64,000 bases of DNA from Gammaproteobacteria bacterium (lineage in GTDB: Bacteria; Pseudomonadota; Gammaproteobacteria; UBA4575), in contig CBDEUS010000001.1 of the NCBI GenBank assembly GCA_965243395.1, positions 768,001 through 832,000 on the forward strand, read 5' to 3'. Both the position numbers and the translations under genes were made by a program. Of the stretch, positions 1 to 64,000 are shown one piece after another (position 1 is the first letter of the stretch; each line of letters begins with the position of its first letter). The notes beneath the pieces were generated by a model, which ran no database searches, was not told the DNA's origin, and saw only the letters and a program-made list of their open reading frames with translations.

Positions 1-819
1 AATTGCTGAAGGTAAGGGAATTGGCACGAGCTCAAGGTTATTAACAAGTTGACGCTTAATTGAGTGTAACTGCTGCTTTAAATTAGTTAGTGCATCAAAA
101 TTTTCATCAGAAGAGCTCGTAGTGGATGAATGTACAATAATATCATCTGCACAAAAGCGAGCTAAATTATCAATATGTCCATCTGTATCATCTCCTGTTA
201 AGCGAATTTGATTGATCCAGAAAATATTTTTGCTGCCAAACCACCTTCTGAAGTTACTTTCTAAGGCTGATAAAGTTATATTATTAGGTGATCTACCACG
301 TTTAAAACACTCGCTTGAGCTTAAAAGACAACCTTGATCGTTAACTTCAATATTTCCTGCTTCCAATACGAAATCAATATCTATCAATTCAGAATTTAAG
401 TTTAGTTTTTCATGCAACGCATAATTGAAGACATTGTCTTTATCATATGGATACTTTTTTCCCCATGCATCAAATTTAAAATTTAATATCACATTTCCAG
501 TTTCAGTTTTCACACACACGGGACCATAGTCACGCACCCAAGTATCATTGCTTGTTATTTCAATAAATAAAATATTGTCGCTAGTTATTCCATTGTTTGA
601 TAAACATTTTTGTATATGACTAATGTGTTCTTGGTCATACGCAATTAACATTATTTTCTGTTGCTCGCAGATATAGCGGCTAAGCTCGACGTATGTTATT
701 TCAATTTTTTGCAGTAGGTTTTCATTGTTAGAATTTCCCCAGTCAGAATGAATATGAGGCCAAACAAGGATAACAGCATCTTGACGCACCCATTCGGGCG
801 CGAGACGGTAAAAAGTCAC
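1..819 (-). CDS. agmatine deiminase / peptidylarginine deiminase family protein (3' end outside window)
   Basis: Not in the ORF track. My translation from GTG at 819 gives MTFYRLAPEWVRQDAVILVWPH, with motifs NDTWVRDYGP, LEAGNIEVNDQG and GDDTDGHIDNLARF. Confidence 0.9.
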   Translation of the reverse strand, partial: MTFYRLAPEWVRQDAVILVWPHIHSDWGNSNNENLLQKIEITYVELSRYICEQQKIMLIAYDQEHISHIQKCLSNNGITSDNILFIEITSNDTWVRDYGPVCVKTETGNVILNFKFDAWGKKYPYDKDNVFNYALHEKLNLNSELIDIDFVLEAGNIEVNDQGCLLSSSECFKRGRSPNNITLSALESNFRRWFGSKNIFWINQIRLTGDDTDGHIDNLARFCADDIIVHSSTTSSSDENFDALTNLKQQLHSIKRQLVNNLELVPIPLPSAI

Positions 820-876
820 GGTTTTTTAATAAAGCTTTTTAGATAAGCTTTATTTTGCGAGTAGATTCTTTATGAA

Positions 877-1155
877 TCAATGAGCAACTGAGTGGATAAC
901 AATATTATTTTCAAAGAAAACAGAATAATTACTATAGTTCCAGCGATAAATTGCGGGTTGTCCCACCGGGCCCTCTTTAGAAGATGGCTGACCAAATTTA
1001 GATTCTACCTGCGTCTTTGAGAGTCCTCGATGCGGCATACTAGAATTTATTACCACTTGTGCGGCACTACCAGGTGTCTTCACTACCTGAGCATTTACCT
1101 GTAAGGTGCTAATGGCAAGGAAAAAGGTGATTAATGAACTAATAAATATGCGCAT
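877..1155 (-). CDS. small exported hypothetical protein (SmpA/OmlA-like motif)
   Basis: Likely start MRIFISS at 1155 gives a signal peptide. Motif PHRGLSKTQVESKFGQP...RWNY...VFFEN. Confidence 0.65.
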   Translation of the reverse strand: MRIFISSLITFFLAISTLQVNAQVVKTPGSAAQVVINSSMPHRGLSKTQVESKFGQPSSKEGPVGQPAIYRWNYSNYSVFFENNIVIHSVAH

Positions 1156-1383
1156 AGATCTAAGGTCCTGATTAAGCTTTGTTAGATCATAACACTGACA
1201 AATATTCACGGAAACGTAAGTCAGAGGCATGCACGATAATTGTTGAGTTTTTACAGACTAAGGGTTATTAGGATACTGCCGCAAGTGCTAACACTAAGTT
1301 TAAACAGGCATTTAATTCCATATATTTCAATATATTGCATTATTTACTTAAACTGTTTTAATTCAATTTAAAAATCACACTTA

Positions 1384-2631
1384 ATGTTCAGGCCTCTCGA
1401 ATTATTCATCGGTTCCCGGTATTTACGAGCTAAACGTCGTAATCATTTTATTTCTTTTATTTCATTCATTTCTGTTTTCAGTCTTGCACTTGGAATCACT
1501 CTAATCATCACTGTTTTATCTGTGATGAATGGTTTTCAGTTCGAAATTAAGGATCGAATTCTTAGTATGACTGCTCATGCCACGGTGTTAGAGCTTGATG
1601 GGAAATTAAGTGATTGGAAGAAGGTTGAGGATGAGCTTAAAGATCAGCCCGAAATAAAAGGTTCTGCTCCATATGTGCAAGGCCAAGGAATGATTGTGCA
1701 TGGTAAGCAAGTGACTGGAGCCATGTTAAACGGAATTGATCCGCAACTTGAAAGCAAAGTATCTAGAATTGGTGAACACCTTCAGAATGTGCAATTGGAT
1801 GTACTTAATCCTGGTGAGTTTGGCGTCTTGTTGGGTGCTGATTTAGCGAACTACTTGGGAGTGGATGTGGGTGAAAAGATTACCGTTATTACACCGGAAG
1901 CTACGGTAACACCGGCCGGAATTGTTCCTAAATTTAGAAGATTCACTGTTATGGGCACTTATTCGGTGGGTATGCCGCAATATGATCGCAATACAGCAGC
2001 TATTCATATTGAAGATGCAAAACGTTTGTTTCGTTTAGGTGATTCGGTTACTGGCTTACGATTAAAATTTGAAGATTTGTTTGATGCACAAGAAATTACT
2101 TATCAACTTCGTAATATACTAGGAGGCACCTACTGGGTAACAGATTGGTCCTACCATAATAGGAATTTTTTTCGTGCATTAAAAATGGAAAAAACAATGA
2201 TGTTTATTATAACGATCATCATTGTTTTCGTTGCTGCATTTAATATCATTTCAATGTTAGTGATGGTGGTTACGGAGAAACAAAGTGATATAGCAATCAT
2301 GCGGACTTTGGGTGTTTCGCCAAAAAGCATAATGGGAATTTTTATTGTGCAAGGAACTGTAATCGGCTTGGTGGGAACTCTTTTAGGTGCGTTGGGCGGA
2401 GTGTTGCTCGCTTCTAATCTAGAAGCTTTGGTTCGTTTAGTTGAAAAAATTCGTGGCGCGAAGTTTCTTTCACCAGACATTTATCCAATTAGTGATTTCC
2501 CATCAGACGTGGTTCCAAGTGAAGTTATCGCTATTTGTATGATTGCTTTTATTATTACAGTACTTGCAACAATTTATCCAGCGTGGAAAGCAGCACGTAC
2601 TCAACCGGCTGAAGCCTTAAGATATGAATGA
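1384..2631 (+). CDS. lolC: lipoprotein-releasing ABC transporter permease LolC/E
   Basis: MFRPLELFIGSRYLRAKRRNHFISFIS, SVMNGF, C-terminal PAEALRYE; directly upstream of lolD. Confidence 0.93.
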   Translation: MFRPLELFIGSRYLRAKRRNHFISFISFISVFSLALGITLIITVLSVMNGFQFEIKDRILSMTAHATVLELDGKLSDWKKVEDELKDQPEIKGSAPYVQGQGMIVHGKQVTGAMLNGIDPQLESKVSRIGEHLQNVQLDVLNPGEFGVLLGADLANYLGVDVGEKITVITPEATVTPAGIVPKFRRFTVMGTYSVGMPQYDRNTAAIHIEDAKRLFRLGDSVTGLRLKFEDLFDAQEITYQLRNILGGTYWVTDWSYHNRNFFRALKMEKTMMFIITIIIVFVAAFNIISMLVMVVTEKQSDIAIMRTLGVSPKSIMGIFIVQGTVIGLVGTLLGALGGVLLASNLEALVRLVEKIRGAKFLSPDIYPISDFPSDVVPSEVIAICMIAFIITVLATIYPAWKAARTQPAEALRYE

Positions 2632-2643
2632 GGTTGTGCATTT

Positions 2644-3318
2644 ATGAGCATCGTCCTGCAATGTGAAAATTTAGCCAAAACTTATGATACAGGCCCGATG
2701 CCTGTGGAAGTGCTGAAAAACATTGATTTCAGTGTCGAAGAGAAAAGTAGAGTGGCCATTGTAGGTGCGTCGGGTAGTGGTAAAAGCACGCTCATGCATC
2801 TTCTTGGAGGCTTGGATATTCCAACTGAAGGCATGGTAAAAGTCTGTGGCAAAGACATGTCTGCTTTATCTGACAAGGCAAGAGGTGATTTACGCAATCA
2901 ATCTTTAGGGTTTATATACCAATTTCACCATTTACTTCCAGAATTTAACGCACTAGAAAATGTTGCGATGCCTTTATTACTGCGTGATGGTTCAGTAGAA
3001 GAGGCTAGTGATAAAGCTAAAGAGATGTTATCAAAAGTAGGATTAGCGAATCGAGTAATGCACAAACCCGCCGAATTGTCGGGTGGCGAAAGACAACGCG
3101 TAGCTATTGCAAGAGCGTTAGTAACACATCCAAAGGTAATTTTGGCGGATGAGCCAACAGGTAATCTTGATCGTAAAAATGCAGTACAAGTGCAAAATGA
3201 AATGTTAGAGCTTAATAGTGAACTGAAGACGGCGATCGTCATTGTTACTCATGATTCGAGTGTAGCGAAGTCTATGGATGAAATTTACACTTTAGAAGAT
3301 GGAATTCTTGAGCGCTGA
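2644..3318 (+). CDS. lolD: lipoprotein-releasing ABC transporter ATP-binding protein
   Basis: Walker A GASGSGKST, GFIYQFHHLLPEF, LSGGERQR, DEPTGNLD. Confidence 0.95.
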   Translation: MSIVLQCENLAKTYDTGPMPVEVLKNIDFSVEEKSRVAIVGASGSGKSTLMHLLGGLDIPTEGMVKVCGKDMSALSDKARGDLRNQSLGFIYQFHHLLPEFNALENVAMPLLLRDGSVEEASDKAKEMLSKVGLANRVMHKPAELSGGERQRVAIARALVTHPKVILADEPTGNLDRKNAVQVQNEMLELNSELKTAIVIVTHDSSVAKSMDEIYTLEDGILER

Positions 3319-3467
3319 TAGTGCAAACTCACAATTAACTACCATCGAGTTTAAATTGTGCAGTCTATAACCAGAAAATGCCTGTTTAAAAATATTTTGG
3401 ATTCGATATAATCGAATTTATCAATTATTCGAAACTTTATTCCTAATAAAATAGTCATAATCCCTAA

Positions 3468-3686
3468 ATGAGCGAAGAATATGAAAACTTAGATGGGGAA
3501 GATACTGTCATTTTGAATCGACAAGGTTGGAATTTTGTGACTTCATATAAATCCAGAGAGGGTGGCACGGGCTCAACGGCATATAACTCAGCGCTAGAAA
3601 AAGCTCATACCATTGAGCGGCCTACAGGAATTCGCACTCTAGCTGATGGTAATTACACCATATTCGAAGTTTGGGAAAAATGGTAA
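3468..3686 (+). CDS. hypothetical protein, 72 aa
   Basis: ATG ORF filling the gap between lolD and DUF2062, with protein-like composition. No family recognised. Confidence 0.55.
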   Translation: MSEEYENLDGEDTVILNRQGWNFVTSYKSREGGTGSTAYNSALEKAHTIERPTGIRTLADGNYTIFEVWEKW

Positions 3687-3721
3687 AGCTATAGAATTAA
3701 TTAAGCTCAATAAACTTTAAA

Positions 3722-4240
3722 TTACTTCTTCTGTTTACGTAGTTTTCTTTTATTCCAGAAAGAAACTACACGAATACGCCATAAAATTCTTACCACAATA
3801 AAGCCAAATAACCCGGCTGTGGTTCCAGCAAACAAACAGCCGACTAAAAAGGGCTTCCAGCGCTCGCGTAATTCCGTAAATAACCAATTTAAACTTAATT
3901 CAAAATCAAACGGGCCTAAATGTGTGTCTGTTAAAAATGCTCCTATTTTATATGCCATAAAAAACAAAGCTGGCATGGTGATAGGGTTAGTGATCCAGAC
4001 TAATACAACAGATATGGGAAGATTGCACCTGAAGATAATGGCAAGGCCAGCTGCTAAAACCATTTGAAACGGAATTGGAATGAATGCGCAGAACAATCCA
4101 ATAGCACATGCACCGGCCACAGAGCGTCTGCGCATATGCCATAAGTTCTGATCATGGATAAATTCGCCAAAAATACTAAATGATTTTTCATCCTTAAAGT
4201 TTTGTTTGGAGAAAAACTTTTTTAGAAAATTTTTTGGCAT
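3722..4240 (-). CDS. DUF2062 membrane protein
   Basis: LWHMRRRSVAGACAIGLFCAFIPIPFQM and WITNPITMP; usual position divergent from comEC. Confidence 0.88.
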   Translation of the reverse strand: MPKNFLKKFFSKQNFKDEKSFSIFGEFIHDQNLWHMRRRSVAGACAIGLFCAFIPIPFQMVLAAGLAIIFRCNLPISVVLVWITNPITMPALFFMAYKIGAFLTDTHLGPFDFELSLNWLFTELRERWKPFLVGCLFAGTTAGLFGFIVVRILWRIRVVSFWNKRKLRKQKK

Positions 4241-4316
4241 ATAGCTTTATATCGGCAACTAGCTTGTTTAATTAAGTTAGAATATAAAATAATAATATCT
4301 GGTTGGTGTTACATAA

Positions 4317-6626
4317 ATGCTCAAGGCCGCAACCGCATTTTTACTTGGCGTAGTTATTCTAACAGTGTTCACTACATTGCCGCATGTATATTGGGCCATC
4401 GGATTTGTGCCGGTAATCATAATTTACTATAAATATCCAAGTTTCAAATGGGCACTTTGTTTGCCACTAGGTTTCTTTTGGGCATTGCTTCATGCGTATA
4501 TTAATTTGTACCCTGAATTGGATAAGTCGCTTGAAGGTGAGGACCTGGAGGTATTGGGGAAAATTGTATCTATTCCAAATGTGCAAGAACGAAGCACAAG
4601 ATTTGAATTTGCCATTCATGCTGCACATAGAACTGGAATAAATGAGTCTCTAATATTACCTGAGAAGGTAAGATTAAACTGGTATGGCAATGTTCCTTTA
4701 TTGCAATTAGGTGAAATTTGGCAATTAAGAGTGCGTCTGAAGCGTCCTTGGGGTTTTGCTAATCCTGGGTCATTTGATTATGAAAAGTGGTTATTCGAAC
4801 ATAAAATTCGTGCCACAGGATATGTAAGAACAAAAGGCAATATATATAGAGTTAAAGAAACCAGCATCTTAAACCCCGGTTATTACTTCAGGGGTGCATT
4901 AAACAATAGACTTGATGCCAATGCTGACAAGCACTCTAACGTTATTAAAGCTTTAGTGTTGGGCGAACGCGGACAAATGGATTCTAGTCAATGGCAACTT
5001 TTAACACAAACTGGCACAAATCATTTATTGGCGATTTCAGGTCTGCATATAGGAATTGTGTCAGGCTTTGTTTATTTTATAGTTGTTTGGTTGTGGAAAT
5101 TCAGTGAAAAACTTTGTATACGGATTCCCGCTCAGCGCATAGCGGCAATTTTCGCAATACTAGCCGCAGTGTTTTATGCAATGCTTGCAGGTTTTTCTAT
5201 TCCCACTCAACGTGCCATGGTTATGGCAACGGTGGTATTTCTATCAATCTATACTATGCAATCTTTTCGTCCTTGGAATATTTTATCGCTTGCACTGTTG
5301 TGCGTATTAATACTAGACCCTTTTTCAGTCTTAGCTCCAGGGTTTTGGCTATCGTTTTTAGCTGTAGCCATTATTTTAATATCAGTAAGAGACAAAGCAG
5401 CATCAAAAGCTAGAGGCTTTCAAATTGCTAAAATGCAATTTGTATTAGCATTAGGGTTGTTGCCTGTAACATTGCTGTTTTTTCAGCATGCCTCTTTAGT
5501 TTCACCAGTGGCAAATTTATTTGCTGTGCCTTGGGTAAGTTGTTTGGTTGTACCATTCTCTCTTATAGGGTCATTGCTTTTATTTGTGAATGAATCACTT
5601 GGCTCATGGATATTAAATGTGGTGAATATTTCATTAGATGCCTTATGGTGGGTTTTAAGCGCATTGCAATACTTACCTTTTGCAAGTTTAAAACATGCTG
5701 TACCAGACTGGACATTGATACCGGCAGTATTTGGAATATTATTATTACTTGCTCCTAATGGATGGCCCAAAGCATTAAGTGTTGTGTTGCTGAGTCCATT
5801 AGTGTTTGCAAAACCTTTAGCAACGTTTGATACAGATCTTAAATTGTCTGTTTTAGATGTAGGACAGGGAACAGCTTTAGTCATACAAGTGGGTGGGAAT
5901 GTGTTGATATATGATACAGGTCCAAAATTCAGTAGCAGTTTTAATGCAGGTGAAGCTCTAGTAGCAAAGTACTTACGTGAAAAAGGATTGAGCAAAATAG
6001 ATAAATTAGTAATAAGTCATGGAGATAAAGATCATGCGGGAGGATTAGAAGGTTTGCTAGCTAATATTAAAGTCAAGCATATGATTGCAAACCAAACGGA
6101 TGGCTATCGACATGAGAATCTACAAGCATGTAGAGAAGGTATGAGTTGGATATGGAGCAGGGTTGAATTTAAGTTTTTGCATCCAAGCAGAAATATTGCT
6201 GATGGGAATATTGGAACTCTCTCAAAAAATAATAGTTCATGTGTATTACGCATTAGTCATCCTTCAGGGAGTATTTTATTAACTGGAGACATTGAACGTG
6301 CGGTGGAAAGGAGTTTAGTCAAACAAAAGCCGGAATTGTTAAATGTGGACATCTTAATCGCGCCGCACCATGGTAGTAATTCATCCTCAACCACGGCATT
6401 TATACAGGCCACTAGTCCAGATTATGTCGTATTTACCACTGGTTATAGAAACCCCTATGGTTTTCCCGATGAAAAAGTAGTATCACGCTATGAAAAGATT
6501 GGAAGCCACTTAGTAAATACAGCTATGCAGGGTATGATTAGTTTCAAAATTTCTGATAAAAATGGATTGCAATTACAGCCTGGATATCGTGAACTGCGAC
6601 AGCGCTTTTGGCACACTGAGCCCTAA
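4317..6626 (+). CDS. comEC: DNA internalization competence protein ComEC/Rec2
   Basis: HLLAISGLHIG competence domain, metallo-beta-lactamase motifs DVGQG, SHGDKDH and PHHGS. Confidence 0.95.
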   Translation: MLKAATAFLLGVVILTVFTTLPHVYWAIGFVPVIIIYYKYPSFKWALCLPLGFFWALLHAYINLYPELDKSLEGEDLEVLGKIVSIPNVQERSTRFEFAIHAAHRTGINESLILPEKVRLNWYGNVPLLQLGEIWQLRVRLKRPWGFANPGSFDYEKWLFEHKIRATGYVRTKGNIYRVKETSILNPGYYFRGALNNRLDANADKHSNVIKALVLGERGQMDSSQWQLLTQTGTNHLLAISGLHIGIVSGFVYFIVVWLWKFSEKLCIRIPAQRIAAIFAILAAVFYAMLAGFSIPTQRAMVMATVVFLSIYTMQSFRPWNILSLALLCVLILDPFSVLAPGFWLSFLAVAIILISVRDKAASKARGFQIAKMQFVLALGLLPVTLLFFQHASLVSPVANLFAVPWVSCLVVPFSLIGSLLLFVNESLGSWILNVVNISLDALWWVLSALQYLPFASLKHAVPDWTLIPAVFGILLLLAPNGWPKALSVVLLSPLVFAKPLATFDTDLKLSVLDVGQGTALVIQVGGNVLIYDTGPKFSSSFNAGEALVAKYLREKGLSKIDKLVISHGDKDHAGGLEGLLANIKVKHMIANQTDGYRHENLQACREGMSWIWSRVEFKFLHPSRNIADGNIGTLSKNNSSCVLRISHPSGSILLTGDIERAVERSLVKQKPELLNVDILIAPHHGSNSSSTTAFIQATSPDYVVFTTGYRNPYGFPDEKVVSRYEKIGSHLVNTAMQGMISFKISDKNGLQLQPGYRELRQRFWHTEP

Positions 6627-6671
6627 ACTATAAATTCTAAATAAAAGTAAAATCTCAAGGAGTTACTCTAA

Positions 6672-7289
6672 GTGTATGAAATTGTGAAAGCCGGTGGTTG
6701 GTTAATGCTACCCATCATCGCTGCATCTATAGTTGCCTTGGCCATAATCATTGAGCGTTTTTGGACCTTGCAAAAAGAGCGTGTGGCACCGAAATATTTA
6801 GCGGCCAAAATTTGGCAATGGAGCAAAGAGGGGAAGCTAGATGAAAATCGTATTTTGCAAATAAGAAAAAGTTCTCCTCTAGGCAGGATTCTCGCTGCAG
6901 GTCTCCTTAATAAGAATTTTGATCGCGAAATTATGAAGGAAAGCATTGAAGAAACTGGACGCCATGTGGCTTATGAACTGCAACGCTTTTTGAACACCCT
7001 GGGTACTATTGCCGCTATTTCACCTTTGCTAGGGCTTTTGGGAACGGTTATTGGCATGATTCAAGTATTTAGTGTGATTACTAGTGTAGGTGTGGGTGAT
7101 CCAGGCGAGCTTGCGGGTGGAATTTCAAAAGCTTTGATTACTACAGCAGCAGGCTTGAGTGTTGCGATTCCAAGTTTAATCTTTGTGCGTTACTTTCGAA
7201 GGAAAGTAGATGGCTTGGTAGTCGGTATGGAAGAAGAAGCAATTAAATTGGTCGAAGTCATGCATGGACAGCGTAAAGCTCAATCCTAA
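6672..7289 (+). CDS. MotA/TolQ/ExbB proton channel family protein
   Basis: SPLLGLLGTVIGMI and GISKALITTAAGL. Confidence 0.92.
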   Translation: MYEIVKAGGWLMLPIIAASIVALAIIIERFWTLQKERVAPKYLAAKIWQWSKEGKLDENRILQIRKSSPLGRILAAGLLNKNFDREIMKESIEETGRHVAYELQRFLNTLGTIAAISPLLGLLGTVIGMIQVFSVITSVGVGDPGELAGGISKALITTAAGLSVAIPSLIFVRYFRRKVDGLVVGMEEEAIKLVEVMHGQRKAQS

Positions 7290-7304
7290 ACATAAGTTTC
7301 CAAT

Positions 7305-7718
7305 ATGAATTTTACTCGTGCTGAAGAAGATCGTTTGGATGTAAACATTACGCCGTTAATCGATGTGGTGTTTTTGCTTTTGATATTTTTCATGGTGACC
7401 ACTACGTTCAATCAACAAGCGGAACTGCGCGTAGACTTACCCGAGGCATCTTCTGAGGAACAGGCATTAGATATTATTCCTATTGAAATTACTATTGACC
7501 CATCAGGCAACTATTTCGTTAATGGCCAAGGGCTTACCAATAATCAGGCCAATACGTTATATCAGTCATTACAGAAAATTGTTGGAGATGATAAAGAAAA
7601 AAGTGTCATAATTCGTGCTGATGCATCAACTCCTCATCAAGCAGTGATTACGGCAATGGATATGGTGTCAAAAGTAGGTGTTTCGAAATTACGGATCGCG
7701 ACTTCAAAACCTCAATAA
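7305..7718 (+). CDS. ExbD/TolR family protein
   Basis: NITPLIDVVFLLLIFFMV and VIIRAD. Confidence 0.92.
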   Translation: MNFTRAEEDRLDVNITPLIDVVFLLLIFFMVTTTFNQQAELRVDLPEASSEEQALDIIPIEITIDPSGNYFVNGQGLTNNQANTLYQSLQKIVGDDKEKSVIIRADASTPHQAVITAMDMVSKVGVSKLRIATSKPQ

Positions 7719-7738
7719 CGAACTTCATTACATCTTCA

Positions 7739-9508
7739 ATGGCCGAACAAGCCACAAACCCATCCGGTTGGAAAATCTATCGTAGATTACTTAGCTACAC
7801 TTTTAGTAAATGGCAATATTTGCTATTGGGTTCATTAGCGTTGCTGGTTTTTTCTGGAATGGATGCGCTAATGGCCTATTTGCTAGGGCCATTTATTGAT
7901 AGCTCTTTTGTTGATAAAGAATTCAATGAAATTAAATGGATCCCAATCGCTTTACTGGCAATTATCGTTATACGGGGTGTGGCTAATTTTATAGGCACGT
8001 ATTTAATTGGTTATGTTGGCGCTCATGTAGTTAAAACTCTACGCAAAGATATGTTTGATCGGGTACAGTTTTTGCCGGCGAACTATTTCGACCACCAGGC
8101 AACAGGCACACTGTTATCAAAGTTTTCCTATGATGTAGAACAGGTAACGGGTGCCGCTGTAAAGGGTTTACGCAGCTTGGTAGAAGACACTTCCAAGATA
8201 ATTTTTCTTTTAGCAGTGATGTTTATCAATAATTGGAAGCTAACTTTAATATTTGTCATTGTTGTGCCATTTATTGCAGCCGTTGTCGGTTATACCAGTA
8301 AGTTATTCCGAAAATTCAGTGAGAAAATGCAAAAGTCTGTGGGCAAAATCACTCATATCGTTGAAGAAAGTATTATCGGCCATCGAATCGTTAAAATTTT
8401 TGGTGGACAACAATACGAAATTGATAAATTTGAGCATGCTAATGAGCGTTTTCGTCGCAACAATATACGCAAGATAGTTACCAAAGCTGCAAGCACTCCG
8501 GTTATTCAAATGCTCGTGGGATTTGTATTAGTGGCAGTATTGGCGATAGCCGCACAACCACAAATTGCAACTGAGGAAACAGCTGGTGGGTTTGTGAGTT
8601 TTATAGTTGCTATGGTATGGATTTTAACTCCAGCAAGAAAGCTCACTTTGCTTAATGAGATTCTACAAACTGGCATTGCTGCAGGCCAGAGCGTGTTTGC
8701 TTTAATTGATTCCGAAAAAGAAAAGGACACTGCAACAAAAAACTTGTCTACATGCAAAGGAAGAATTGAATATAAGAATGTATGTTTCAAATATGAAACA
8801 CGTGATGCTAAAGCATTGGAAAACATTAGTTTAACAGTTGAACCGGGCGAAACAGTTGCCTTTGTTGGTAAATCAGGAAGTGGTAAAACCACTATTGTAA
8901 ATATTTTGCCAAGATTTTATGAAATTGATGAGGGCACTATTACCATTGACGATATAAATATTTCAGATTTAAGTTTGACATCGTTGCGAGATCAAATAGC
9001 GATTGTGAACCAGGATGTTACGTTGTTTAACGACACCATTGCCAATAATATTGCGTATGCACAAAATTTAGATGCAAATGATAATCGCGTGTTGCAAGCA
9101 GCAAAAGCCGCACAAGTTTTAGAGTTCACGGATAAGCTTCCTGATCGATTGCATGCTTTAGTAGGCGAGAATGGAGTATTGTTGTCTGGTGGTCAACGGC
9201 AACGCATCGCCATTGCAAGAGCTCTATTAAAAGACGCGCCAATTTTAATTTTAGACGAAGCGACTTCATCATTAGATACTGAATCAGAGCAATATATTCA
9301 AAAAGCGTTAGAAGAACTGCAAAAAAATCGCACTACTTTGGTTATCGCACATAGGCTTTCAACAGTTGAGAATGCAGATCGTATAATTATGATGGACAAG
9401 GGGCAAATAGTTGAAGTTGGAAGTCACCAAGAGCTACTTGAAGTAGATGATGCCTATGCATCGTTATATAAAATGCAAGTCAGTAAACCCAGTATGGCAG
9501 AAGTTTGA
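7739..9508 (+). CDS. msbA: lipid A export ABC transporter
   Basis: Six-TM domain plus NBD (GKSGSGKTT, LSGGQRQR, DEATSSLD); upstream of lpxK. Confidence 0.93.
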   Translation: MAEQATNPSGWKIYRRLLSYTFSKWQYLLLGSLALLVFSGMDALMAYLLGPFIDSSFVDKEFNEIKWIPIALLAIIVIRGVANFIGTYLIGYVGAHVVKTLRKDMFDRVQFLPANYFDHQATGTLLSKFSYDVEQVTGAAVKGLRSLVEDTSKIIFLLAVMFINNWKLTLIFVIVVPFIAAVVGYTSKLFRKFSEKMQKSVGKITHIVEESIIGHRIVKIFGGQQYEIDKFEHANERFRRNNIRKIVTKAASTPVIQMLVGFVLVAVLAIAAQPQIATEETAGGFVSFIVAMVWILTPARKLTLLNEILQTGIAAGQSVFALIDSEKEKDTATKNLSTCKGRIEYKNVCFKYETRDAKALENISLTVEPGETVAFVGKSGSGKTTIVNILPRFYEIDEGTITIDDINISDLSLTSLRDQIAIVNQDVTLFNDTIANNIAYAQNLDANDNRVLQAAKAAQVLEFTDKLPDRLHALVGENGVLLSGGQRQRIAIARALLKDAPILILDEATSSLDTESEQYIQKALEELQKNRTTLVIAHRLSTVENADRIIMMDKGQIVEVGSHQELLEVDDAYASLYKMQVSKPSMAEV

Positions 9509-10482
9509 AATTAGATAGCGAAAAACTCTGGTATACAAATAATATTTTATCTACTTTGTTGTTGCCTTTGTCATGGGTATTTCGGCTAGTAGCATTTATT
9601 AGGCGCATCTTTTATACAATCAGTACGTCCAACTCTGGATTAGAGGGGGTGTGTGTAATTGTTGTTGGTAATATAACGGTGGGTGGAGCTGGGAAAACGC
9701 CTTTTGTATCTTACTTGGCGAAGTACTTATTATCACATGATATTAAGGTTGGAATTATCTCTCGTGGTTATAAACGCAATGAGAATTCGCTCATAGAAGT
9801 TTTGTCTGATAGCGATGTAGAGTCTGTGGGGGATGAAGCATTAATGCTCAAACGGCAAACCACTTGCCCAGTTGCAGTGGCAGCAAGCCGGTTTGAGGCC
9901 GCCAGCTACTTAAAAGAGAAATATAAGCTTGATGTGATTATCTCCGATGATGGCTTGCAGCATTATCAACTGCCAAGAAATATTGAAATTGTCATTGTTG
10001 ATGGTGAAAGAGAGTTTGGTAATGGTAGATGTTTACCGGCAGGACCCTTGAGAGAGCCGGTATCTAGGCTACAGGCCTCAGATATCGTAATCTGTAATGG
10101 TGAGAATCAAGCTTATGAATATCAATATCATAGGGTTAGTAATGATGTAATTTCGCTAAAGAAGGGTATTTCTGCAAAGCCGTTGGAGTATTTTCTTGGT
10201 TCAAAAGTACATGCTGTTGCGGGAATAGCTCACCCAAAACGCTTTTTTACTATGCTGGAGAATGCAGGTATCGAAATTATCCCACATCCTTTTGATGATC
10301 ATCATTACTTTAGTCGTTCTGATATTGAATTTAATGATGATTTACCCATTCTCATGACCGAGAAAGATGCCGTAAAATGTATGCAGATCGCTAGGGATAA
10401 TACCTGGTATGTTCCTATTTCAATTGTACCCAATGAAAAATTGAATGGACGACTTACTAAATTATTCGAGGACATTCGCTAA
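9505..10482 (+). CDS. lpxK: tetraacyldisaccharide 4'-kinase
   Basis: [30 protein letters not shown]. Confidence 0.95.
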
Positions 10483-10676
10483 TGGATATGCAATTGCTTG
10501 ATATATTAGTCTGCCCGGTTACAAAAGGGCCGCTTAAATATGATAAGGATCAACAAGAATTAATTTCTACATCAGCACGTCTCGCGTATCCGGTTCGTGA
10601 CGGTATTCCTGTTATGCTGGAAGATGAAGCACGTTCGATTACTGATGATGAGTATGAAAAATATAAGGCTATGTAG
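10482..10676 (+). CDS. ycaR: Trm112 family protein YcaR
   Basis: [14 protein letters not shown]...[11 protein letters not shown] between lpxK and kdsB. Confidence 0.9.
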
Positions 10677-10717
10677 TCTTACTTAAATCAAAAACAAAAT
10701 TCTTCAAGGTAAAATTT

Positions 10718-11452
10718 ATGTCGTTCAAGGTGGTGATCCCTGCACGCTATGCTTCAACGCGACTTCCAGGTAAATCTCTATTAAAAATAAAAAATAAACC
10801 TATTATTCAATATGTGTATGAAAATGCATGCCAAAGCGGCGCTGATGAAATTATTATTGCCACGGACGATGAACGTATCGCAGACGTAGCAGATGCATTT
10901 GGCGCCAATGTTTGTTTGACATCCACTCAGCATCAATCGGGTACGGATCGAATTGCTGAAGTCGCAAACAAAATAGCCTGGGATGATGATACTGCAATTG
11001 TTAATGTGCAAGGCGATGAACCGCAAATGCCTTCACAAAATATTAAGCAAGTTGCAGAGAATTTAATGCAAAACAAAAATATTAGTATATCGACCTTGTG
11101 TACAGCTATTACTAACCATAAAGATTATGAAAATCCTAATATAGTGAAAGTGATTTTTGATTTAAATAACCATGCATTAAATTTCAGTCGTAAGGTTGAA
11201 AAACTAAATTGTAAAAACCCTGTCACTGATCTTGAAAGCGTATATAGACATTTAGGAATTTATGCTTATCGTGTTGGTTTTTTAAACACCTTCACTAACC
11301 TTGCCCCGTCGTCACATGAAAAGAAAGAATCATTAGAACAATTAAGAGCATTGCAAAATGGCTATGTGATTTATGTAGAAGAATGTCTTAGTCCAACGGG
11401 AATTGGTGTTGATACACAGGAAGATTATGAATCTTTACAAAAGTTAATGTAA
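10718..11452 (+). CDS. kdsB: 3-deoxy-manno-octulosonate cytidylyltransferase
   Basis: IPARYASTRLPGK, SGTDRIAE, NVQGDEP, ESLEQLRAL. Confidence 0.95.
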   Translation: MSFKVVIPARYASTRLPGKSLLKIKNKPIIQYVYENACQSGADEIIIATDDERIADVADAFGANVCLTSTQHQSGTDRIAEVANKIAWDDDTAIVNVQGDEPQMPSQNIKQVAENLMQNKNISISTLCTAITNHKDYENPNIVKVIFDLNNHALNFSRKVEKLNCKNPVTDLESVYRHLGIYAYRVGFLNTFTNLAPSSHEKKESLEQLRALQNGYVIYVEECLSPTGIGVDTQEDYESLQKLM

Positions 11453-11459
11453 TTCAGCT

Positions 11460-12056
11460 ATGAAATGGAAAATTAATAACAAAGTGCGAAACTACGATGG
11501 GCACTTTAAAGTTGATCAATTCGTTCTCCAACATGAGCTGTTTGCGGGAGGTATGAGTAAAGACATAGTTCGCGAGAGAGTTACAAGAAAAAATGCTGTA
11601 GCCGTGCTTCCTTATGATCCTGAACGTGATGAGGTTGTACTAGTGGAGCAATTTAGAGTCGGTGCGATTGATAATAAAGAGTACCCTTGGTTAATAGAGA
11701 TAATCGCTGGGTTAGTAGAAGAAGGCGAAGAATATGAGGAAGTTGCGATTCGCGAAGCTATTGAGGAAGCTAATTGTAAAGTAAGTAATCTTCGTCATGT
11801 TAGTTCTTTTTTTCCAACCCCTGGTGGATTTGGAGAGGTATCACATGTCTATATTGGTAAAACGGATACCACGAACTTAGGAGGAATATGTGGTTTAGCA
11901 GAAGAAGGTGAAGATATACGTGTTCATGTCGTTTCATCTTCCAATGCAATAGATATGCTTCTAAGCGGTAAAATCTGCTCAGCTATTTCAATGATTGCAC
12001 TTTATAATTTTATGCAGATACGCGAAACGCTTAGAAAAGATTGGAAGATAGGTTAG
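11460..12056 (+). CDS. nudF: ADP-ribose pyrophosphatase (NUDIX)
   Basis: AVLPYDPERDEVVLVEQFR, Nudix box GLVEEGE...AIREAIEEA, EGEDIRV. Confidence 0.85.
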   Translation: MKWKINNKVRNYDGHFKVDQFVLQHELFAGGMSKDIVRERVTRKNAVAVLPYDPERDEVVLVEQFRVGAIDNKEYPWLIEIIAGLVEEGEEYEEVAIREAIEEANCKVSNLRHVSSFFPTPGGFGEVSHVYIGKTDTTNLGGICGLAEEGEDIRVHVVSSSNAIDMLLSGKICSAISMIALYNFMQIRETLRKDWKIG

Positions 12057-12058
12057 GT

Positions 12059-12940
12059 TTACTCTAATTCAACCCTTAAATAAATTGTACATTGCAAATC
12101 TTTTGAGTCACGAGAGGTACTGAGGATGCCACTATCCTTAGATTTTGCATTTGTATCAATTCCACCTATTTGTATCCACTCGCCAAGTTTTGCTTCTACA
12201 ACCGTAGACGCTTCTTGAACATCAACTGTGCCTCTATAGCCATCACTGGTGTAGCTATAATCATCGCTAGTAGTTCGATAATGAGGTTGTATTTGTAAAG
12301 AAACGTTCCCGCTGCCTGTAAGTCTAGGAGTAACATAAAAGCCACTGGTGATATCTTGATAATCTACACTGTCATAAACCGATACACCGTAGCGATGGCG
12401 AATTATCGTGCGATGCTCGTATGGTCGAATTTGACCTGCAGTGATAAATGCTTGCCCGCCTTCAATGACACGAATCATGTGCTCGCTGTTGTTTCTAGAA
12501 CGGTTCTTTGTACTGTTAATACGTACTTTGGTTCCTTCTTCACGTGGAGGACGATCACCGACTACGACATTGACGTCATCATCAATTTCATAATTACCTG
12601 AAGCATTAAGATCGGTAGAGCGAGATTCAGCATCAATATTATTTCTGACTTTGATAATTAAATTACGAGGTGCTTTGTCCATGACATTAAGCAAACGTGT
12701 TACCTGTTCCAATGTATTTGCATCAGTGCGTATGAATAATTGAAAACCTGTGCCTGTAATTGCATCGTTTGGTTTTAACATGGGTTTGATTACAGGGATG
12801 ACTTCTTCAGCAGGACGATTTTTCAAATCAATTATTTGTAGAGGATCATTCTGGTCTGCAATCGAAGTTCCAATAACTAACAAACAAAATGAAATGAGTA
12901 TAATCTGAGTGGAAATGAGTGTGGTTTTAGTTAAATACAC
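12059..12940 (-). CDS. short secretin-like protein (NolW-type N domain plus truncated secretin domain)
   Basis: Signal peptide, then IIDLKNRPAEEVIPVIKPML...LNVMDKAPRNLII, and GFYVTPRL...LGEWIQIGG. GTG start at 12940 overlaps the upstream stop. Confidence 0.75.
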   Translation of the reverse strand: MYLTKTTLISTQIILISFCLLVIGTSIADQNDPLQIIDLKNRPAEEVIPVIKPMLKPNDAITGTGFQLFIRTDANTLEQVTRLLNVMDKAPRNLIIKVRNNIDAESRSTDLNASGNYEIDDDVNVVVGDRPPREEGTKVRINSTKNRSRNNSEHMIRVIEGGQAFITAGQIRPYEHRTIIRHRYGVSVYDSVDYQDITSGFYVTPRLTGSGNVSLQIQPHYRTTSDDYSYTSDGYRGTVDVQEASTVVEAKLGEWIQIGGIDTNAKSKDSGILSTSRDSKDLQCTIYLRVELE

Positions 12941-13458
12941 AATCTTCTGATCTCCGAGTCTTGTTGACTTAGCTCCCAAATAGACTTAAATGTTTCCACA
13001 AGTTCTTTAGATCTCTCATAGTCACAAAAGTTTACTTCTGCTTCATACAAATCAGCCTTTTGATTTAGTATATAGCCCATAGAATCAACCACAACGAATG
13101 CCTGATTAAATTGTGCATAGTCGTTACAAATGGTACGTATTTCAATTTTAGATGATACACGCTGGCTTAAATTTAATACCCGATGATTATTTTTGACAAC
13201 AGCTTGCGTGTCGTGAATGAGCACTCTGATTTTTGCGGTTTTATTACGGCGTATAAATTCGGAAGCATTCTCTATAAAATCTTCTTTGCTGTAAATTAAC
13301 GGGTCAAGTTGACGGCTCAGAATAACAACATCCTTTTGAGCGGAGGAGAGTAGTTTTAAAATAGCATCGTGGTTCAATTGACGTGTATCGACAGTGAGGC
13401 ATTCGCTCGTGACCCCGATAATGAAATTTCTGAAATAGTTATCCTTAGAAACTCCCAT
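12931..13458 (-). CDS. conserved hypothetical protein (resembles the domain fused to some GNAT acetyltransferases)
   Basis: ILSRQLDPLIY, IRVLIHD...HRVLNLSQRVSSKIEIR, AFVVVD..GY. Confidence 0.65.
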   Translation of the reverse strand: MGVSKDNYFRNFIIGVTSECLTVDTRQLNHDAILKLLSSAQKDVVILSRQLDPLIYSKEDFIENASEFIRRNKTAKIRVLIHDTQAVVKNNHRVLNLSQRVSSKIEIRTICNDYAQFNQAFVVVDSMGYILNQKADLYEAEVNFCDYERSKELVETFKSIWELSQQDSEIRRLCI

Positions 13459-13767
13459 TTATATTAACCTTTTAATAGTCCTTGATTTAAAGTATTTAGG
13501 TCGCTCTGTATATAAAGTATAAACCAGTAGTTAAGGAATCGCAGAGTGAATAAATTTCAGTCTAAATTTACACGTTGGGAACTATGCTTTCCTTAAATAA
13601 TCCAATGAGTTCGATAGGTGAGGAGAGATTATGTTAATGGAATTTGTGGTCATATCGCGTATAGTGATTCAATAAATCACGCTTGAAATATAAAAATTCC
13701 TCAGTAAAATTTTCCCGCCAAGTTTGTATGGGAAAGGGTTTTCCCTATATTTAGCATTAACCTAACC

Positions 13768-14490
13768 ATGATAAAGATAAATAATCTAAGTAAAAAATTT
13801 GGTCATTTAACTGCTGTTGAAAATATATCTTTTCAGGTAAAGCCTGGAGAAGTGTTGGGCTTTTTAGGGCCTAATGGTGCAGGTAAATCCACCACAATGA
13901 AAATGATTACAGGTTTTCTGGCTCCTACAGCGGGTGAGATCGAAGTATGTGGCTTTAATGTAAACGATAAACCTATTGAGGCTAAAAAACGCATTGGTTA
14001 TTTGCCTGAAGGTGCACCCAGCTATGGTGAGATGACGCCACTACAATATTTAGAATTTATTGCGCAAGTAAGGCAACTTAGCGGGCAGAAGAAAATAGAT
14101 CGTAATAAAGAAGTTATTGAGCGGTTACACTTAGATAAAGTGCTCAACCAATCTATTGATACATTATCAAAAGGTTTCAAAAGAAGAGTGGGTCTGGCCC
14201 AGGCAATTTTACATGATCCAGAAGTATTAATTCTTGACGAACCTACGGATGGTTTGGATCCTAATCAAAAATTTGAAGTACGAGAGTTAATCAAAAGTAT
14301 TTCACCGGAAAAAGTAATTGTAATCTCAACACATATTCTTGGCGAAGTGGATGCAATTTGTTCACGTGCAATTATCATTGCAGATGGAAAGATTTTAGCA
14401 GATGACACTCCTGAGGGTTTAAGAAGTAAATCTTCAAGTGACAAGATGGATGATATCTTTCGTGAAATAACCAGTGGAAAAATTTCTTAG
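13768..14490 (+). CDS. ABC transporter ATP-binding protein (GldA-like)
   Basis: GPNGAGKSTT, atypical signature LSKGFKRR, DEPTDGLDPNQ. Confidence 0.9.
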   Translation: MIKINNLSKKFGHLTAVENISFQVKPGEVLGFLGPNGAGKSTTMKMITGFLAPTAGEIEVCGFNVNDKPIEAKKRIGYLPEGAPSYGEMTPLQYLEFIAQVRQLSGQKKIDRNKEVIERLHLDKVLNQSIDTLSKGFKRRVGLAQAILHDPEVLILDEPTDGLDPNQKFEVRELIKSISPEKVIVISTHILGEVDAICSRAIIIADGKILADDTPEGLRSKSSSDKMDDIFREITSGKIS

Positions 14491-14499
14491 CAACTAATC

Positions 14500-15234
14500 A
14501 TGCAAAATATCATTACTATTTTTAAACGAGAGCTTAGTAGTTACTTCGCAACACCTGTAGCTTATGTATTTATCGTTATCTTTTTAATCATGAGTGGCGC
14601 ACTTACATTTTATCTGGGTAACTATTTTGAACGTGGTCAAGCAGACTTAAACCCATTTTTTCAATTTCATCCCTGGCTGTATTTATTTTTAGTGCCTGCA
14701 ATTGCCATGCGTTTATGGGCTGAAGAGCGCAAGACAGGAAGCATTGAATTATTAATGACACTGCCCATATCGATTGGGCAATCTGTTGTAGGTAAATTTT
14801 TAGCGGCTTGGGTGTTTATCGGTATTGCATTAGTTCTAACTTTTCCAATATGGATTACAGTTAACTATTTAGGCAGCCCTGATAATGGTGTGATACTGGC
14901 CGCTTATATAGGTAGTTTCTTAATGGCTGGCGGATTTCTTGCAATCGGTTCGTGTATTTCGGCAATGACCAAAAACCAAGTTATTGCATTTATTATTACA
15001 GTGGTAATTTGTTTCTTGTTTTTATTAGCTGGATCACCACTTGTATTGAATTTCTTTAAAGCCTGGATACCACAAAATATTGTTGATGCAATTTCGTCTT
15101 TAAGCTTCTTAACGCACTTTATCTCAATTGCTAAAGGCGTTATCGATATACGCGATATTATTTACTTTTTATCTTTAATAGGATTTTGGTTGTACGCCAA
15201 TACTATTATTGTTGAGCTAAAAAAAGCAGATTAA
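14500..15234 (+). CDS. ABC-2 permease (GldF-like)
   Basis: RELSSYFATPVAY and AMRLWAEERKTGSIELL. Confidence 0.9.
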   Translation: MQNIITIFKRELSSYFATPVAYVFIVIFLIMSGALTFYLGNYFERGQADLNPFFQFHPWLYLFLVPAIAMRLWAEERKTGSIELLMTLPISIGQSVVGKFLAAWVFIGIALVLTFPIWITVNYLGSPDNGVILAAYIGSFLMAGGFLAIGSCISAMTKNQVIAFIITVVICFLFLLAGSPLVLNFFKAWIPQNIVDAISSLSFLTHFISIAKGVIDIRDIIYFLSLIGFWLYANTIIVELKKAD

Positions 15235-15237
15235 GTT

Positions 15238-17133
15238 ATGGCAATGCAGAAAACTAAATCAGTCACCATAGTTGGTTTAATTGTATTAGCCATATTATTT
15301 TTAGTAATCAATATGGTGAGCAATAATTTATTCACCAGTTCTCGTATTGATCTCACAGAGAATGAACTTTACACCTTGACAGATGGCACGCGTAATATAG
15401 TCAATGATATTGACGAGCCCGTCACCGTATATTTATTTTATTCAGATAAAGCCAGTGAAGGCGTACCCCAATTACGTATCTATGCAACACGTGTAAAAGA
15501 ATTACTAAAAGAATATGAGCAGTTGTCCAATGGCAATGTAGCGCTCAATATTGTCGACCCGGTACCGTTTTCTGAAGAAGAAGACCAGGCGGCGTCATTT
15601 GGATTGCAAGCGATTCCCGTTGGTACTGGAGATAATATTTACTTTGGTTTGGCAGCAAGTAATGCGGTTGGAGATATAGAAGTAATTCCTTTCTTCCAGC
15701 CTCAGCGTGAACAATTCTTAGAATATGATGTAAGCAAATTACTTTACAACTTAACCCATCCTAAGAAAACCGTAGTAGGGCTTATCACACAATTACCTAT
15801 GTTTGGTGGTTTTGATATAGAAACTACTCAAATGACTAAAGAGTGGGCCATCATCGCTCAAATGCGCCAGCTTTTTGAGTTGAAGCAACTTGATATTACA
15901 ACTGATGTGATTGATGAAGATGTAGACCTTCTAATGGTTGTACACCCAAAGAATTTATCTGAACCCACTCAGTATGCGATTGATCAGTTTGTAATGCGTG
16001 GGGGCAAAGCTATGTTTTTTGTTGATCCACATTCTGAAATTGATACTCCTGTACGCCAACAAAACTCGCCATTAGAAGTTGAGGGCGGGCGTACTTCGAG
16101 CCTAAAAAGATTATTTGATGCCTGGGGAATTGAATTTGACACAACTAAAGTAGTGCTTGATCGTAAGTATGCATTAACTGTAGGTGGAGGCCAACAAGAG
16201 GCAAGACATTACGGCTTACTTGCTATCACAAATGAAAATATTGATTCTGAAGATGTTACCACCTCAGAACTTGAAGTGATCAGTATGGGGGTTGCGGGTG
16301 CTATCAGTGCAAAAGAAAGTTCCTCCATTCAATTTACACCAATCGTAACCTCTAGCGATGACGTGGCATTAATTGATGCATCACGTTTTCGTTTTCTACC
16401 TGACTTAAGCCAGCTAAGTGAAGGTTTTGAGCCAACAGGAGAGCCATTTACATTTATTGCACGTGTGCAAGGCAAACTTCAGAGTGCATTTAAACAAGGT
16501 AGACCGATGATGTCTGACGCTCAGGATGTAGATGAATCTAAATATGGAGAACATCTAGAAGATACTAAAGAAGATGCAAATTTATTTATAGTAGCCGATA
16601 CCGATATGTTAAGTGATCGCATGTGGGTGCAAGTACAAGAATTTTTTGGGCAACAAATTTTTAATGCATGGGCCAATAATGGTGATCTTGTTATTAATAC
16701 TGTTGATAATTACGCAGGTAGCAGTGACCTAATTGGAATTCGTGGAAGGGAAACCTCAACACGCCCGTTTGAATTAGTAAATGATCTTCGTTTAGCAGCA
16801 GATCAAAAGTTCCGGTCTAAAGAACAAAGATTACAATCAGAATTAGCTGAAACTGAACAAAAGCTTGTTGAGTTACAAAAAGCGCGTGATGATAGTGATG
16901 AACTTGTGCTCTCGCCAGAACAGGAAGCGGAAATTAAAAGATTCCAACAAGAGAAATTCAAAGTTCGCAAAGAATTGCGTCAAGTTAGACATAGCTTAAA
17001 TCAGGATATTGAAAATTTAGGAACTAAATTAAAATTTATCAATATTGGTTTAGTACCGATTATTATTTCTATTTTCGCACTAATTTTATTAGTTATTCGT
17101 TCAAGAAAAAGAAAACGTGCTCTTGGAGTATAG
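15238..17133 (+). CDS. GldG family ABC auxiliary protein
   Basis: RIDLTENELYTL, LEYDVSKL, YAIDQFVMRGG, C-terminal coiled coil and TM helix. Confidence 0.88.
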   Translation: MAMQKTKSVTIVGLIVLAILFLVINMVSNNLFTSSRIDLTENELYTLTDGTRNIVNDIDEPVTVYLFYSDKASEGVPQLRIYATRVKELLKEYEQLSNGNVALNIVDPVPFSEEEDQAASFGLQAIPVGTGDNIYFGLAASNAVGDIEVIPFFQPQREQFLEYDVSKLLYNLTHPKKTVVGLITQLPMFGGFDIETTQMTKEWAIIAQMRQLFELKQLDITTDVIDEDVDLLMVVHPKNLSEPTQYAIDQFVMRGGKAMFFVDPHSEIDTPVRQQNSPLEVEGGRTSSLKRLFDAWGIEFDTTKVVLDRKYALTVGGGQQEARHYGLLAITNENIDSEDVTTSELEVISMGVAGAISAKESSSIQFTPIVTSSDDVALIDASRFRFLPDLSQLSEGFEPTGEPFTFIARVQGKLQSAFKQGRPMMSDAQDVDESKYGEHLEDTKEDANLFIVADTDMLSDRMWVQVQEFFGQQIFNAWANNGDLVINTVDNYAGSSDLIGIRGRETSTRPFELVNDLRLAADQKFRSKEQRLQSELAETEQKLVELQKARDDSDELVLSPEQEAEIKRFQQEKFKVRKELRQVRHSLNQDIENLGTKLKFINIGLVPIIISIFALILLVIRSRKRKRALGV

Positions 17134-17157
17134 ATAAAAACGTTCCGCAATTCGGAT

Positions 17158-19682
<2,525 letters not shown>

Positions 19683-19719
19683 TCATAAGAGGTGTATCAA
19701 AACAATAAGAGACTGAGAA

Positions 19720-21108
19720 ATGAGTGAGAATTTCAGAACAGAAAAGGACAGCATGGGTGAACTCAAAGTGCCTGCAGATGCACTATATGGAGCACAAACT
19801 CAAAGAGCTGTAGAAAACTTTCCAATTAGTGGCTTGGTTATGCCAAGACAATTTATACGTGCATTAGGATTAATTAAGACCGCATGTGCTGGGGCAAATA
19901 CCGAATTAGGATTGATGAGCAATGAAGTTGAGTCGGTCGTAAAGCAAGCCGCGATGACCGTAGCAGCAGGTGATTATGACGATCATTTTCCCATTGACGT
20001 TTTTCAAACCGGTTCTGGTACTAGCACCAATATGAATGCTAATGAGGTGATTGCCCACTTAGCCAACAATTTAAGTGATACTGAAGTACATCCTAACGAT
20101 CATGTGAATATGAGCCAAAGCTCAAATGATGTTATTCCAACTGCGATTCACGTGAGTGCTTGCTTGCAAATTGAAGAAGAACTTAAACCCGCACTGGCAC
20201 ATTTATTTAGCACTCTAAAAAATAAATCCGCAGAATGCGAAAAGTATGTAAAAACAGGCCGCACACATTTGATGGATGCAATGCCCGTTACTATGGGGCA
20301 AGAAATAGATGCTTGGGCACAACAAATAGAGTATGGAATTCAGCGTATTGATGATTCACTAAAACGCTTACGCCAACTTGCGCAAGGGGGTACTGCGGTA
20401 GGCAGTGGAATTAATGCAGATGAAAAATTTGGCGACTTGGTTGCAAAAGAACTTACAGTTTTAACCAATGTTAAATTTGAATCCAAACCTAATAAATTTG
20501 AAGGTTTAGCCAGTCAAGATTCAGCAGTTGAAATGAGCGGCCAGCTCAAAGCACTTGCTGTGAGTTTAATGAAAATTTCAAATGACTTACGTTGGATGAA
20601 CTCTGGCCCTTTAGCAGGTTTGGGCGAAATAGCATTACCGGCGTTGCAACCTGGCAGCAGCATCATGCCAGGGAAAGTTAATCCCGTAATACCTGAAGCC
20701 GTTGCAATGGTAAGCACACAAGTTGTTGGTAATGACACAACTATAACCATGGCTGGTCAATCTGGTTTGTTTCAATTAAATGTGATGTTGCCTGTTATTG
20801 CATTTAATTTGCTACAAAGTATTCAGCTTATAACCAACTCATGTAAAGTCTTAGCAGACAAGGCCATTAAAGGTTTCACAGTGAATGAAGAAAACCTTCA
20901 AGCCGCTTTAGCAAAGAATCCTATTTTGGTAACTGCCATGAATAGAGTGATCGGCTATGAAAAAGGTGCAGCCATCGCTAAAGAGGCCTATGCTTCAGGC
21001 CGTCCCATTTTTGATGTGGCAAAAGAAATGACAGATTTAAGTGATGAGCAAATTAAAAAACTCTTAGATCCGGCTGCATTAACAAAAGGTGGAATACAGG
21101 AGGCATAA
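19720..21108 (+). CDS. fumC: class II fumarate hydratase
   Basis: RTEKDSMG, QTGSGTSTNMN, GRTHLMDA, GSSIMPGKVNP. Confidence 0.95.
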   Translation: MSENFRTEKDSMGELKVPADALYGAQTQRAVENFPISGLVMPRQFIRALGLIKTACAGANTELGLMSNEVESVVKQAAMTVAAGDYDDHFPIDVFQTGSGTSTNMNANEVIAHLANNLSDTEVHPNDHVNMSQSSNDVIPTAIHVSACLQIEEELKPALAHLFSTLKNKSAECEKYVKTGRTHLMDAMPVTMGQEIDAWAQQIEYGIQRIDDSLKRLRQLAQGGTAVGSGINADEKFGDLVAKELTVLTNVKFESKPNKFEGLASQDSAVEMSGQLKALAVSLMKISNDLRWMNSGPLAGLGEIALPALQPGSSIMPGKVNPVIPEAVAMVSTQVVGNDTTITMAGQSGLFQLNVMLPVIAFNLLQSIQLITNSCKVLADKAIKGFTVNEENLQAALAKNPILVTAMNRVIGYEKGAAIAKEAYASGRPIFDVAKEMTDLSDEQIKKLLDPAALTKGGIQEA

Positions 21109-21134
21109 GCTTTCTGTAATTCGCACATTGGTGC

Positions 21135-22736
21135 ATGATGTCTCTTTCGCTGAACTGGCAGAACATTGCTTTGTCAGTGATAGTATGTGCATCTATAATT
21201 ATATTAATATATGCAATTCGCAAGCTATTGCAGCTAAGAGAGATTCGCAAAGAAAATAAAAAACTTAATCTGCTTACTTATCTTTCGCCTATATTACTTT
21301 TTTTCTTTATTTATTTATTTTACTTATCGCTCACACAAACATTAGAACCTATTTATTATTTCGTAGTGATCTCTGCATTTATCACTGCAGTGTTTGTGAG
21401 TTTTGCTATACAAACGCACTATGAAACGGCCGTTTCATTAACTAAATCAAAAGCGCTAGAACATTACTATGCTACGCATGATGATTTAACCGGATTGCCT
21501 AACCTAGGTTTTTTTAATGATCAACTTGAAAAAACGTTAGGAGTATCGCGCAGAGAAGACGATGAATTTGCACTGCTCTTTATCGGGTTAAATCGTTTCA
21601 AAGTGATTAACGAAACATTGGGTTATTTTGTGGGTGATGCTATTTTAAGTGAAATTGCAAACCGTATTCGTTCAGCGCTGAGAAAAACAGATTTAATTGC
21701 AAGATTAGGCGGAGATGAGTTTGCGGTACTTATTAATCCAGTATCAGCTCAGGGCCACATACATACCATTTCTAAAAATATTGCAGAATCCATTCAGGAA
21801 CCTTTGGCGGTGGAAGGCAAACCCACTGATGTGGGCGTTTCTATTGGTGTAGCGATTTATCCTAAGCATGCAAATAACAGTATTGAGCTGATTGAAAAAG
21901 CGCGTAATGCCATGATGGCATCTGAAAGATACGGGCGATCCGTGTTTATTTATGATGAAAATGCGGTTGATAACCAGATTGAAGACATCCAAATTATTGG
22001 CATGTTGCAACGTGCAATTCAAAAAGAACAACTCCTTGTTCTTTATCAACCTCAAGTACGATTAAGCGATGAAAAAGTAATTTCAGCCGAAGCTTTAATT
22101 CGATGGCAACATCCAAATTATGGATTACTCGACCCGGGTAGATTTATACCTTATGCTGAAAAGGCTGGCCTGATATTTGAAATTAATCTTTGGTTGCTTA
22201 AAAAAATCGTTGCATTGCTAGAAAACTGGCATAAGAAAAATCTTCTACTACCTATTGCATTTAATATCACTGCCAATGGGTTTTTGAACAAAGATTTTCA
22301 ACGTGAGCTTAATGCACAGCTTAAAGATCATCTGTGGTTAGCAAAAAACCTCAAAATTGAACTTACAGAAACATCCAGTATTGATCACGTCGAGGAAATT
22401 CATGAATCCATGCTTAATTATAAAAAGCGCGGCCTGAGTTTCAGCTTAGATGATTATGGAACCAAACATGCATCACTCGAGTATTTAAAGCGCTTGCCGT
22501 TTGACGAATTAAAAATTGACCAATCTTTTATGGTCAATGCTGCAACCGATGAAGACAGTAAAGCTATTATTCAACATGCGCAAGAAATTGCACGGCAATT
22601 GAAACTTTCTACCACAGCCGAAGGCATTGAAAATGAAGAGGTCTTAAAAATTGCAAAACAGGCTGGAATCAATAACGGTCAAGGGTATCATTTTAATTCT
22701 GCACTTGATGTGCATGCAATTGAGAAAATAATTTGA
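21135..22736 (+). CDS. membrane-anchored GGDEF-EAL protein, probable c-di-GMP phosphodiesterase
   Basis: Three N-terminal hydrophobic segments, RLGGDEF, and EAL motifs EALIRW, ELTE, DDYGT, KIDQSF, AEGIE, QGY. Confidence 0.92.
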   Translation: MMSLSLNWQNIALSVIVCASIIILIYAIRKLLQLREIRKENKKLNLLTYLSPILLFFFIYLFYLSLTQTLEPIYYFVVISAFITAVFVSFAIQTHYETAVSLTKSKALEHYYATHDDLTGLPNLGFFNDQLEKTLGVSRREDDEFALLFIGLNRFKVINETLGYFVGDAILSEIANRIRSALRKTDLIARLGGDEFAVLINPVSAQGHIHTISKNIAESIQEPLAVEGKPTDVGVSIGVAIYPKHANNSIELIEKARNAMMASERYGRSVFIYDENAVDNQIEDIQIIGMLQRAIQKEQLLVLYQPQVRLSDEKVISAEALIRWQHPNYGLLDPGRFIPYAEKAGLIFEINLWLLKKIVALLENWHKKNLLLPIAFNITANGFLNKDFQRELNAQLKDHLWLAKNLKIELTETSSIDHVEEIHESMLNYKKRGLSFSLDDYGTKHASLEYLKRLPFDELKIDQSFMVNAATDEDSKAIIQHAQEIARQLKLSTTAEGIENEEVLKIAKQAGINNGQGYHFNSALDVHAIEKII

Positions 22737-22783
22737 ATGTAGCTTAAAAATTATTGCTAATTTTATGAGATGACTATGCTTAA

Positions 22784-22813
22784 AATTACGCCCAACAAAT
22801 GTTGAGCGTAATT
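22784..22813 (-). terminator. intrinsic terminator hairpin after DUF1097, possibly bidirectional
   Basis: Minus strand aattacgctcaaca-tt-tgttgggcgtaatt followed by T residues, between convergent genes. Confidence 0.65.
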
Positions 22814-22849
22814 GTATTAAAAGCTATTTAATAAGAAATTATTAAATAG

Positions 22850-23374
22850 TTATTCGCCAGAGGTTAGGGCAGCACCAACTTTACCAGAGATCATTCCGAG
22901 AATTGCACCAACTACAAGTGATACAACAACAATAATTAACGGATTTGTTAGGCTTGCGGAAGTTAGTGATCCCATTGTGAGTGCATCGGGTGTTTGTAAT
23001 GAATAACCCGCGACACTAGCATATCCCAAAACTGAAGCCGGAATTGAAGAGAAGATTTCGATATGTGCCAATAAACACATTATCAAAACAGTTACGCCTA
23101 CAACAATTCCCGCCCAAATTGGTAAGGAAAGAGTATTTGCTAATGGAATGCCTAGGATTATTAATAATGCAATCCAGGCAATTACTGCACCAAGAACGCT
23201 GCAGACAATAGTATTTTGTAATGCTTTACCGTCACCACCAATTGCAAAAAAGCATGCCCATGCGATAAACACGACCCAAATTAATACAATTCCTGACAGT
23301 GGACCAAGACATAATGCAGCGGCGATACCGCCTAAAACACCTATGCTCACTGATAATGCAACAAGACTTTTCAT
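22850..23374 (-). CDS. DUF1097 (YcdZ-like) membrane protein
   Basis: Hydrophobic; WVVFIAWACFFAIGG and IPASVLGYA; GGAGGAG RBS upstream. Confidence 0.8.
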   Translation of the reverse strand: MKSLVALSVSIGVLGGIAAALCLGPLSGIVLIWVVFIAWACFFAIGGDGKALQNTIVCSVLGAVIAWIALLIILGIPLANTLSLPIWAGIVVGVTVLIMCLLAHIEIFSSIPASVLGYASVAGYSLQTPDALTMGSLTSASLTNPLIIVVVSLVVGAILGMISGKVGAALTSGE

Positions 23375-23472
23375 GATTAGCTCCTCCCGTAGGTGAGAAA
23401 TTGATTTTTATAATTAGTATTCGAGCTAGCTAAGATTTGTACTTGGCTTAGTTCAAGTAAGCACCTTACCTA

Positions 23473-23489
23473 TGCACCATAATTGTGCA
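23473..23489. promoter_or_regulatory. NtrC-like binding site upstream of DUF1097
   Basis: TGCACCATAATTGTGCA versus consensus TGCACC-N5-GGTGCA, one mismatch. Confidence 0.55.
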
Positions 23490-23817
23490 AGCAAAATTCT
23501 AATAATATCTGTAGTTTTTGAAACGTTTTTCATGAAAAGTCATAACAAATTAGTTCAAAAGCTAGTAATTTCCTCTTAAGCATACATTTTTGTAAATTAT
23601 CCATATTCAGTGTGTGTAAATTAAAGTCAATAGTTAGCTGTAAAATCCAATTAACGTAATTGGCAATCAAATAGGTAAAATAGTGCGCTAAAAATAATTT
23701 CGCCCTAAAAACATGGGTTCAATTTTTACAGTACTGATCAAATAATTTAGAAAGAAGCAAACTGGGCACGATCATTAATAGATAAGCGGAACTTAGGTTG
23801 GATAATTAGATTTCTAA

Positions 23818-24615
23818 CTAGGAATAGATCGATAACCAATATCCACCCCAAATTATTAGAGCTACTCCCGTTATCATTCTAGTAGCCGTAGGCGAAATAG
23901 GTAAAACTTTTTCAAGTAATACAAAAATTGTTATGAGTATGACCCAAAGCATATTCATGACACCCACTGCAAACAAAATTAGCATTAATGCCCAACAACA
24001 ACCGACGCAAAATAGTCCGTGATGTAAGCCCATTTGTAATGCACCCATGTTTCCATCCTTCCATGCAGTCATAATAAATCCAATGGGTGTTCGGCATTGG
24101 TTTAGGCATACATCCTTAAGGGGTGTGAATTGATAAATTCCCGCGACAATTAGTATGCCTCCGCTTAACAAATAACTGCGGCTGTCCATCATAGGATCAA
24201 GCAAACCTCTTTCATGCAATGGCCATTGAATAAGGCTCACCACAATACTAAATACCCCCCAAGCCAATAGGTAACCTAATAAAAATAACCACGTAGGCGC
24301 ATAAGGTAACTGTTTTAGTTTTTTACTTTTGTTCACTGTAGCGAACATCGTAACCATAGGAACAACAGTGGGCGTCATCATGGCGACCATCATGGTGAAC
24401 CACATAAAAAACAGCATGAAAAAGTCATAACCGGTCCAAGGTCTTGTTCCGCTACGTGGAGGCATCCACATTTCTACCAAGTGCATGTTTTGCATGGCCC
24501 AGGCCATATAAAACATATAGGCCCAACCTGCTGCCGCCACTAAAAATAAGCCAGTAAGAATTATTTTTTTATCTTTATGACTCAATTGGCCAGATATTGC
24601 CGTATTATTAGTCAT
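23818..24615 (-). CDS. DUF2182 predicted metal-binding integral membrane protein
   Basis: MWFTMMVAMMTP, YQFTPLKDVCLNQCR, FCVGCCWALM. Confidence 0.9.
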   Translation of the reverse strand: MTNNTAISGQLSHKDKKIILTGLFLVAAAGWAYMFYMAWAMQNMHLVEMWMPPRSGTRPWTGYDFFMLFFMWFTMMVAMMTPTVVPMVTMFATVNKSKKLKQLPYAPTWLFLLGYLLAWGVFSIVVSLIQWPLHERGLLDPMMDSRSYLLSGGILIVAGIYQFTPLKDVCLNQCRTPIGFIMTAWKDGNMGALQMGLHHGLFCVGCCWALMLILFAVGVMNMLWVILITIFVLLEKVLPISPTATRMITGVALIIWGGYWLSIYS

Positions 24616-24687
24616 AATTTATAGAGAGTTTCTTAAGCTTTTATATATAATGATTATTATCCATTATTACTAGAGTAGGGTACGTAC

Positions 24688-25293
24688 ATGGCAATTTCAA
24701 ACTGGAAAGTTGAAGGAAAATATTTTGAATCATGTAATTGTGAAAATTTATGTCCATGCATTTTATTAAAAGACCCTACTGAAGGCTTTTGTGAAGCTAT
24801 GGTGGGTTGGGAAATTGAAAAAGGTCATTGTGAAGACGTATCTTTGGATGGAGTTAAAGTTGGTGTTTGGCTGCATGCTCCGGGCAACTTAACTGAAGGT
24901 AACTGGAAACTTGCCTTATATGTGGATGAAAGTGCAAGTGAAGAACAGTTTAATGCAGTTTGTTCATTATGGAGCGGTGAAGGCGGTGGTCATTTAGGTG
25001 TAATAGCAGGTCTTGTTGGGGAAGTTATGGGCGCAGAGAAAGCCAAGATTTCATTTGAATATAGTGATAATAAAAAACATTTAGTCATTGAAGGCGTGGG
25101 TGAGAACGAAATGGAACCCATGGAAGGAGCTGATGGCAGGAATGTGATTGTGACGGACCCACCATTAGCAGTTGCACCTAATAATCCAATTACGGTACAT
25201 GTTTCTACTAACGCACACTATGATGGCCACGGGCACACTTGGAAGCAAAGTGGTAAAGCTGGATTAGCGTCACCGTTTCAATACGGACCTTAA
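24688..25293 (+). CDS. DUF1326 Cys-rich predicted metal-binding protein
   Basis: W..EGKYFESCNCENLCPC...PTEGFC and PGNLTEGNWKLALYVDE. Confidence 0.9.
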   Translation: MAISNWKVEGKYFESCNCENLCPCILLKDPTEGFCEAMVGWEIEKGHCEDVSLDGVKVGVWLHAPGNLTEGNWKLALYVDESASEEQFNAVCSLWSGEGGGHLGVIAGLVGEVMGAEKAKISFEYSDNKKHLVIEGVGENEMEPMEGADGRNVIVTDPPLAVAPNNPITVHVSTNAHYDGHGHTWKQSGKAGLASPFQYGP

Positions 25294-25403
25294 ATTTCAA
25301 ACTTAACTTTTGATTGGCTAAGAGAATTTTCTTAGGGAATTGCTTTGCTTAAAAAAAGGAAGCAAGAGGAACAAGAAAGACAATAGAAAGTGGAGTTGGA
25401 AAA

Positions 25404-25516
25404 GAGGTTATCTATCTGGCAATCCCGCTGTCTTAGAATTCTTGCTTCCTTAGACCGGTAATTTTGCGCCCCTAGTTTTCACTAGGTTTGCCTTTTTCAG
25501 TAAGTTTTATTACCTC
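25404..25516 (-). ncRNA. c-di-GMP-I (GEMM) riboswitch aptamer
   Basis: Minus strand ctgaaaaaGGCAAAcctagt-GAAA-actaggGGCGCAAAattaCCGGtCTAAggaagcaagaattcTAAGAcaGCGGgattgCcag matches the Vc2-type consensus (GNRA tetraloop stem, receptor, closing stem). The closing helix extends gaggtaat/ataacctc. Confidence 0.92.
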
Positions 25517-25650
25517 AAATTATTAATACACTACAAACTCTATCAAATTATATTAATTATGTGTATGGGGTTTACTTACGCATCTATTTATTTCAGTGAG
25601 TTACATTTGTTAAAACATGTTAATTAAATATAATCTTAATGAGCGGAGCT

Positions 25651-26544
25651 TTAAGGTATTGAATCTGTCTCGGTAAGAGTTGCTTCCGGTGTTTGTTGAA
25701 CTTTCTTTTCTCTCAGGATAATAATGCCTGCAACAATAATAAGCAGTGCTCCAGAAATTGTTATTAATGTCACCAACTCACCCCAGAATACCCAACCAAT
25801 AATTGCGGCAAATAAAATGGAAGAGTAGGTAAAAGGAGCAATTCTACTTGCGGGAGCAAGAATGTAGGATTTTGTAAGTAATAGTTGTCCTACGGTGCCG
25901 AAAGTACCCAATAGTAATAAAATAAACCATTCTTTATTGGTCGGGTTTTGCCAAAACCAAAATAATGGAAAAGCGGACACGGTTAAACTGATTAATCCAA
26001 AATAAAAAACAATTCTGCTTGTTGGCTCGCTAGCAGACATTCTTCTAATCGTAACTTTTGCAAGTGCAGCCAATGCACCGCCTAACAAGCCCACAAGTGA
26101 TGCAATATGGATAGTGCCGGTTGGTTTCAAGACTAGAATCACACCCAAAAAACCAATCATGACTGCCATGATCACTCTTAATGATATGTATTCGCTTAAC
26201 CATATAAAAGCAATGATAGGTATGAAAAGTGGAGCGCTGATTTTCAATAGCATCGCATCAGCGAGTGGCAGCTCAGCTAATGCATAAAAAAAACAATACA
26301 TCGCTGACACACCGGCTAAAGATCGTAAGAAATGCCAACGGATGTTGTCGGTTTTAAGTGTGTTAATTCCTAATTTAAATATAAGTGGTAATAAAACGAT
26401 TAATCCAAACAAGTTTCGAAAGAATACAACATTTTGACTAGGAAGATTGTCAGAAAGCAGTTTTACTAATGAGCCCATACCTACAAAGCATAGTTCTGCA
26501 AGCATTGCAAAAATGCAGCCAAGAATTAAATTATTTTTTTGCAT
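25651..26544 (-). CDS. DMT (EamA) family transporter
   Basis: Ten-TM pattern; VVFFRNLFG, APLFIPIIAFIWLSE, IAPFTYSSILFAAIIG..WGE. Start taken at MQKNN. Confidence 0.9.
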   Translation of the reverse strand: MQKNNLILGCIFAMLAELCFVGMGSLVKLLSDNLPSQNVVFFRNLFGLIVLLPLIFKLGINTLKTDNIRWHFLRSLAGVSAMYCFFYALAELPLADAMLLKISAPLFIPIIAFIWLSEYISLRVIMAVMIGFLGVILVLKPTGTIHIASLVGLLGGALAALAKVTIRRMSASEPTSRIVFYFGLISLTVSAFPLFWFWQNPTNKEWFILLLLGTFGTVGQLLLTKSYILAPASRIAPFTYSSILFAAIIGWVFWGELVTLITISGALLIIVAGIIILREKKVQQTPEATLTETDSIP

Positions 26545-26581
26545 AAAAAAAAAGCCCTTACAGTATTTGCACTGTAAGGGC
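26545..26581 (-). terminator. intrinsic terminator of acnA
   Basis: gcccttacagt-gcaaat-actgtaagggc followed by T9 on the minus strand. Confidence 0.85.
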
Positions 26582-26605
26582 ATATTCAAAGTTAGTTGCA
26601 AAAGT

Positions 26606-29266
26606 TTATGCAGCCAGTTGTCTTAATACATAATGCAGAATACCACCATTCTGGTAGTACTCTACTTCTTGGGGAGTATCAATACGAACTTTCACATCGA
26701 AAGACTTTTCGCTGCCATTATCGGATTTTGCCGTTACCGTGACAGATTTTGCTGCACCGTTTTGCAAGCCTGTGATGCTGAATACTTCTGTGCCAGTTAA
26801 ACCTAAGCTCTCTGCATTGTCGCCATCATTGTATTGCAGTGGCAGGATACCCATGCCTACCAAGTTTGAGCGGTGAATACGTTCATAGCTTTCCGCGATG
26901 ACTGCGCTAACTCCTTGAAGGCTAGGTCCTTTAGCCGCCCAATCTCGGGATGAGCCTGAACCATATTCTTTGCCCGAAAGAATAATGGTTGGAACATTTT
27001 CATCCTTATATTTCATTGCAGCATCATAAATCGACATCTGCTCACCACTAGGTTGGTGAATTGTGACACCACCTTCGGTACCCGGTGCGAGTTTATTGCG
27101 TAAGCGAATGTTTGCAAAGGTACCGCGCATCATGACTTCATGATTACCACGGCGCGAGCCGTAGGAATTGAAATCTGCCGGGCTTACCCCTTGTTCAATT
27201 AAATACTTTGCGGCAGGGCTATCAGGGGCAATGGCACCTGCAGGAGAAATATGATCGGTTGTAACTGAATCGCCTAAATAGGCAAGTACTCGTGCTCCGT
27301 GTATATCAGAAACATCTCCAACTTCTGCTGTCATACCTTCAAAATAAGGAGGATTGTTGATGTAAGTGGAGTCATCCCATTGATAAAGATTGGTGTTAGC
27401 AGCATCTAAATTATTCCAGTTACTTTCGCCATGGAACACATCTTTATACGACTCAATGTATTGTTCAGTAGTTAAGAAATTTGAAACGATTTCTGTGACT
27501 TCTTGTTGAGTTGGCCAGATATCTTTTAGAAAAACTGAATTGCCGTCCTTGTCTTCTGCAATAGCTTCATTGTAGACGTCGATATCCATTCGACCTGCAA
27601 TGGCATAAGCGACAACCAGGGGAGGAGATGCGAGATAATTCATACGAATTAAGGCATGCACACGTCCTTCAAAGTTACGGTTACCGGATAATACTGATGT
27701 GGTGACTAAATCATTTTCCGTAATGGCATTTGCTACAGGTTCAGGAAGTGGACCAGAGTTTCCGATACAGGTTGTGCAGCCGTAACCAACTACATGAAAA
27801 CCTAATTCTTTCAAATCATCCATCACGCCGGCATTTTCTAAATATTCTGTAACCACGCGTGAACCAGGGGCGAGAGATGTTTTTACCCATGGTTTTACTT
27901 TTACACCTAATGCAGCTGCTTTGCGTGCAACTAAACCTGCTCCTAGCATTACACTAGGATTAGAAGTATTTGTGCAAGATGTGATGGCTGCTAATACTAC
28001 AGCACCATCTGATAATGTTTCTTTATTACCATTAATTTCAATTTCAACACTGCCTGCACTTTGTATATCACGCTCTTCTTTCAGGGCGGCAATATCTCTT
28101 TCAAATGCAGGTTTTGATTCGCTAAGTGAAATGCGATCTTGAGGACGTTTAGGACCAGAGATACTAGGAACCACATCGGCAAGATTTAATTCAATGTGTT
28201 CGCTAAACTCGACACCTTCTCGAACACCCTCGCGCCACATGCCTGTTTCTTTTGCGTAAGCTTCTGCTAAGGCGACGGCTTGTGCGTCACGCCCAGTTTG
28301 TTCTAAGTATCGAATTGTTTCAGCATCAATTGGGAAGATGCCACAGGTTGCACCGTATTCAGGAGCCATATTGGCAATGGTTGCACGGTCTGCAAGAGGT
28401 AACACATCTAAACCATCACCGTAAAATTCTACAAATTTACCTACAACGCCATGTTTGCGTAGCATTTCTACAATAACAAGTACCAGGTCAGTTGCGGTCG
28501 AGCCTTCGGGTAATTTACCAGTTAGTTTAAATCCAACTACTTTTGGAATAAGCATTGAGATGGGTTGACCTAACATTGAAGCTTCAGCCTCAATACCGCC
28601 AACTCCCCAACCAAGCACACCTACACCATTAATCATAGTTGTGTGCGAATCAGTGCCGACTACAGAATCAGGATAAGCTTGTGTGGCTCCGTTTGCATCT
28701 TTAGAAAATATAACGCGGGCTAAATATTCTAAATTGACTTGGTGAACGATTCCGGTACCTGGAGGGACAACTTTAAAGTTTGAAAATACATTTTGGCCCC
28801 ATTTCAAAAATTGATAACGTTCTTTATTACGATTGAACTCTAGTTTTTCATTTAGATCCATAGCTGAATCTGAACCAAAATTGTCTACTTGAACTGAATG
28901 GTCAATGACCATTTCTGCTGGTTGTAATGGATTAATTTTTTCAGGGTCGCCACCAAGTCTTTTCATTGCGTCACGCATAGCTGCTAGATCAACTACACAA
29001 GGCACACCTGTGAAGTCTTGCATCAATACGCGTGCAGGACGGAAGGCAATTTCCTTACTAGGTTCTGCTTTGGCATCCCAATTTAAGATGGCTTCGATAT
29101 CTTCTTTAGTAACCGTTTTGTTGTCTTCATAACGTAGAAGATTTTCAAGTAGGATTTTTATGGAATAGGGTAGACGCTCAGCTTGAGGTAATTTACCTAC
29201 ATTAAATATTTCATAGGATTGTCCATTCACATCTAGGCTGGATTTGGTGTCAAAACTGTTACTCAT
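26606..29266 (-). CDS. acnA: aconitate hydratase A
   Basis: [46 protein letters not shown]. Confidence 0.97.
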
Positions 29267-29407
29267 TCAAGCTTCTCCGCAATACGATTTATTTTGTCTA
29301 ATTTTAACTTTAGCTGGGGTCAAAAAGGAGCGTGATTATCAAGCATTTCCTATTAAAGCGGAACTGCCTGTAAGTGGTAATCAAGTTAAAATCAGCCCAG
29401 AGCCAGA

Positions 29408-30037
29408 TTAGACAGTTGAGCTACGCTCCATATCGTGGATGTTGTTAAGTAGCGATTTTCGGCCTAACAATAGGGTCCAGCGCTTTCCATTAGCTTGTTT
29501 CCATAAAACGATAGCACGTATGCCAGCTAAAAGTAGTGCACGTATTTTACTGGCGTTGTTATCTGTTTTTAAATATACCGGATCTCCTTCAATGATCACT
29601 TTGGGCCCTAAAGGGCTGATATATTCGCGATAAAGTTCGCCAAGATCTTGGGTGATATCTTCCAGTGATTCTTCAACTGAATCATATTGATTGTTAATGC
29701 GCTCAAGCTGACTTGATAGTGAATTCACAGTATTACCGCTTACAGCAAATTTGGAAGCGAGATACATAAGATTAATTGCATAGCGTGTTCGTTCGATAGC
29801 ATGTTTCTCATTTTTACTTTGTAGCGCTATTTTTAAGGTTTGAATGCCAAGCTGAAGATTTTCTATGGAACCATAAACATCGAGATAGTTAGCTGGATTG
29901 AGTTTTAAGACGCTAGCAATGGTAGGTGGCATACATGAATGACTACTATCTCCTTCCCACGCAATATTTTGCACTAATGCAAGAGACTGATATAAGCCAG
30001 TAAGTGCGATAGTTTGATCTTGGGTAATGGTAAACAC
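29408..30037 (-). CDS. hflD: high-frequency lysogenization protein HflD
   Basis: ISPLGPKVIIEG and KIRALLLAGIRAIVLWKQ; downstream of mnmA. Confidence 0.9.
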   Translation of the reverse strand: MFTITQDQTIALTGLYQSLALVQNIAWEGDSSHSCMPPTIASVLKLNPANYLDVYGSIENLQLGIQTLKIALQSKNEKHAIERTRYAINLMYLASKFAVSGNTVNSLSSQLERINNQYDSVEESLEDITQDLGELYREYISPLGPKVIIEGDPVYLKTDNNASKIRALLLAGIRAIVLWKQANGKRWTLLLGRKSLLNNIHDMERSSTV

Positions 30038-30046
30038 GTAAAAATC

Positions 30047-31132
30047 TTAGTTATATCTTTTGTTAATAATACCACCGCCAAGGCAGATATCATCTTGATA
30101 TAGCACAACACTTTGTCCTGGAGTAATTGCCCATTGAGACTCATCAAAAACGACTTCATAGTTTCCATTGTTAAGACATTTGATAGAGCAGGCTTGATCT
30201 TTTTGTCTATAGCGAGTTTTGGCTTTTAATTTTTCGATTGAATTAGGCTCTTGTTCACTAATCCAATGAAAATCTTGTGTGATTAGTTTTTTATGGAATA
30301 AAGACTCATGCTCTCTGCCTTGGACTACGTATAAAACATTTGAATGAATATCTTTTTCCGTTACATACCAAGGTTCTTCCGAATGCTCTCGTTGCCCGCC
30401 AATCCCTAAACCTTGGCGTTGGCCAATGGTATAAAACATTACGCCTTCATGTTGCCCTATGACTTCTTCATTTAATGTTCTTATCTCACCATGTTTTGCG
30501 GGAATGTAGTTTTGCAAGAAGTCTTTGAATTTTCGTTCGCCAATAAAACAAATTCCGGTGCTGTCTTTTTTATCATATGTGTCGAATTGATTTCGTTGAG
30601 CAAGCTTTCGAACTTGAGACTTTTCTAGTCCACCAATAGGAAATAACGATTTAGCTAATTGTTGTTGATCTAGAGTATGCAGGAAATACGACTGATCTTT
30701 ATTTTCATCTAGGGCCTTGCACAAAGTGTTTCCTATATTAGAGTGAGTACGATTTGCATAATGTCCAGTGGCGATAAAGTCTGCATCTAAGTTGATTGCG
30801 TGATCTAAGAAGGCTCGAAATTTAATTTCCTTGTTACAAATAATGTCAGGGTTGGGGGTGCGGCCAGCTTTGTATTCCGTCAAGAAATATTCAAACACCC
30901 GGTCCCAATATTCACTGGAGAAATTAACGGTGTGTAGTTTGATTCCTATTTGAGTACAAATTTTTTGTGCATCTGCTAAATCAATTGCTGCAGAACAATA
31001 TTCTTCGTCATCATCTTCCTCCCAATTTTTCATAAACAAGCCTTCCACATGGAAACCTTGTTCCGTTAAAAGGTAAGCTGCGACAGAAGAATCTACACCG
31101 CCAGACATACCAACAATAATTTTGGAAGCCAT
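30047..31132 (-). CDS. mnmA: tRNA 2-thiouridine(34) synthase
   Basis: [32 protein letters not shown]. Confidence 0.97.
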
Positions 31133-31167
31133 GGCTTATGAAACCATAAAATATGGTTGTATGAGAA

Positions 31168-31626
31168 CTACCAATGTTGATGAATATCACGAAGCATATT
31201 TAGATCATGCCGTTTTCCATTTAAATAATCATTCAAGCTTTCTGTAACCATTGTGCTTCGTATTCTTGTTTCAGGTAGTGCAAGGATGTCATTTTTATCG
31301 TGCCAATCTGCATTTAATATCCCGTCATCAAGTTTTGTAGATACTTGATGATCACTACAACTTCCACAGAATGTAAAACGCAAAAAGGTTTCATCTTTAC
31401 GTGGATGTTGCCAACGATATATACCGACCAGAGCAGATGGGTAAAATTCCCAACCAGTTTCTTCTAAGGTTTCGCGTTGCGCAGCTTCTATGAGTGTTTC
31501 ACCTGCTTCCCAATGACCCGCAGGTTGGTTAAGGACTGCTATTCCTTCAACCATTTCTTCTACAAGTAAAAATTTTTGATCACGCTCAATTACTGCAGCT
31601 ACAGTGATATGTGGTTCCCATTTCAT
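31168..31626 (-). CDS. nudJ: NUDIX hydrolase NudJ
   Basis: PHITVAAVIE and NQPAGHWEAGETL...RETLEETG; upstream of mnmA. Confidence 0.85.
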   Translation of the reverse strand: MKWEPHITVAAVIERDQKFLLVEEMVEGIAVLNQPAGHWEAGETLIEAAQRETLEETGWEFYPSALVGIYRWQHPRKDETFLRFTFCGSCSDHQVSTKLDDGILNADWHDKNDILALPETRIRSTMVTESLNDYLNGKRHDLNMLRDIHQHW

Positions 31627-31918
31627 AATTTAGATTGAATTTTGCGGCACAAATCCGGTGTTTTGAGAATATGTAAAATACTAATATTTATTAAATTTAA
31701 TCGATGAACAGTATATTATAATTTATATATTTCAATAGTTTATAATAACTATTTAAATAATATTATTGATTATGCTTGAAACGAACTCAAAATACACCAA
31801 TATTGGTATGTATTACACATTATCATTTAGTAGGCCAAATAGGGCGTTTTAGATATTGTAGCTAGGCTACAAAATAGTGCTGTATATAATATTAACGTAA
31901 TTGCTTTATACATTGAGT

Positions 31919-32239
31919 ATGTCTGATCAAGAACAACCTCGCCATGACGAAGAATTGCTCGTACAAGAGGCGAAACCGAAGGTTAAAAAGCCTCAGATGT
32001 ACAAAGTGGTGCTTTTGAATGATGATTACACCCCTATGGAGTTTGTGGTACATATTTTAGAAAACTTTTTTAAGATGAATAGAGAGAAAGCTACACGCAT
32101 TATGTTGCACGTACATACACGTGGCAAAGGTGTATGTGGTGTATTCACCCGTGATGTTGCTGAAACTAAAGTAGCACAAGTGAATGATTATTCGAGAATG
32201 AATAATCACCCATTACTTTGCGCGATGGAAGAAGCTTAA
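31919..32239 (+). CDS. clpS: Clp protease adaptor ClpS
   Basis: [17 protein letters not shown] and IMLHVHTRG. Confidence 0.96.
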
Positions 32240-32251
32240 GGGTAGGGAAGC

Positions 32252-34528
32252 ATGTTAAATAAAGAGCTAGAATTTACTCTAAACGTTGCATTCAAAGAAG
32301 CGCGAGAAAAACGTCATGAGTTTATGACGGTAGAACATTTATTACTTGCGCTTACTCAAAATCCAGCAGCGGCTGATGTGTTACGAGCTTGTGGCACCAA
32401 TCTAACAAAACTTGCAACTGAGCTTAGCGAATTTATAAGCGATAATACTCCGGTATTGCCTGAAGATGATGATCGGGACACGCAACCAACACTAGGATTT
32501 CAGCGCGTATTGCAACGTGCAGTGTTTCATGTGCAATCGTCTGGTAAAAAAGAAGCAGAAGTTACCGGCGCAAATGTTTTGGTGGCTATATTTGGAGAAC
32601 AAGAGTCGCATGCAGTTTATTTATTAGGGCAGCATGATATTGCACGTCTTGATGTTGTAAATTTCATTGCACATGGAATTTCAAAAGTCCCTATGGATTC
32701 AGAAAATGAATTAACAGGTGAACCAGAACTGGATGTAAATGGTGACGCTCCTGCGCCAAAACCATTAGAGCGTTTTGCTACAAACTTAAATGCGAGAGCA
32801 GTTGATGGGAAAATTGATCCATTAATTGGACGCGATAATGAAATAGAGCGAGTAGTACAAATTCTTTGCCGTCGCCGTAAAAATAATCCTTTATTAGTAG
32901 GCGAAGCAGGTGTGGGGAAAACTGCTATAGCGGAAGGCTTAGCAAAAAGAATTGTTGAAAAACAAGTTCCTGAGATTTTACAAGACAGCACTATATATGC
33001 ATTAGACCTAGGCGGTTTGGTCGCTGGTACAAAATATCGTGGTGATTTTGAAAAGCGTTTAAAAGGTGTCTTGCATCAACTCAAAGAAGAAAAAGGTGCA
33101 ATTTTATTTATTGATGAGATTCATACTGTAATTGGAGCAGGTTCTGCATCGGGTGGTGTAATGGATGCGTCGAATTTAATTAAGCCAATGCTCAGTTCTG
33201 GTGAATTAAAGTGTATAGGTTCGACTACCTATCAAGAATTCCGCGGCGTGTTCGAAAAAGATCGTGCTTTAGCGCGTCGTTTCCAGAACATCGATATTGA
33301 TGAGCCTAGCGTGGATGAAACCTTCCAAATCCTTAAAGGATTGCGTAGTCGTTTTGAAGAACATCATGCTGTGAAGTATTCTGATAAAGCCTTAAAGACA
33401 GCGGCGGAACTTGCTGACAAGCATATAAATGACCGTCATTTACCGGATAAGGCAATCGATGTGATTGATGAGGCGGGTGCCAATATGAATCTCAAGCCGA
33501 AATCTGCACGCAAAAAAAATATTACCGTCAAGCAAATTGAAGATGTGGTTGCAAAAATGGCGCGTATCCCGCCTAAGCACGTTAGCTCCAATGATACTGA
33601 AATTCTTAAGAATCTAGAGCGTAACTTGAAGTTGGTTGTGTTTGGCCAAGATGATGCGATCAGTACTTTGTCTACCGCAATTAAAATGTCTCGGTCGGGT
33701 ATAGGCAATGAAGATAAGCCAATTGGTTCATTCTTATTTGCTGGTCCTACTGGTGTGGGTAAAACTGAAGTCACTCGGCAATTGTCCTTGATCCTTGGTA
33801 TTGAATTATTGCGTTTCGATATGTCTGAATACATGGAACGTCATACCGTATCGCGATTGATTGGAGCACCTCCCGGTTATGTAGGTTTTGATCAAGGCGG
33901 ACTTCTTACTGACGCGGTATTAAAAGCTCCCCACTGTGTTTTGTTGCTGGATGAAATTGAAAAAGCTCATCCGGACGTATTTAATTTGTTATTACAAGTT
34001 ATGGATCATGGAACCCTCACTGATACTAACGGACGCAAAGTAGACTTCCGAAATGTAATTCTTGTGATGACTACAAATGCAGGTGCGCATGAAATGAACC
34101 GTGCGAGTGTTGGCTTTACAACTCAAGACCATCAATCGGATGGTGCGGAAATAATTAAACGTACATTCACACCTGAATTTAGAAATCGACTGGATGGAAT
34201 TATTCAGTTCTCTCCACTTGATCAAAAAACCGTTCTTCATGTGGTTGATAAATTTGTTGCTCAACTCGAAGCGCAACTTGAATCTAAGAAAGTGGAAATA
34301 CATATCGAACCATCAGCAAAACAGTGGATTGCTGATCGCGGTTATGATGTGAAAATGGGTGCTCGACCGATGGATCGGATCATTCAAGAGCACATTAAGA
34401 AACCTCTTGCAGAAGAAATCTTGTTTGGCCGCTTAGAGCATGGTGGCAAAGTTGTTGTTCGCGCCAGCGAAGATCAGGCAGATAGCGATGAGCTAGAGAT
34501 CGAATTTCTAGAGAAAGTTACCAACTAA
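32252..34528 (+). CDS. clpA: ATP-dependent Clp protease ATP-binding subunit
   Basis: Two AAA+ modules (GEAGVGKT, GPTGVGKT) and HEFMTVEHLLLAL; downstream of clpS. Confidence 0.97.
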   Translation: MLNKELEFTLNVAFKEAREKRHEFMTVEHLLLALTQNPAAADVLRACGTNLTKLATELSEFISDNTPVLPEDDDRDTQPTLGFQRVLQRAVFHVQSSGKKEAEVTGANVLVAIFGEQESHAVYLLGQHDIARLDVVNFIAHGISKVPMDSENELTGEPELDVNGDAPAPKPLERFATNLNARAVDGKIDPLIGRDNEIERVVQILCRRRKNNPLLVGEAGVGKTAIAEGLAKRIVEKQVPEILQDSTIYALDLGGLVAGTKYRGDFEKRLKGVLHQLKEEKGAILFIDEIHTVIGAGSASGGVMDASNLIKPMLSSGELKCIGSTTYQEFRGVFEKDRALARRFQNIDIDEPSVDETFQILKGLRSRFEEHHAVKYSDKALKTAAELADKHINDRHLPDKAIDVIDEAGANMNLKPKSARKKNITVKQIEDVVAKMARIPPKHVSSNDTEILKNLERNLKLVVFGQDDAISTLSTAIKMSRSGIGNEDKPIGSFLFAGPTGVGKTEVTRQLSLILGIELLRFDMSEYMERHTVSRLIGAPPGYVGFDQGGLLTDAVLKAPHCVLLLDEIEKAHPDVFNLLLQVMDHGTLTDTNGRKVDFRNVILVMTTNAGAHEMNRASVGFTTQDHQSDGAEIIKRTFTPEFRNRLDGIIQFSPLDQKTVLHVVDKFVAQLEAQLESKKVEIHIEPSAKQWIADRGYDVKMGARPMDRIIQEHIKKPLAEEILFGRLEHGGKVVVRASEDQADSDELEIEFLEKVTN

Positions 34529-34563
34529 CTTTTACTTTTCTGAACTTTTATTTCCTTGAGCTA

Positions 34564-34782
34564 CTACTTTCCGCGGAAAGTTATTCTACCTTTGGTAAGA
34601 TCGTAAGGAGTCATTTCAACAGTGACCTTGTCACCTGTCAAAATCTTAATGTAATGTTTACGCATGCGCCCTGATATGTGGGCGGTAATCGTATGCCCAT
34701 TCTCAAGCTCAACACGAAACATGGTATTAGGTAGGGTTTCAATAACCGTACCTTCCATTTCAATTTGATCTTCTTTTGCCAT
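34564..34782 (-). CDS. infA: translation initiation factor IF-1
   Basis: [11 protein letters not shown]...[14 protein letters not shown]...PYDLTKGRI. Confidence 0.98.
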
Positions 34783-34915
34783 GCAGCTCTTTCATTAGAT
34801 TAAGAAGTCGCACATTATGGTAGAACAAAAAAATAAAACAAGGGATTTGATTTGTGAGTACAATGACTTACTCTAATTTCTCTCAGAATTTAATCATTTT
34901 TTAGCATTTTTTAAC

Positions 34916-35845
34916 ATGAGTCACGCATATATATTCCCTGGTCAGGGTTCACAGTCAGTAGGCATGCTTGCCGAGTTGGCTGATCAATACTCGGAGGTTA
35001 AAGAGACATTTGAACAAGCTTCGGATATTTTGCAACAGAATCTATGGGAGCTTGTAGCAAACGGACCGGATCATGAGATTAACCGAACAGAAAATACGCA
35101 ACCCATCATGCTATGCGCAAGTGTTGCTGTGTACAGAGTATGGGCTAAACAATTTGCAAAAGCTCCCATGTTTATGGCGGGGCATAGCTTTGGTGAATAC
35201 ACCGCTTTAGTCTGCTCTGGTGTATTAGAGTTTGAAAAAACAGTTCCACTTGCTCGTTATAGAGGTGAAATGATGCAGCAAGCGGTACCCGAAGGTCAGG
35301 GAGCAATGGCAGCAGTATTGGGTTTAGAAGATAGTAAACTGATAGAAGTATGCGCTGATGCTGCACAGGAGCAGGTCGTTGAAGCTGTAAACTTTAATGC
35401 ACCTGGACAAGTGGTGATTGCAGGTGATAGCGATGCGGTTAACCGAGCAATTGAAATGGCAAAAGCTGCAGGCGCTAAACGTGCAGTATTGTTGCCATTG
35501 AGTGTTCCTTCGCACAGTAGTTTGATGCAACCTGCCGCAGATAAATTGCGAGATTATTTAGCGGATATTAATTTGCAAGTTTCTGAACTGAAGGTTATAC
35601 ATAACGTTGATGTTAAATCTTATGACACTGAGCAAGAAATTAAGGATGCTCTATATCGACAATTGTTTAACCCTGTTCGATGGGTAGAAACAATTCAGTA
35701 TATGCTTACGGAAGGTGTGAGCGTATTTATCGAATTGGGTCCTGGTAAAGTACTTACTGGTTTAAGTAAGCGCATTGATAGAAGTGCTGCTTGTTATTGT
35801 GTACAAGATACTAAAAGCTTGGAGCAAGCATTAGAGAACTTATAA
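34916..35845 (+). CDS. fabD: malonyl-CoA:ACP transacylase
   Basis: FPGQGSQ, GHSFGEY, SVPSHS. Confidence 0.96.
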   Translation: MSHAYIFPGQGSQSVGMLAELADQYSEVKETFEQASDILQQNLWELVANGPDHEINRTENTQPIMLCASVAVYRVWAKQFAKAPMFMAGHSFGEYTALVCSGVLEFEKTVPLARYRGEMMQQAVPEGQGAMAAVLGLEDSKLIEVCADAAQEQVVEAVNFNAPGQVVIAGDSDAVNRAIEMAKAAGAKRAVLLPLSVPSHSSLMQPAADKLRDYLADINLQVSELKVIHNVDVKSYDTEQEIKDALYRQLFNPVRWVETIQYMLTEGVSVFIELGPGKVLTGLSKRIDRSAACYCVQDTKSLEQALENL

Positions 35846-35877
35846 CTAAAAAATAAAGTTAAGTGAGAAAATAATCT

Positions 35878-36615
35878 ATGAGTAATCAAGTTGCGCTTGT
35901 TACAGGCGCCAGCCGTGGAATCGGTAAAGCAATTTTACATGGCTTAGGAGTTGGAGGTCATACTGTTGTAGGTACTGCGACTACTGAAAATGGTGCAAGC
36001 GCGATTCAAAATGAATTAGAACAGTCTGGACATGTAGGGTGTGGACTGGTTTTAGATGTAACACAAGATGAATCCATTAAAGCGTGTCTTGAAAAAATTA
36101 AATCAGAATTTAGTGCGCCCACCATTCTGATTAACAATGCAGGTATTACTAAAGACAATTTATTGATGCGCATGAAAGAGGAAGAATGGAATGATGTAAT
36201 CAATACGAATTTGTCATCTATATACCGACTTTCAAAAGCCTGCATGCGAGACATGATGAAAGCTAAGTCGGGGCGTATTATTAATATTTCTTCCGTAGTG
36301 GGTGCTTCTGGAAATGCTGGTCAAGCAAACTATGCTGCTGCCAAGGCAGGGATGATTGGTTTTACCAAATCACTTGCGCTAGAGGTGGCATCTCGCGGGA
36401 TTACTGTCAATGCTATCGCGCCAGGATTTATTGAGACGGACATGACCAGTGAATTAACAAGTGAGCAGCAAGATGCCTTACTAAAAAATGTGCCATTGGG
36501 CCGTATGGGCAATGTAAATGATATTGCCGGGGCGGTTAAATTTTTAATATCTGATGACGCCTCTTACATAACAGGTGAGACAATTCATGTTAATGGTGGC
36601 CTCTATATGGCCTAG
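35878..36615 (+). CDS. fabG: 3-oxoacyl-ACP reductase
   Basis: TGASRGIG, NNAGITKD, YAAAK. Confidence 0.96.
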   Translation: MSNQVALVTGASRGIGKAILHGLGVGGHTVVGTATTENGASAIQNELEQSGHVGCGLVLDVTQDESIKACLEKIKSEFSAPTILINNAGITKDNLLMRMKEEEWNDVINTNLSSIYRLSKACMRDMMKAKSGRIINISSVVGASGNAGQANYAAAKAGMIGFTKSLALEVASRGITVNAIAPGFIETDMTSELTSEQQDALLKNVPLGRMGNVNDIAGAVKFLISDDASYITGETIHVNGGLYMA

Positions 36616-36835
36616 AATATGTTAAATATCAAACACAATATTACTTCAACTTTATCACCTAACCTCTTGTATCTAATCAATAAACTCTCTTATTTTTTTT
36701 TTATAAACACTAAGACTAGTTTGGTATAACCTTAGATTAGCGGTATTTTACGGTGATAGCATGGTGAACACCTTTTCAATACAATAGCGACCCGATTAGG
36801 ATCGGACTAACAATTTGCAAAGAGGAAGCAGTTAT

Positions 36836-37069
36836 ATGAGCACAAATGAAGAGAGAGTAAAAAAGATTGTCGTAGAACAGTTAGGTGTGAGTGAGGATGA
36901 AGTAAAAGATGATGCGTCTTTTGTTGATGATCTTGGTGCAGACTCTTTAGATACGGTTGAATTAGTAATGGCGCTTGAAGAGGAATTTGAGTGTGAGATT
37001 CCTGACGAAGAAGCAGAGAAGATAACTACTGTTAAGCAAGCAATTGACTACGTTAACAGTCATCAATAA
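36836..37069 (+). CDS. acpP: acyl carrier protein
   Basis: [20 protein letters not shown]. Start taken at MSTNEERV. Confidence 0.97.
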
Positions 37070-37156
37070 TTCGAGCGATTTCGCATGTAAGGTAGTTGAG
37101 TTGCAACAACTGTTTCTGCCTTTTCATTATTAAATTATCTAAATAGAGCAAATAAT

Positions 37157-38398
37157 ATGTCGCGTCGACGTGTAGCGGTGACAGGCTTAGGAATCGTTTC
37201 TCCAGTTGGATCAACGATTGAAAAAGCATGGGGCAATATAACCTCTGGTAAAAGTGGTATATCAAAAATTGATTGTTTTGATGCCAGTGCTTTTTCAGTG
37301 CAAATTGCTGGTCAAACGCGTGACTTTGTTGTGGATGATTATTTATCAAAAAAAGAACAGCGCAAAATGGATCCGTTTATTCACTATGGCATTGGTGCAG
37401 GAATTCAGGCCATAGAGGATTCAGGTTTTGAGGTTACAGAAGAAAACGCAGATCGAATAGGGGTTGCGATTGGTAGTGGCATTGGTGGACTGCCTGGAAT
37501 AGAAAAAAGCAATGAAGCTTATCTAAATGGTGGGCCTAAAAAAATCTCACCATTCTTTGTGCCTAGTAACATCATAAATATGGTTTCCGGTAATTTATCT
37601 ATTATGAAAGGATATCGTGGACCTAATATTTCTATAGTTTCTGCATGTACAACGGGTACTCATAATATAGGTGATGCCGCAAGAATGATTATGTATGGCG
37701 ATGCCGATATTATGATCGCAGGTGGTGCAGAAATGGCAACTTGTCCTCTGGGTATTGGTGGTTTTGCTGCAGCAAAAGCACTTTGTTCAACACACAACGA
37801 TGACCCTGAAGGTGCAAGTCGTCCGTTTGATTTAAATCGTAACGGTTTTGTATTAGGCGATGGCGCTGGAGTCGTTGTGCTGGAAGAATTTGAAAGTGCA
37901 AAAGCACGCTCGGCAAACATATATTGTGAGCTGGTCGGTTATGGCATGAGTAGCGATGCATACCACATGACATCTCCTGCTGAAGGTGGCAGTGGTGGAG
38001 CAAAATGCATGCAAAATGCATTAGCTGATGCAGGCTTAAATGTTTCAGATGTTAATTATATTAATGCACATGGTACTTCAACACCTGCTGGTGATGTTGC
38101 TGAAACGGAAGGGATTAAAAGTATATTTGAAGATGGTGCTCAAAATGTTGCAGTGAGTTCCACAAAATCTATGACCGGGCACTTGTTGGGTGCTGCCGGC
38201 GGGGTAGAAGCGGTATTTACTATTTTGGCAGTGCATAATAATGTCTTACCTCCTACCATAAATTATGATACACCCGATCCTAAGTGTGATCTTGATTATG
38301 TTCCGAATGAAGCACGTGAATCAGAGGTGAGTGTGGCAATTTCAAATTCGTTTGGTTTTGGGGGAACGAATGGAACGGTTGCCTTTAAGAGTGTCTAA
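37157..38398 (+). CDS. fabF: beta-ketoacyl-ACP synthase II
   Basis: [31 protein letters not shown]. Confidence 0.96.
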
Positions 38399-38464
38399 AC
38401 CTTCTCGTTAATTTTCTATTGCATTTGTGTCATATTTGAATGATTCAAATGTAGATATGCATTT

Positions 38465-39274
38465 ATGCAAGCTCCTGAAGTCATCATCAATGGCGTTAAA
38501 TCTGGTCAACTTTCAAGTCTAGATCGTGGTTTGAATTATGGCGATGGAGTTTTTGAAACCATTGCCGTCAAGCAGGGTGAAATCCAATATTGGGATGATC
38601 ACTTAGAACGCCTGAAACACGGTTGTGATGTCCTTAAACTGCAAGGCTTGGATGCCAGTTTATTAAAAAATGAGGCTGAGCTGCTCATTGATTCGGATTC
38701 CAAATGTGTAATTAAGATTATAATCACTCGTGGCATAGGGGAACGTGGATATAAACCTACACAAAATCCTTTAACACGTATCGTACAGAAATTTTCATGG
38801 CCAGAGTTTTCTCCTGCATACACACAAGATGGAGTAAAGGTTACGCAATGTGATTTTTATTTATCACACCAAAGTGAACTGTCTGGAATTAAACATTTAA
38901 ATCGATTAGAGCAGGTATTAGCACGTAGTGAGTGGAATGATGAATTTCAAGAGGGCTTAGTTAGCGACAATCAAAATAATATTATTGAAGCAACATCGAG
39001 CAATGTTTTTTTTGAACAAGATGGAAGGCTGGTGACTCCTGACTTAGATCAATGTGGAGTAGCCGGCGTGATGCGTAAAAAAATAATCGAGTATTGCCAA
39101 TTTAATAATACTCAAATCGAAATACGTGAAGTTAAACAGACAGAATTGGGTAACTTTCAAGGCATGTGTTTATGTAACAGCATTATTGGTGTCTGGCCTG
39201 TTGCTGCATATTGTGAGCGCGAGCTTGCTAGAACCGCTATAATCGATCAATTAATGACTGAATTTAATCGCTAG
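38465..39274 (+). CDS. pabC: aminodeoxychorismate lyase
   Basis: DRGLNYGDGVFET, GIKHLNRLEQVL, GVAGVMR. Confidence 0.93.
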   Translation: MQAPEVIINGVKSGQLSSLDRGLNYGDGVFETIAVKQGEIQYWDDHLERLKHGCDVLKLQGLDASLLKNEAELLIDSDSKCVIKIIITRGIGERGYKPTQNPLTRIVQKFSWPEFSPAYTQDGVKVTQCDFYLSHQSELSGIKHLNRLEQVLARSEWNDEFQEGLVSDNQNNIIEATSSNVFFEQDGRLVTPDLDQCGVAGVMRKKIIEYCQFNNTQIEIREVKQTELGNFQGMCLCNSIIGVWPVAAYCERELARTAIIDQLMTEFNR

Positions 39275-39284
39275 GTATTTTTGC

Positions 39285-40316
39285 GTGAAAACATATACAC
39301 GTGTAATCAGTTCAATCTTAATAATTTTAACAATAGCGGTTACTCTGTTAACTGTTTATTTTAAGGAATATGCCAATACACCATTAAGTAAAAACGAAAT
39401 GGAAATGCAACTCATAATTGAGCCGGGCATGAATTTTAAACAGATCACGCAAAAATTAGTTGATCTTGACGTTGTGAATGAAACATTACCCTGGCATGTT
39501 TTTGGTCGTGTGAGCGGCGCTAGCAATTCCATTAAAGCAGGTGAATACACCATAAGGGGCAATTTAAGTCCGGTACAGTTATTAAACAAACTCATCAAGG
39601 GAGACACTATTCAGTTTAGCCTTACAGTGATTGAAGGCTGGACATTTAATCAACTATGGGATGCAGTGTTGAGTCATGAAAAAATAAAACAAACTGCAAC
39701 ATCAAAACAAGAGCTCCTTGAGGAGTTGGATATAACGCAACATCCGGAAGGTTGGTTTTATCCTGATACTTATTATTTTCCTGCAAATACCAGCAATGTC
39801 GAATTCTTTAAGCGTGCTTATGAGCATATGCAAAGTGTGCTTGAGGAAGAATGGTCTGATCGTGCTGAAGGCACACCATTGCAAAATCCTGAAGAGGTTT
39901 TAACTTTGGCTTCTATCATTGAAAAAGAAACCAGTGTAGAAGAAGAACGAAGCATGGTGGCAGCCGTTTTTGTAACAAGGCTGAAACGCGATATGCGCTT
40001 ACAAACTGATCCCACGGTAATTTATGGTTTGGGTGATGCGTATGATGGCAATATTCGTCGTAAAGATTTAAAGGCTGATACACCTTATAACACGTATGTT
40101 CATAAAGGCTTGCCTCCAACGCCGATTGCACTGCCAAGTCGTGCCTCGATTAACGCAGCGTTGCATCCTGCCAATAGTGAAGTGATCTTTTTTGTTTCAA
40201 AAGGAGATGGCACGCATCATTTTTCAAAAACGTATGAAGAGCATCGAGATGCCGTTGTTAAATATCAGCTAGGTGGGGATAAGCATAAATATAAAGCTAA
40301 TCACGCTATTCAGTAA
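39285..40316 (+). CDS. mltG: endolytic transglycosylase MltG
   Basis: LASIIEKET, LQTDPTVIY, YNTY..GLPPTPI. Confidence 0.95.
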   Translation: MKTYTRVISSILIILTIAVTLLTVYFKEYANTPLSKNEMEMQLIIEPGMNFKQITQKLVDLDVVNETLPWHVFGRVSGASNSIKAGEYTIRGNLSPVQLLNKLIKGDTIQFSLTVIEGWTFNQLWDAVLSHEKIKQTATSKQELLEELDITQHPEGWFYPDTYYFPANTSNVEFFKRAYEHMQSVLEEEWSDRAEGTPLQNPEEVLTLASIIEKETSVEEERSMVAAVFVTRLKRDMRLQTDPTVIYGLGDAYDGNIRRKDLKADTPYNTYVHKGLPPTPIALPSRASINAALHPANSEVIFFVSKGDGTHHFSKTYEEHRDAVVKYQLGGDKHKYKANHAIQ

Positions 40317-40328
40317 ATGTGACAAATC

Positions 40329-40985
40329 ATGGGTAAAGATACGGAAGAAATGTTCCATGGAAAGTTTATAACTTTTGAAGGAACGGAGGGAGTAGGAAAG
40401 ACTACCCAAATTCACTTATTAGAAAAATATTTACAGACAAAAAATATAAACTGTATCGTCACTCGTGAACCTGGCGGGACGCCTCTGGGTGAACGTATTA
40501 GAGAAATATTATTGAATAAAAAAAATGAATACATGGATGAGATGACGGAACTGCTGCTGATGTTTTCTGCGCGAGCACAACATTTAGAAGAAATTATTTA
40601 TCCAGCCTTAAAAAAAGAGACATGGGTATTATGCGACCGATTTACTGATGCAAGTTATGCCTATCAGGGAAGCGGGCGAGGAGTTCCCTACGAAAAAATC
40701 AGATTAATAGAAAGCGCTGTTCAAGGTAATTTCAAACCTGATTTAACCATTTTATTATCAGGAGATATCGAAACTGGAATGCGTAGAGTATCTAAACGTG
40801 GTAATAAAGATCGATTTGAGCTAGAAGAGGTAGAGTTTTTTGAACGAGTAAGACATGGTTATTTAAAGCTTGCTAAAAATAATGCTGAAAGGTTTGGAGT
40901 AATTGATGCAGATCAATCCATAGATAAGGTTGCACTAGCCATACAAGCAAAATGCAAGCAACGGTTTGCTGAATTGATCGTTTAA
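40329..40985 (+). CDS. tmk: thymidylate kinase
   Basis: FEGTEGVGKTT, REPGG, DRFTDASYAYQ. Confidence 0.96.
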   Translation: MGKDTEEMFHGKFITFEGTEGVGKTTQIHLLEKYLQTKNINCIVTREPGGTPLGERIREILLNKKNEYMDEMTELLLMFSARAQHLEEIIYPALKKETWVLCDRFTDASYAYQGSGRGVPYEKIRLIESAVQGNFKPDLTILLSGDIETGMRRVSKRGNKDRFELEEVEFFERVRHGYLKLAKNNAERFGVIDADQSIDKVALAIQAKCKQRFAELIV

Positions 40986-40999
40986 TATAATTTAAATTT

Positions 41000-41992
41000 A
41001 TGATTTACCCATGGCAGATTGAAAATTGGCGACATGCAATTCGGTATCTAAAAGATAACCGATTAACTCATGCTGTATTGCTTAGTGGGGCTGAAGCTAT
41101 AGGCAAGCTTGAATTTTGTTTTGCTCTTATACAACGTATTAATTGCACAAATCCAACTTTAGATGATCATGCTTGTGGTGAATGCAAAGACTGTCGTTTA
41201 TTTGCGGCAGACACTCACCCAGATGTTCGCATGCTAAATGTGGATGATGAAGACATGAAATCATCCGAGCAAATTAAGGTAGATGATATTCGTGATATCA
41301 ATCAGTTCATGACCTTAAGTCGCCAACAAGGTGCTTATAAAATAGTTTGCATTAACCGTGCTGAGGCGATGAATGTTAATGCAGCTAATGCGCTTCTTAA
41401 GACTTTGGAAGAGCCACCAGAATTTTCACTATTATTTTTGGTTAGTCATCGTGTAGATGCTTTGCTACCGACGATTAGAAGCCGCTGTCAAACATGGAAA
41501 TTTGATTTACCTGATAGAGAACATGCTCTGTCTTGGTTGAATCAACAAGAACAACAAGTAGATTGGCTGCCTATGCTTAACTCAGCGGGTGGACGGCCAC
41601 TGCTCGCATTGGAGCTTAAGCGATCAGGCTTAGGGGCAGCCCGGGCTGGTTATTATGAAGATTTAAATCAATTTTTAATGGGCAAATGTAAAGTTACGAG
41701 AATCTCAGCCAAACATCAGGATGAGCCTCTGGAGAGGTTGGTGACATGGCAACAGGCCTGGTGTGCAGACTTGATTCGTTGTCATTACGATAATCAGCCA
41801 GTAACCCTTGAAAACCTCGACATTCGTCGGAGCTTGCATAGTCTAGTGGGTCAAGTAGACTTACATTTGCTATTCAGATTTATGGACAAACTTATTGAAT
41901 TACGTAGGTTTTCTACCGCGCCACTCAATAAGAGGTTGTTCATCGAAGACATGCTTATTCGATGTCAGGAAGTTCTAGAGCAACCGGTATAA
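41000..41992 (+). CDS. holB: DNA polymerase III subunit delta'
   Basis: YPWQ, Zn motif CGECKDC, ANALLKTLEEP, TIRSRC. Confidence 0.93.
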   Translation: MIYPWQIENWRHAIRYLKDNRLTHAVLLSGAEAIGKLEFCFALIQRINCTNPTLDDHACGECKDCRLFAADTHPDVRMLNVDDEDMKSSEQIKVDDIRDINQFMTLSRQQGAYKIVCINRAEAMNVNAANALLKTLEEPPEFSLLFLVSHRVDALLPTIRSRCQTWKFDLPDREHALSWLNQQEQQVDWLPMLNSAGGRPLLALELKRSGLGAARAGYYEDLNQFLMGKCKVTRISAKHQDEPLERLVTWQQAWCADLIRCHYDNQPVTLENLDIRRSLHSLVGQVDLHLLFRFMDKLIELRRFSTAPLNKRLFIEDMLIRCQEVLEQPV

Positions 41993-42015
41993 AGCCGAGA
42001 ATATACAACTAAATT

Positions 42016-42360
42016 ATGGCAGAAGGCAGCAGAGGCATACTATCGCTAGCAATTAAGGACAAAGGCTCCTTATATGCGGCCTATATTCCATTTATTAAAA
42101 ATGGTGGTCTGTTCATACCGACTAACAAAACATATAAGCTTAATGATGAAGTATTCATGCTTCTCACACTTATGGATGAGACCGAGCGCTTACCCGTAGC
42201 TGGAAATGTTGTATGGATCACCCCACCCAATGCTCAAGGCAATCGTACGGCTGGAATTGGTGTTCAGTTTAGTAAGCAAGACAATGGCCAGACAAGAAAT
42301 AAGATAGAAACCCTGCTCGCGGGTGCACTTCAGGCTGATCGACCTACCCACACTATGTAA
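42016..42360 (+). CDS. pilZ: type IV pilus assembly protein PilZ
   Basis: GILSLAIKDKGSLYAAYIPFIKNGGLFIPT...RPTHTM; directly after holB. Confidence 0.93.
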   Translation: MAEGSRGILSLAIKDKGSLYAAYIPFIKNGGLFIPTNKTYKLNDEVFMLLTLMDETERLPVAGNVVWITPPNAQGNRTAGIGVQFSKQDNGQTRNKIETLLAGALQADRPTHTM

Positions 42361-42440
42361 CTTGCGTATGATTGCGCAAGCTTTGGAATTGTTGTCTCAT
42401 AGAATGGTCTAGAGACATAATACTTCTATATTTTCTGTAA

Positions 42441-45284
42441 ATGGACAAAGACGAGCTTATTAAACTTAGTGGCGGGCAACTTAATAGCAATAATGTTGCT
42501 TATGTAGAAGCGCTTTATGAAGATTACTTAAGCGATCCAGCAGCGGTGCCAGAATACTGGCGGGAGCTTTTTTCTAAGCTTAGTCCTACATCTTCCACCA
42601 ATATCTCTCATGCAAATGTGAGAACAAGTTTACGTGAACAGGCTAAAAATAAATCTCATGAGCCTGTTCCAACTATTACGGATGCGAATAATCGCAAACA
42701 GGTTGGTGTTATTCGTTTAATAAGTGCTTACCGCTATTTAGGTCATCGTCAGGCAGATATTGATCCGCTAGGTGCTGATGCACGCCCTGACATTCCTGAA
42801 TTGAATCCTGAATTTCATGGATTAACTCATTCTGACATGGAAACAGTTTTCGAAACAGGTTCCTTGGGAGGGGTTAAAAAGGCTCCGTTACGCGAAATAA
42901 TTAATATGCTTTCGGTAACTTATTGCGGAACGATTGGTTCGGAATTCAAGCATATTACATCACCGGAACAGAAGGAGTGGATACAAACACGTCTAGAGCA
43001 ATTTTATTTATCCAATGGGCTATCAGATAAACGTAAACGTACGATTTTAGAAACTTTAATTGCTGCAAAATCCTTAGAAGTTTATTTGCATAAAAAATAT
43101 GTTGGACAGAAACGTTTTTCGCTTGAAGGTGGTTTAAGTTTAATTGTAAGTGTCGATGAGATTATTCGACGTTGCGGCTTTCATAAGGTAAGCGAAGTCA
43201 TCATGGGAATGGCGCATCGGGGTCGACTCAATGTTCTGGTAAATATATTAGGTAAAAGTCCAGAAAAGCTATTTCAAGAGTTTGAGGATACTGCAGATCC
43301 AGTGAGTGGTTCTGGCGATGTAAAGTACCACAAAGGATTCTCTTCAGATTTAAAAACAGAGCATGGACCGGTACATACTGTACTTGCATTTAACCCGTCA
43401 CATTTAGAAGCTATAAATCCTGTAATTGAAGGCTCTGTTCGCGCAAGACAAGAAAGGCGTAATGATAAAGAACGTGTAGAAGCTATGCCGTTACTGATCC
43501 ATGGTGATGCAGCATTTGCTGGCCAAGGTGTAGTAATGGAAACCCTTAATCTTTCTAAAACACGTGGCTATACAACAGGTGGAAGTATTCATGTAATCGT
43601 AAATAATCAAATAGGTTTTACTACAAGCGATCCGCTTGATTCTCGTTCTACTTTATATTGCACAGATGTCGCGAAGATGGTGCAAGCACCTATTTTTCAT
43701 GTGAATGGCGATGACCCTGAAGCTGTTGCATATGTTTCAAAACTTGCTGTTGACTTTAGGATGAAATTCAAACGCGATGTAGTGATCGATATGATTTGTT
43801 ATCGACAGCATGGTCACAATGAAGCAGACGAGCCTTCAGTAACGCAACCGCTAATGTATCAAGCTATACGTCATAAAGAAGGTGTGCGAAAGGTATATGC
43901 AAATCGATTGATACGCAATAAAACCATCACTCCTCCAAGAGTTAAAGCTTTAGAAACTAAATATTTAAACAAACTCCAAAGAGGAGAACGTGTTTGCGGC
44001 CCTATAGCAAAAGGTGTAAGTCGTAAATTTGAAGTTAATTATAAGCCGTATATTGGAACTAACTGGCGTGAAAAAGCAAATACAAAAATAACGCAATCAC
44101 GCATAAGAGATCTTTCGCAAAAATTTACTGCGGTACCCAAAGGATTTACATTGCATCGAACAGTAGAAAGAATTATTGATGCTCGAATAAAAATGGGCAA
44201 AGGCGAATTGAATGCAGATTGGGGTTTTGGTGAAACACTGGCGTATGCATCATTGCTTGAAGAAGGTTTTGCAGTTCGTATTTCTGGTCAAGATTCTGTG
44301 CGTGGAACCTTTTTTCATCGTCATGCAGCTTTTCATGATCAATTGACTGGCAAAACTCATGTCCCATTACAACATATCGCTAAAGATCAACTATTATTTC
44401 TGCCGATAAATTCGCTGTTATCAGAAGAGGCTGTATTGGGCTATGAAGTAGGTTATAGCACTGCAGATCCTGAGACATTAGTTATTTGGGAAGCGCAGTT
44501 TGGTGATTTTGCAAATAATGCTCAAATGTATGTAGATCAATTTTTAAGTTCATCCGAGGCAAAGTGGCAGCGTTATTGTGGATTAGTGATGTTGTTACCA
44601 CATGGTTTTGACGGACAAGGGCCGGAACACTCATCTGCTAGATTAGAACGCTATTTGCAGCTTTGTGCTGAAGATAATATGCAGGTATGTATGCCAAGCT
44701 CGCCTTCACAAATCTTTCACATGTTGCGTAGGCAAATGTTACGTCCTTATCGTAAGCCTTTAATTGTAATGACACCAAAAAATATATTACGTGATCCACT
44801 AGCGGCATCACCACTACATGAATTTACCGAAGGCAATTTTAATAATGTGATCGATGAAGTCGAAGATGTAAATGCAGCTAGTATTAAGAAAATTATTTTT
44901 TGTGCGGGTAAGATATATTATGATTTAGCTAAGGCTCGCGCTGAGCATAAGATCAGCAATATAGCAATCATCCGAATTGAGCAGCTGTATCCTTTCCCAC
45001 AAGATGAAGTTAAACAACTAATTAGCAAGTATTCTGGAGCACGCGAGCTAGTATGGTGTCAGGAAGAGCCACGTAATCAAGGAGCATGGTTTTTTATACA
45101 ATCACGGCGAAACCTAAATGCATGTATTCGTGATAATCAAGTTTTGCGATATGCTGGGCGCACCTATTCAGCTTCACCTGCGGCGGGTTCTTTGCATATA
45201 CACAAAGAACAGCAACAAGCATTAATAGAAGACGCACTGGGTTTGCGCGAACAACAATCTAGACCACCACTGAGAGCTGTTTAA
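42441..45284 (+). CDS. sucA: 2-oxoglutarate dehydrogenase E1
   Basis: [41 protein letters not shown]. Confidence 0.95.
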
Positions 45285-45310
45285 GAGTTGACGATTATAG
45301 AGGTAATGTC

Positions 45311-46606
45311 ATGAAAGTAGATGTAATTGTTCCTGAATTAGCAGAATCTGTTTCTGAAGCAATTATTGGCGAATGGCTAAAAAAGCCAGGTGAATTTGTA
45401 GAAGAGGGTGAGCAATTAGTAGATGTTGAAACTGATAAAGTTGTTTTAGAAATTACTGCGCCAGAAGCAGGCGAACTAGCTTCTATTTCAAAACATAAAA
45501 ATGATCTTGTAGAGAGTAATGAAATCATTGCTGTCATAAATACTAATAAGAAAGCGCCCAAACCACAGGAAAAAGTCGAAAAAGAATCAAGCGTTTCTGA
45601 GTATGTGGCTGCGGTAGCAAGTGCAAATAATGTTGCCCAATTTAAACCTCAGGCAAATTCTACATCTTCAAATACTGCAAATGCTGATAGTGACGCACCA
45701 AAAATAAGTAAGACTAGTCCAGCAGTGAGAAAATTGGCTGCTGAAAATAATATTGATGTCAGTGATGTCAAAGGTACGGGTAAAGATGGAAGAGTTACAA
45801 AAAAAGATATTCAAGCAGCTATAAATTCCAAGGACCCTGCAACGGCTAGTGAAATAGATTCTGCTACAGAAATTATGCTGGCACCTCAGTTTATACCTGC
45901 AAGTACGCGCGAAGATAAACGCGTGCCTATGACCAGCTTACGCAAAAGTATTTCTAAGCGTTTAGTACAGTCACAGCATGAAACTGCCATGTTGACGACA
46001 TTTAATGAAGTTAATATGCAAAGCATACTAGATTTGCGTAAACGTTATAAGGACGGGTTTGAAGAGTCACATGGCGTAAAGCTAGGCTTCATGTCTTTTT
46101 TTGTAAAAGCCGCAGTTGAAGCGCTTAAAGAATTCCCTATAGTAAATGCATCGGTTGAGGGCACGGATATCATATATCATGGTTATTTTGATATTGGTGT
46201 CGCAGTAAGCACGCAACGCGGTTTAATTGTGCCAATAGTGCGAGATGCTGATAGTCTATCTTTTGCTGGTGTTGAGAAAAAGATTAGTGACCTTGCAATA
46301 CGTGCGCAGGAAAATAAGGTGACTATTGAAGAGCTCACGGGCGGCACATTCACTATATCTAATGGTGGTGTTTTTGGTTCCATAATGTCTACTCCTATTA
46401 TTAATCCACCACAAAGTGCAATTTTAGGTATGCACTCAATTCAAGCACGTCCAATTGCGCAAAACGGAGAAGTAGTCATTGCGCCTATGATGTATCTAGC
46501 ATTGAGCTACGACCATCGAATTATTGATGGGAAAGAAGCCGTGCAATTTTTAAGTCATATTAAGAATATTATTGAAGATCCAAATCGATTGTTGCTACAA
46601 GTCTAA
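45311..46606 (+). CDS. sucB: dihydrolipoyllysine succinyltransferase E2
   Basis: Lipoyl motif ETDKV, E3-binding domain, YDHRIIDG. Confidence 0.95.
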
Positions 46607-46615
46607 GAAGAATTA

Positions 46616-48034
46616 ATGAAAGAGTATGATGTAGTTGTAATTGGCGCAGGTCCCGCAGGCTATGTTTGTGCAATTCGTTGTGCGCAGCTAGGTATGAAAG
46701 TCGCCTGTATCGATGAGTGGGTAAACTCTAAAGGTAAATCCACGCTTGGCGGCACATGTTTGAATGTAGGCTGTATCCCTTCAAAAGCATTGCTTGATTC
46801 AAGCCATCATGTGCATTTTTTGCATGAGCAGGCTAAAGAGCATGGTATTAAAATTGGCAATCTTGAAATAGATGTACCCACCATGCAAAAGCGCAAGGAT
46901 AAAGTGGTACAGGTCCTCACTGGCGGCGTGGCCAGTTTGTTAAAGAAAAATAAAGTTGATGTTCATATTGGTACGGCAAGTTTTTCTTCTCAAAATGTTG
47001 TTAGCGTTAGAAATAATGCTGTAGGGACCTCAGAAGAGGTGCGAGGAAAGCATATTGTTATTGCCAGTGGTTCAGTTCCGATTGATATTCCCATTGCAAA
47101 TGTAGATCAACAAACGATATTAGATTCCACTGGCGCACTTAGCTTACTAGAGGTACCGAAACGTTTAGGGATCATTGGCGCGGGTGTGATTGGATTGGAA
47201 ATGGGCAGTATATGGAAACGTTTAGGATCTGAAGTCATTATTCTTGAAGCAGTTGCTGATTTTCTCCCTACCGTGGATTCTGCGATTTCAAAAGAAGCCA
47301 AAAAAATATTAATCAAACAAGGATTAGATATTCGTCTCAGCAGCTTAGTTAAAGATGTAAGTGTCAGTAGTGATAAGGCGTTGGTTAAATATGAGTCGGG
47401 CGACGAAGAAAAATCATTGGAAGTTGATAAACTAATTATAGCGGTTGGACGCAAAGCAAATACTGCAAACTTAAGTTTAGAAGTTGCAAACATTAAAACT
47501 GATGATAAAGGTTTTATCGAGACGGATGAGCAATGGAAAACATCTGCAGACAACGTGTATGCAATCGGTGATGTTATAGGTGGTCCAATGCTTGCACATA
47601 AGGGTTCGGAAGAAGGCATTGCAGTTGCTGAGCTACTTGCTGGACAGTATGCTGTGATGAACCATGATTATGTTCCTTGGGTAATTTATACGTGGCCGGA
47701 GATTGCCTGGGCGGGTAAAACCGAGCAAGATTGTAAAGACTCCAAAATCAAGTATAAAGTTGGGACATTTCCTTTTATGGCGCTAGGCCGTGCACGCGCA
47801 ATGGGGGACACAGAAGGAATGTTTAAGATTATTAGTGATCAAGCAAATGACCAAATTCTAGGGGTACATATCCTTGGCCCTAATGCCTCTGAGTTAATTT
47901 CTGAAGCTGTAGTGGCAATGGAGTCTGAGCTATCAAGTGAGGATCTTGCTCGTACTATTCATGCTCATCCAAGCTTAGCCGAAGGCTTGCATGAGGCCGC
48001 ACTTGCAGTAGATAAGCGAGCGATTCATATATAG
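46616..48034 (+). CDS. lpdA: dihydrolipoamide dehydrogenase E3
   Basis: GGTCLNVGCIPSK and HAHPSLAE. Confidence 0.95.
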   Translation: MKEYDVVVIGAGPAGYVCAIRCAQLGMKVACIDEWVNSKGKSTLGGTCLNVGCIPSKALLDSSHHVHFLHEQAKEHGIKIGNLEIDVPTMQKRKDKVVQVLTGGVASLLKKNKVDVHIGTASFSSQNVVSVRNNAVGTSEEVRGKHIVIASGSVPIDIPIANVDQQTILDSTGALSLLEVPKRLGIIGAGVIGLEMGSIWKRLGSEVIILEAVADFLPTVDSAISKEAKKILIKQGLDIRLSSLVKDVSVSSDKALVKYESGDEEKSLEVDKLIIAVGRKANTANLSLEVANIKTDDKGFIETDEQWKTSADNVYAIGDVIGGPMLAHKGSEEGIAVAELLAGQYAVMNHDYVPWVIYTWPEIAWAGKTEQDCKDSKIKYKVGTFPFMALGRARAMGDTEGMFKIISDQANDQILGVHILGPNASELISEAVVAMESELSSEDLARTIHAHPSLAEGLHEAALAVDKRAIHI

Positions 48035-48078
48035 TCTTACTATATCCGTTAACCTTGAAATAATTATTACTCATAAAA

Positions 48079-48522
48079 ATGAATTGGAATATATATTTAT
48101 CTGGAGAGATCCATACGGATTGGCGCCAACAAATTAAATTTGGTGCTGAGAAAAATAATCTACCCGTAACCTTTACTTCTGCAGTAACTGATCATGAAGC
48201 CAGTGATGCTGCTGGAGATTTATTGGGTAAAGAAAATAATAATTTTTGGCGTGATCATAAATCATCTAAAGTGAATAGTATTCGCACTAAAACTTTGATA
48301 GAGAGATGTGATGTAGCGGTAGTTCGATTTGGTGACAAATTTAAACAATGGAATGCTGCATTTGATGCCGGTTGTTGCGCCGCACTTGGCAAACCTTATA
48401 TCACTTTACATGACGAGGAAATTATCCACCCATTAAAAGAAGTAGATGCAGCTGCAATGGCATGGGCGCAAACACCTGATCAGGTAGTAGATATTCTAAA
48501 ATATGTGATCAATAAAGAATAA
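48079..48522 (+). CDS. YtoQ family protein
   Basis: YLSGEIHTDWR, VVRFGDKFKQWNAAFDAG, HPLKEVD. Confidence 0.88.
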   Translation: MNWNIYLSGEIHTDWRQQIKFGAEKNNLPVTFTSAVTDHEASDAAGDLLGKENNNFWRDHKSSKVNSIRTKTLIERCDVAVVRFGDKFKQWNAAFDAGCCAALGKPYITLHDEEIIHPLKEVDAAAMAWAQTPDQVVDILKYVINKE

Positions 48523-48571
48523 GTTCACATAGTAAACTCATCTTAAATTTTCAAGCAATAAATAATTTGCC

Positions 48572-49555
48572 ATGAAATATGTAGAAGTAGTTGCAGATGA
48601 AGGGCATGTAGATACGGTAGCTGCAATTGCTGAACAACTTGAAGTTCCAGACTTTCGATTAGGTCACCTGGATGATGACGGATTACAGCAAATGCGTTTG
48701 TTGGTACCGGATAATAAAATTCAAGATGCTCTTGATAAATTGCAGCAGGCTTTAGACACACAACCTAATGAAAAAATTGTTGTCTTGCCAATAGAAGTTT
48801 CACTTCCTAAATTGTCCAATGAACAGCGCAGGGAAGAAGACCTTGCAACAGAAACACGAGAAGCTTTATATAATGGTGTTGAAAAAAATTCACATCTAGA
48901 TACAAGTTTCGTTTTATTAGTAATCTTATCTACTGTTGTTGCTGCCGTTGGCCTTATTAAAGATAATGTTGCAGTGATTATTGGTGCAATGGTGATTGCA
49001 CCATTATTAGGGCCAAATCTTGCTCTGGGGTTAGGCACAGCTCTGGGCGATATTTCATTGATGATGAAATCAGCTTTCACAACGTTAGTAGGTATCATCA
49101 TAGCTGTAATCTTTTCGGTCGTAATCGGGTTTGTTTGGCCTACTGACACTTTCAGCAGTGAGCTAATTTCTCGCACCGAAGTAGGGTTAGATTCAATAGC
49201 ACTAGCTTTAGCCTCTGGTGCGGCGGCGGCATTGTCTTTAACGACAGGGTTATCGAGTGTACTAGTAGGCGTAATGGTAGCAGTCGCGTTACTGCCTCCT
49301 GCAGCTACTGTTGGAATTATGATGGGTTATGGCAATGTAAGTTTTGCTCTTGGAGCAGCATTACTTTTAGCTATCAATATAGTGTGTGTAAATTTAGCTT
49401 GTAATATTGTATTTCTAACTAAAGGTGTTAGCCCGCGCAAATGGTGGAAAAAAGAGAAAGCGAAGAAAAGTATGAAAGCGTACGTGCTTATGTGGATAGT
49501 TACGTTACTTATTCTTATATTGATTATGTACGCTAGAAAAAGTTTAGAGATTTAA
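48572..49555 (+). CDS. TIGR00341 / DUF389 membrane protein
   Basis: AVIIGAMVIAPLLGP and VGVMVAVALLPP. Confidence 0.88.
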   Translation: MKYVEVVADEGHVDTVAAIAEQLEVPDFRLGHLDDDGLQQMRLLVPDNKIQDALDKLQQALDTQPNEKIVVLPIEVSLPKLSNEQRREEDLATETREALYNGVEKNSHLDTSFVLLVILSTVVAAVGLIKDNVAVIIGAMVIAPLLGPNLALGLGTALGDISLMMKSAFTTLVGIIIAVIFSVVIGFVWPTDTFSSELISRTEVGLDSIALALASGAAAALSLTTGLSSVLVGVMVAVALLPPAATVGIMMGYGNVSFALGAALLLAINIVCVNLACNIVFLTKGVSPRKWWKKEKAKKSMKAYVLMWIVTLLILILIMYARKSLEI

Positions 49556-49557
49556 CG

Positions 49558-50958
49558 TTATTCTGGGTCGAGTTCGCCATCAGCTTCAACATCTAAATTT
49601 TCCTCATCCTCTTTAACCATTTCTTCCTGGTTAGATTCAATACCAATATGGTATGCAGCAAAACCCGGCATCACTACTTGGTTAACTGCCATACCGATAA
49701 TATGGCCGTTGATAGGGGATTCTAAATTGGTACTTTGGTTAGTAATGGGATCAGTGACTACACCTAATACGTCCCCAATTGAAACGTCATCTCCTAAACC
49801 CATTTGGCTAAATAGAATTCCACCACTTTCAACACGCACCCAAGTAGATTCGTAATATGCAGGCTTGGGTTTACCCCAAATAAGAACCCGAGGATACATT
49901 TCGAATTTTTCTAGTACACTGTTTACACTGTGTGTGCCTGCAGTAATCTGATTTTCTTGGATTCGCAATGACTCACCCAATTCCATGGTGATGGCAATAA
50001 TTCCTACGTTGTTTGCAGCCGTACGCAACATGCCAGGGTTTCCTGCATGATGAACGACAGCAATTTTATCGAAGCCTTCAACAAATTCTGCAACTTTTGG
50101 ATTACTCATATTTGCACGTATTTGAGGTAGGTTTGTTCTTCTTAATGAGCCGGTATGTAAATCAATTAAGTAATTGCAATGACTGATAACTTCTGAGAAC
50201 AATGAATATGCAATGCGGGAAGCTAAGCTACCATTTTTCTCTCCTGGGAAAAAACGATTTAAGTCGCGCCTATCTGATAGATATCGAGAGCCCCTTTGAA
50301 ACCCTTGCAAGTTCACAATAGGTACTCCTATCAATGTGCCATTTAAATCTTCAGGTTTGATGTCATACATCACACGACGAACAACTTCTATTCCATTTAA
50401 TTCATCACCATGAATTGCCCCAGTTAAGCACAGGGTGGGCCCAGGATTTGCCCCATTAATTACTAATACGGGTGTAGGAAGCGACAAACCAGAAATACTA
50501 ACTTGAGGAGACCAGGCGAGACGGGTAGAAGTAGCAGGTGGGACTTCAGAGCCTAAAATAACTAATTTTTCACGTTCGGGTTTTTCACGTACAGCGGTAG
50601 CATCTGGATATTTTTTTTCATCATCAATAGATTCTATTTCTACAGAAACATCCTCTTCAGTTTCTTCCTGTGTCTCGGATTCAATTTCATCAGATGCAGG
50701 CGTGGTGACAACAGGCTCCGGTAATGGTGCAACTTCTTTAAGATCTAAATTAGGGGCAACTTTTACTTCCTCATTATCATCAGTAGCTTCTAAAATAGTT
50801 TCTTGATCTGTTGCTATACTTTCTTTTTCATTGGCATAACAAATATTCATTAGCTGAGCTAATAAAAAAAATAAAACCCAAGTGAAGAGATAAATTTTGT
50901 TAGTACAATGAGCAATCACTGCATTGTGTTCCTTGGTGTGGCTATAAGGTTTGTGCAA
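49558..50958 (-). CDS. M14 succinylglutamate desuccinylase/aspartoacylase family peptidase with N-terminal hydrophobic segment and acidic linker
   Basis: GAIHGDELNG, RRDLNR, DLHTGS, ELG; C-terminal barrel-sandwich hybrid-like segment. Start codon uncertain. Confidence 0.88.
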   Translation of the reverse strand: MHKPYSHTKEHNAVIAHCTNKIYLFTWVLFFLLAQLMNICYANEKESIATDQETILEATDDNEEVKVAPNLDLKEVAPLPEPVVTTPASDEIESETQEETEEDVSVEIESIDDEKKYPDATAVREKPEREKLVILGSEVPPATSTRLAWSPQVSISGLSLPTPVLVINGANPGPTLCLTGAIHGDELNGIEVVRRVMYDIKPEDLNGTLIGVPIVNLQGFQRGSRYLSDRRDLNRFFPGEKNGSLASRIAYSLFSEVISHCNYLIDLHTGSLRRTNLPQIRANMSNPKVAEFVEGFDKIAVVHHAGNPGMLRTAANNVGIIAITMELGESLRIQENQITAGTHSVNSVLEKFEMYPRVLIWGKPKPAYYESTWVRVESGGILFSQMGLGDDVSIGDVLGVVTDPITNQSTNLESPINGHIIGMAVNQVVMPGFAAYHIGIESNQEEMVKEDEENLDVEADGELDPE

Positions 50959-51880
50959 AAGTTACGCGCTGATCTACGGATGGAGGGATTTTCTCTAAAT
51001 TTTCAATAGTTTGTAAACTTGATAAAAGTCCACGTTGGTTTGCTAACTGTACATTCAAACCGGGTCGAGCATTCAATTCAAGCATTAATGGTCCGAGCGC
51101 GCGGTCTAAGACGATATCCACACCTAAATAGCCCAATCCGACTGTATCCGAGCATTTTACAGCAATTTGCAAAATTTCTTCCCATCGAGGAATTTGTATG
51201 TCGCATATTGAATTTCCGGTATCAGGATGATGATCCGTAACGAGATTACCTACAACCGCATGAGTCGTGCAACCCGTTGACAGATCGATACCAACACCGA
51301 TTGCTCCTTGATGCAAATTTGCTTTACCTTTTGATTGCCTGGTAGGAAGGCGCACCATAGCTGAAACAGGCACGCCTCGAAAAACGATAATGCGAATATC
51401 TGGTACGCCCTTGTAACTAATTTTATTGAATATCGGATTAAACTTAATCCGATATTCTAAAAATGCATGATCAGGTATACCGCCTAAACTGTACATACCT
51501 GATAATATATTTGATACATAATGCTTAATTGCATTAATGCTCATTAGATCACCACTTGTTGTTTTATAAAGGTTACCAACTTTTCCGTGGAAAACTAAAA
51601 TTCCGTTTCCACCGCTACCGTGAGCAGGTTTAATTACTAAATCACCAAATTTATCTAAAAGTTTTTCTAATTTTTTCCGTTGATGATGATATTTAATTGT
51701 TGCATATAGTTTCGGGACTGCAATGCCTGCGCTAATAGCAAGCTGTTTGGTTTGTAGCTTATTATCAACAAGTGGGTAGTGACTACGTTTGTTATAGCGC
51801 ATGATGTAATCACTATTACGTTGGTTAATTCCGAGCACGCCTTCAGACTTTAGGCGAAATGGGTTAACAAAATTAATCAT
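50942..51880 (-). CDS. alpha-L-glutamate ligase-like ATP-grasp protein (RimK-related)
   Basis: GVLGINQRN, VIKPAHGSGGNGI, GVPDIR, GKANLHQG, LELNARPG. Confidence 0.92.
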   Translation of the reverse strand: MINFVNPFRLKSEGVLGINQRNSDYIMRYNKRSHYPLVDNKLQTKQLAISAGIAVPKLYATIKYHHQRKKLEKLLDKFGDLVIKPAHGSGGNGILVFHGKVGNLYKTTSGDLMSINAIKHYVSNILSGMYSLGGIPDHAFLEYRIKFNPIFNKISYKGVPDIRIIVFRGVPVSAMVRLPTRQSKGKANLHQGAIGVGIDLSTGCTTHAVVGNLVTDHHPDTGNSICDIQIPRWEEILQIAVKCSDTVGLGYLGVDIVLDRALGPLMLELNARPGLNVQLANQRGLLSSLQTIENLEKIPPSVDQRVTFAQTL

Positions 51881-51885
51881 ATTAA

Positions 51886-53409
51886 TTAGTTAGAAGATTG
51901 TATTTCGCGGAATCTAAATAATTCACTAATTCTGTACCCTGTGTAACGCCCCATCCAAATACAAATACCTAAAACTACGAATAAAAATTCAGGAAAAGCG
52001 AACATTAAATAAGTCAGGTGTGGATTGGTCATTATAAGAAATCCTAAACATGCTACAACAAGACTGCCAAATCCTTGTACTAAGGCAGTCTGCGCACCAC
52101 TTTCTTCCCATGTGATTGACATGCGTTCGATTGTCATGGCTAAAATGACCATTGGAAATAATGATATCGATAACAATCGGTCTAAACCAAGTCGACTAGT
52201 AAAGTAACTAATTACTAACATTAGGATGACTACGATCACCAAAATAGCTGCAAGTCTGGGTATTAAAAGTAAACGCAAGCGCTCAAGATACAACCTTATC
52301 AATAAGCCAATAAAAACGATTACGGTAAAAAGGATTACTCCCCATAAGAGTTGCGTTTCACGGAATGCAATTGCTATTAAAATAGGCATGAATGTTCCGA
52401 ACGTTTGCACACCAACAAAAGTTCTCATAAATACAACGAGTAATGCACCTAATGGAACCATCAAAATTAAACTAAAAGTATTTTGTTTGTGGACGGGTAG
52501 TGCAAATAATGTCAGCTTGCCAAGAATAGCTTTGTCTTTCTTTGCAGCAAGCTTTGATACTTCTAGCAGTTCCATGAATGATTTGGTAACTGAAAATTTT
52601 ATCTCCGCAGTATCGCCACCTTTTAATGTATATAAAGGTCCGTTTCCAACTTTCCAAATCACATAACTCGGTGGGACACCAGACACTCCAGTTTTAGGAT
52701 TAAATGTTAGCCATTCATCGCCATTATAGGATTGAATGAATACTTGAGGGATAACGTCATTTGCAGCGTCCGCAAGTTCAATAGCCCAAATTTTACGTGT
52801 AGGAATATGTGCGACAGCAAGGAGCTTAGTTATTAGATTTGCAACTTGCTCGTCTGTTCGCGCCAAACTTTTAACTAAAGAAATATTTTCGTTTTTGTCG
52901 GAAGAGCGTAATTGATTTATTAACTCATAGGTAAAAGATGCTGTATCTGCTGATTGCCTGCGTACATCTTCAATTATTTTATTTACGGCGGTTGCATATG
53001 GCTCAATAAATTCTGGTGCTTGGGGATAATCAGGCACACTGGCCCACTTCGTTGCTACATTAAAACGAGTGATGGTAGTCCTATAATATAAGGTTTGTTC
53101 ACCTAATGCTTTGCGTTTAGCCCATACAGCAGTTTTATTATCACCACGAACTTTCGCATTAAGCCCAAAGTCACCAGAAATATAGTGCTCATCAATTTTT
53201 ATATAGCCAGGTGTAATATTCGGGACAGCCATTGAAGCTTTAATATTTCTACCATTACCATTAAATGATAGCTTTGCTTGTATCGTCCAGGTTTGAGTTG
53301 TTGCATCAGGTACAACTGGCATTCCTAATTGAAATACCTTATGTGAAAAAATCGCTAAACCAATCGCGACAAAAAAAATAGACCAGAAGTGGACTGCTAA
53401 TTTTTGCAT
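51886..53409 (-). CDS. inactive transglutaminase fused to 7TM domain
   Basis: Transglutaminase-like core lacking Cys/His/Asp (LLAVAHIPTR...EWLTFNP); C-terminal GVQTFGTFMPILIA, PRLAAIL, FPMVILAMTIERMSITWEE, GRYTGYRISEL. Confidence 0.9.
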   Translation of the reverse strand: MQKLAVHFWSIFFVAIGLAIFSHKVFQLGMPVVPDATTQTWTIQAKLSFNGNGRNIKASMAVPNITPGYIKIDEHYISGDFGLNAKVRGDNKTAVWAKRKALGEQTLYYRTTITRFNVATKWASVPDYPQAPEFIEPYATAVNKIIEDVRRQSADTASFTYELINQLRSSDKNENISLVKSLARTDEQVANLITKLLAVAHIPTRKIWAIELADAANDVIPQVFIQSYNGDEWLTFNPKTGVSGVPPSYVIWKVGNGPLYTLKGGDTAEIKFSVTKSFMELLEVSKLAAKKDKAILGKLTLFALPVHKQNTFSLILMVPLGALLVVFMRTFVGVQTFGTFMPILIAIAFRETQLLWGVILFTVIVFIGLLIRLYLERLRLLLIPRLAAILVIVVILMLVISYFTSRLGLDRLLSISLFPMVILAMTIERMSITWEESGAQTALVQGFGSLVVACLGFLIMTNPHLTYLMFAFPEFLFVVLGICIWMGRYTGYRISELFRFREIQSSN

Positions 53410-53477
53410 AGTGATGTACGTGTAAAAGCTTGGAATGCTATGGAATAAAGTTCAGCATACCTAAGCAATTATAGTGC

Positions 53478-54002
53478 TTACTCACAATTTGCAGTAGTGA
53501 GAAAAATCTGATTTGAATCAACAACAGCAACTTTTTTGAGGAATTGTCTTCCGAGTAATATGTCATAAATATACTCAGTGCGATCCGCCAACGTGAATTC
53601 AGTGGTATACATTTGGCCGTTAAAGCAAATATCAAAATCGACTACATGTCGTTTATCGTGGATACCGTCATGATTTTTTATATTAGTTCTTCGTGAACGA
53701 GGCATGTCCATCTGAAGCTTATGAGTAATGTCCTTGTTATCAGTAAGTACTAAAGTAAATTTCACCCATCGTTTTCCATCTTTTTTATAAGATTTAATAT
53801 CTCTAGCATGTATAGATGAGGTGCGTGCACCAGTATCGAGCTTCGCTTTAACTTCGAAATTTTGGTTATCAATACGAACTTTTTCAACCCAACCTGTAAT
53901 TACCTTTGCTGGATCTTTTGCTTGTAAATTATTTGAGGTTAGTGAACTCAAGATCAGCAATAGCACAAGAAATACATTATTTTTTAGAGGGGAGATATTC
54001 AT
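53478..54002 (-). CDS. exported retropepsin-like aspartyl protease (RimB-like, 'ATP-dependent Zn protease' family)
   Basis: Signal peptide; GWVE, AKLDTGARTSSIHA, FTLADR, ILLGR. Confidence 0.9.
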   Translation of the reverse strand: MNISPLKNNVFLVLLLILSSLTSNNLQAKDPAKVITGWVEKVRIDNQNFEVKAKLDTGARTSSIHARDIKSYKKDGKRWVKFTLVLTDNKDITHKLQMDMPRSRRTNIKNHDGIHDKRHVVDFDICFNGQMYTTEFTLADRTEYIYDILLGRQFLKKVAVVDSNQIFLTTANCE

Positions 54003-54223
54003 TCGTATTTATACTTATTTTTATTAAATTACGATATTCGGTTTTTAGGGCTTGGCCAATAAATCTATATTTTGACACTTTTTAATAATAGATGGTTTTA
54101 TGCTACACAATATTGAGAATTACTATAATAATCTGTGGGGATACAGTGAAGATAAAAAGCGATAAAATTAGATCAATTGATAGCCAGTAGTTGCGTATAT
54201 AAGCGAAAAATTAAGGAATAAAG

Positions 54224-54628
54224 ATGAGTTCAATATATCGAACCGAAGATCTCGCTAAACTAATACTCCGTCTTACCGTTGGCGGATTAATGTTATTTTA
54301 TGGAATTGCAAAAATAGTCCACTTGCAAACATTGGGATTCATTAAGAATCAATTAGCTGAGATTGGAATGCATCCTGTCATTGCATATGGTGTGTACGTA
54401 GGTGAAATTGTTGCTCCTTTATTAATTATTTTGGGGATATATTGTCGTTTTGGCGGATTGCTTATAACAATTAATATGCTGTTTGCTATCGCTTTAGTTC
54501 ATATGCATGAGTTGTTGTCCTTAAACGAACATGGCGGTTGGCAACTAGAAGTACAATTCTTTTACTTAATTGGTGGGCTGCTAATTTTATTACTTGGAAG
54601 TGGTCGCTTTGCTTTTAAACCAGATTAA
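54224..54628 (+). CDS. DoxX family membrane protein
   Basis: LILRLTVGGLML..GIAK, GEIVAPLLIILG, GGWQLE, GSGRF. Confidence 0.88.
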   Translation: MSSIYRTEDLAKLILRLTVGGLMLFYGIAKIVHLQTLGFIKNQLAEIGMHPVIAYGVYVGEIVAPLLIILGIYCRFGGLLITINMLFAIALVHMHELLSLNEHGGWQLEVQFFYLIGGLLILLLGSGRFAFKPD

Positions 54629-54652
54629 TACAAATGTGTTCAAATAGGTAAG

Positions 54653-55216
54653 ATGTTCTCTTACAGCTTTGAACAATTCTTAAGGCAAGTATTTCTATTA
54701 AGCTTTTTGATCGGGTGCATGAGCTCATGTTCGCACAATGTACCTCGAGAGGAAAACATAAATAAAGCAGCACAACTTTCCAAAGATATTGCATTATTAT
54801 CATCAGAAATACCTTTTGCTGAAGCAGAGCAAACTTCGCGTACACTGATGAAAACAACGGAAAGTTTAGCTAATGAATACCGCATGGTTAGCCCGCCGCG
54901 TTACCATAATTTATTAGTTCATATGGGCATACGCAAAAGGGGACTGTGTTGCCATTGGGCAGAAGATCTGCATACAAATTTAAGAATGCTTAGTGTTAAT
55001 TCTTTAAAATTTGATTGGCTGGTAGCAAAGCAGGGTAAATTACTTGAGCACAGTAGTATTGTAATTTATCCCGCAAAATTGACGTGGAAAGAGGGTATTG
55101 TATTTGATCCGTGGCGTAAATCTGGAATTCCCTACTGGACCACTGTGAATAGTGATAGATACTCTTGGCAGCCCCATCCACTCAATGGCCAATGGAATAT
55201 ATTGCGCTGTAAATAA
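54653..55216 (+). CDS. hypothetical lipoprotein, possible papain/transglutaminase-like fold
   Basis: Lipobox-like LIGC/MSSC; GLCCHWAEDL, EHSSIV, VFDPW. Confidence 0.65.
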   Translation: MFSYSFEQFLRQVFLLSFLIGCMSSCSHNVPREENINKAAQLSKDIALLSSEIPFAEAEQTSRTLMKTTESLANEYRMVSPPRYHNLLVHMGIRKRGLCCHWAEDLHTNLRMLSVNSLKFDWLVAKQGKLLEHSSIVIYPAKLTWKEGIVFDPWRKSGIPYWTTVNSDRYSWQPHPLNGQWNILRCK

Positions 55217-55558
55217 AGACTTTTTGAGATCTTTTTAAATAAATATTCGGTATTCCATAAAATTGATAGACTCTGATCTATGTTTAGTGCATTATCTGGT
55301 TTTACAGCTGATTTATATTTTGTATTTAATCGTTTGGTCATAGCACAGTTAGATTTCATATCCGTTCTGTTCGTCTTACTTGTATTTATCTAAAGAATTC
55401 ACTGCTTATTAATTCCTCGTTTAGTTTCATATTTAGGCACTTTTAAGTTTCTCTTAGTTATGTATCCAGTTCAGACCTTGGCCTTTTTACTATCGTTAAA
55501 AATGGTGAGCTAGTTTATCGATGGTTTGTTTTTATAGTTCACATAAATAGGAGAAATA

Positions 55559-55828
55559 ATGAATATTTACGTTGGAAACTTACCTTATACTATTTCTGAA
55601 GACGAACTACGTGGTTTGTTTGAAGCACATGGTGAAGTATCAAGTGCTAATATAATTATGGACAGAGAGTCGGGCCGATCTAAAGGCTTTGGTTTCGTTG
55701 AAATGCCTGAAAAAGCTCAAGCCGAAGCTGCAATTGATGCAATAAATCAATCTGATGTTCAGGGTAGAAGTGTACGTGTAAACGAAGCTCGCCCACGTAA
55801 CGATAACCGCGGTGGTGGCCGTCGTTAA
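55559..55828 (+). CDS. RRM RNA-binding protein
   Basis: RNP2 IYVGNL, RNP1 KGFGFVEM, Gly/Arg tail; AGGAG RBS. Confidence 0.95.
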   Translation: MNIYVGNLPYTISEDELRGLFEAHGEVSSANIIMDRESGRSKGFGFVEMPEKAQAEAAIDAINQSDVQGRSVRVNEARPRNDNRGGGRR

Positions 55829-55940
55829 AGGTAAATTTAAATTTTACGCTAATACAGTATGTAAAATTTGATGGAACCCTTTAAACGGGTAAACAAGTAG
55901 GGTATTCGAAGAAGGGAAGCGTATTTCAAGTGATGTTAAA

Positions 55941-55980
55941 TAAGTGAGGCGCCTATGTGCAATACATAAACGCCCACTTA
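55941..55980 (-). terminator. hairpin terminator between convergent genes
   Basis: Minus strand taagtgggcgtttatgt-attgc-acataggcgcctcactta then ttt; G-U pairs form on the minus strand. Confidence 0.55.
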
Positions 55981-55992
55981 AGACATTTGTCT

Positions 55993-56262
55993 TTATTTAG
56001 ACATCATGCTTTTAATAAGACCTACAACGATCATCACGATACCGCCACCTCCGGCAGCTGCACCAACATCGCCCAGCATTCCGCTTCCAAGCATTGCACC
56101 AATTGTATCACCTAGGAAATGGCCACTAAGGCCGCCTCCTACGAGACCAGCAACGGTGTTGCCTAAAAATCCAAGGCTTAATTTTTTAGCAAGAGCTCCA
56201 ATTACGTTTCCACCGACAGCACCACTGACGAGCTGAATAATTAGGGGCATAAGTGCTTCCAT
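55993..56262 (-). CDS. small Gly-rich membrane protein
   Basis: IIQLVSGAVGGNVIG...GLVGGGLSG...GGGGIVM with GxxxG repeats; GGAGGA RBS. Confidence 0.8.
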   Translation of the reverse strand: MEALMPLIIQLVSGAVGGNVIGALAKKLSLGFLGNTVAGLVGGGLSGHFLGDTIGAMLGSGMLGDVGAAAGGGGIVMIVVGLIKSMMSK

Positions 56263-56510
56263 AAGATCTTCCTCCCAAAGATTATTATTTTTAGCGGCAG
56301 TTTTTTGACTACCTATATTTTTATTGTTCTAAGACTGTAGTGGACTCTAGGAAACTTGGGAAGCACTATTTTGGTTCAAAGCTGTAATCAAATCTTCAAA
56401 ATATTATATCTAACAGCTAGTTATATATAGTATTTAAGGTGATTTAGATGATCATATACAGTGCAAAATAGCTAAATAACCGTTCTTTTAGTAGCTGCAT
56501 TCTTAATCTT

Positions 56511-58547
56511 TTATGAACGATTAACTAAGCTTTGCCATCCTGGATCTGGTTCATAACGCTTTCCATATTGACCATGTAAGGATTCTAAAGTCTCAAGCAA
56601 TGCACCCGCACCTTTAGATTCAATATAGTTGATGGGGCCTCCTTCAAACGGTGCAAAACCAGTACCGAAGATCACACCTGCATCAAGATGGTCCTTATCT
56701 GCGACAACTTTTTCACGTAAGCATGCGACCGCTTCATTTAAAAATCTCAAAATCAGTCGATTTTGAATGTAATCAATGTTTTCTGTTGATGATTTAGATT
56801 TTGGATTAACTTTTTTGCCTTTTTTCCAAGTGTAAAAACCTTGACCTGTTTTTCTACCAAGGTTATTTGCTTCTACTAAGGTTTTAAAAGAATTGGGTAA
56901 ATTATAATTATAGGCTTGGCTTAGTAATTCACCCACATGCAGTCCTATATCGAGTCCTACCGTATCAGCCAGTTCAACGGGCCCCATTGGCATTCCAAAT
57001 TTCTTTGCAGCTTGGTCAATTGCTGTAATTGAAGTGCCTGTGTCATATAGTAAACCAGCTTCTACCATGTAAGGCGTCAAAATACGATTAACTAAAAAAC
57101 CTGGAGAACTTTTAGTAGGTAGAGGCAATTTGCCAATTTGTTTTGCGAAATTAATTGCTCGCTGGGATATCACTGGATTGGTTTCTTTGCCGTTGACTAT
57201 TTCAATGAGCGGCATTTTGGTAACAGGATTGAAAAAATGCAGGCCAACTAACCGTGTTGGATCTGATATTGCGTCACATAGTTGCTCGATCTCAATACTG
57301 GATGTATTTGTAGTGATTAATGCATCTTTTTTCAGCTTCGGTTCAATGGAAGCGTATAAATTGCGTTTTACATCTTTATTTTCAAAAATTGCCTCAATGA
57401 CGACATCCGCTTTCGATATGCCATTACCTTTAATGTCTAGAATGAATCGATCCATAGCGCCTTTGATTAATAGACGTTTTTTGAGGCGTTTTTTGAAATA
57501 TTCATAAGCTCGATTTTTTGCACGCGCTAAGCTTTCAGCTTTTAAGTCTTGCAAGGTGACTTGTAAACCTTGTGACACACACCATGTGGCTATATCTCCA
57601 CCCATGACGCCCGCGCCGATAATATGTACGTGTTTAACTTTGTCCGCATTTTCACTTGCGAGAGATTTCAACTCATCCTGTAATAAAAACACCCTCACCA
57701 AATTTTTTGTTGTTTTGTTTGTGCTGAGTTGTGCTACCGATTCAGCTTCTTGTTGTAAAAAATCAGGTTCATCGCCATAGTTTTTAAGCCAATGCTCGAT
57801 AATTGCGTAAGGAGCAGGGTAATGTTCAGGTTTTGCCTTTTTTGCTACTTGTTTACGCATTTGCATGGCAACAAGCGGGCGTACTAATCTACTATTTAAT
57901 AATTTAGAAATTCTAGGAGCTTGTCTTTTCTTAGGTGTACTCAGCAGCATCTTATTGGCAACGTTATTTAATAAACGCTGCGGAACTGCTTCATCAATTA
58001 AACCTATTTTTTTTGCATAGCTTGTACTGACGCTTCGACCTGTCAACATCATGTCCATCGCAACAAGAGGGTTAACATGTCTTAAAATTCGAACAGTCCC
58101 TCCATAGCCTGGATGTATCCCTAATCTGACTTCCGGGAGTGATAAACGTGTTTTAGGGTCTTCTAGAGCGATGCGATAATCACAGGCTAAAGCCATTTCC
58201 AGTCCACCACCCATGCAAAAGCCATTAATGACTGCAATTGTTGGGCAGGGAATTTTGTCTAGTTGATTAAAAACAGACTGACCGTATTGAACCAGCTCAA
58301 GTGCTTCTTGGTGGTTGGTGATTTTGGTAAATTCTTTAACATCTGCACCTGCAATAAAGCCTTTGTCTTTCAACGAAGTTAAAGCAATACCTTCAGGAAG
58401 ATTTTTTGAATAGTGTACAAGTATTTGATTTAATTCTGAGAGTACTGCGGTAGATACTACATTGGCACTTGCACCTTCAACATCCATACCTAACCAGGCA
58501 ATTCCCGTCGGGTGTTCTTCAATTTTCCAATGTTGATAGTCTTGCAT
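56511..58547 (-). CDS. fadJ: fatty acid oxidation complex alpha subunit (enoyl-CoA hydratase / 3-hydroxyacyl-CoA dehydrogenase)
   Basis: FIAGAD, GGGLEMALAC, GAGVMG, TNTSS, GLHFFNP. Confidence 0.88.
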   Translation of the reverse strand: MQDYQHWKIEEHPTGIAWLGMDVEGASANVVSTAVLSELNQILVHYSKNLPEGIALTSLKDKGFIAGADVKEFTKITNHQEALELVQYGQSVFNQLDKIPCPTIAVINGFCMGGGLEMALACDYRIALEDPKTRLSLPEVRLGIHPGYGGTVRILRHVNPLVAMDMMLTGRSVSTSYAKKIGLIDEAVPQRLLNNVANKMLLSTPKKRQAPRISKLLNSRLVRPLVAMQMRKQVAKKAKPEHYPAPYAIIEHWLKNYGDEPDFLQQEAESVAQLSTNKTTKNLVRVFLLQDELKSLASENADKVKHVHIIGAGVMGGDIATWCVSQGLQVTLQDLKAESLARAKNRAYEYFKKRLKKRLLIKGAMDRFILDIKGNGISKADVVIEAIFENKDVKRNLYASIEPKLKKDALITTNTSSIEIEQLCDAISDPTRLVGLHFFNPVTKMPLIEIVNGKETNPVISQRAINFAKQIGKLPLPTKSSPGFLVNRILTPYMVEAGLLYDTGTSITAIDQAAKKFGMPMGPVELADTVGLDIGLHVGELLSQAYNYNLPNSFKTLVEANNLGRKTGQGFYTWKKGKKVNPKSKSSTENIDYIQNRLILRFLNEAVACLREKVVADKDHLDAGVIFGTGFAPFEGGPINYIESKGAGALLETLESLHGQYGKRYEPDPGWQSLVNRS

Positions 58548-58553
58548 GAGTAC

Positions 58554-59843
58554 TTACTGCAAGTTTTCGACTAGTATTGCCCCACCTTGGCCACCGCCAA
58601 TGCAAATCGTAGCAACACCCAGTTTTGCTTTGCTTCGTTGTAAAACATTTAAAATGTGGTGAACAATACGGGTTCCACTCGCTCCTACAGGATGCCCCAT
58701 GCTGATAGCACCACCATCGACGTTTAAGTTCTGATGTGGCACTTCACCGAAGGCTTTGTCTAAACCTAAGTGCTCTTGACAATACTTAGCATCTTTCCAC
58801 GCAGCCATACAGGCTAGAACTTGAGCTGCGAAAGCTTCATTGAGTTCCCAGTATTCAATGTCATTTGCAGTTAAATTATGTTCGCGCAACATGGGTACAG
58901 TGGAATGCACCGGACCTAATCCCATATGCCTTGGGTCTAAGGCAGCCCAATTAGAGGCTATTAACCTACCCATTACACTAAGATTGTGTTTTCTTACTGC
59001 TTGTTCACTGGCCAGAATGACCCATGCTGCACCATCAGTAATTTGTGCGCTATTACCTGCAGTAACGTTCCCATGTTTTTTATCAAATACAGGTTTTAGT
59101 TTGGCAAGTTTTTCCATACTAGAATCAGGGCGCACACCATCATCTTTATCATAAGCTTTGCCTTTATCGTCATATACAACTTCCATTTCGTTTTCAAAAA
59201 TTCTATTTTCTTGCGCTTGCACCAAACGCATATGGCTCTCTACTGCGAACTGATCCATCTCTTCGCGTGTGATATTAAATTTATGTGCAAGATTTTCAGC
59301 AGTTTGTCCCATTGATAGTCCAACTACCGGATCAGTAAGGCCTTTTAATAATCCAATCACAGGCGCAAAAAACTTCGGTCTCAAATTAGCGACTGTTTTA
59401 ATTTTTTGCATGGGTGATTTAGCGGCATTCATATCCGCTAACCAATTCACCATATGATGATTATAGAGGACAGGAGAGTGACTCATGGCTTCAGCGCCAC
59501 CAGCCAATACCATGTCAGACTTGCCAAGCAAAATATTTGCAAATGCTGAATCAACAGCCTGCATTCCGGATGCGCAATTGCGTTGTACTGTCCATGCAGG
59601 AACTTTATCGCCACAGCCTAAACGCAGGCTTATTACGCGTGCAATATTTACCTCGTCTGCGCTTGGTCCTACACAGCCAACAATTACTTCATCCAGTTCT
59701 TCAGGTGCAAAGGGCTGGCGCATGAGTAGCGGGTTAGCAGCTTGCACAGCGAGATCTGAAGCCTGAAAAGGGCCAGGTCTCCCTCGTGCTTTCAAAAATG
59801 GAGAACGACTACCATCAACGACATATACGCTATTTGTACTCAT
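58554..59843 (-). CDS. fadI: acetyl-CoA C-acyltransferase (thiolase)
   Basis: RNCASG, NEAFA, GHPVGASG, CIGGGQG; upstream of fadJ. Confidence 0.85.
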   Translation of the reverse strand: MSTNSVYVVDGSRSPFLKARGRPGPFQASDLAVQAANPLLMRQPFAPEELDEVIVGCVGPSADEVNIARVISLRLGCGDKVPAWTVQRNCASGMQAVDSAFANILLGKSDMVLAGGAEAMSHSPVLYNHHMVNWLADMNAAKSPMQKIKTVANLRPKFFAPVIGLLKGLTDPVVGLSMGQTAENLAHKFNITREEMDQFAVESHMRLVQAQENRIFENEMEVVYDDKGKAYDKDDGVRPDSSMEKLAKLKPVFDKKHGNVTAGNSAQITDGAAWVILASEQAVRKHNLSVMGRLIASNWAALDPRHMGLGPVHSTVPMLREHNLTANDIEYWELNEAFAAQVLACMAAWKDAKYCQEHLGLDKAFGEVPHQNLNVDGGAISMGHPVGASGTRIVHHILNVLQRSKAKLGVATICIGGGQGGAILVENLQ

Positions 59844-60107
59844 TTAGACCTCAGTGTACGTTAGGACTTCATCAAGCTAAAGTTTTTACAAGTTAAAGTA
59901 GTTTCTAGCTTTAGCATCTTTATTTACATCAATCACATAAGTACATTTTTTAAGCAGTAGATTGGTTTTTGTTTCATGTGAAGCATAAATAAAGTAGTTT
60001 TTTGTTCGTATATGACCATTGAAAATGCAATATGACTTTCAATCATGTTGCACGTATTTTGAAAATTATTTTTTGAACTTTCAGTTCAGACAAACAGGAA
60101 CAGCACA

Positions 60108-61466
60108 TTGGCTTCGTTAACACAATCAGAAGAACTTAAAAGGCGAGATTTAGACAACATTTGGCATCCGTGTACGCAAATGAAAGATCATGAGCGTCTG
60201 CCGATGACACCAATCAAGAAAGCTAAGGGGGTGTGGTTAGAAGATTTTGATGGAAATCGGTATATCGATGCCATCAGCTCCTGGTGGGTCAATTTATTTG
60301 GCCATGCAAATGAAACAATTAGTCATTCCATAAAACAACAGCTTGATCAAATGGAGCATGTGCTTTTAGCAGGGTTTTCTCATGAAGCAGTAATAAAACT
60401 TTCTGAACAACTCGTGGAGATCACGCCTGAACCATTGCAAAAGTGCTTTTACGCTGACAATGGCTCTTCAGCGATAGAAGTAGCTCTGAAAATGAGTTTT
60501 CACTATTGGAAAAATACGGGTAAATCTAAAAAGAGCAAATTCGTCAATTTAAGTAATTCCTATCACGGTGAAACCATCGGTGCCTTGTCTTTGGGTGATG
60601 TCGCCCTCTACAAAGAAGTCTACGAGCCACTGCTGTTAGATGTCATTACAGTGCCGAGTCCGGATAGCTACAACCGGGAGCAGGGTGAGACTCAAGCTGA
60701 TTATGCAAAGCGCATGTTTGTGCATATGGAACAGACGTTAGAACAAAATCATGAAGAAGTTTGTGCCGTAGTAGTAGAGCCGCTAGTGCAATGCGCTGGG
60801 TATATGCGCATGTATGCGCCAGAATATCTCACTCTCCTTAGAGACGCTTGTGATCGATATGGTGTACATCTGATAGCTGATGAAATTGCCGTAGGTTTTG
60901 GCAGAACGGGTACTTTGTTCGCTTGCGAGCAAGCCAACATCAGCCCTGACTATATGTGCCTTTCAAAAGGCTTAACTGGAGGCTATTTACCACTTTCTGT
61001 GGTGCTGACAACAAATTCCATCTATGACGCATTTTATGACGAATATGAAAATCTCACGGCTTTTCTGCATTCGCATAGCTATACCGGTAATCCACTCGGT
61101 TGTGCAGCTGCACTTGGCACACTTGAAATATTTAATACTCAAGACGTGATTGGTGCAAACCGCAAATTGAGCCAAGAGTTTGCCAAACAATGTGAACGAT
61201 TTATGGATCATCCACATGTTGGTGATATTCGCCAACATGGCATGATCACCGCAGTTGAAATGGTAAAAGATAAAGCCAGTAAAGAATCGTATCCATGGCA
61301 GGAACGAAGGGGTTTGGAAGTTTATAAATATGGTTTAAAAAATGGTGCGTTATTGAGACCATTGGGCGATGTCATTTACTTTATGCCACCCTATGTAATC
61401 ACCCCAGAAGAAATTAAGATGCTGGTGGATATCGCCGAACAAGGTATAGAAAATGCAGTCGGTTGA
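60108..61466 (+). CDS. bioA: adenosylmethionine-8-amino-7-oxononanoate aminotransferase
   Basis: IWHPCTQM, SSWWVN, YHGET, DEIAVGFGRTG, SKGLTGG. Confidence 0.93.
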   Translation: MASLTQSEELKRRDLDNIWHPCTQMKDHERLPMTPIKKAKGVWLEDFDGNRYIDAISSWWVNLFGHANETISHSIKQQLDQMEHVLLAGFSHEAVIKLSEQLVEITPEPLQKCFYADNGSSAIEVALKMSFHYWKNTGKSKKSKFVNLSNSYHGETIGALSLGDVALYKEVYEPLLLDVITVPSPDSYNREQGETQADYAKRMFVHMEQTLEQNHEEVCAVVVEPLVQCAGYMRMYAPEYLTLLRDACDRYGVHLIADEIAVGFGRTGTLFACEQANISPDYMCLSKGLTGGYLPLSVVLTTNSIYDAFYDEYENLTAFLHSHSYTGNPLGCAAALGTLEIFNTQDVIGANRKLSQEFAKQCERFMDHPHVGDIRQHGMITAVEMVKDKASKESYPWQERRGLEVYKYGLKNGALLRPLGDVIYFMPPYVITPEEIKMLVDIAEQGIENAVG

Positions 61467-61527
61467 ACATATGGATGTGTGCATTAAAGCGGCGTCTTCG
61501 ATGACGCGTACAGGTTAGAGTTAAATT

Positions 61528-61803
61528 ATGAAAATAATAATTAAATATCTTGCTAAACCTCAGCATAAAGACTCACTAGAAAAATCACTTCGTTCAATTA
61601 TTGGTATTACCCGTAAAGCACATGGTTGTGTTCAATGTGACTTACATCCTTCACTAGACAATCGACTTGTGTTTTTTTTCGATCAACTCTGGGACAACGA
61701 AAAGAATTGGGTGGATTATTTAGAGAGAAAACATATGCAGGAATTTTCAAACCAAACAGAAGCGATGATTGACACAATTGATGTATGCGTGTCAGAGCAT
61801 TGA
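61528..61803 (+). CDS. antibiotic biosynthesis monooxygenase (ABM) family protein
   Basis: AKP...TRKAHGCVQCDLH...W...HMQEF pattern. Confidence 0.75.
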   Translation: MKIIIKYLAKPQHKDSLEKSLRSIIGITRKAHGCVQCDLHPSLDNRLVFFFDQLWDNEKNWVDYLERKHMQEFSNQTEAMIDTIDVCVSEH

Positions 61804-61866
61804 TAAAGCTATTGACATCTATTTGTCCAAGGCAGACATTTATGGAAAAACCTAAGAGGTAGAACG

Positions 61867-62265
61867 ATGAATTCAGCTTCAGAAGCAGTTAAAGCTTATT
61901 TTGATGCATGGGATAGTCATAATACTGATGCAATTTTAGATACGCTCACGCCAGATGGTACATATAGCGACCCAGTGGGTGGTGAAAATTTATCGGGCCA
62001 GGCGTATGCGGATTATGCAAATTCACTATTTGCAGCATTCCCTGACCTGAAATTAGAATTAATCAGTAACATTGTAGCCAGTAACGGTATGGTTGCTGCT
62101 CCCTGGCTGTTATTTGGAACACATAAAGGCCCTGTAGGTGATTTTCAGCCAACTAATAGAGCAATTACTTTACCTGGATGTGACTTTATTACTGTTGAAA
62201 ATGGGAAAGTTAAAAAAGTCAGAGGATATTTTGACCCGGAATATTTATTTAAACAGTTGAAGTAA
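61867..62265 (+). CDS. SnoaL-like / ester cyclase (NTF2-fold) protein
   Basis: YFDAW, AAFPDL, GTHKG, GCDFITVENGKV...YFD. Confidence 0.85.
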   Translation: MNSASEAVKAYFDAWDSHNTDAILDTLTPDGTYSDPVGGENLSGQAYADYANSLFAAFPDLKLELISNIVASNGMVAAPWLLFGTHKGPVGDFQPTNRAITLPGCDFITVENGKVKKVRGYFDPEYLFKQLK

Positions 62266-62504
62266 TAATAATGGTATTAGCTATGTCTGGTTCTATATGC
62301 AGAATATTGTTCCCTACAATTCCTACACGTTTGTCATCCATGGCGATCGAAATGGACAGTAATTAAATGGCATATAAAACAATATTGGCACTTGGATATC
62401 AGATAGATAATTTGAGCGAAATAAAAACATTAAAAAAATTAAATTGAAGATTGAGATCTTTATAAGTAATACAAATTAAAAAATAATTAAAAAAAGAGGT
62501 TGCT

Positions 62505-63365
62505 ATGAAAAGAGATACAATATTAATGGGAGCCGCCAACTTTGGTCCAGGTGCCGTAACGATCTGGGATGGCTTTAGAGCATGGTTCAATAAGAAAGGT
62601 CTTCCTTTCGAATATATCTTGTATAACACCTATGATCGTCAGATCTCGGAACTATTGCTGGGTCATATCGATGTTGCATGGAACGATCCAGGTGGATGGA
62701 TCCGTAGTCAGAGAACGGCAGAATCAGAAGGTAGGAATGCAGAAGCGCTGGTTATGCGTGATGCTGATTTCGATGTTGCTAGCGTTCTCGCAGTTCGTTC
62801 TGATAGTGATTTCCAAAGCCTGGCTGACCTTAAAGGTGCGACCATTGCCGTAGGTAACCCCAATTCAGTTGAATCAACTATGCTTCCTGTATTCGCAATG
62901 AAGGAAGCAGGTTTGGAACCTGGAAGAGATTACAAACTCCTCGTGTGTGGATCGTCAAATAACGGCTACCGCCCATGGATTATGGATGGTGAAGTAGCTG
63001 CAGCAAAAGCAGTAGCGGAAGGTAAAGCCGATGCAGCTGGCTTGGCTGAGGCCAATTATCAAGGATTTGGTAATGACGGTACATTCTCCGCTGATGACAT
63101 GCGAGTATTAGAGTTCACGCCAAAATACGACCATTGTAATTTGACTTATCTTGAGTCACCCAACTCAGCGCCAAGGGAACTGATCGATCGCATGACGGAA
63201 CTCTTTCTTGAGATGTCTTACGATGATCCCGAGTTGCAACCTTATATGGAACTAGAATACGTCAAGCAGTGGAAACCTGGGCGGACAACGCATTATGAGT
63301 CTATTGATCGTGCCTGGGATTTTAATGAGTCGTTGTCTCAGGATATTTTGAAACCTGCTGTATAG
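62505..63365 (+). CDS. PhnD-like phosphate/phosphonate substrate-binding fold protein, no signal peptide
   Basis: TIWDGFRAWF..KGLPFEYILY..YDRQ...GHIDVAWN, DLKGATIAVG, GKADAA, YDHCN. Confidence 0.8.
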   Translation: MKRDTILMGAANFGPGAVTIWDGFRAWFNKKGLPFEYILYNTYDRQISELLLGHIDVAWNDPGGWIRSQRTAESEGRNAEALVMRDADFDVASVLAVRSDSDFQSLADLKGATIAVGNPNSVESTMLPVFAMKEAGLEPGRDYKLLVCGSSNNGYRPWIMDGEVAAAKAVAEGKADAAGLAEANYQGFGNDGTFSADDMRVLEFTPKYDHCNLTYLESPNSAPRELIDRMTELFLEMSYDDPELQPYMELEYVKQWKPGRTTHYESIDRAWDFNESLSQDILKPAV

Positions 63366-63449
63366 CACGATAAAAAAATGATGTAACGAACGTTTCGAAT
63401 TAAGACTGGCCTTAATATAGAGGTTTGGGTTTTACGCATTGCTTAATTG

Positions 63450-64000
63450 TTAGCCCCAAACTTCCGACGCAGTCTCCACTAGTGTGCGCAGTTTAACTTT
63501 TTGGTCATCGATTTCGAGCTCGTTACCTTCGATAGAAGTTGCGAATCCACATTGTGGAGAAATGGCAAGGCGTTCTAGCGGACAGTATTTGGATGCTTCC
63601 ATAATCCTTGTACGCAACATATCAACGCTTTCATGTCTAGGTGATTTAGTAGTAACCAGGCCCAATACTGCTGTCTTGTCATCGGGAACTTTGGCTAGCG
63701 CTTCAAACGAACCAGAGCGCTTGTCGTCATATTCGAGCATGAGTCGATTGGCTTTAATTCCGGTGAATATTTGGGATGCAATTTTGTCGTACCCACCTTC
63801 AACCAACCATCTACTTCCTTGATTTCCTCGACACAAGTGAAATGCAAAACTAACACCCGGACGATTTCCGATAACGTGATTATCAAGATCTAAACCGAAG
63901 CTCAGCCACTGATCTCCGGCATTACCTCGTTGTGTGTAAAACTGCCGAAACTTCGGGTCAAGCAGCAACGTGTAGTGTGGTGCATCGATTTGAAAGTATG
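63450..64000 (-). CDS. cobalamin-independent methionine synthase II (MetE C-terminal-like) family protein, 5' end outside window
   Basis: Zn-ligand motifs HLCRGN, LEYD, SPQCGF. Frame stays open to the window edge (YFQIDAPHY). Confidence 0.88.
   Translation of the reverse strand, partial: YFQIDAPHYTLLLDPKFRQFYTQRGNAGDQWLSFGLDLDNHVIGNRPGVSFAFHLCRGNQGSRWLVEGGYDKIASQIFTGIKANRLMLEYDDKRSGSFEALAKVPDDKTAVLGLVTTKSPRHESVDMLRTRIMEASKYCPLERLAISPQCGFATSIEGNELEIDDQKVKLRTLVETASEVWG

Follow-up and report, generated by a model that had tools for sequence, protein, structure and literature searches.

A conserved, free-standing c-di-GMP-I riboswitch RNA with two predicted alternative folds and no conserved downstream gene

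On our reading, the element on the minus strand of the window (the whole stretch of 64,000 nucleotides analysed here) is a genuine c-di-GMP-I (GEMM-I) aptamer within a free-standing, conserved two-state RNA. It is copy 'A' of a small, clade-restricted family of self-contained c-di-GMP-I RNAs found in uncultured Gammaproteobacteria, in all of which the end of a C-rich, G-poor tail can pair with the receptor hairpin of the aptamer. We propose a model, to which we give a probability of roughly 0.45, whereby the RNA is a self-contained two-state riboswitch; in the window's copy, c-di-GMP would relieve termination and let transcription continue antisense to a convergent DUF1326 gene. The features on which the argument draws are as follows.

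25415 to 25502, minus strand: c-di-GMP-I (GEMM-I) aptamer, matching the full model at 83.3 bits
25466 to 25491, minus strand: GAAA-tetraloop hairpin of the aptamer
25421 to 25463, minus strand: receptor hairpin of the aptamer
25492, minus strand: G20-equivalent G, which opens GGCAAAC in the sequence and in the Rfam alignment
25498 to 25503, minus strand: 5' strand of P1, UUACUG, pairing with 25412 to 25418 (CAG-a-UAG)
25440 to 25451, minus strand: loop arm AAGGAAGCAAGA, which takes in the tetraloop-receptor AAG together with the apical loop and the 5' strand of its stem
25368 to 25411, minus strand: C/U-rich, G-poor spacer (by composition and fold), apical region of the competing hairpin
25356 to 25367, minus strand: tail arm UCUUGCUUCCUU, 3' arm of the competing helix in both the minimum free energy (MFE) and the centroid structure
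25351 to 25357, minus strand: U7 tract that abuts or overlaps the helix, candidate point of intrinsic termination
25519 to 25552, minus strand: candidate promoter, with TATAAT at 25547 to 25552 and a scan match TTGATA-16-AATAAT at 25519 to 25546
24688 to 25293, plus strand: convergent DUF1326 gene (PF07040, E 1.1e-48)
25651 to 26601, minus strand: upstream same-strand EamA transporter gene (PF00892, E 1.9e-31), its end 148 nt away from the aptamer
25241 to 25250, minus strand: second motif resembling the tail arm, CUUUGCUUCC, near the 3' end of DUF1326 and within the gene, where the mRNA strand reads GGAAGCAAAG

The identity of the aptamer is well supported. The initial annotation had described a complete GEMM aptamer on the minus strand, and the covariance model bears this out: RF01051 (c-di-GMP-I) matches over model positions 1–87 of 87 with E 6.4e-15, its 83.3 bits comparing with a gathering score of 35 bits. 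This is the sole Rfam match within the window, a search of the organism's own genome returned it identically, and it has the top Rfam score among the four GEMM-I aptamers of that genome (G000; 2.58 Mb, 2 contigs). The GAAA loop and the CUAAG...UAAG receptor motif are both present in the sequence and the Rfam alignment. In an alignment of 19 sequences, 97.3% of the cells in the 27 pairs of the aptamer structure are paired, and five pairs have changed on both sides, a value reached by 0 of 500 shuffles; the six pairs of P1 (helix 1) are paired in 93.8% of cells, none of them with a change on both sides. The G noted earlier at the G20-equivalent position was read again here, and the role of this nucleotide in the Vc2 aptamer is described in the accessible part of PMC6140456. 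Judged from its sequence, the ligand of the window's RNA is presumably c-di-GMP. Family members G005 and G006 have an A at the G20-equivalent position.

The aptamer is followed by a tail of 64 nt (25351–25414; A8 C18 G4 T34), pyrimidine-rich and ending in a T7 as had been claimed. Likewise, the 12-mer tcttgcttcctt at 25356–25367 is, as first noted, the perfect complement of aaggaagcaaga at 25440–25451 in the aptamer. A perfect stem of at least 12 bp arose in 5 of 1000 dinucleotide shuffles of 25351–25516, and the 12-bp helix occurs in both the MFE and the centroid structure when 25330–25530 is folded. Shuffles of the entire 201-nt region fold equally well (z = 0.08), and we therefore do not count overall stability as evidence. 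Two descriptions in the initial annotation need refinement. It placed the partner of the tail in the 'variable loop' of the aptamer, which is right as to location and wrong in so far as it implies an inert loop, because the arm includes the receptor AAG and the 5' strand of the apical stem. It also spoke of a self-complementary tail end; the pairing holds, and the segment is not merely an end, being the 3' arm of an extended anti-aptamer hairpin.

A family covariance model (R1), built from 19 copies and used together with BLAST searches of relatives, recovers 24 full-length copies at 139–185 bits, and all other GEMM-I elements score 75 bits or less. The 24 copies are spread over 18 of the 56 searched genomes of one family, with one or two per positive genome and two in each of five genomes. 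All 15 genomes of genus g1, including G000, and both genomes of g9 are positive, as are the single genomes of g6 and g2, which have two copies each; none was found in the 36 genomes of g3 (13), g7 (16), g5 (3), g10 (2), g4 (1) and g11 (1). The second copy in G000, at C2:394249-394404, has a tail of the same kind. Further afield, a 17-mer containing the loop, searched in the genomes of 185,579 species, gave 101 stretches, 14 of them with GEMM context; among the matches listed, those with GEMM context are MAG records of Gammaproteobacteria or Pseudomonadota. The remaining stretches were rejected as chance matches to a pattern that is too short. A stricter aptamer-core pattern found 107 stretches in metagenomes, 7 of which have the family's loop.

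The loop/tail complementarity, which the initial annotation had proposed to look for in relatives, is retained in all 24 copies, and compensatory changes have turned GC into AU at two of its pairs. Eight base pairs never vary (GGAAGCAA with UUGCUUCC). At the ninth pair, 22 copies have G-C and both G019 copies have A-U; the tenth is G-C in 18, A-U in two (the window's copy and G007_A), G-U in two (G006 and G015_A) and mismatched in two (G009_A and G003_A). The two extra A-U pairs that bring the window's helix to 12 bp, the longest of the family, are not conserved (5/19 and 10/19 sequences). Sliding the partner strand by 1–3 columns lowers pairing from 89.5% to 33–58%. The compensatory changes represent about two independent events among close kin; they support the helix, with statistics that are not strong. 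We also considered loop/tail pairing as a general trait of GEMM-I and rejected it: among 103 metagenome aptamers with the common core and 200 nt or more of downstream sequence, six family members and one unrelated locus (L278) are followed by a perfect complement of the loop that is at least 10 nt long, and in the other 96 the complement is at most 8 nt, no longer than in mismatched loop/downstream pairs.

Folding with and without the aptamer constrained, a comparison suggested by the initial annotation, gives an MFE structure that includes the loop/tail helix in 24 of 24 copies and lies 10.3–22.7 kcal/mol below the aptamer-constrained fold (14.9 kcal/mol in the window's copy), a gap that leaves out tertiary and ligand energies. 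In this predicted competing fold the tetraloop hairpin is intact and the receptor hairpin is dismantled: the tail arm takes up the 5' half of the receptor hairpin, bases just before the tail arm pair with the 3' strands of both the receptor hairpin and P1, and the C/U-rich stretch, single-stranded in either fold, forms the apical region. In 19 of 24 copies, the 24 nt that precede the tail arm beat 95% of mononucleotide shuffles in complementarity to these 3' strands, and the inner pairing sequences and registers differ by subgroup (GGGAUU/AAUCC in G007_A, GGAAUU/AAUUCC in G009_A). The five exceptions include both G000 copies, the window's copy standing at 0.23 (23% of shuffles equal it). A different helix, between the purine-rich 5' leader (GAGG/GAGGAG) and the C/U spacer, was rejected as a selected feature, since it exceeds 95% of shuffles in a single copy out of 24. 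Docking of the tetraloop on its receptor is given, in the available part of PMC11705072, as one of two long-range contacts in the folded Vc2 aptamer. Because the tail arm would cover receptor nucleotides, we infer from the modelled folds and by analogy to Vc2 that the competing helix excludes the ligand-bound fold, the two being mutually exclusive.

The RNA has no gene of its own. The claim that no sense ORF lies directly downstream withstood closer inspection, since none of at least 40 aa occurs between the tail and the convergent DUF1326 gene, and the sense frames in the 450 nt downstream have 27–43 codons and all lie antisense within DUF1326. The idea that a sense gene had been present here and was lost is unsupported: in the closest relative, G012, the gap between EamA and DUF1326 is 2.2 kb and holds three other ORFs, no GEMM match and no riboswitch-led sense gene. 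The window's copy occupies the EamA/DUF1326 site in G000 only. Further along from DUF1326 lie a PpoB2/DUF2182 gene and a GGDEF-EAL gene. For the family at large, the next downstream ORF of at least 80 aa lies on the same strand in 13 copies and is convergent in 8, and in the other 3 the contig ends before any such ORF. Of the same-strand ORFs, ten begin 247–374 nt past the tail arm and one begins at 695 nt, so that a sense ORF of at least 80 aa within 150 nt occurs in two of the 24 copies (G003_A, 38 nt; G019_b, 135 nt). Neighbouring genes vary from copy to copy. The platform is thus not followed by a conserved sense ORF, as a cis-regulatory leader would be, and the family has the layout of a stand-alone riboswitch RNA.

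The upstream region points the same way. A TGTGA-N6-TCAA box, its second half mostly TCAA, lies upstream of 23 of the 24 copies (TGTGC in G006), and a TACACT- or TATACT-like box follows about 21 nt past it, about 37 nt before P1. Class II CRP-type arrangements have their site centred near -41.5, and the spacing of the TGTGA box would put its centre near that position. The box and its spacing to the -10-like element argue for family RNAs with a regulated promoter of their own. The window's copy is the one that lacks the TGTGA-N6-TCAA box. It has the TATAAT at 25547–25552, which aligns with the TACACT/TATACT box of the other copies, and the promoter scan match at 25519–25546, which agrees at 10 of 12 positions; its transcription would start at about 25512–25540, judging by these elements. 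At the other end, a canonical terminator of 10 bp followed by U7 ends about 88 nt past the tail arm in G003_B, and the same scan found no canonical terminator in G008.

What distinguishes the window's copy from the rest of the family is the sequence behind the helix. An uninterrupted U7 follows the helix in 1 of 24 copies, the window's alone: over the 12 nt that follow the arm, the window's copy has up to 7 T in a row, G006 has 5, starting 4 nt later, and the other 22 have at most 4. Here a perfect helix of 12 bp, or of 10 bp, runs directly into the U tract as the stem of an intrinsic terminator does. As the pyrimidine-only tail has no local hairpin partner, the long-range stem is the only stem able to precede U7. 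The geometry is unusual, and the 72 nt that separate the arms count against a terminator, which normally has a compact hairpin; the consensus terminator scan, which demands a loop of 3–8 nt, finds no minus-strand terminator at the tail. Because the competing hairpin abuts U7 in this copy alone, we suggest that the window's copy is probably a c-di-GMP-relieved terminator.

In our model, the window's RNA would adopt one of two folds that exclude each other. In the first, that of the aptamer, the GAAA-tetraloop hairpin would dock on the receptor hairpin, leaving a pyrimidine tail of about 65 nt single-stranded. In the competing fold, the last 10–12 nt would pair with the apical loop, the 5' strand and the receptor AAG of the receptor hairpin, more proximal tail bases would pair with the 3' strands of the receptor hairpin and P1, and the basal helix of the resulting hairpin would abut U7. 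Without c-di-GMP, this hairpin would form behind the polymerase and cause a stop near 25351, giving an RNA of about 160–190 nt. If c-di-GMP were bound during synthesis of the 44-nt spacer, the receptor hairpin would be locked, the terminator arm would be left without a partner, and transcription would read through, antisense into DUF1326; the net logic would be that of an 'ON' switch without an ORF of its own. Termination at U7, read-through and any effect on DUF1326 are thus predictions of the model. Since the DUF1326 neighbourhood is specific to G000, any antisense role on this gene would be recent. The second tail-arm-like motif, within DUF1326, arises from synonymous codons unique to G000, the three compared relatives reading GGAAACAATC or GGAATCAATC, and is possibly there by chance. 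The weak inner complementarity of the window's copy, equalled by 23% of shuffles, and its lack of the TGTGA box are points that we count against a switch in this copy.

The same two points, together with the occupation of the site in G000 only, would also fit a decaying or neutral duplicate, in which the B copy beside katG is the functional one and the window's A copy is a young insertion; the A copy is 1 of 24 in lacking the box and its spacing to the -10 element. We regard decay as very improbable, as the window's aptamer outscores the other three of the genome, its helix has 12 bp, its compensatory A-U pair is shared with G007_A in another gene context, and it has gained U7 and has a TATAAT box.

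Because U7 is present in 1 of 24 copies, termination cannot be the conserved output of the family. That output could instead lie in how accessible the 3' half is, in the stability of the RNA, or in its pairing to a convergent transcript. A trans-acting riboregulator, the idea put forward in the initial annotation, is a possible, if unlikely, alternative to the c-di-GMP-relieved terminator: the terminated RNA of about 165–190 nt would itself be the product, c-di-GMP would free or lock the tail arm and the C/U stretch, and free pyrimidines would pair with purine-rich ribosome-binding sites of mRNAs, perhaps with Hfq. Hfq usually binds RNAs at a 3'-terminal helix with a U tail behind it; the terminated RNA would have this arrangement, and Hfq is encoded in the genome. 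The free-standing, gene-like layout with variable neighbours would suit such an RNA, as would the spacer, in which C is abundant and G scarce in all 24 copies and an AAC-C core never changes. Neither 8-mer of the helix varies even though covariation would be possible, which suggests a further sequence-specific partner, and the ribosome-binding sites of trxB in the clade read AAGGAA, complementary to UUCCUU of the tail. Against this stand the failure to find a conserved target, the unspecific nature of a 6-nt anti-Shine-Dalgarno match, and the prediction that the C/U stretch is single-stranded in both folds. The target searches, which considered perfect matches only, gave 17 and 13 genome-wide matches for the two 9-mers and no intergenic target; for the first 9-mer, the intergenic matches are accounted for by the two RNAs, and all others fall within ORFs. 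As a candidate trans target, trxB was rejected: GGAAGCAA is found at its ribosome-binding site in 2 of the 25 orthologues examined (G000 and G012).

A possible role as a CsrA decoy was also considered. The apical loop of most copies contains CAAGGAU, which resembles the CsrA consensus, and CsrA is encoded in the genome. The GGA is absent from the window's copy, from G007_A, G009_A and G003_A, and from both G019 copies.

The composition of the tail could also be read as that of a Rho or stability platform, in which the C-rich, G-poor segment is a Rho-loading or nuclease-entry site and the two folds decide whether the transcript is terminated or degraded, by analogy with Vc2, where RNA upstream is protected by the bound ligand. 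C exceeds G in 24 of 24 spacers (C12 and G2 in the window's copy; C12–19 and G1–5 across the family), the whole tail has C18 and G4 over 64 nt, and Rho is encoded in the genome. Moreover, Vc2 controls the stability of small RNAs that end just past the aptamer, according to the accessible part of 10.1101/617340. We nevertheless consider such a platform improbable, since the stretch is short for Rho loading, nothing sense-oriented lies downstream to be guarded from read-through, and the invariant sequence of the helix would be left unexplained.

Comparison with known systems places the c-di-GMP-relieved terminator that we favour close to several riboswitches and apart from each of them. The window's RNA shares with Vc2-type GEMM-I riboswitches (RF01051) the full aptamer, the GAAA-tetraloop hairpin, the receptor hairpin and the G at the G20-equivalent position, as far as these are described in the available text of PMC6140456. 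It differs in having no downstream gene, and in that its competing strand, from about 75 nt away, would reach the apical loop and the receptor of the receptor hairpin and not the 3' strand of P1 alone. In its proposed logic the RNA resembles the pilM GEMM-Ib ON switch of Geobacter, in which, in the account seen in part of PMC9262584, terminator and aptamer are mutually exclusive and the ligand prevents termination; pilM has genes downstream and a compact terminator near the aptamer, whereas in the window's RNA the arms are 72 nt apart, nothing coding follows and c-di-GMP is the presumable ligand. Small RNAs derived from Vc2 in Vibrio cholerae likewise contain the aptamer and have a c-di-GMP-dependent abundance. 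In these RNAs, to go by the accessible part of the same report (10.1101/617340), the aptamer forms the 3'-terminal part, termination is said not to generate the 3' ends, and tfoY follows, whereas in the window's RNA the aptamer is followed by a 65-nt tail and U7 and by no gene. Bc1 of Bacillus thuringiensis is similar in having a long, structurally ambiguous platform after its GEMM-I aptamer and, unlike the window's RNA, has two compact terminators and downstream genes (PMC11218506, in the part available).

The closest precedent for the free-standing layout is merRNA of Bdellovibrio bacteriovorus, a non-coding RNA with a c-di-GMP riboswitch and no conserved downstream ORF (PMC3627812, accessible part). 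It is 445 nt long, massively expressed and found in one lineage, and we liken it to our family by description and not by sequence; the part of PMC3627812 available describes no counterpart of the conserved loop/tail helix. This precedent, for which a role as a sponge was proposed (PMC3627812, same part), raises the possibility that the RNAs studied here buffer or store c-di-GMP, in line with the sink named in the initial annotation, the competing hairpin serving as a built-in device for release or auto-inhibition. The presence of two such RNAs in G000, and of one or two per genome across 18 genomes, would agree with a buffer, as would a competing fold strong enough to rival ligand binding. We judge buffering to be improbable too, because it would require very high expression, because the role of merRNA is itself only a proposal in what is available of PMC3627812, and because a sponge could do without both the invariant 8-bp helix and the conserved spacer.

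For the antisense part of the proposed mechanism, parallels come from riboswitches of other ligand classes than c-di-GMP-I. The S-box antisense RNA of the ubiG operon in Clostridium acetobutylicum reportedly depends on ligand-controlled termination to set the extension of the antisense transcript, and ligand-controlled termination is likewise said to set the extension of non-coding transcripts in the B12-controlled AspocR and EutX/Rli55. To our knowledge, there is no riboswitch-controlled antisense or non-coding RNA of this kind in the c-di-GMP-I class. One riboswitch-controlled antisense case is cited in the accessible part of the merRNA paper (PMC3627812).

The gene neighbourhoods of the other copies offer leads as to what the family might do. 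Twelve of the 24 copies adjoin a gene for a catalase (5), a katG-type peroxidase (5) or an AhpC/redoxin protein (2), and one further copy adjoins a gene for a LysR regulator. The B copy of G000 lies 274 nt upstream of katG, and a small peptide gene lies beyond katG. At no fewer than 8 loci, a conserved opposite-strand ORF of 24–25 codons with an AGGAGG ribosome-binding site lies 48–151 nt past the tail arm. The encoded peptide of 24–25 aa is hydrophobic, has two further paralogues in G000, and matches nothing below E = 0.04 in Pfam and NCBIfam. A link between c-di-GMP and catalase production in Vibrio cholerae is reported in the part of 10.1101/631275 available. It is tempting to speculate, at odds that we regard as rather long, that the family forms a new class of free-standing, second-messenger-gated riboregulators, in which a CRP-type promoter drives the RNA, c-di-GMP chooses between a sensor fold and a far more stable anti-sensor hairpin and so sets the pairing of the 3' half, and an antisense or antitoxin-like activity couples biofilm signalling, peroxide defence and a type-I-toxin-like peptide; the window's copy would then be a derived one in which the hairpin has turned into a terminator.

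Our searches of the literature on orphan c-di-GMP riboswitch small RNAs, on tetraloop-receptor platforms and on catalase-linked riboswitches did not turn up this family or design, the coverage being incomplete and including few subscription journals. Nearly all known c-di-GMP riboswitches are gene leaders, and merRNA, whose function is still a proposal in the available part of PMC3627812, is the only free-standing example found in the literature searched. The 24 comparable copies described here share a two-state design that can be mutated, which makes the purpose of a c-di-GMP riboswitch without a gene testable. Finally, we note that, if our model is true, dismantling of the tetraloop-receptor hairpin from its apical loop would be an unusual route of communication for a GEMM-I switch.

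Half of the 24 full-length copies of the orphan RNA found in related genomes (loci L136-L160), in which a c-di-GMP-I (GEMM-I) aptamer is joined to the helix between its loop and its tail, adjoin a peroxide-detoxifying gene (catalase in five, a katG-type peroxidase in five, AhpC/redoxin in two), a count drawn from related and hence non-independent genomes, with an enzyme type that varies among loci. One further copy adjoins a LysR regulator. A second copy in the window's own genome (G000) is followed 274 nt downstream, in the same orientation, by a katG-type peroxidase gene, and has a divergent DUF454 gene on its other flank.

G000:C2:394249-394404, minus strand: copy 'B' of the orphan RNA family (loci L002, L028, L144, L197)

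In an alignment of the 24 copies (A4), a TGTGA-N6-TCAA box is conserved in 23, about 60-100 nt upstream of P1, the basal aptamer helix; it is absent from the window's copy. The box stands about 21 nt ahead of a TACACT-like -10 box; the two are arranged as in a class II CRP-type promoter and make up a candidate for one.

On the other side of the RNA, a conserved gene encodes a hydrophobic peptide of 22-25 aa (pattern MYD.IYL...VIWSN.K.D) behind an AGGAGG ribosome-binding site. In at least eight loci it points towards the RNA from the opposite strand, 48-151 nt past the tail arm (the 3' arm of the competing helix). No family in Pfam or NCBIfam matched the peptide. The layout of RNA and convergent peptide gene resembles that of a type I toxin-antitoxin pair.

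L136:1358-1432, L137:350-421, L138:1736-1807, L141:208-282: peptide gene in relatives' loci
L139:1709-1783, L143:1352-1426, L151:576-650: peptide gene in further relatives' loci
G000 C2:391590-391664, C2:659620-659685, C1:521271-521336: peptide gene in the window's genome

The window's copy has the following neighbours, and because PpoB2 lies on the RNA's strand, a very long read-through would reach it.

Window 21135-22736, plus strand: gene for a GGDEF-EAL protein (making or degrading c-di-GMP), at a distance of 2.6 kb from the RNA
Window 23818-25293: DUF1326 (plus strand) and PpoB2/DUF2182 (minus strand), divergent, with only 72 bp between

Directly past the U7 run of this copy lies AAGCAA, complementary to UUGCUU in the tail arm (window 25345-25365, minus strand); pairing of the two would form a small hairpin whose loop contains the U run and which would hold the tail arm in a read-through transcript. 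Copy G007_A has GAAGCA 14 nt past its arm; among the family copies, such a post-arm partner is not conserved beyond these two. The DUF1326 mRNA strand carries GGAAGCAAAG (window 25241-25250), which matches the tail arm's partner in the receptor hairpin; it is made by synonymous codons not used in the three relatives compared (G012, G002, G001) and could have arisen by chance.

The aptamer itself also varies. In family members G005 (L141) and G006 (L149), A replaces G at the G20-equivalent position (GAGCAAAC), a change that marks cGAMP-binding or bispecific GEMM-Ib aptamers, and in three copies (G007_B, G010 and G013; alignment A3) the tetraloop is UAAA in place of GAAA. An unrelated GEMM-I aptamer on a metagenome contig (L278) has a perfect 10-nt complement of its receptor-hairpin loop about 155 nt downstream and may be an independent instance of the same loop/downstream-complement design. 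The window's genome also encodes a conventional riboswitch, in which the receptor hairpin carries a long insert and a gene's start codon is covered by a downstream hairpin.

G000:C1:262222-262344: conventional GEMM-I riboswitch (L003; relatives L024, L034)

This riboswitch and its relatives provide a useful contrast to the orphan RNA family.
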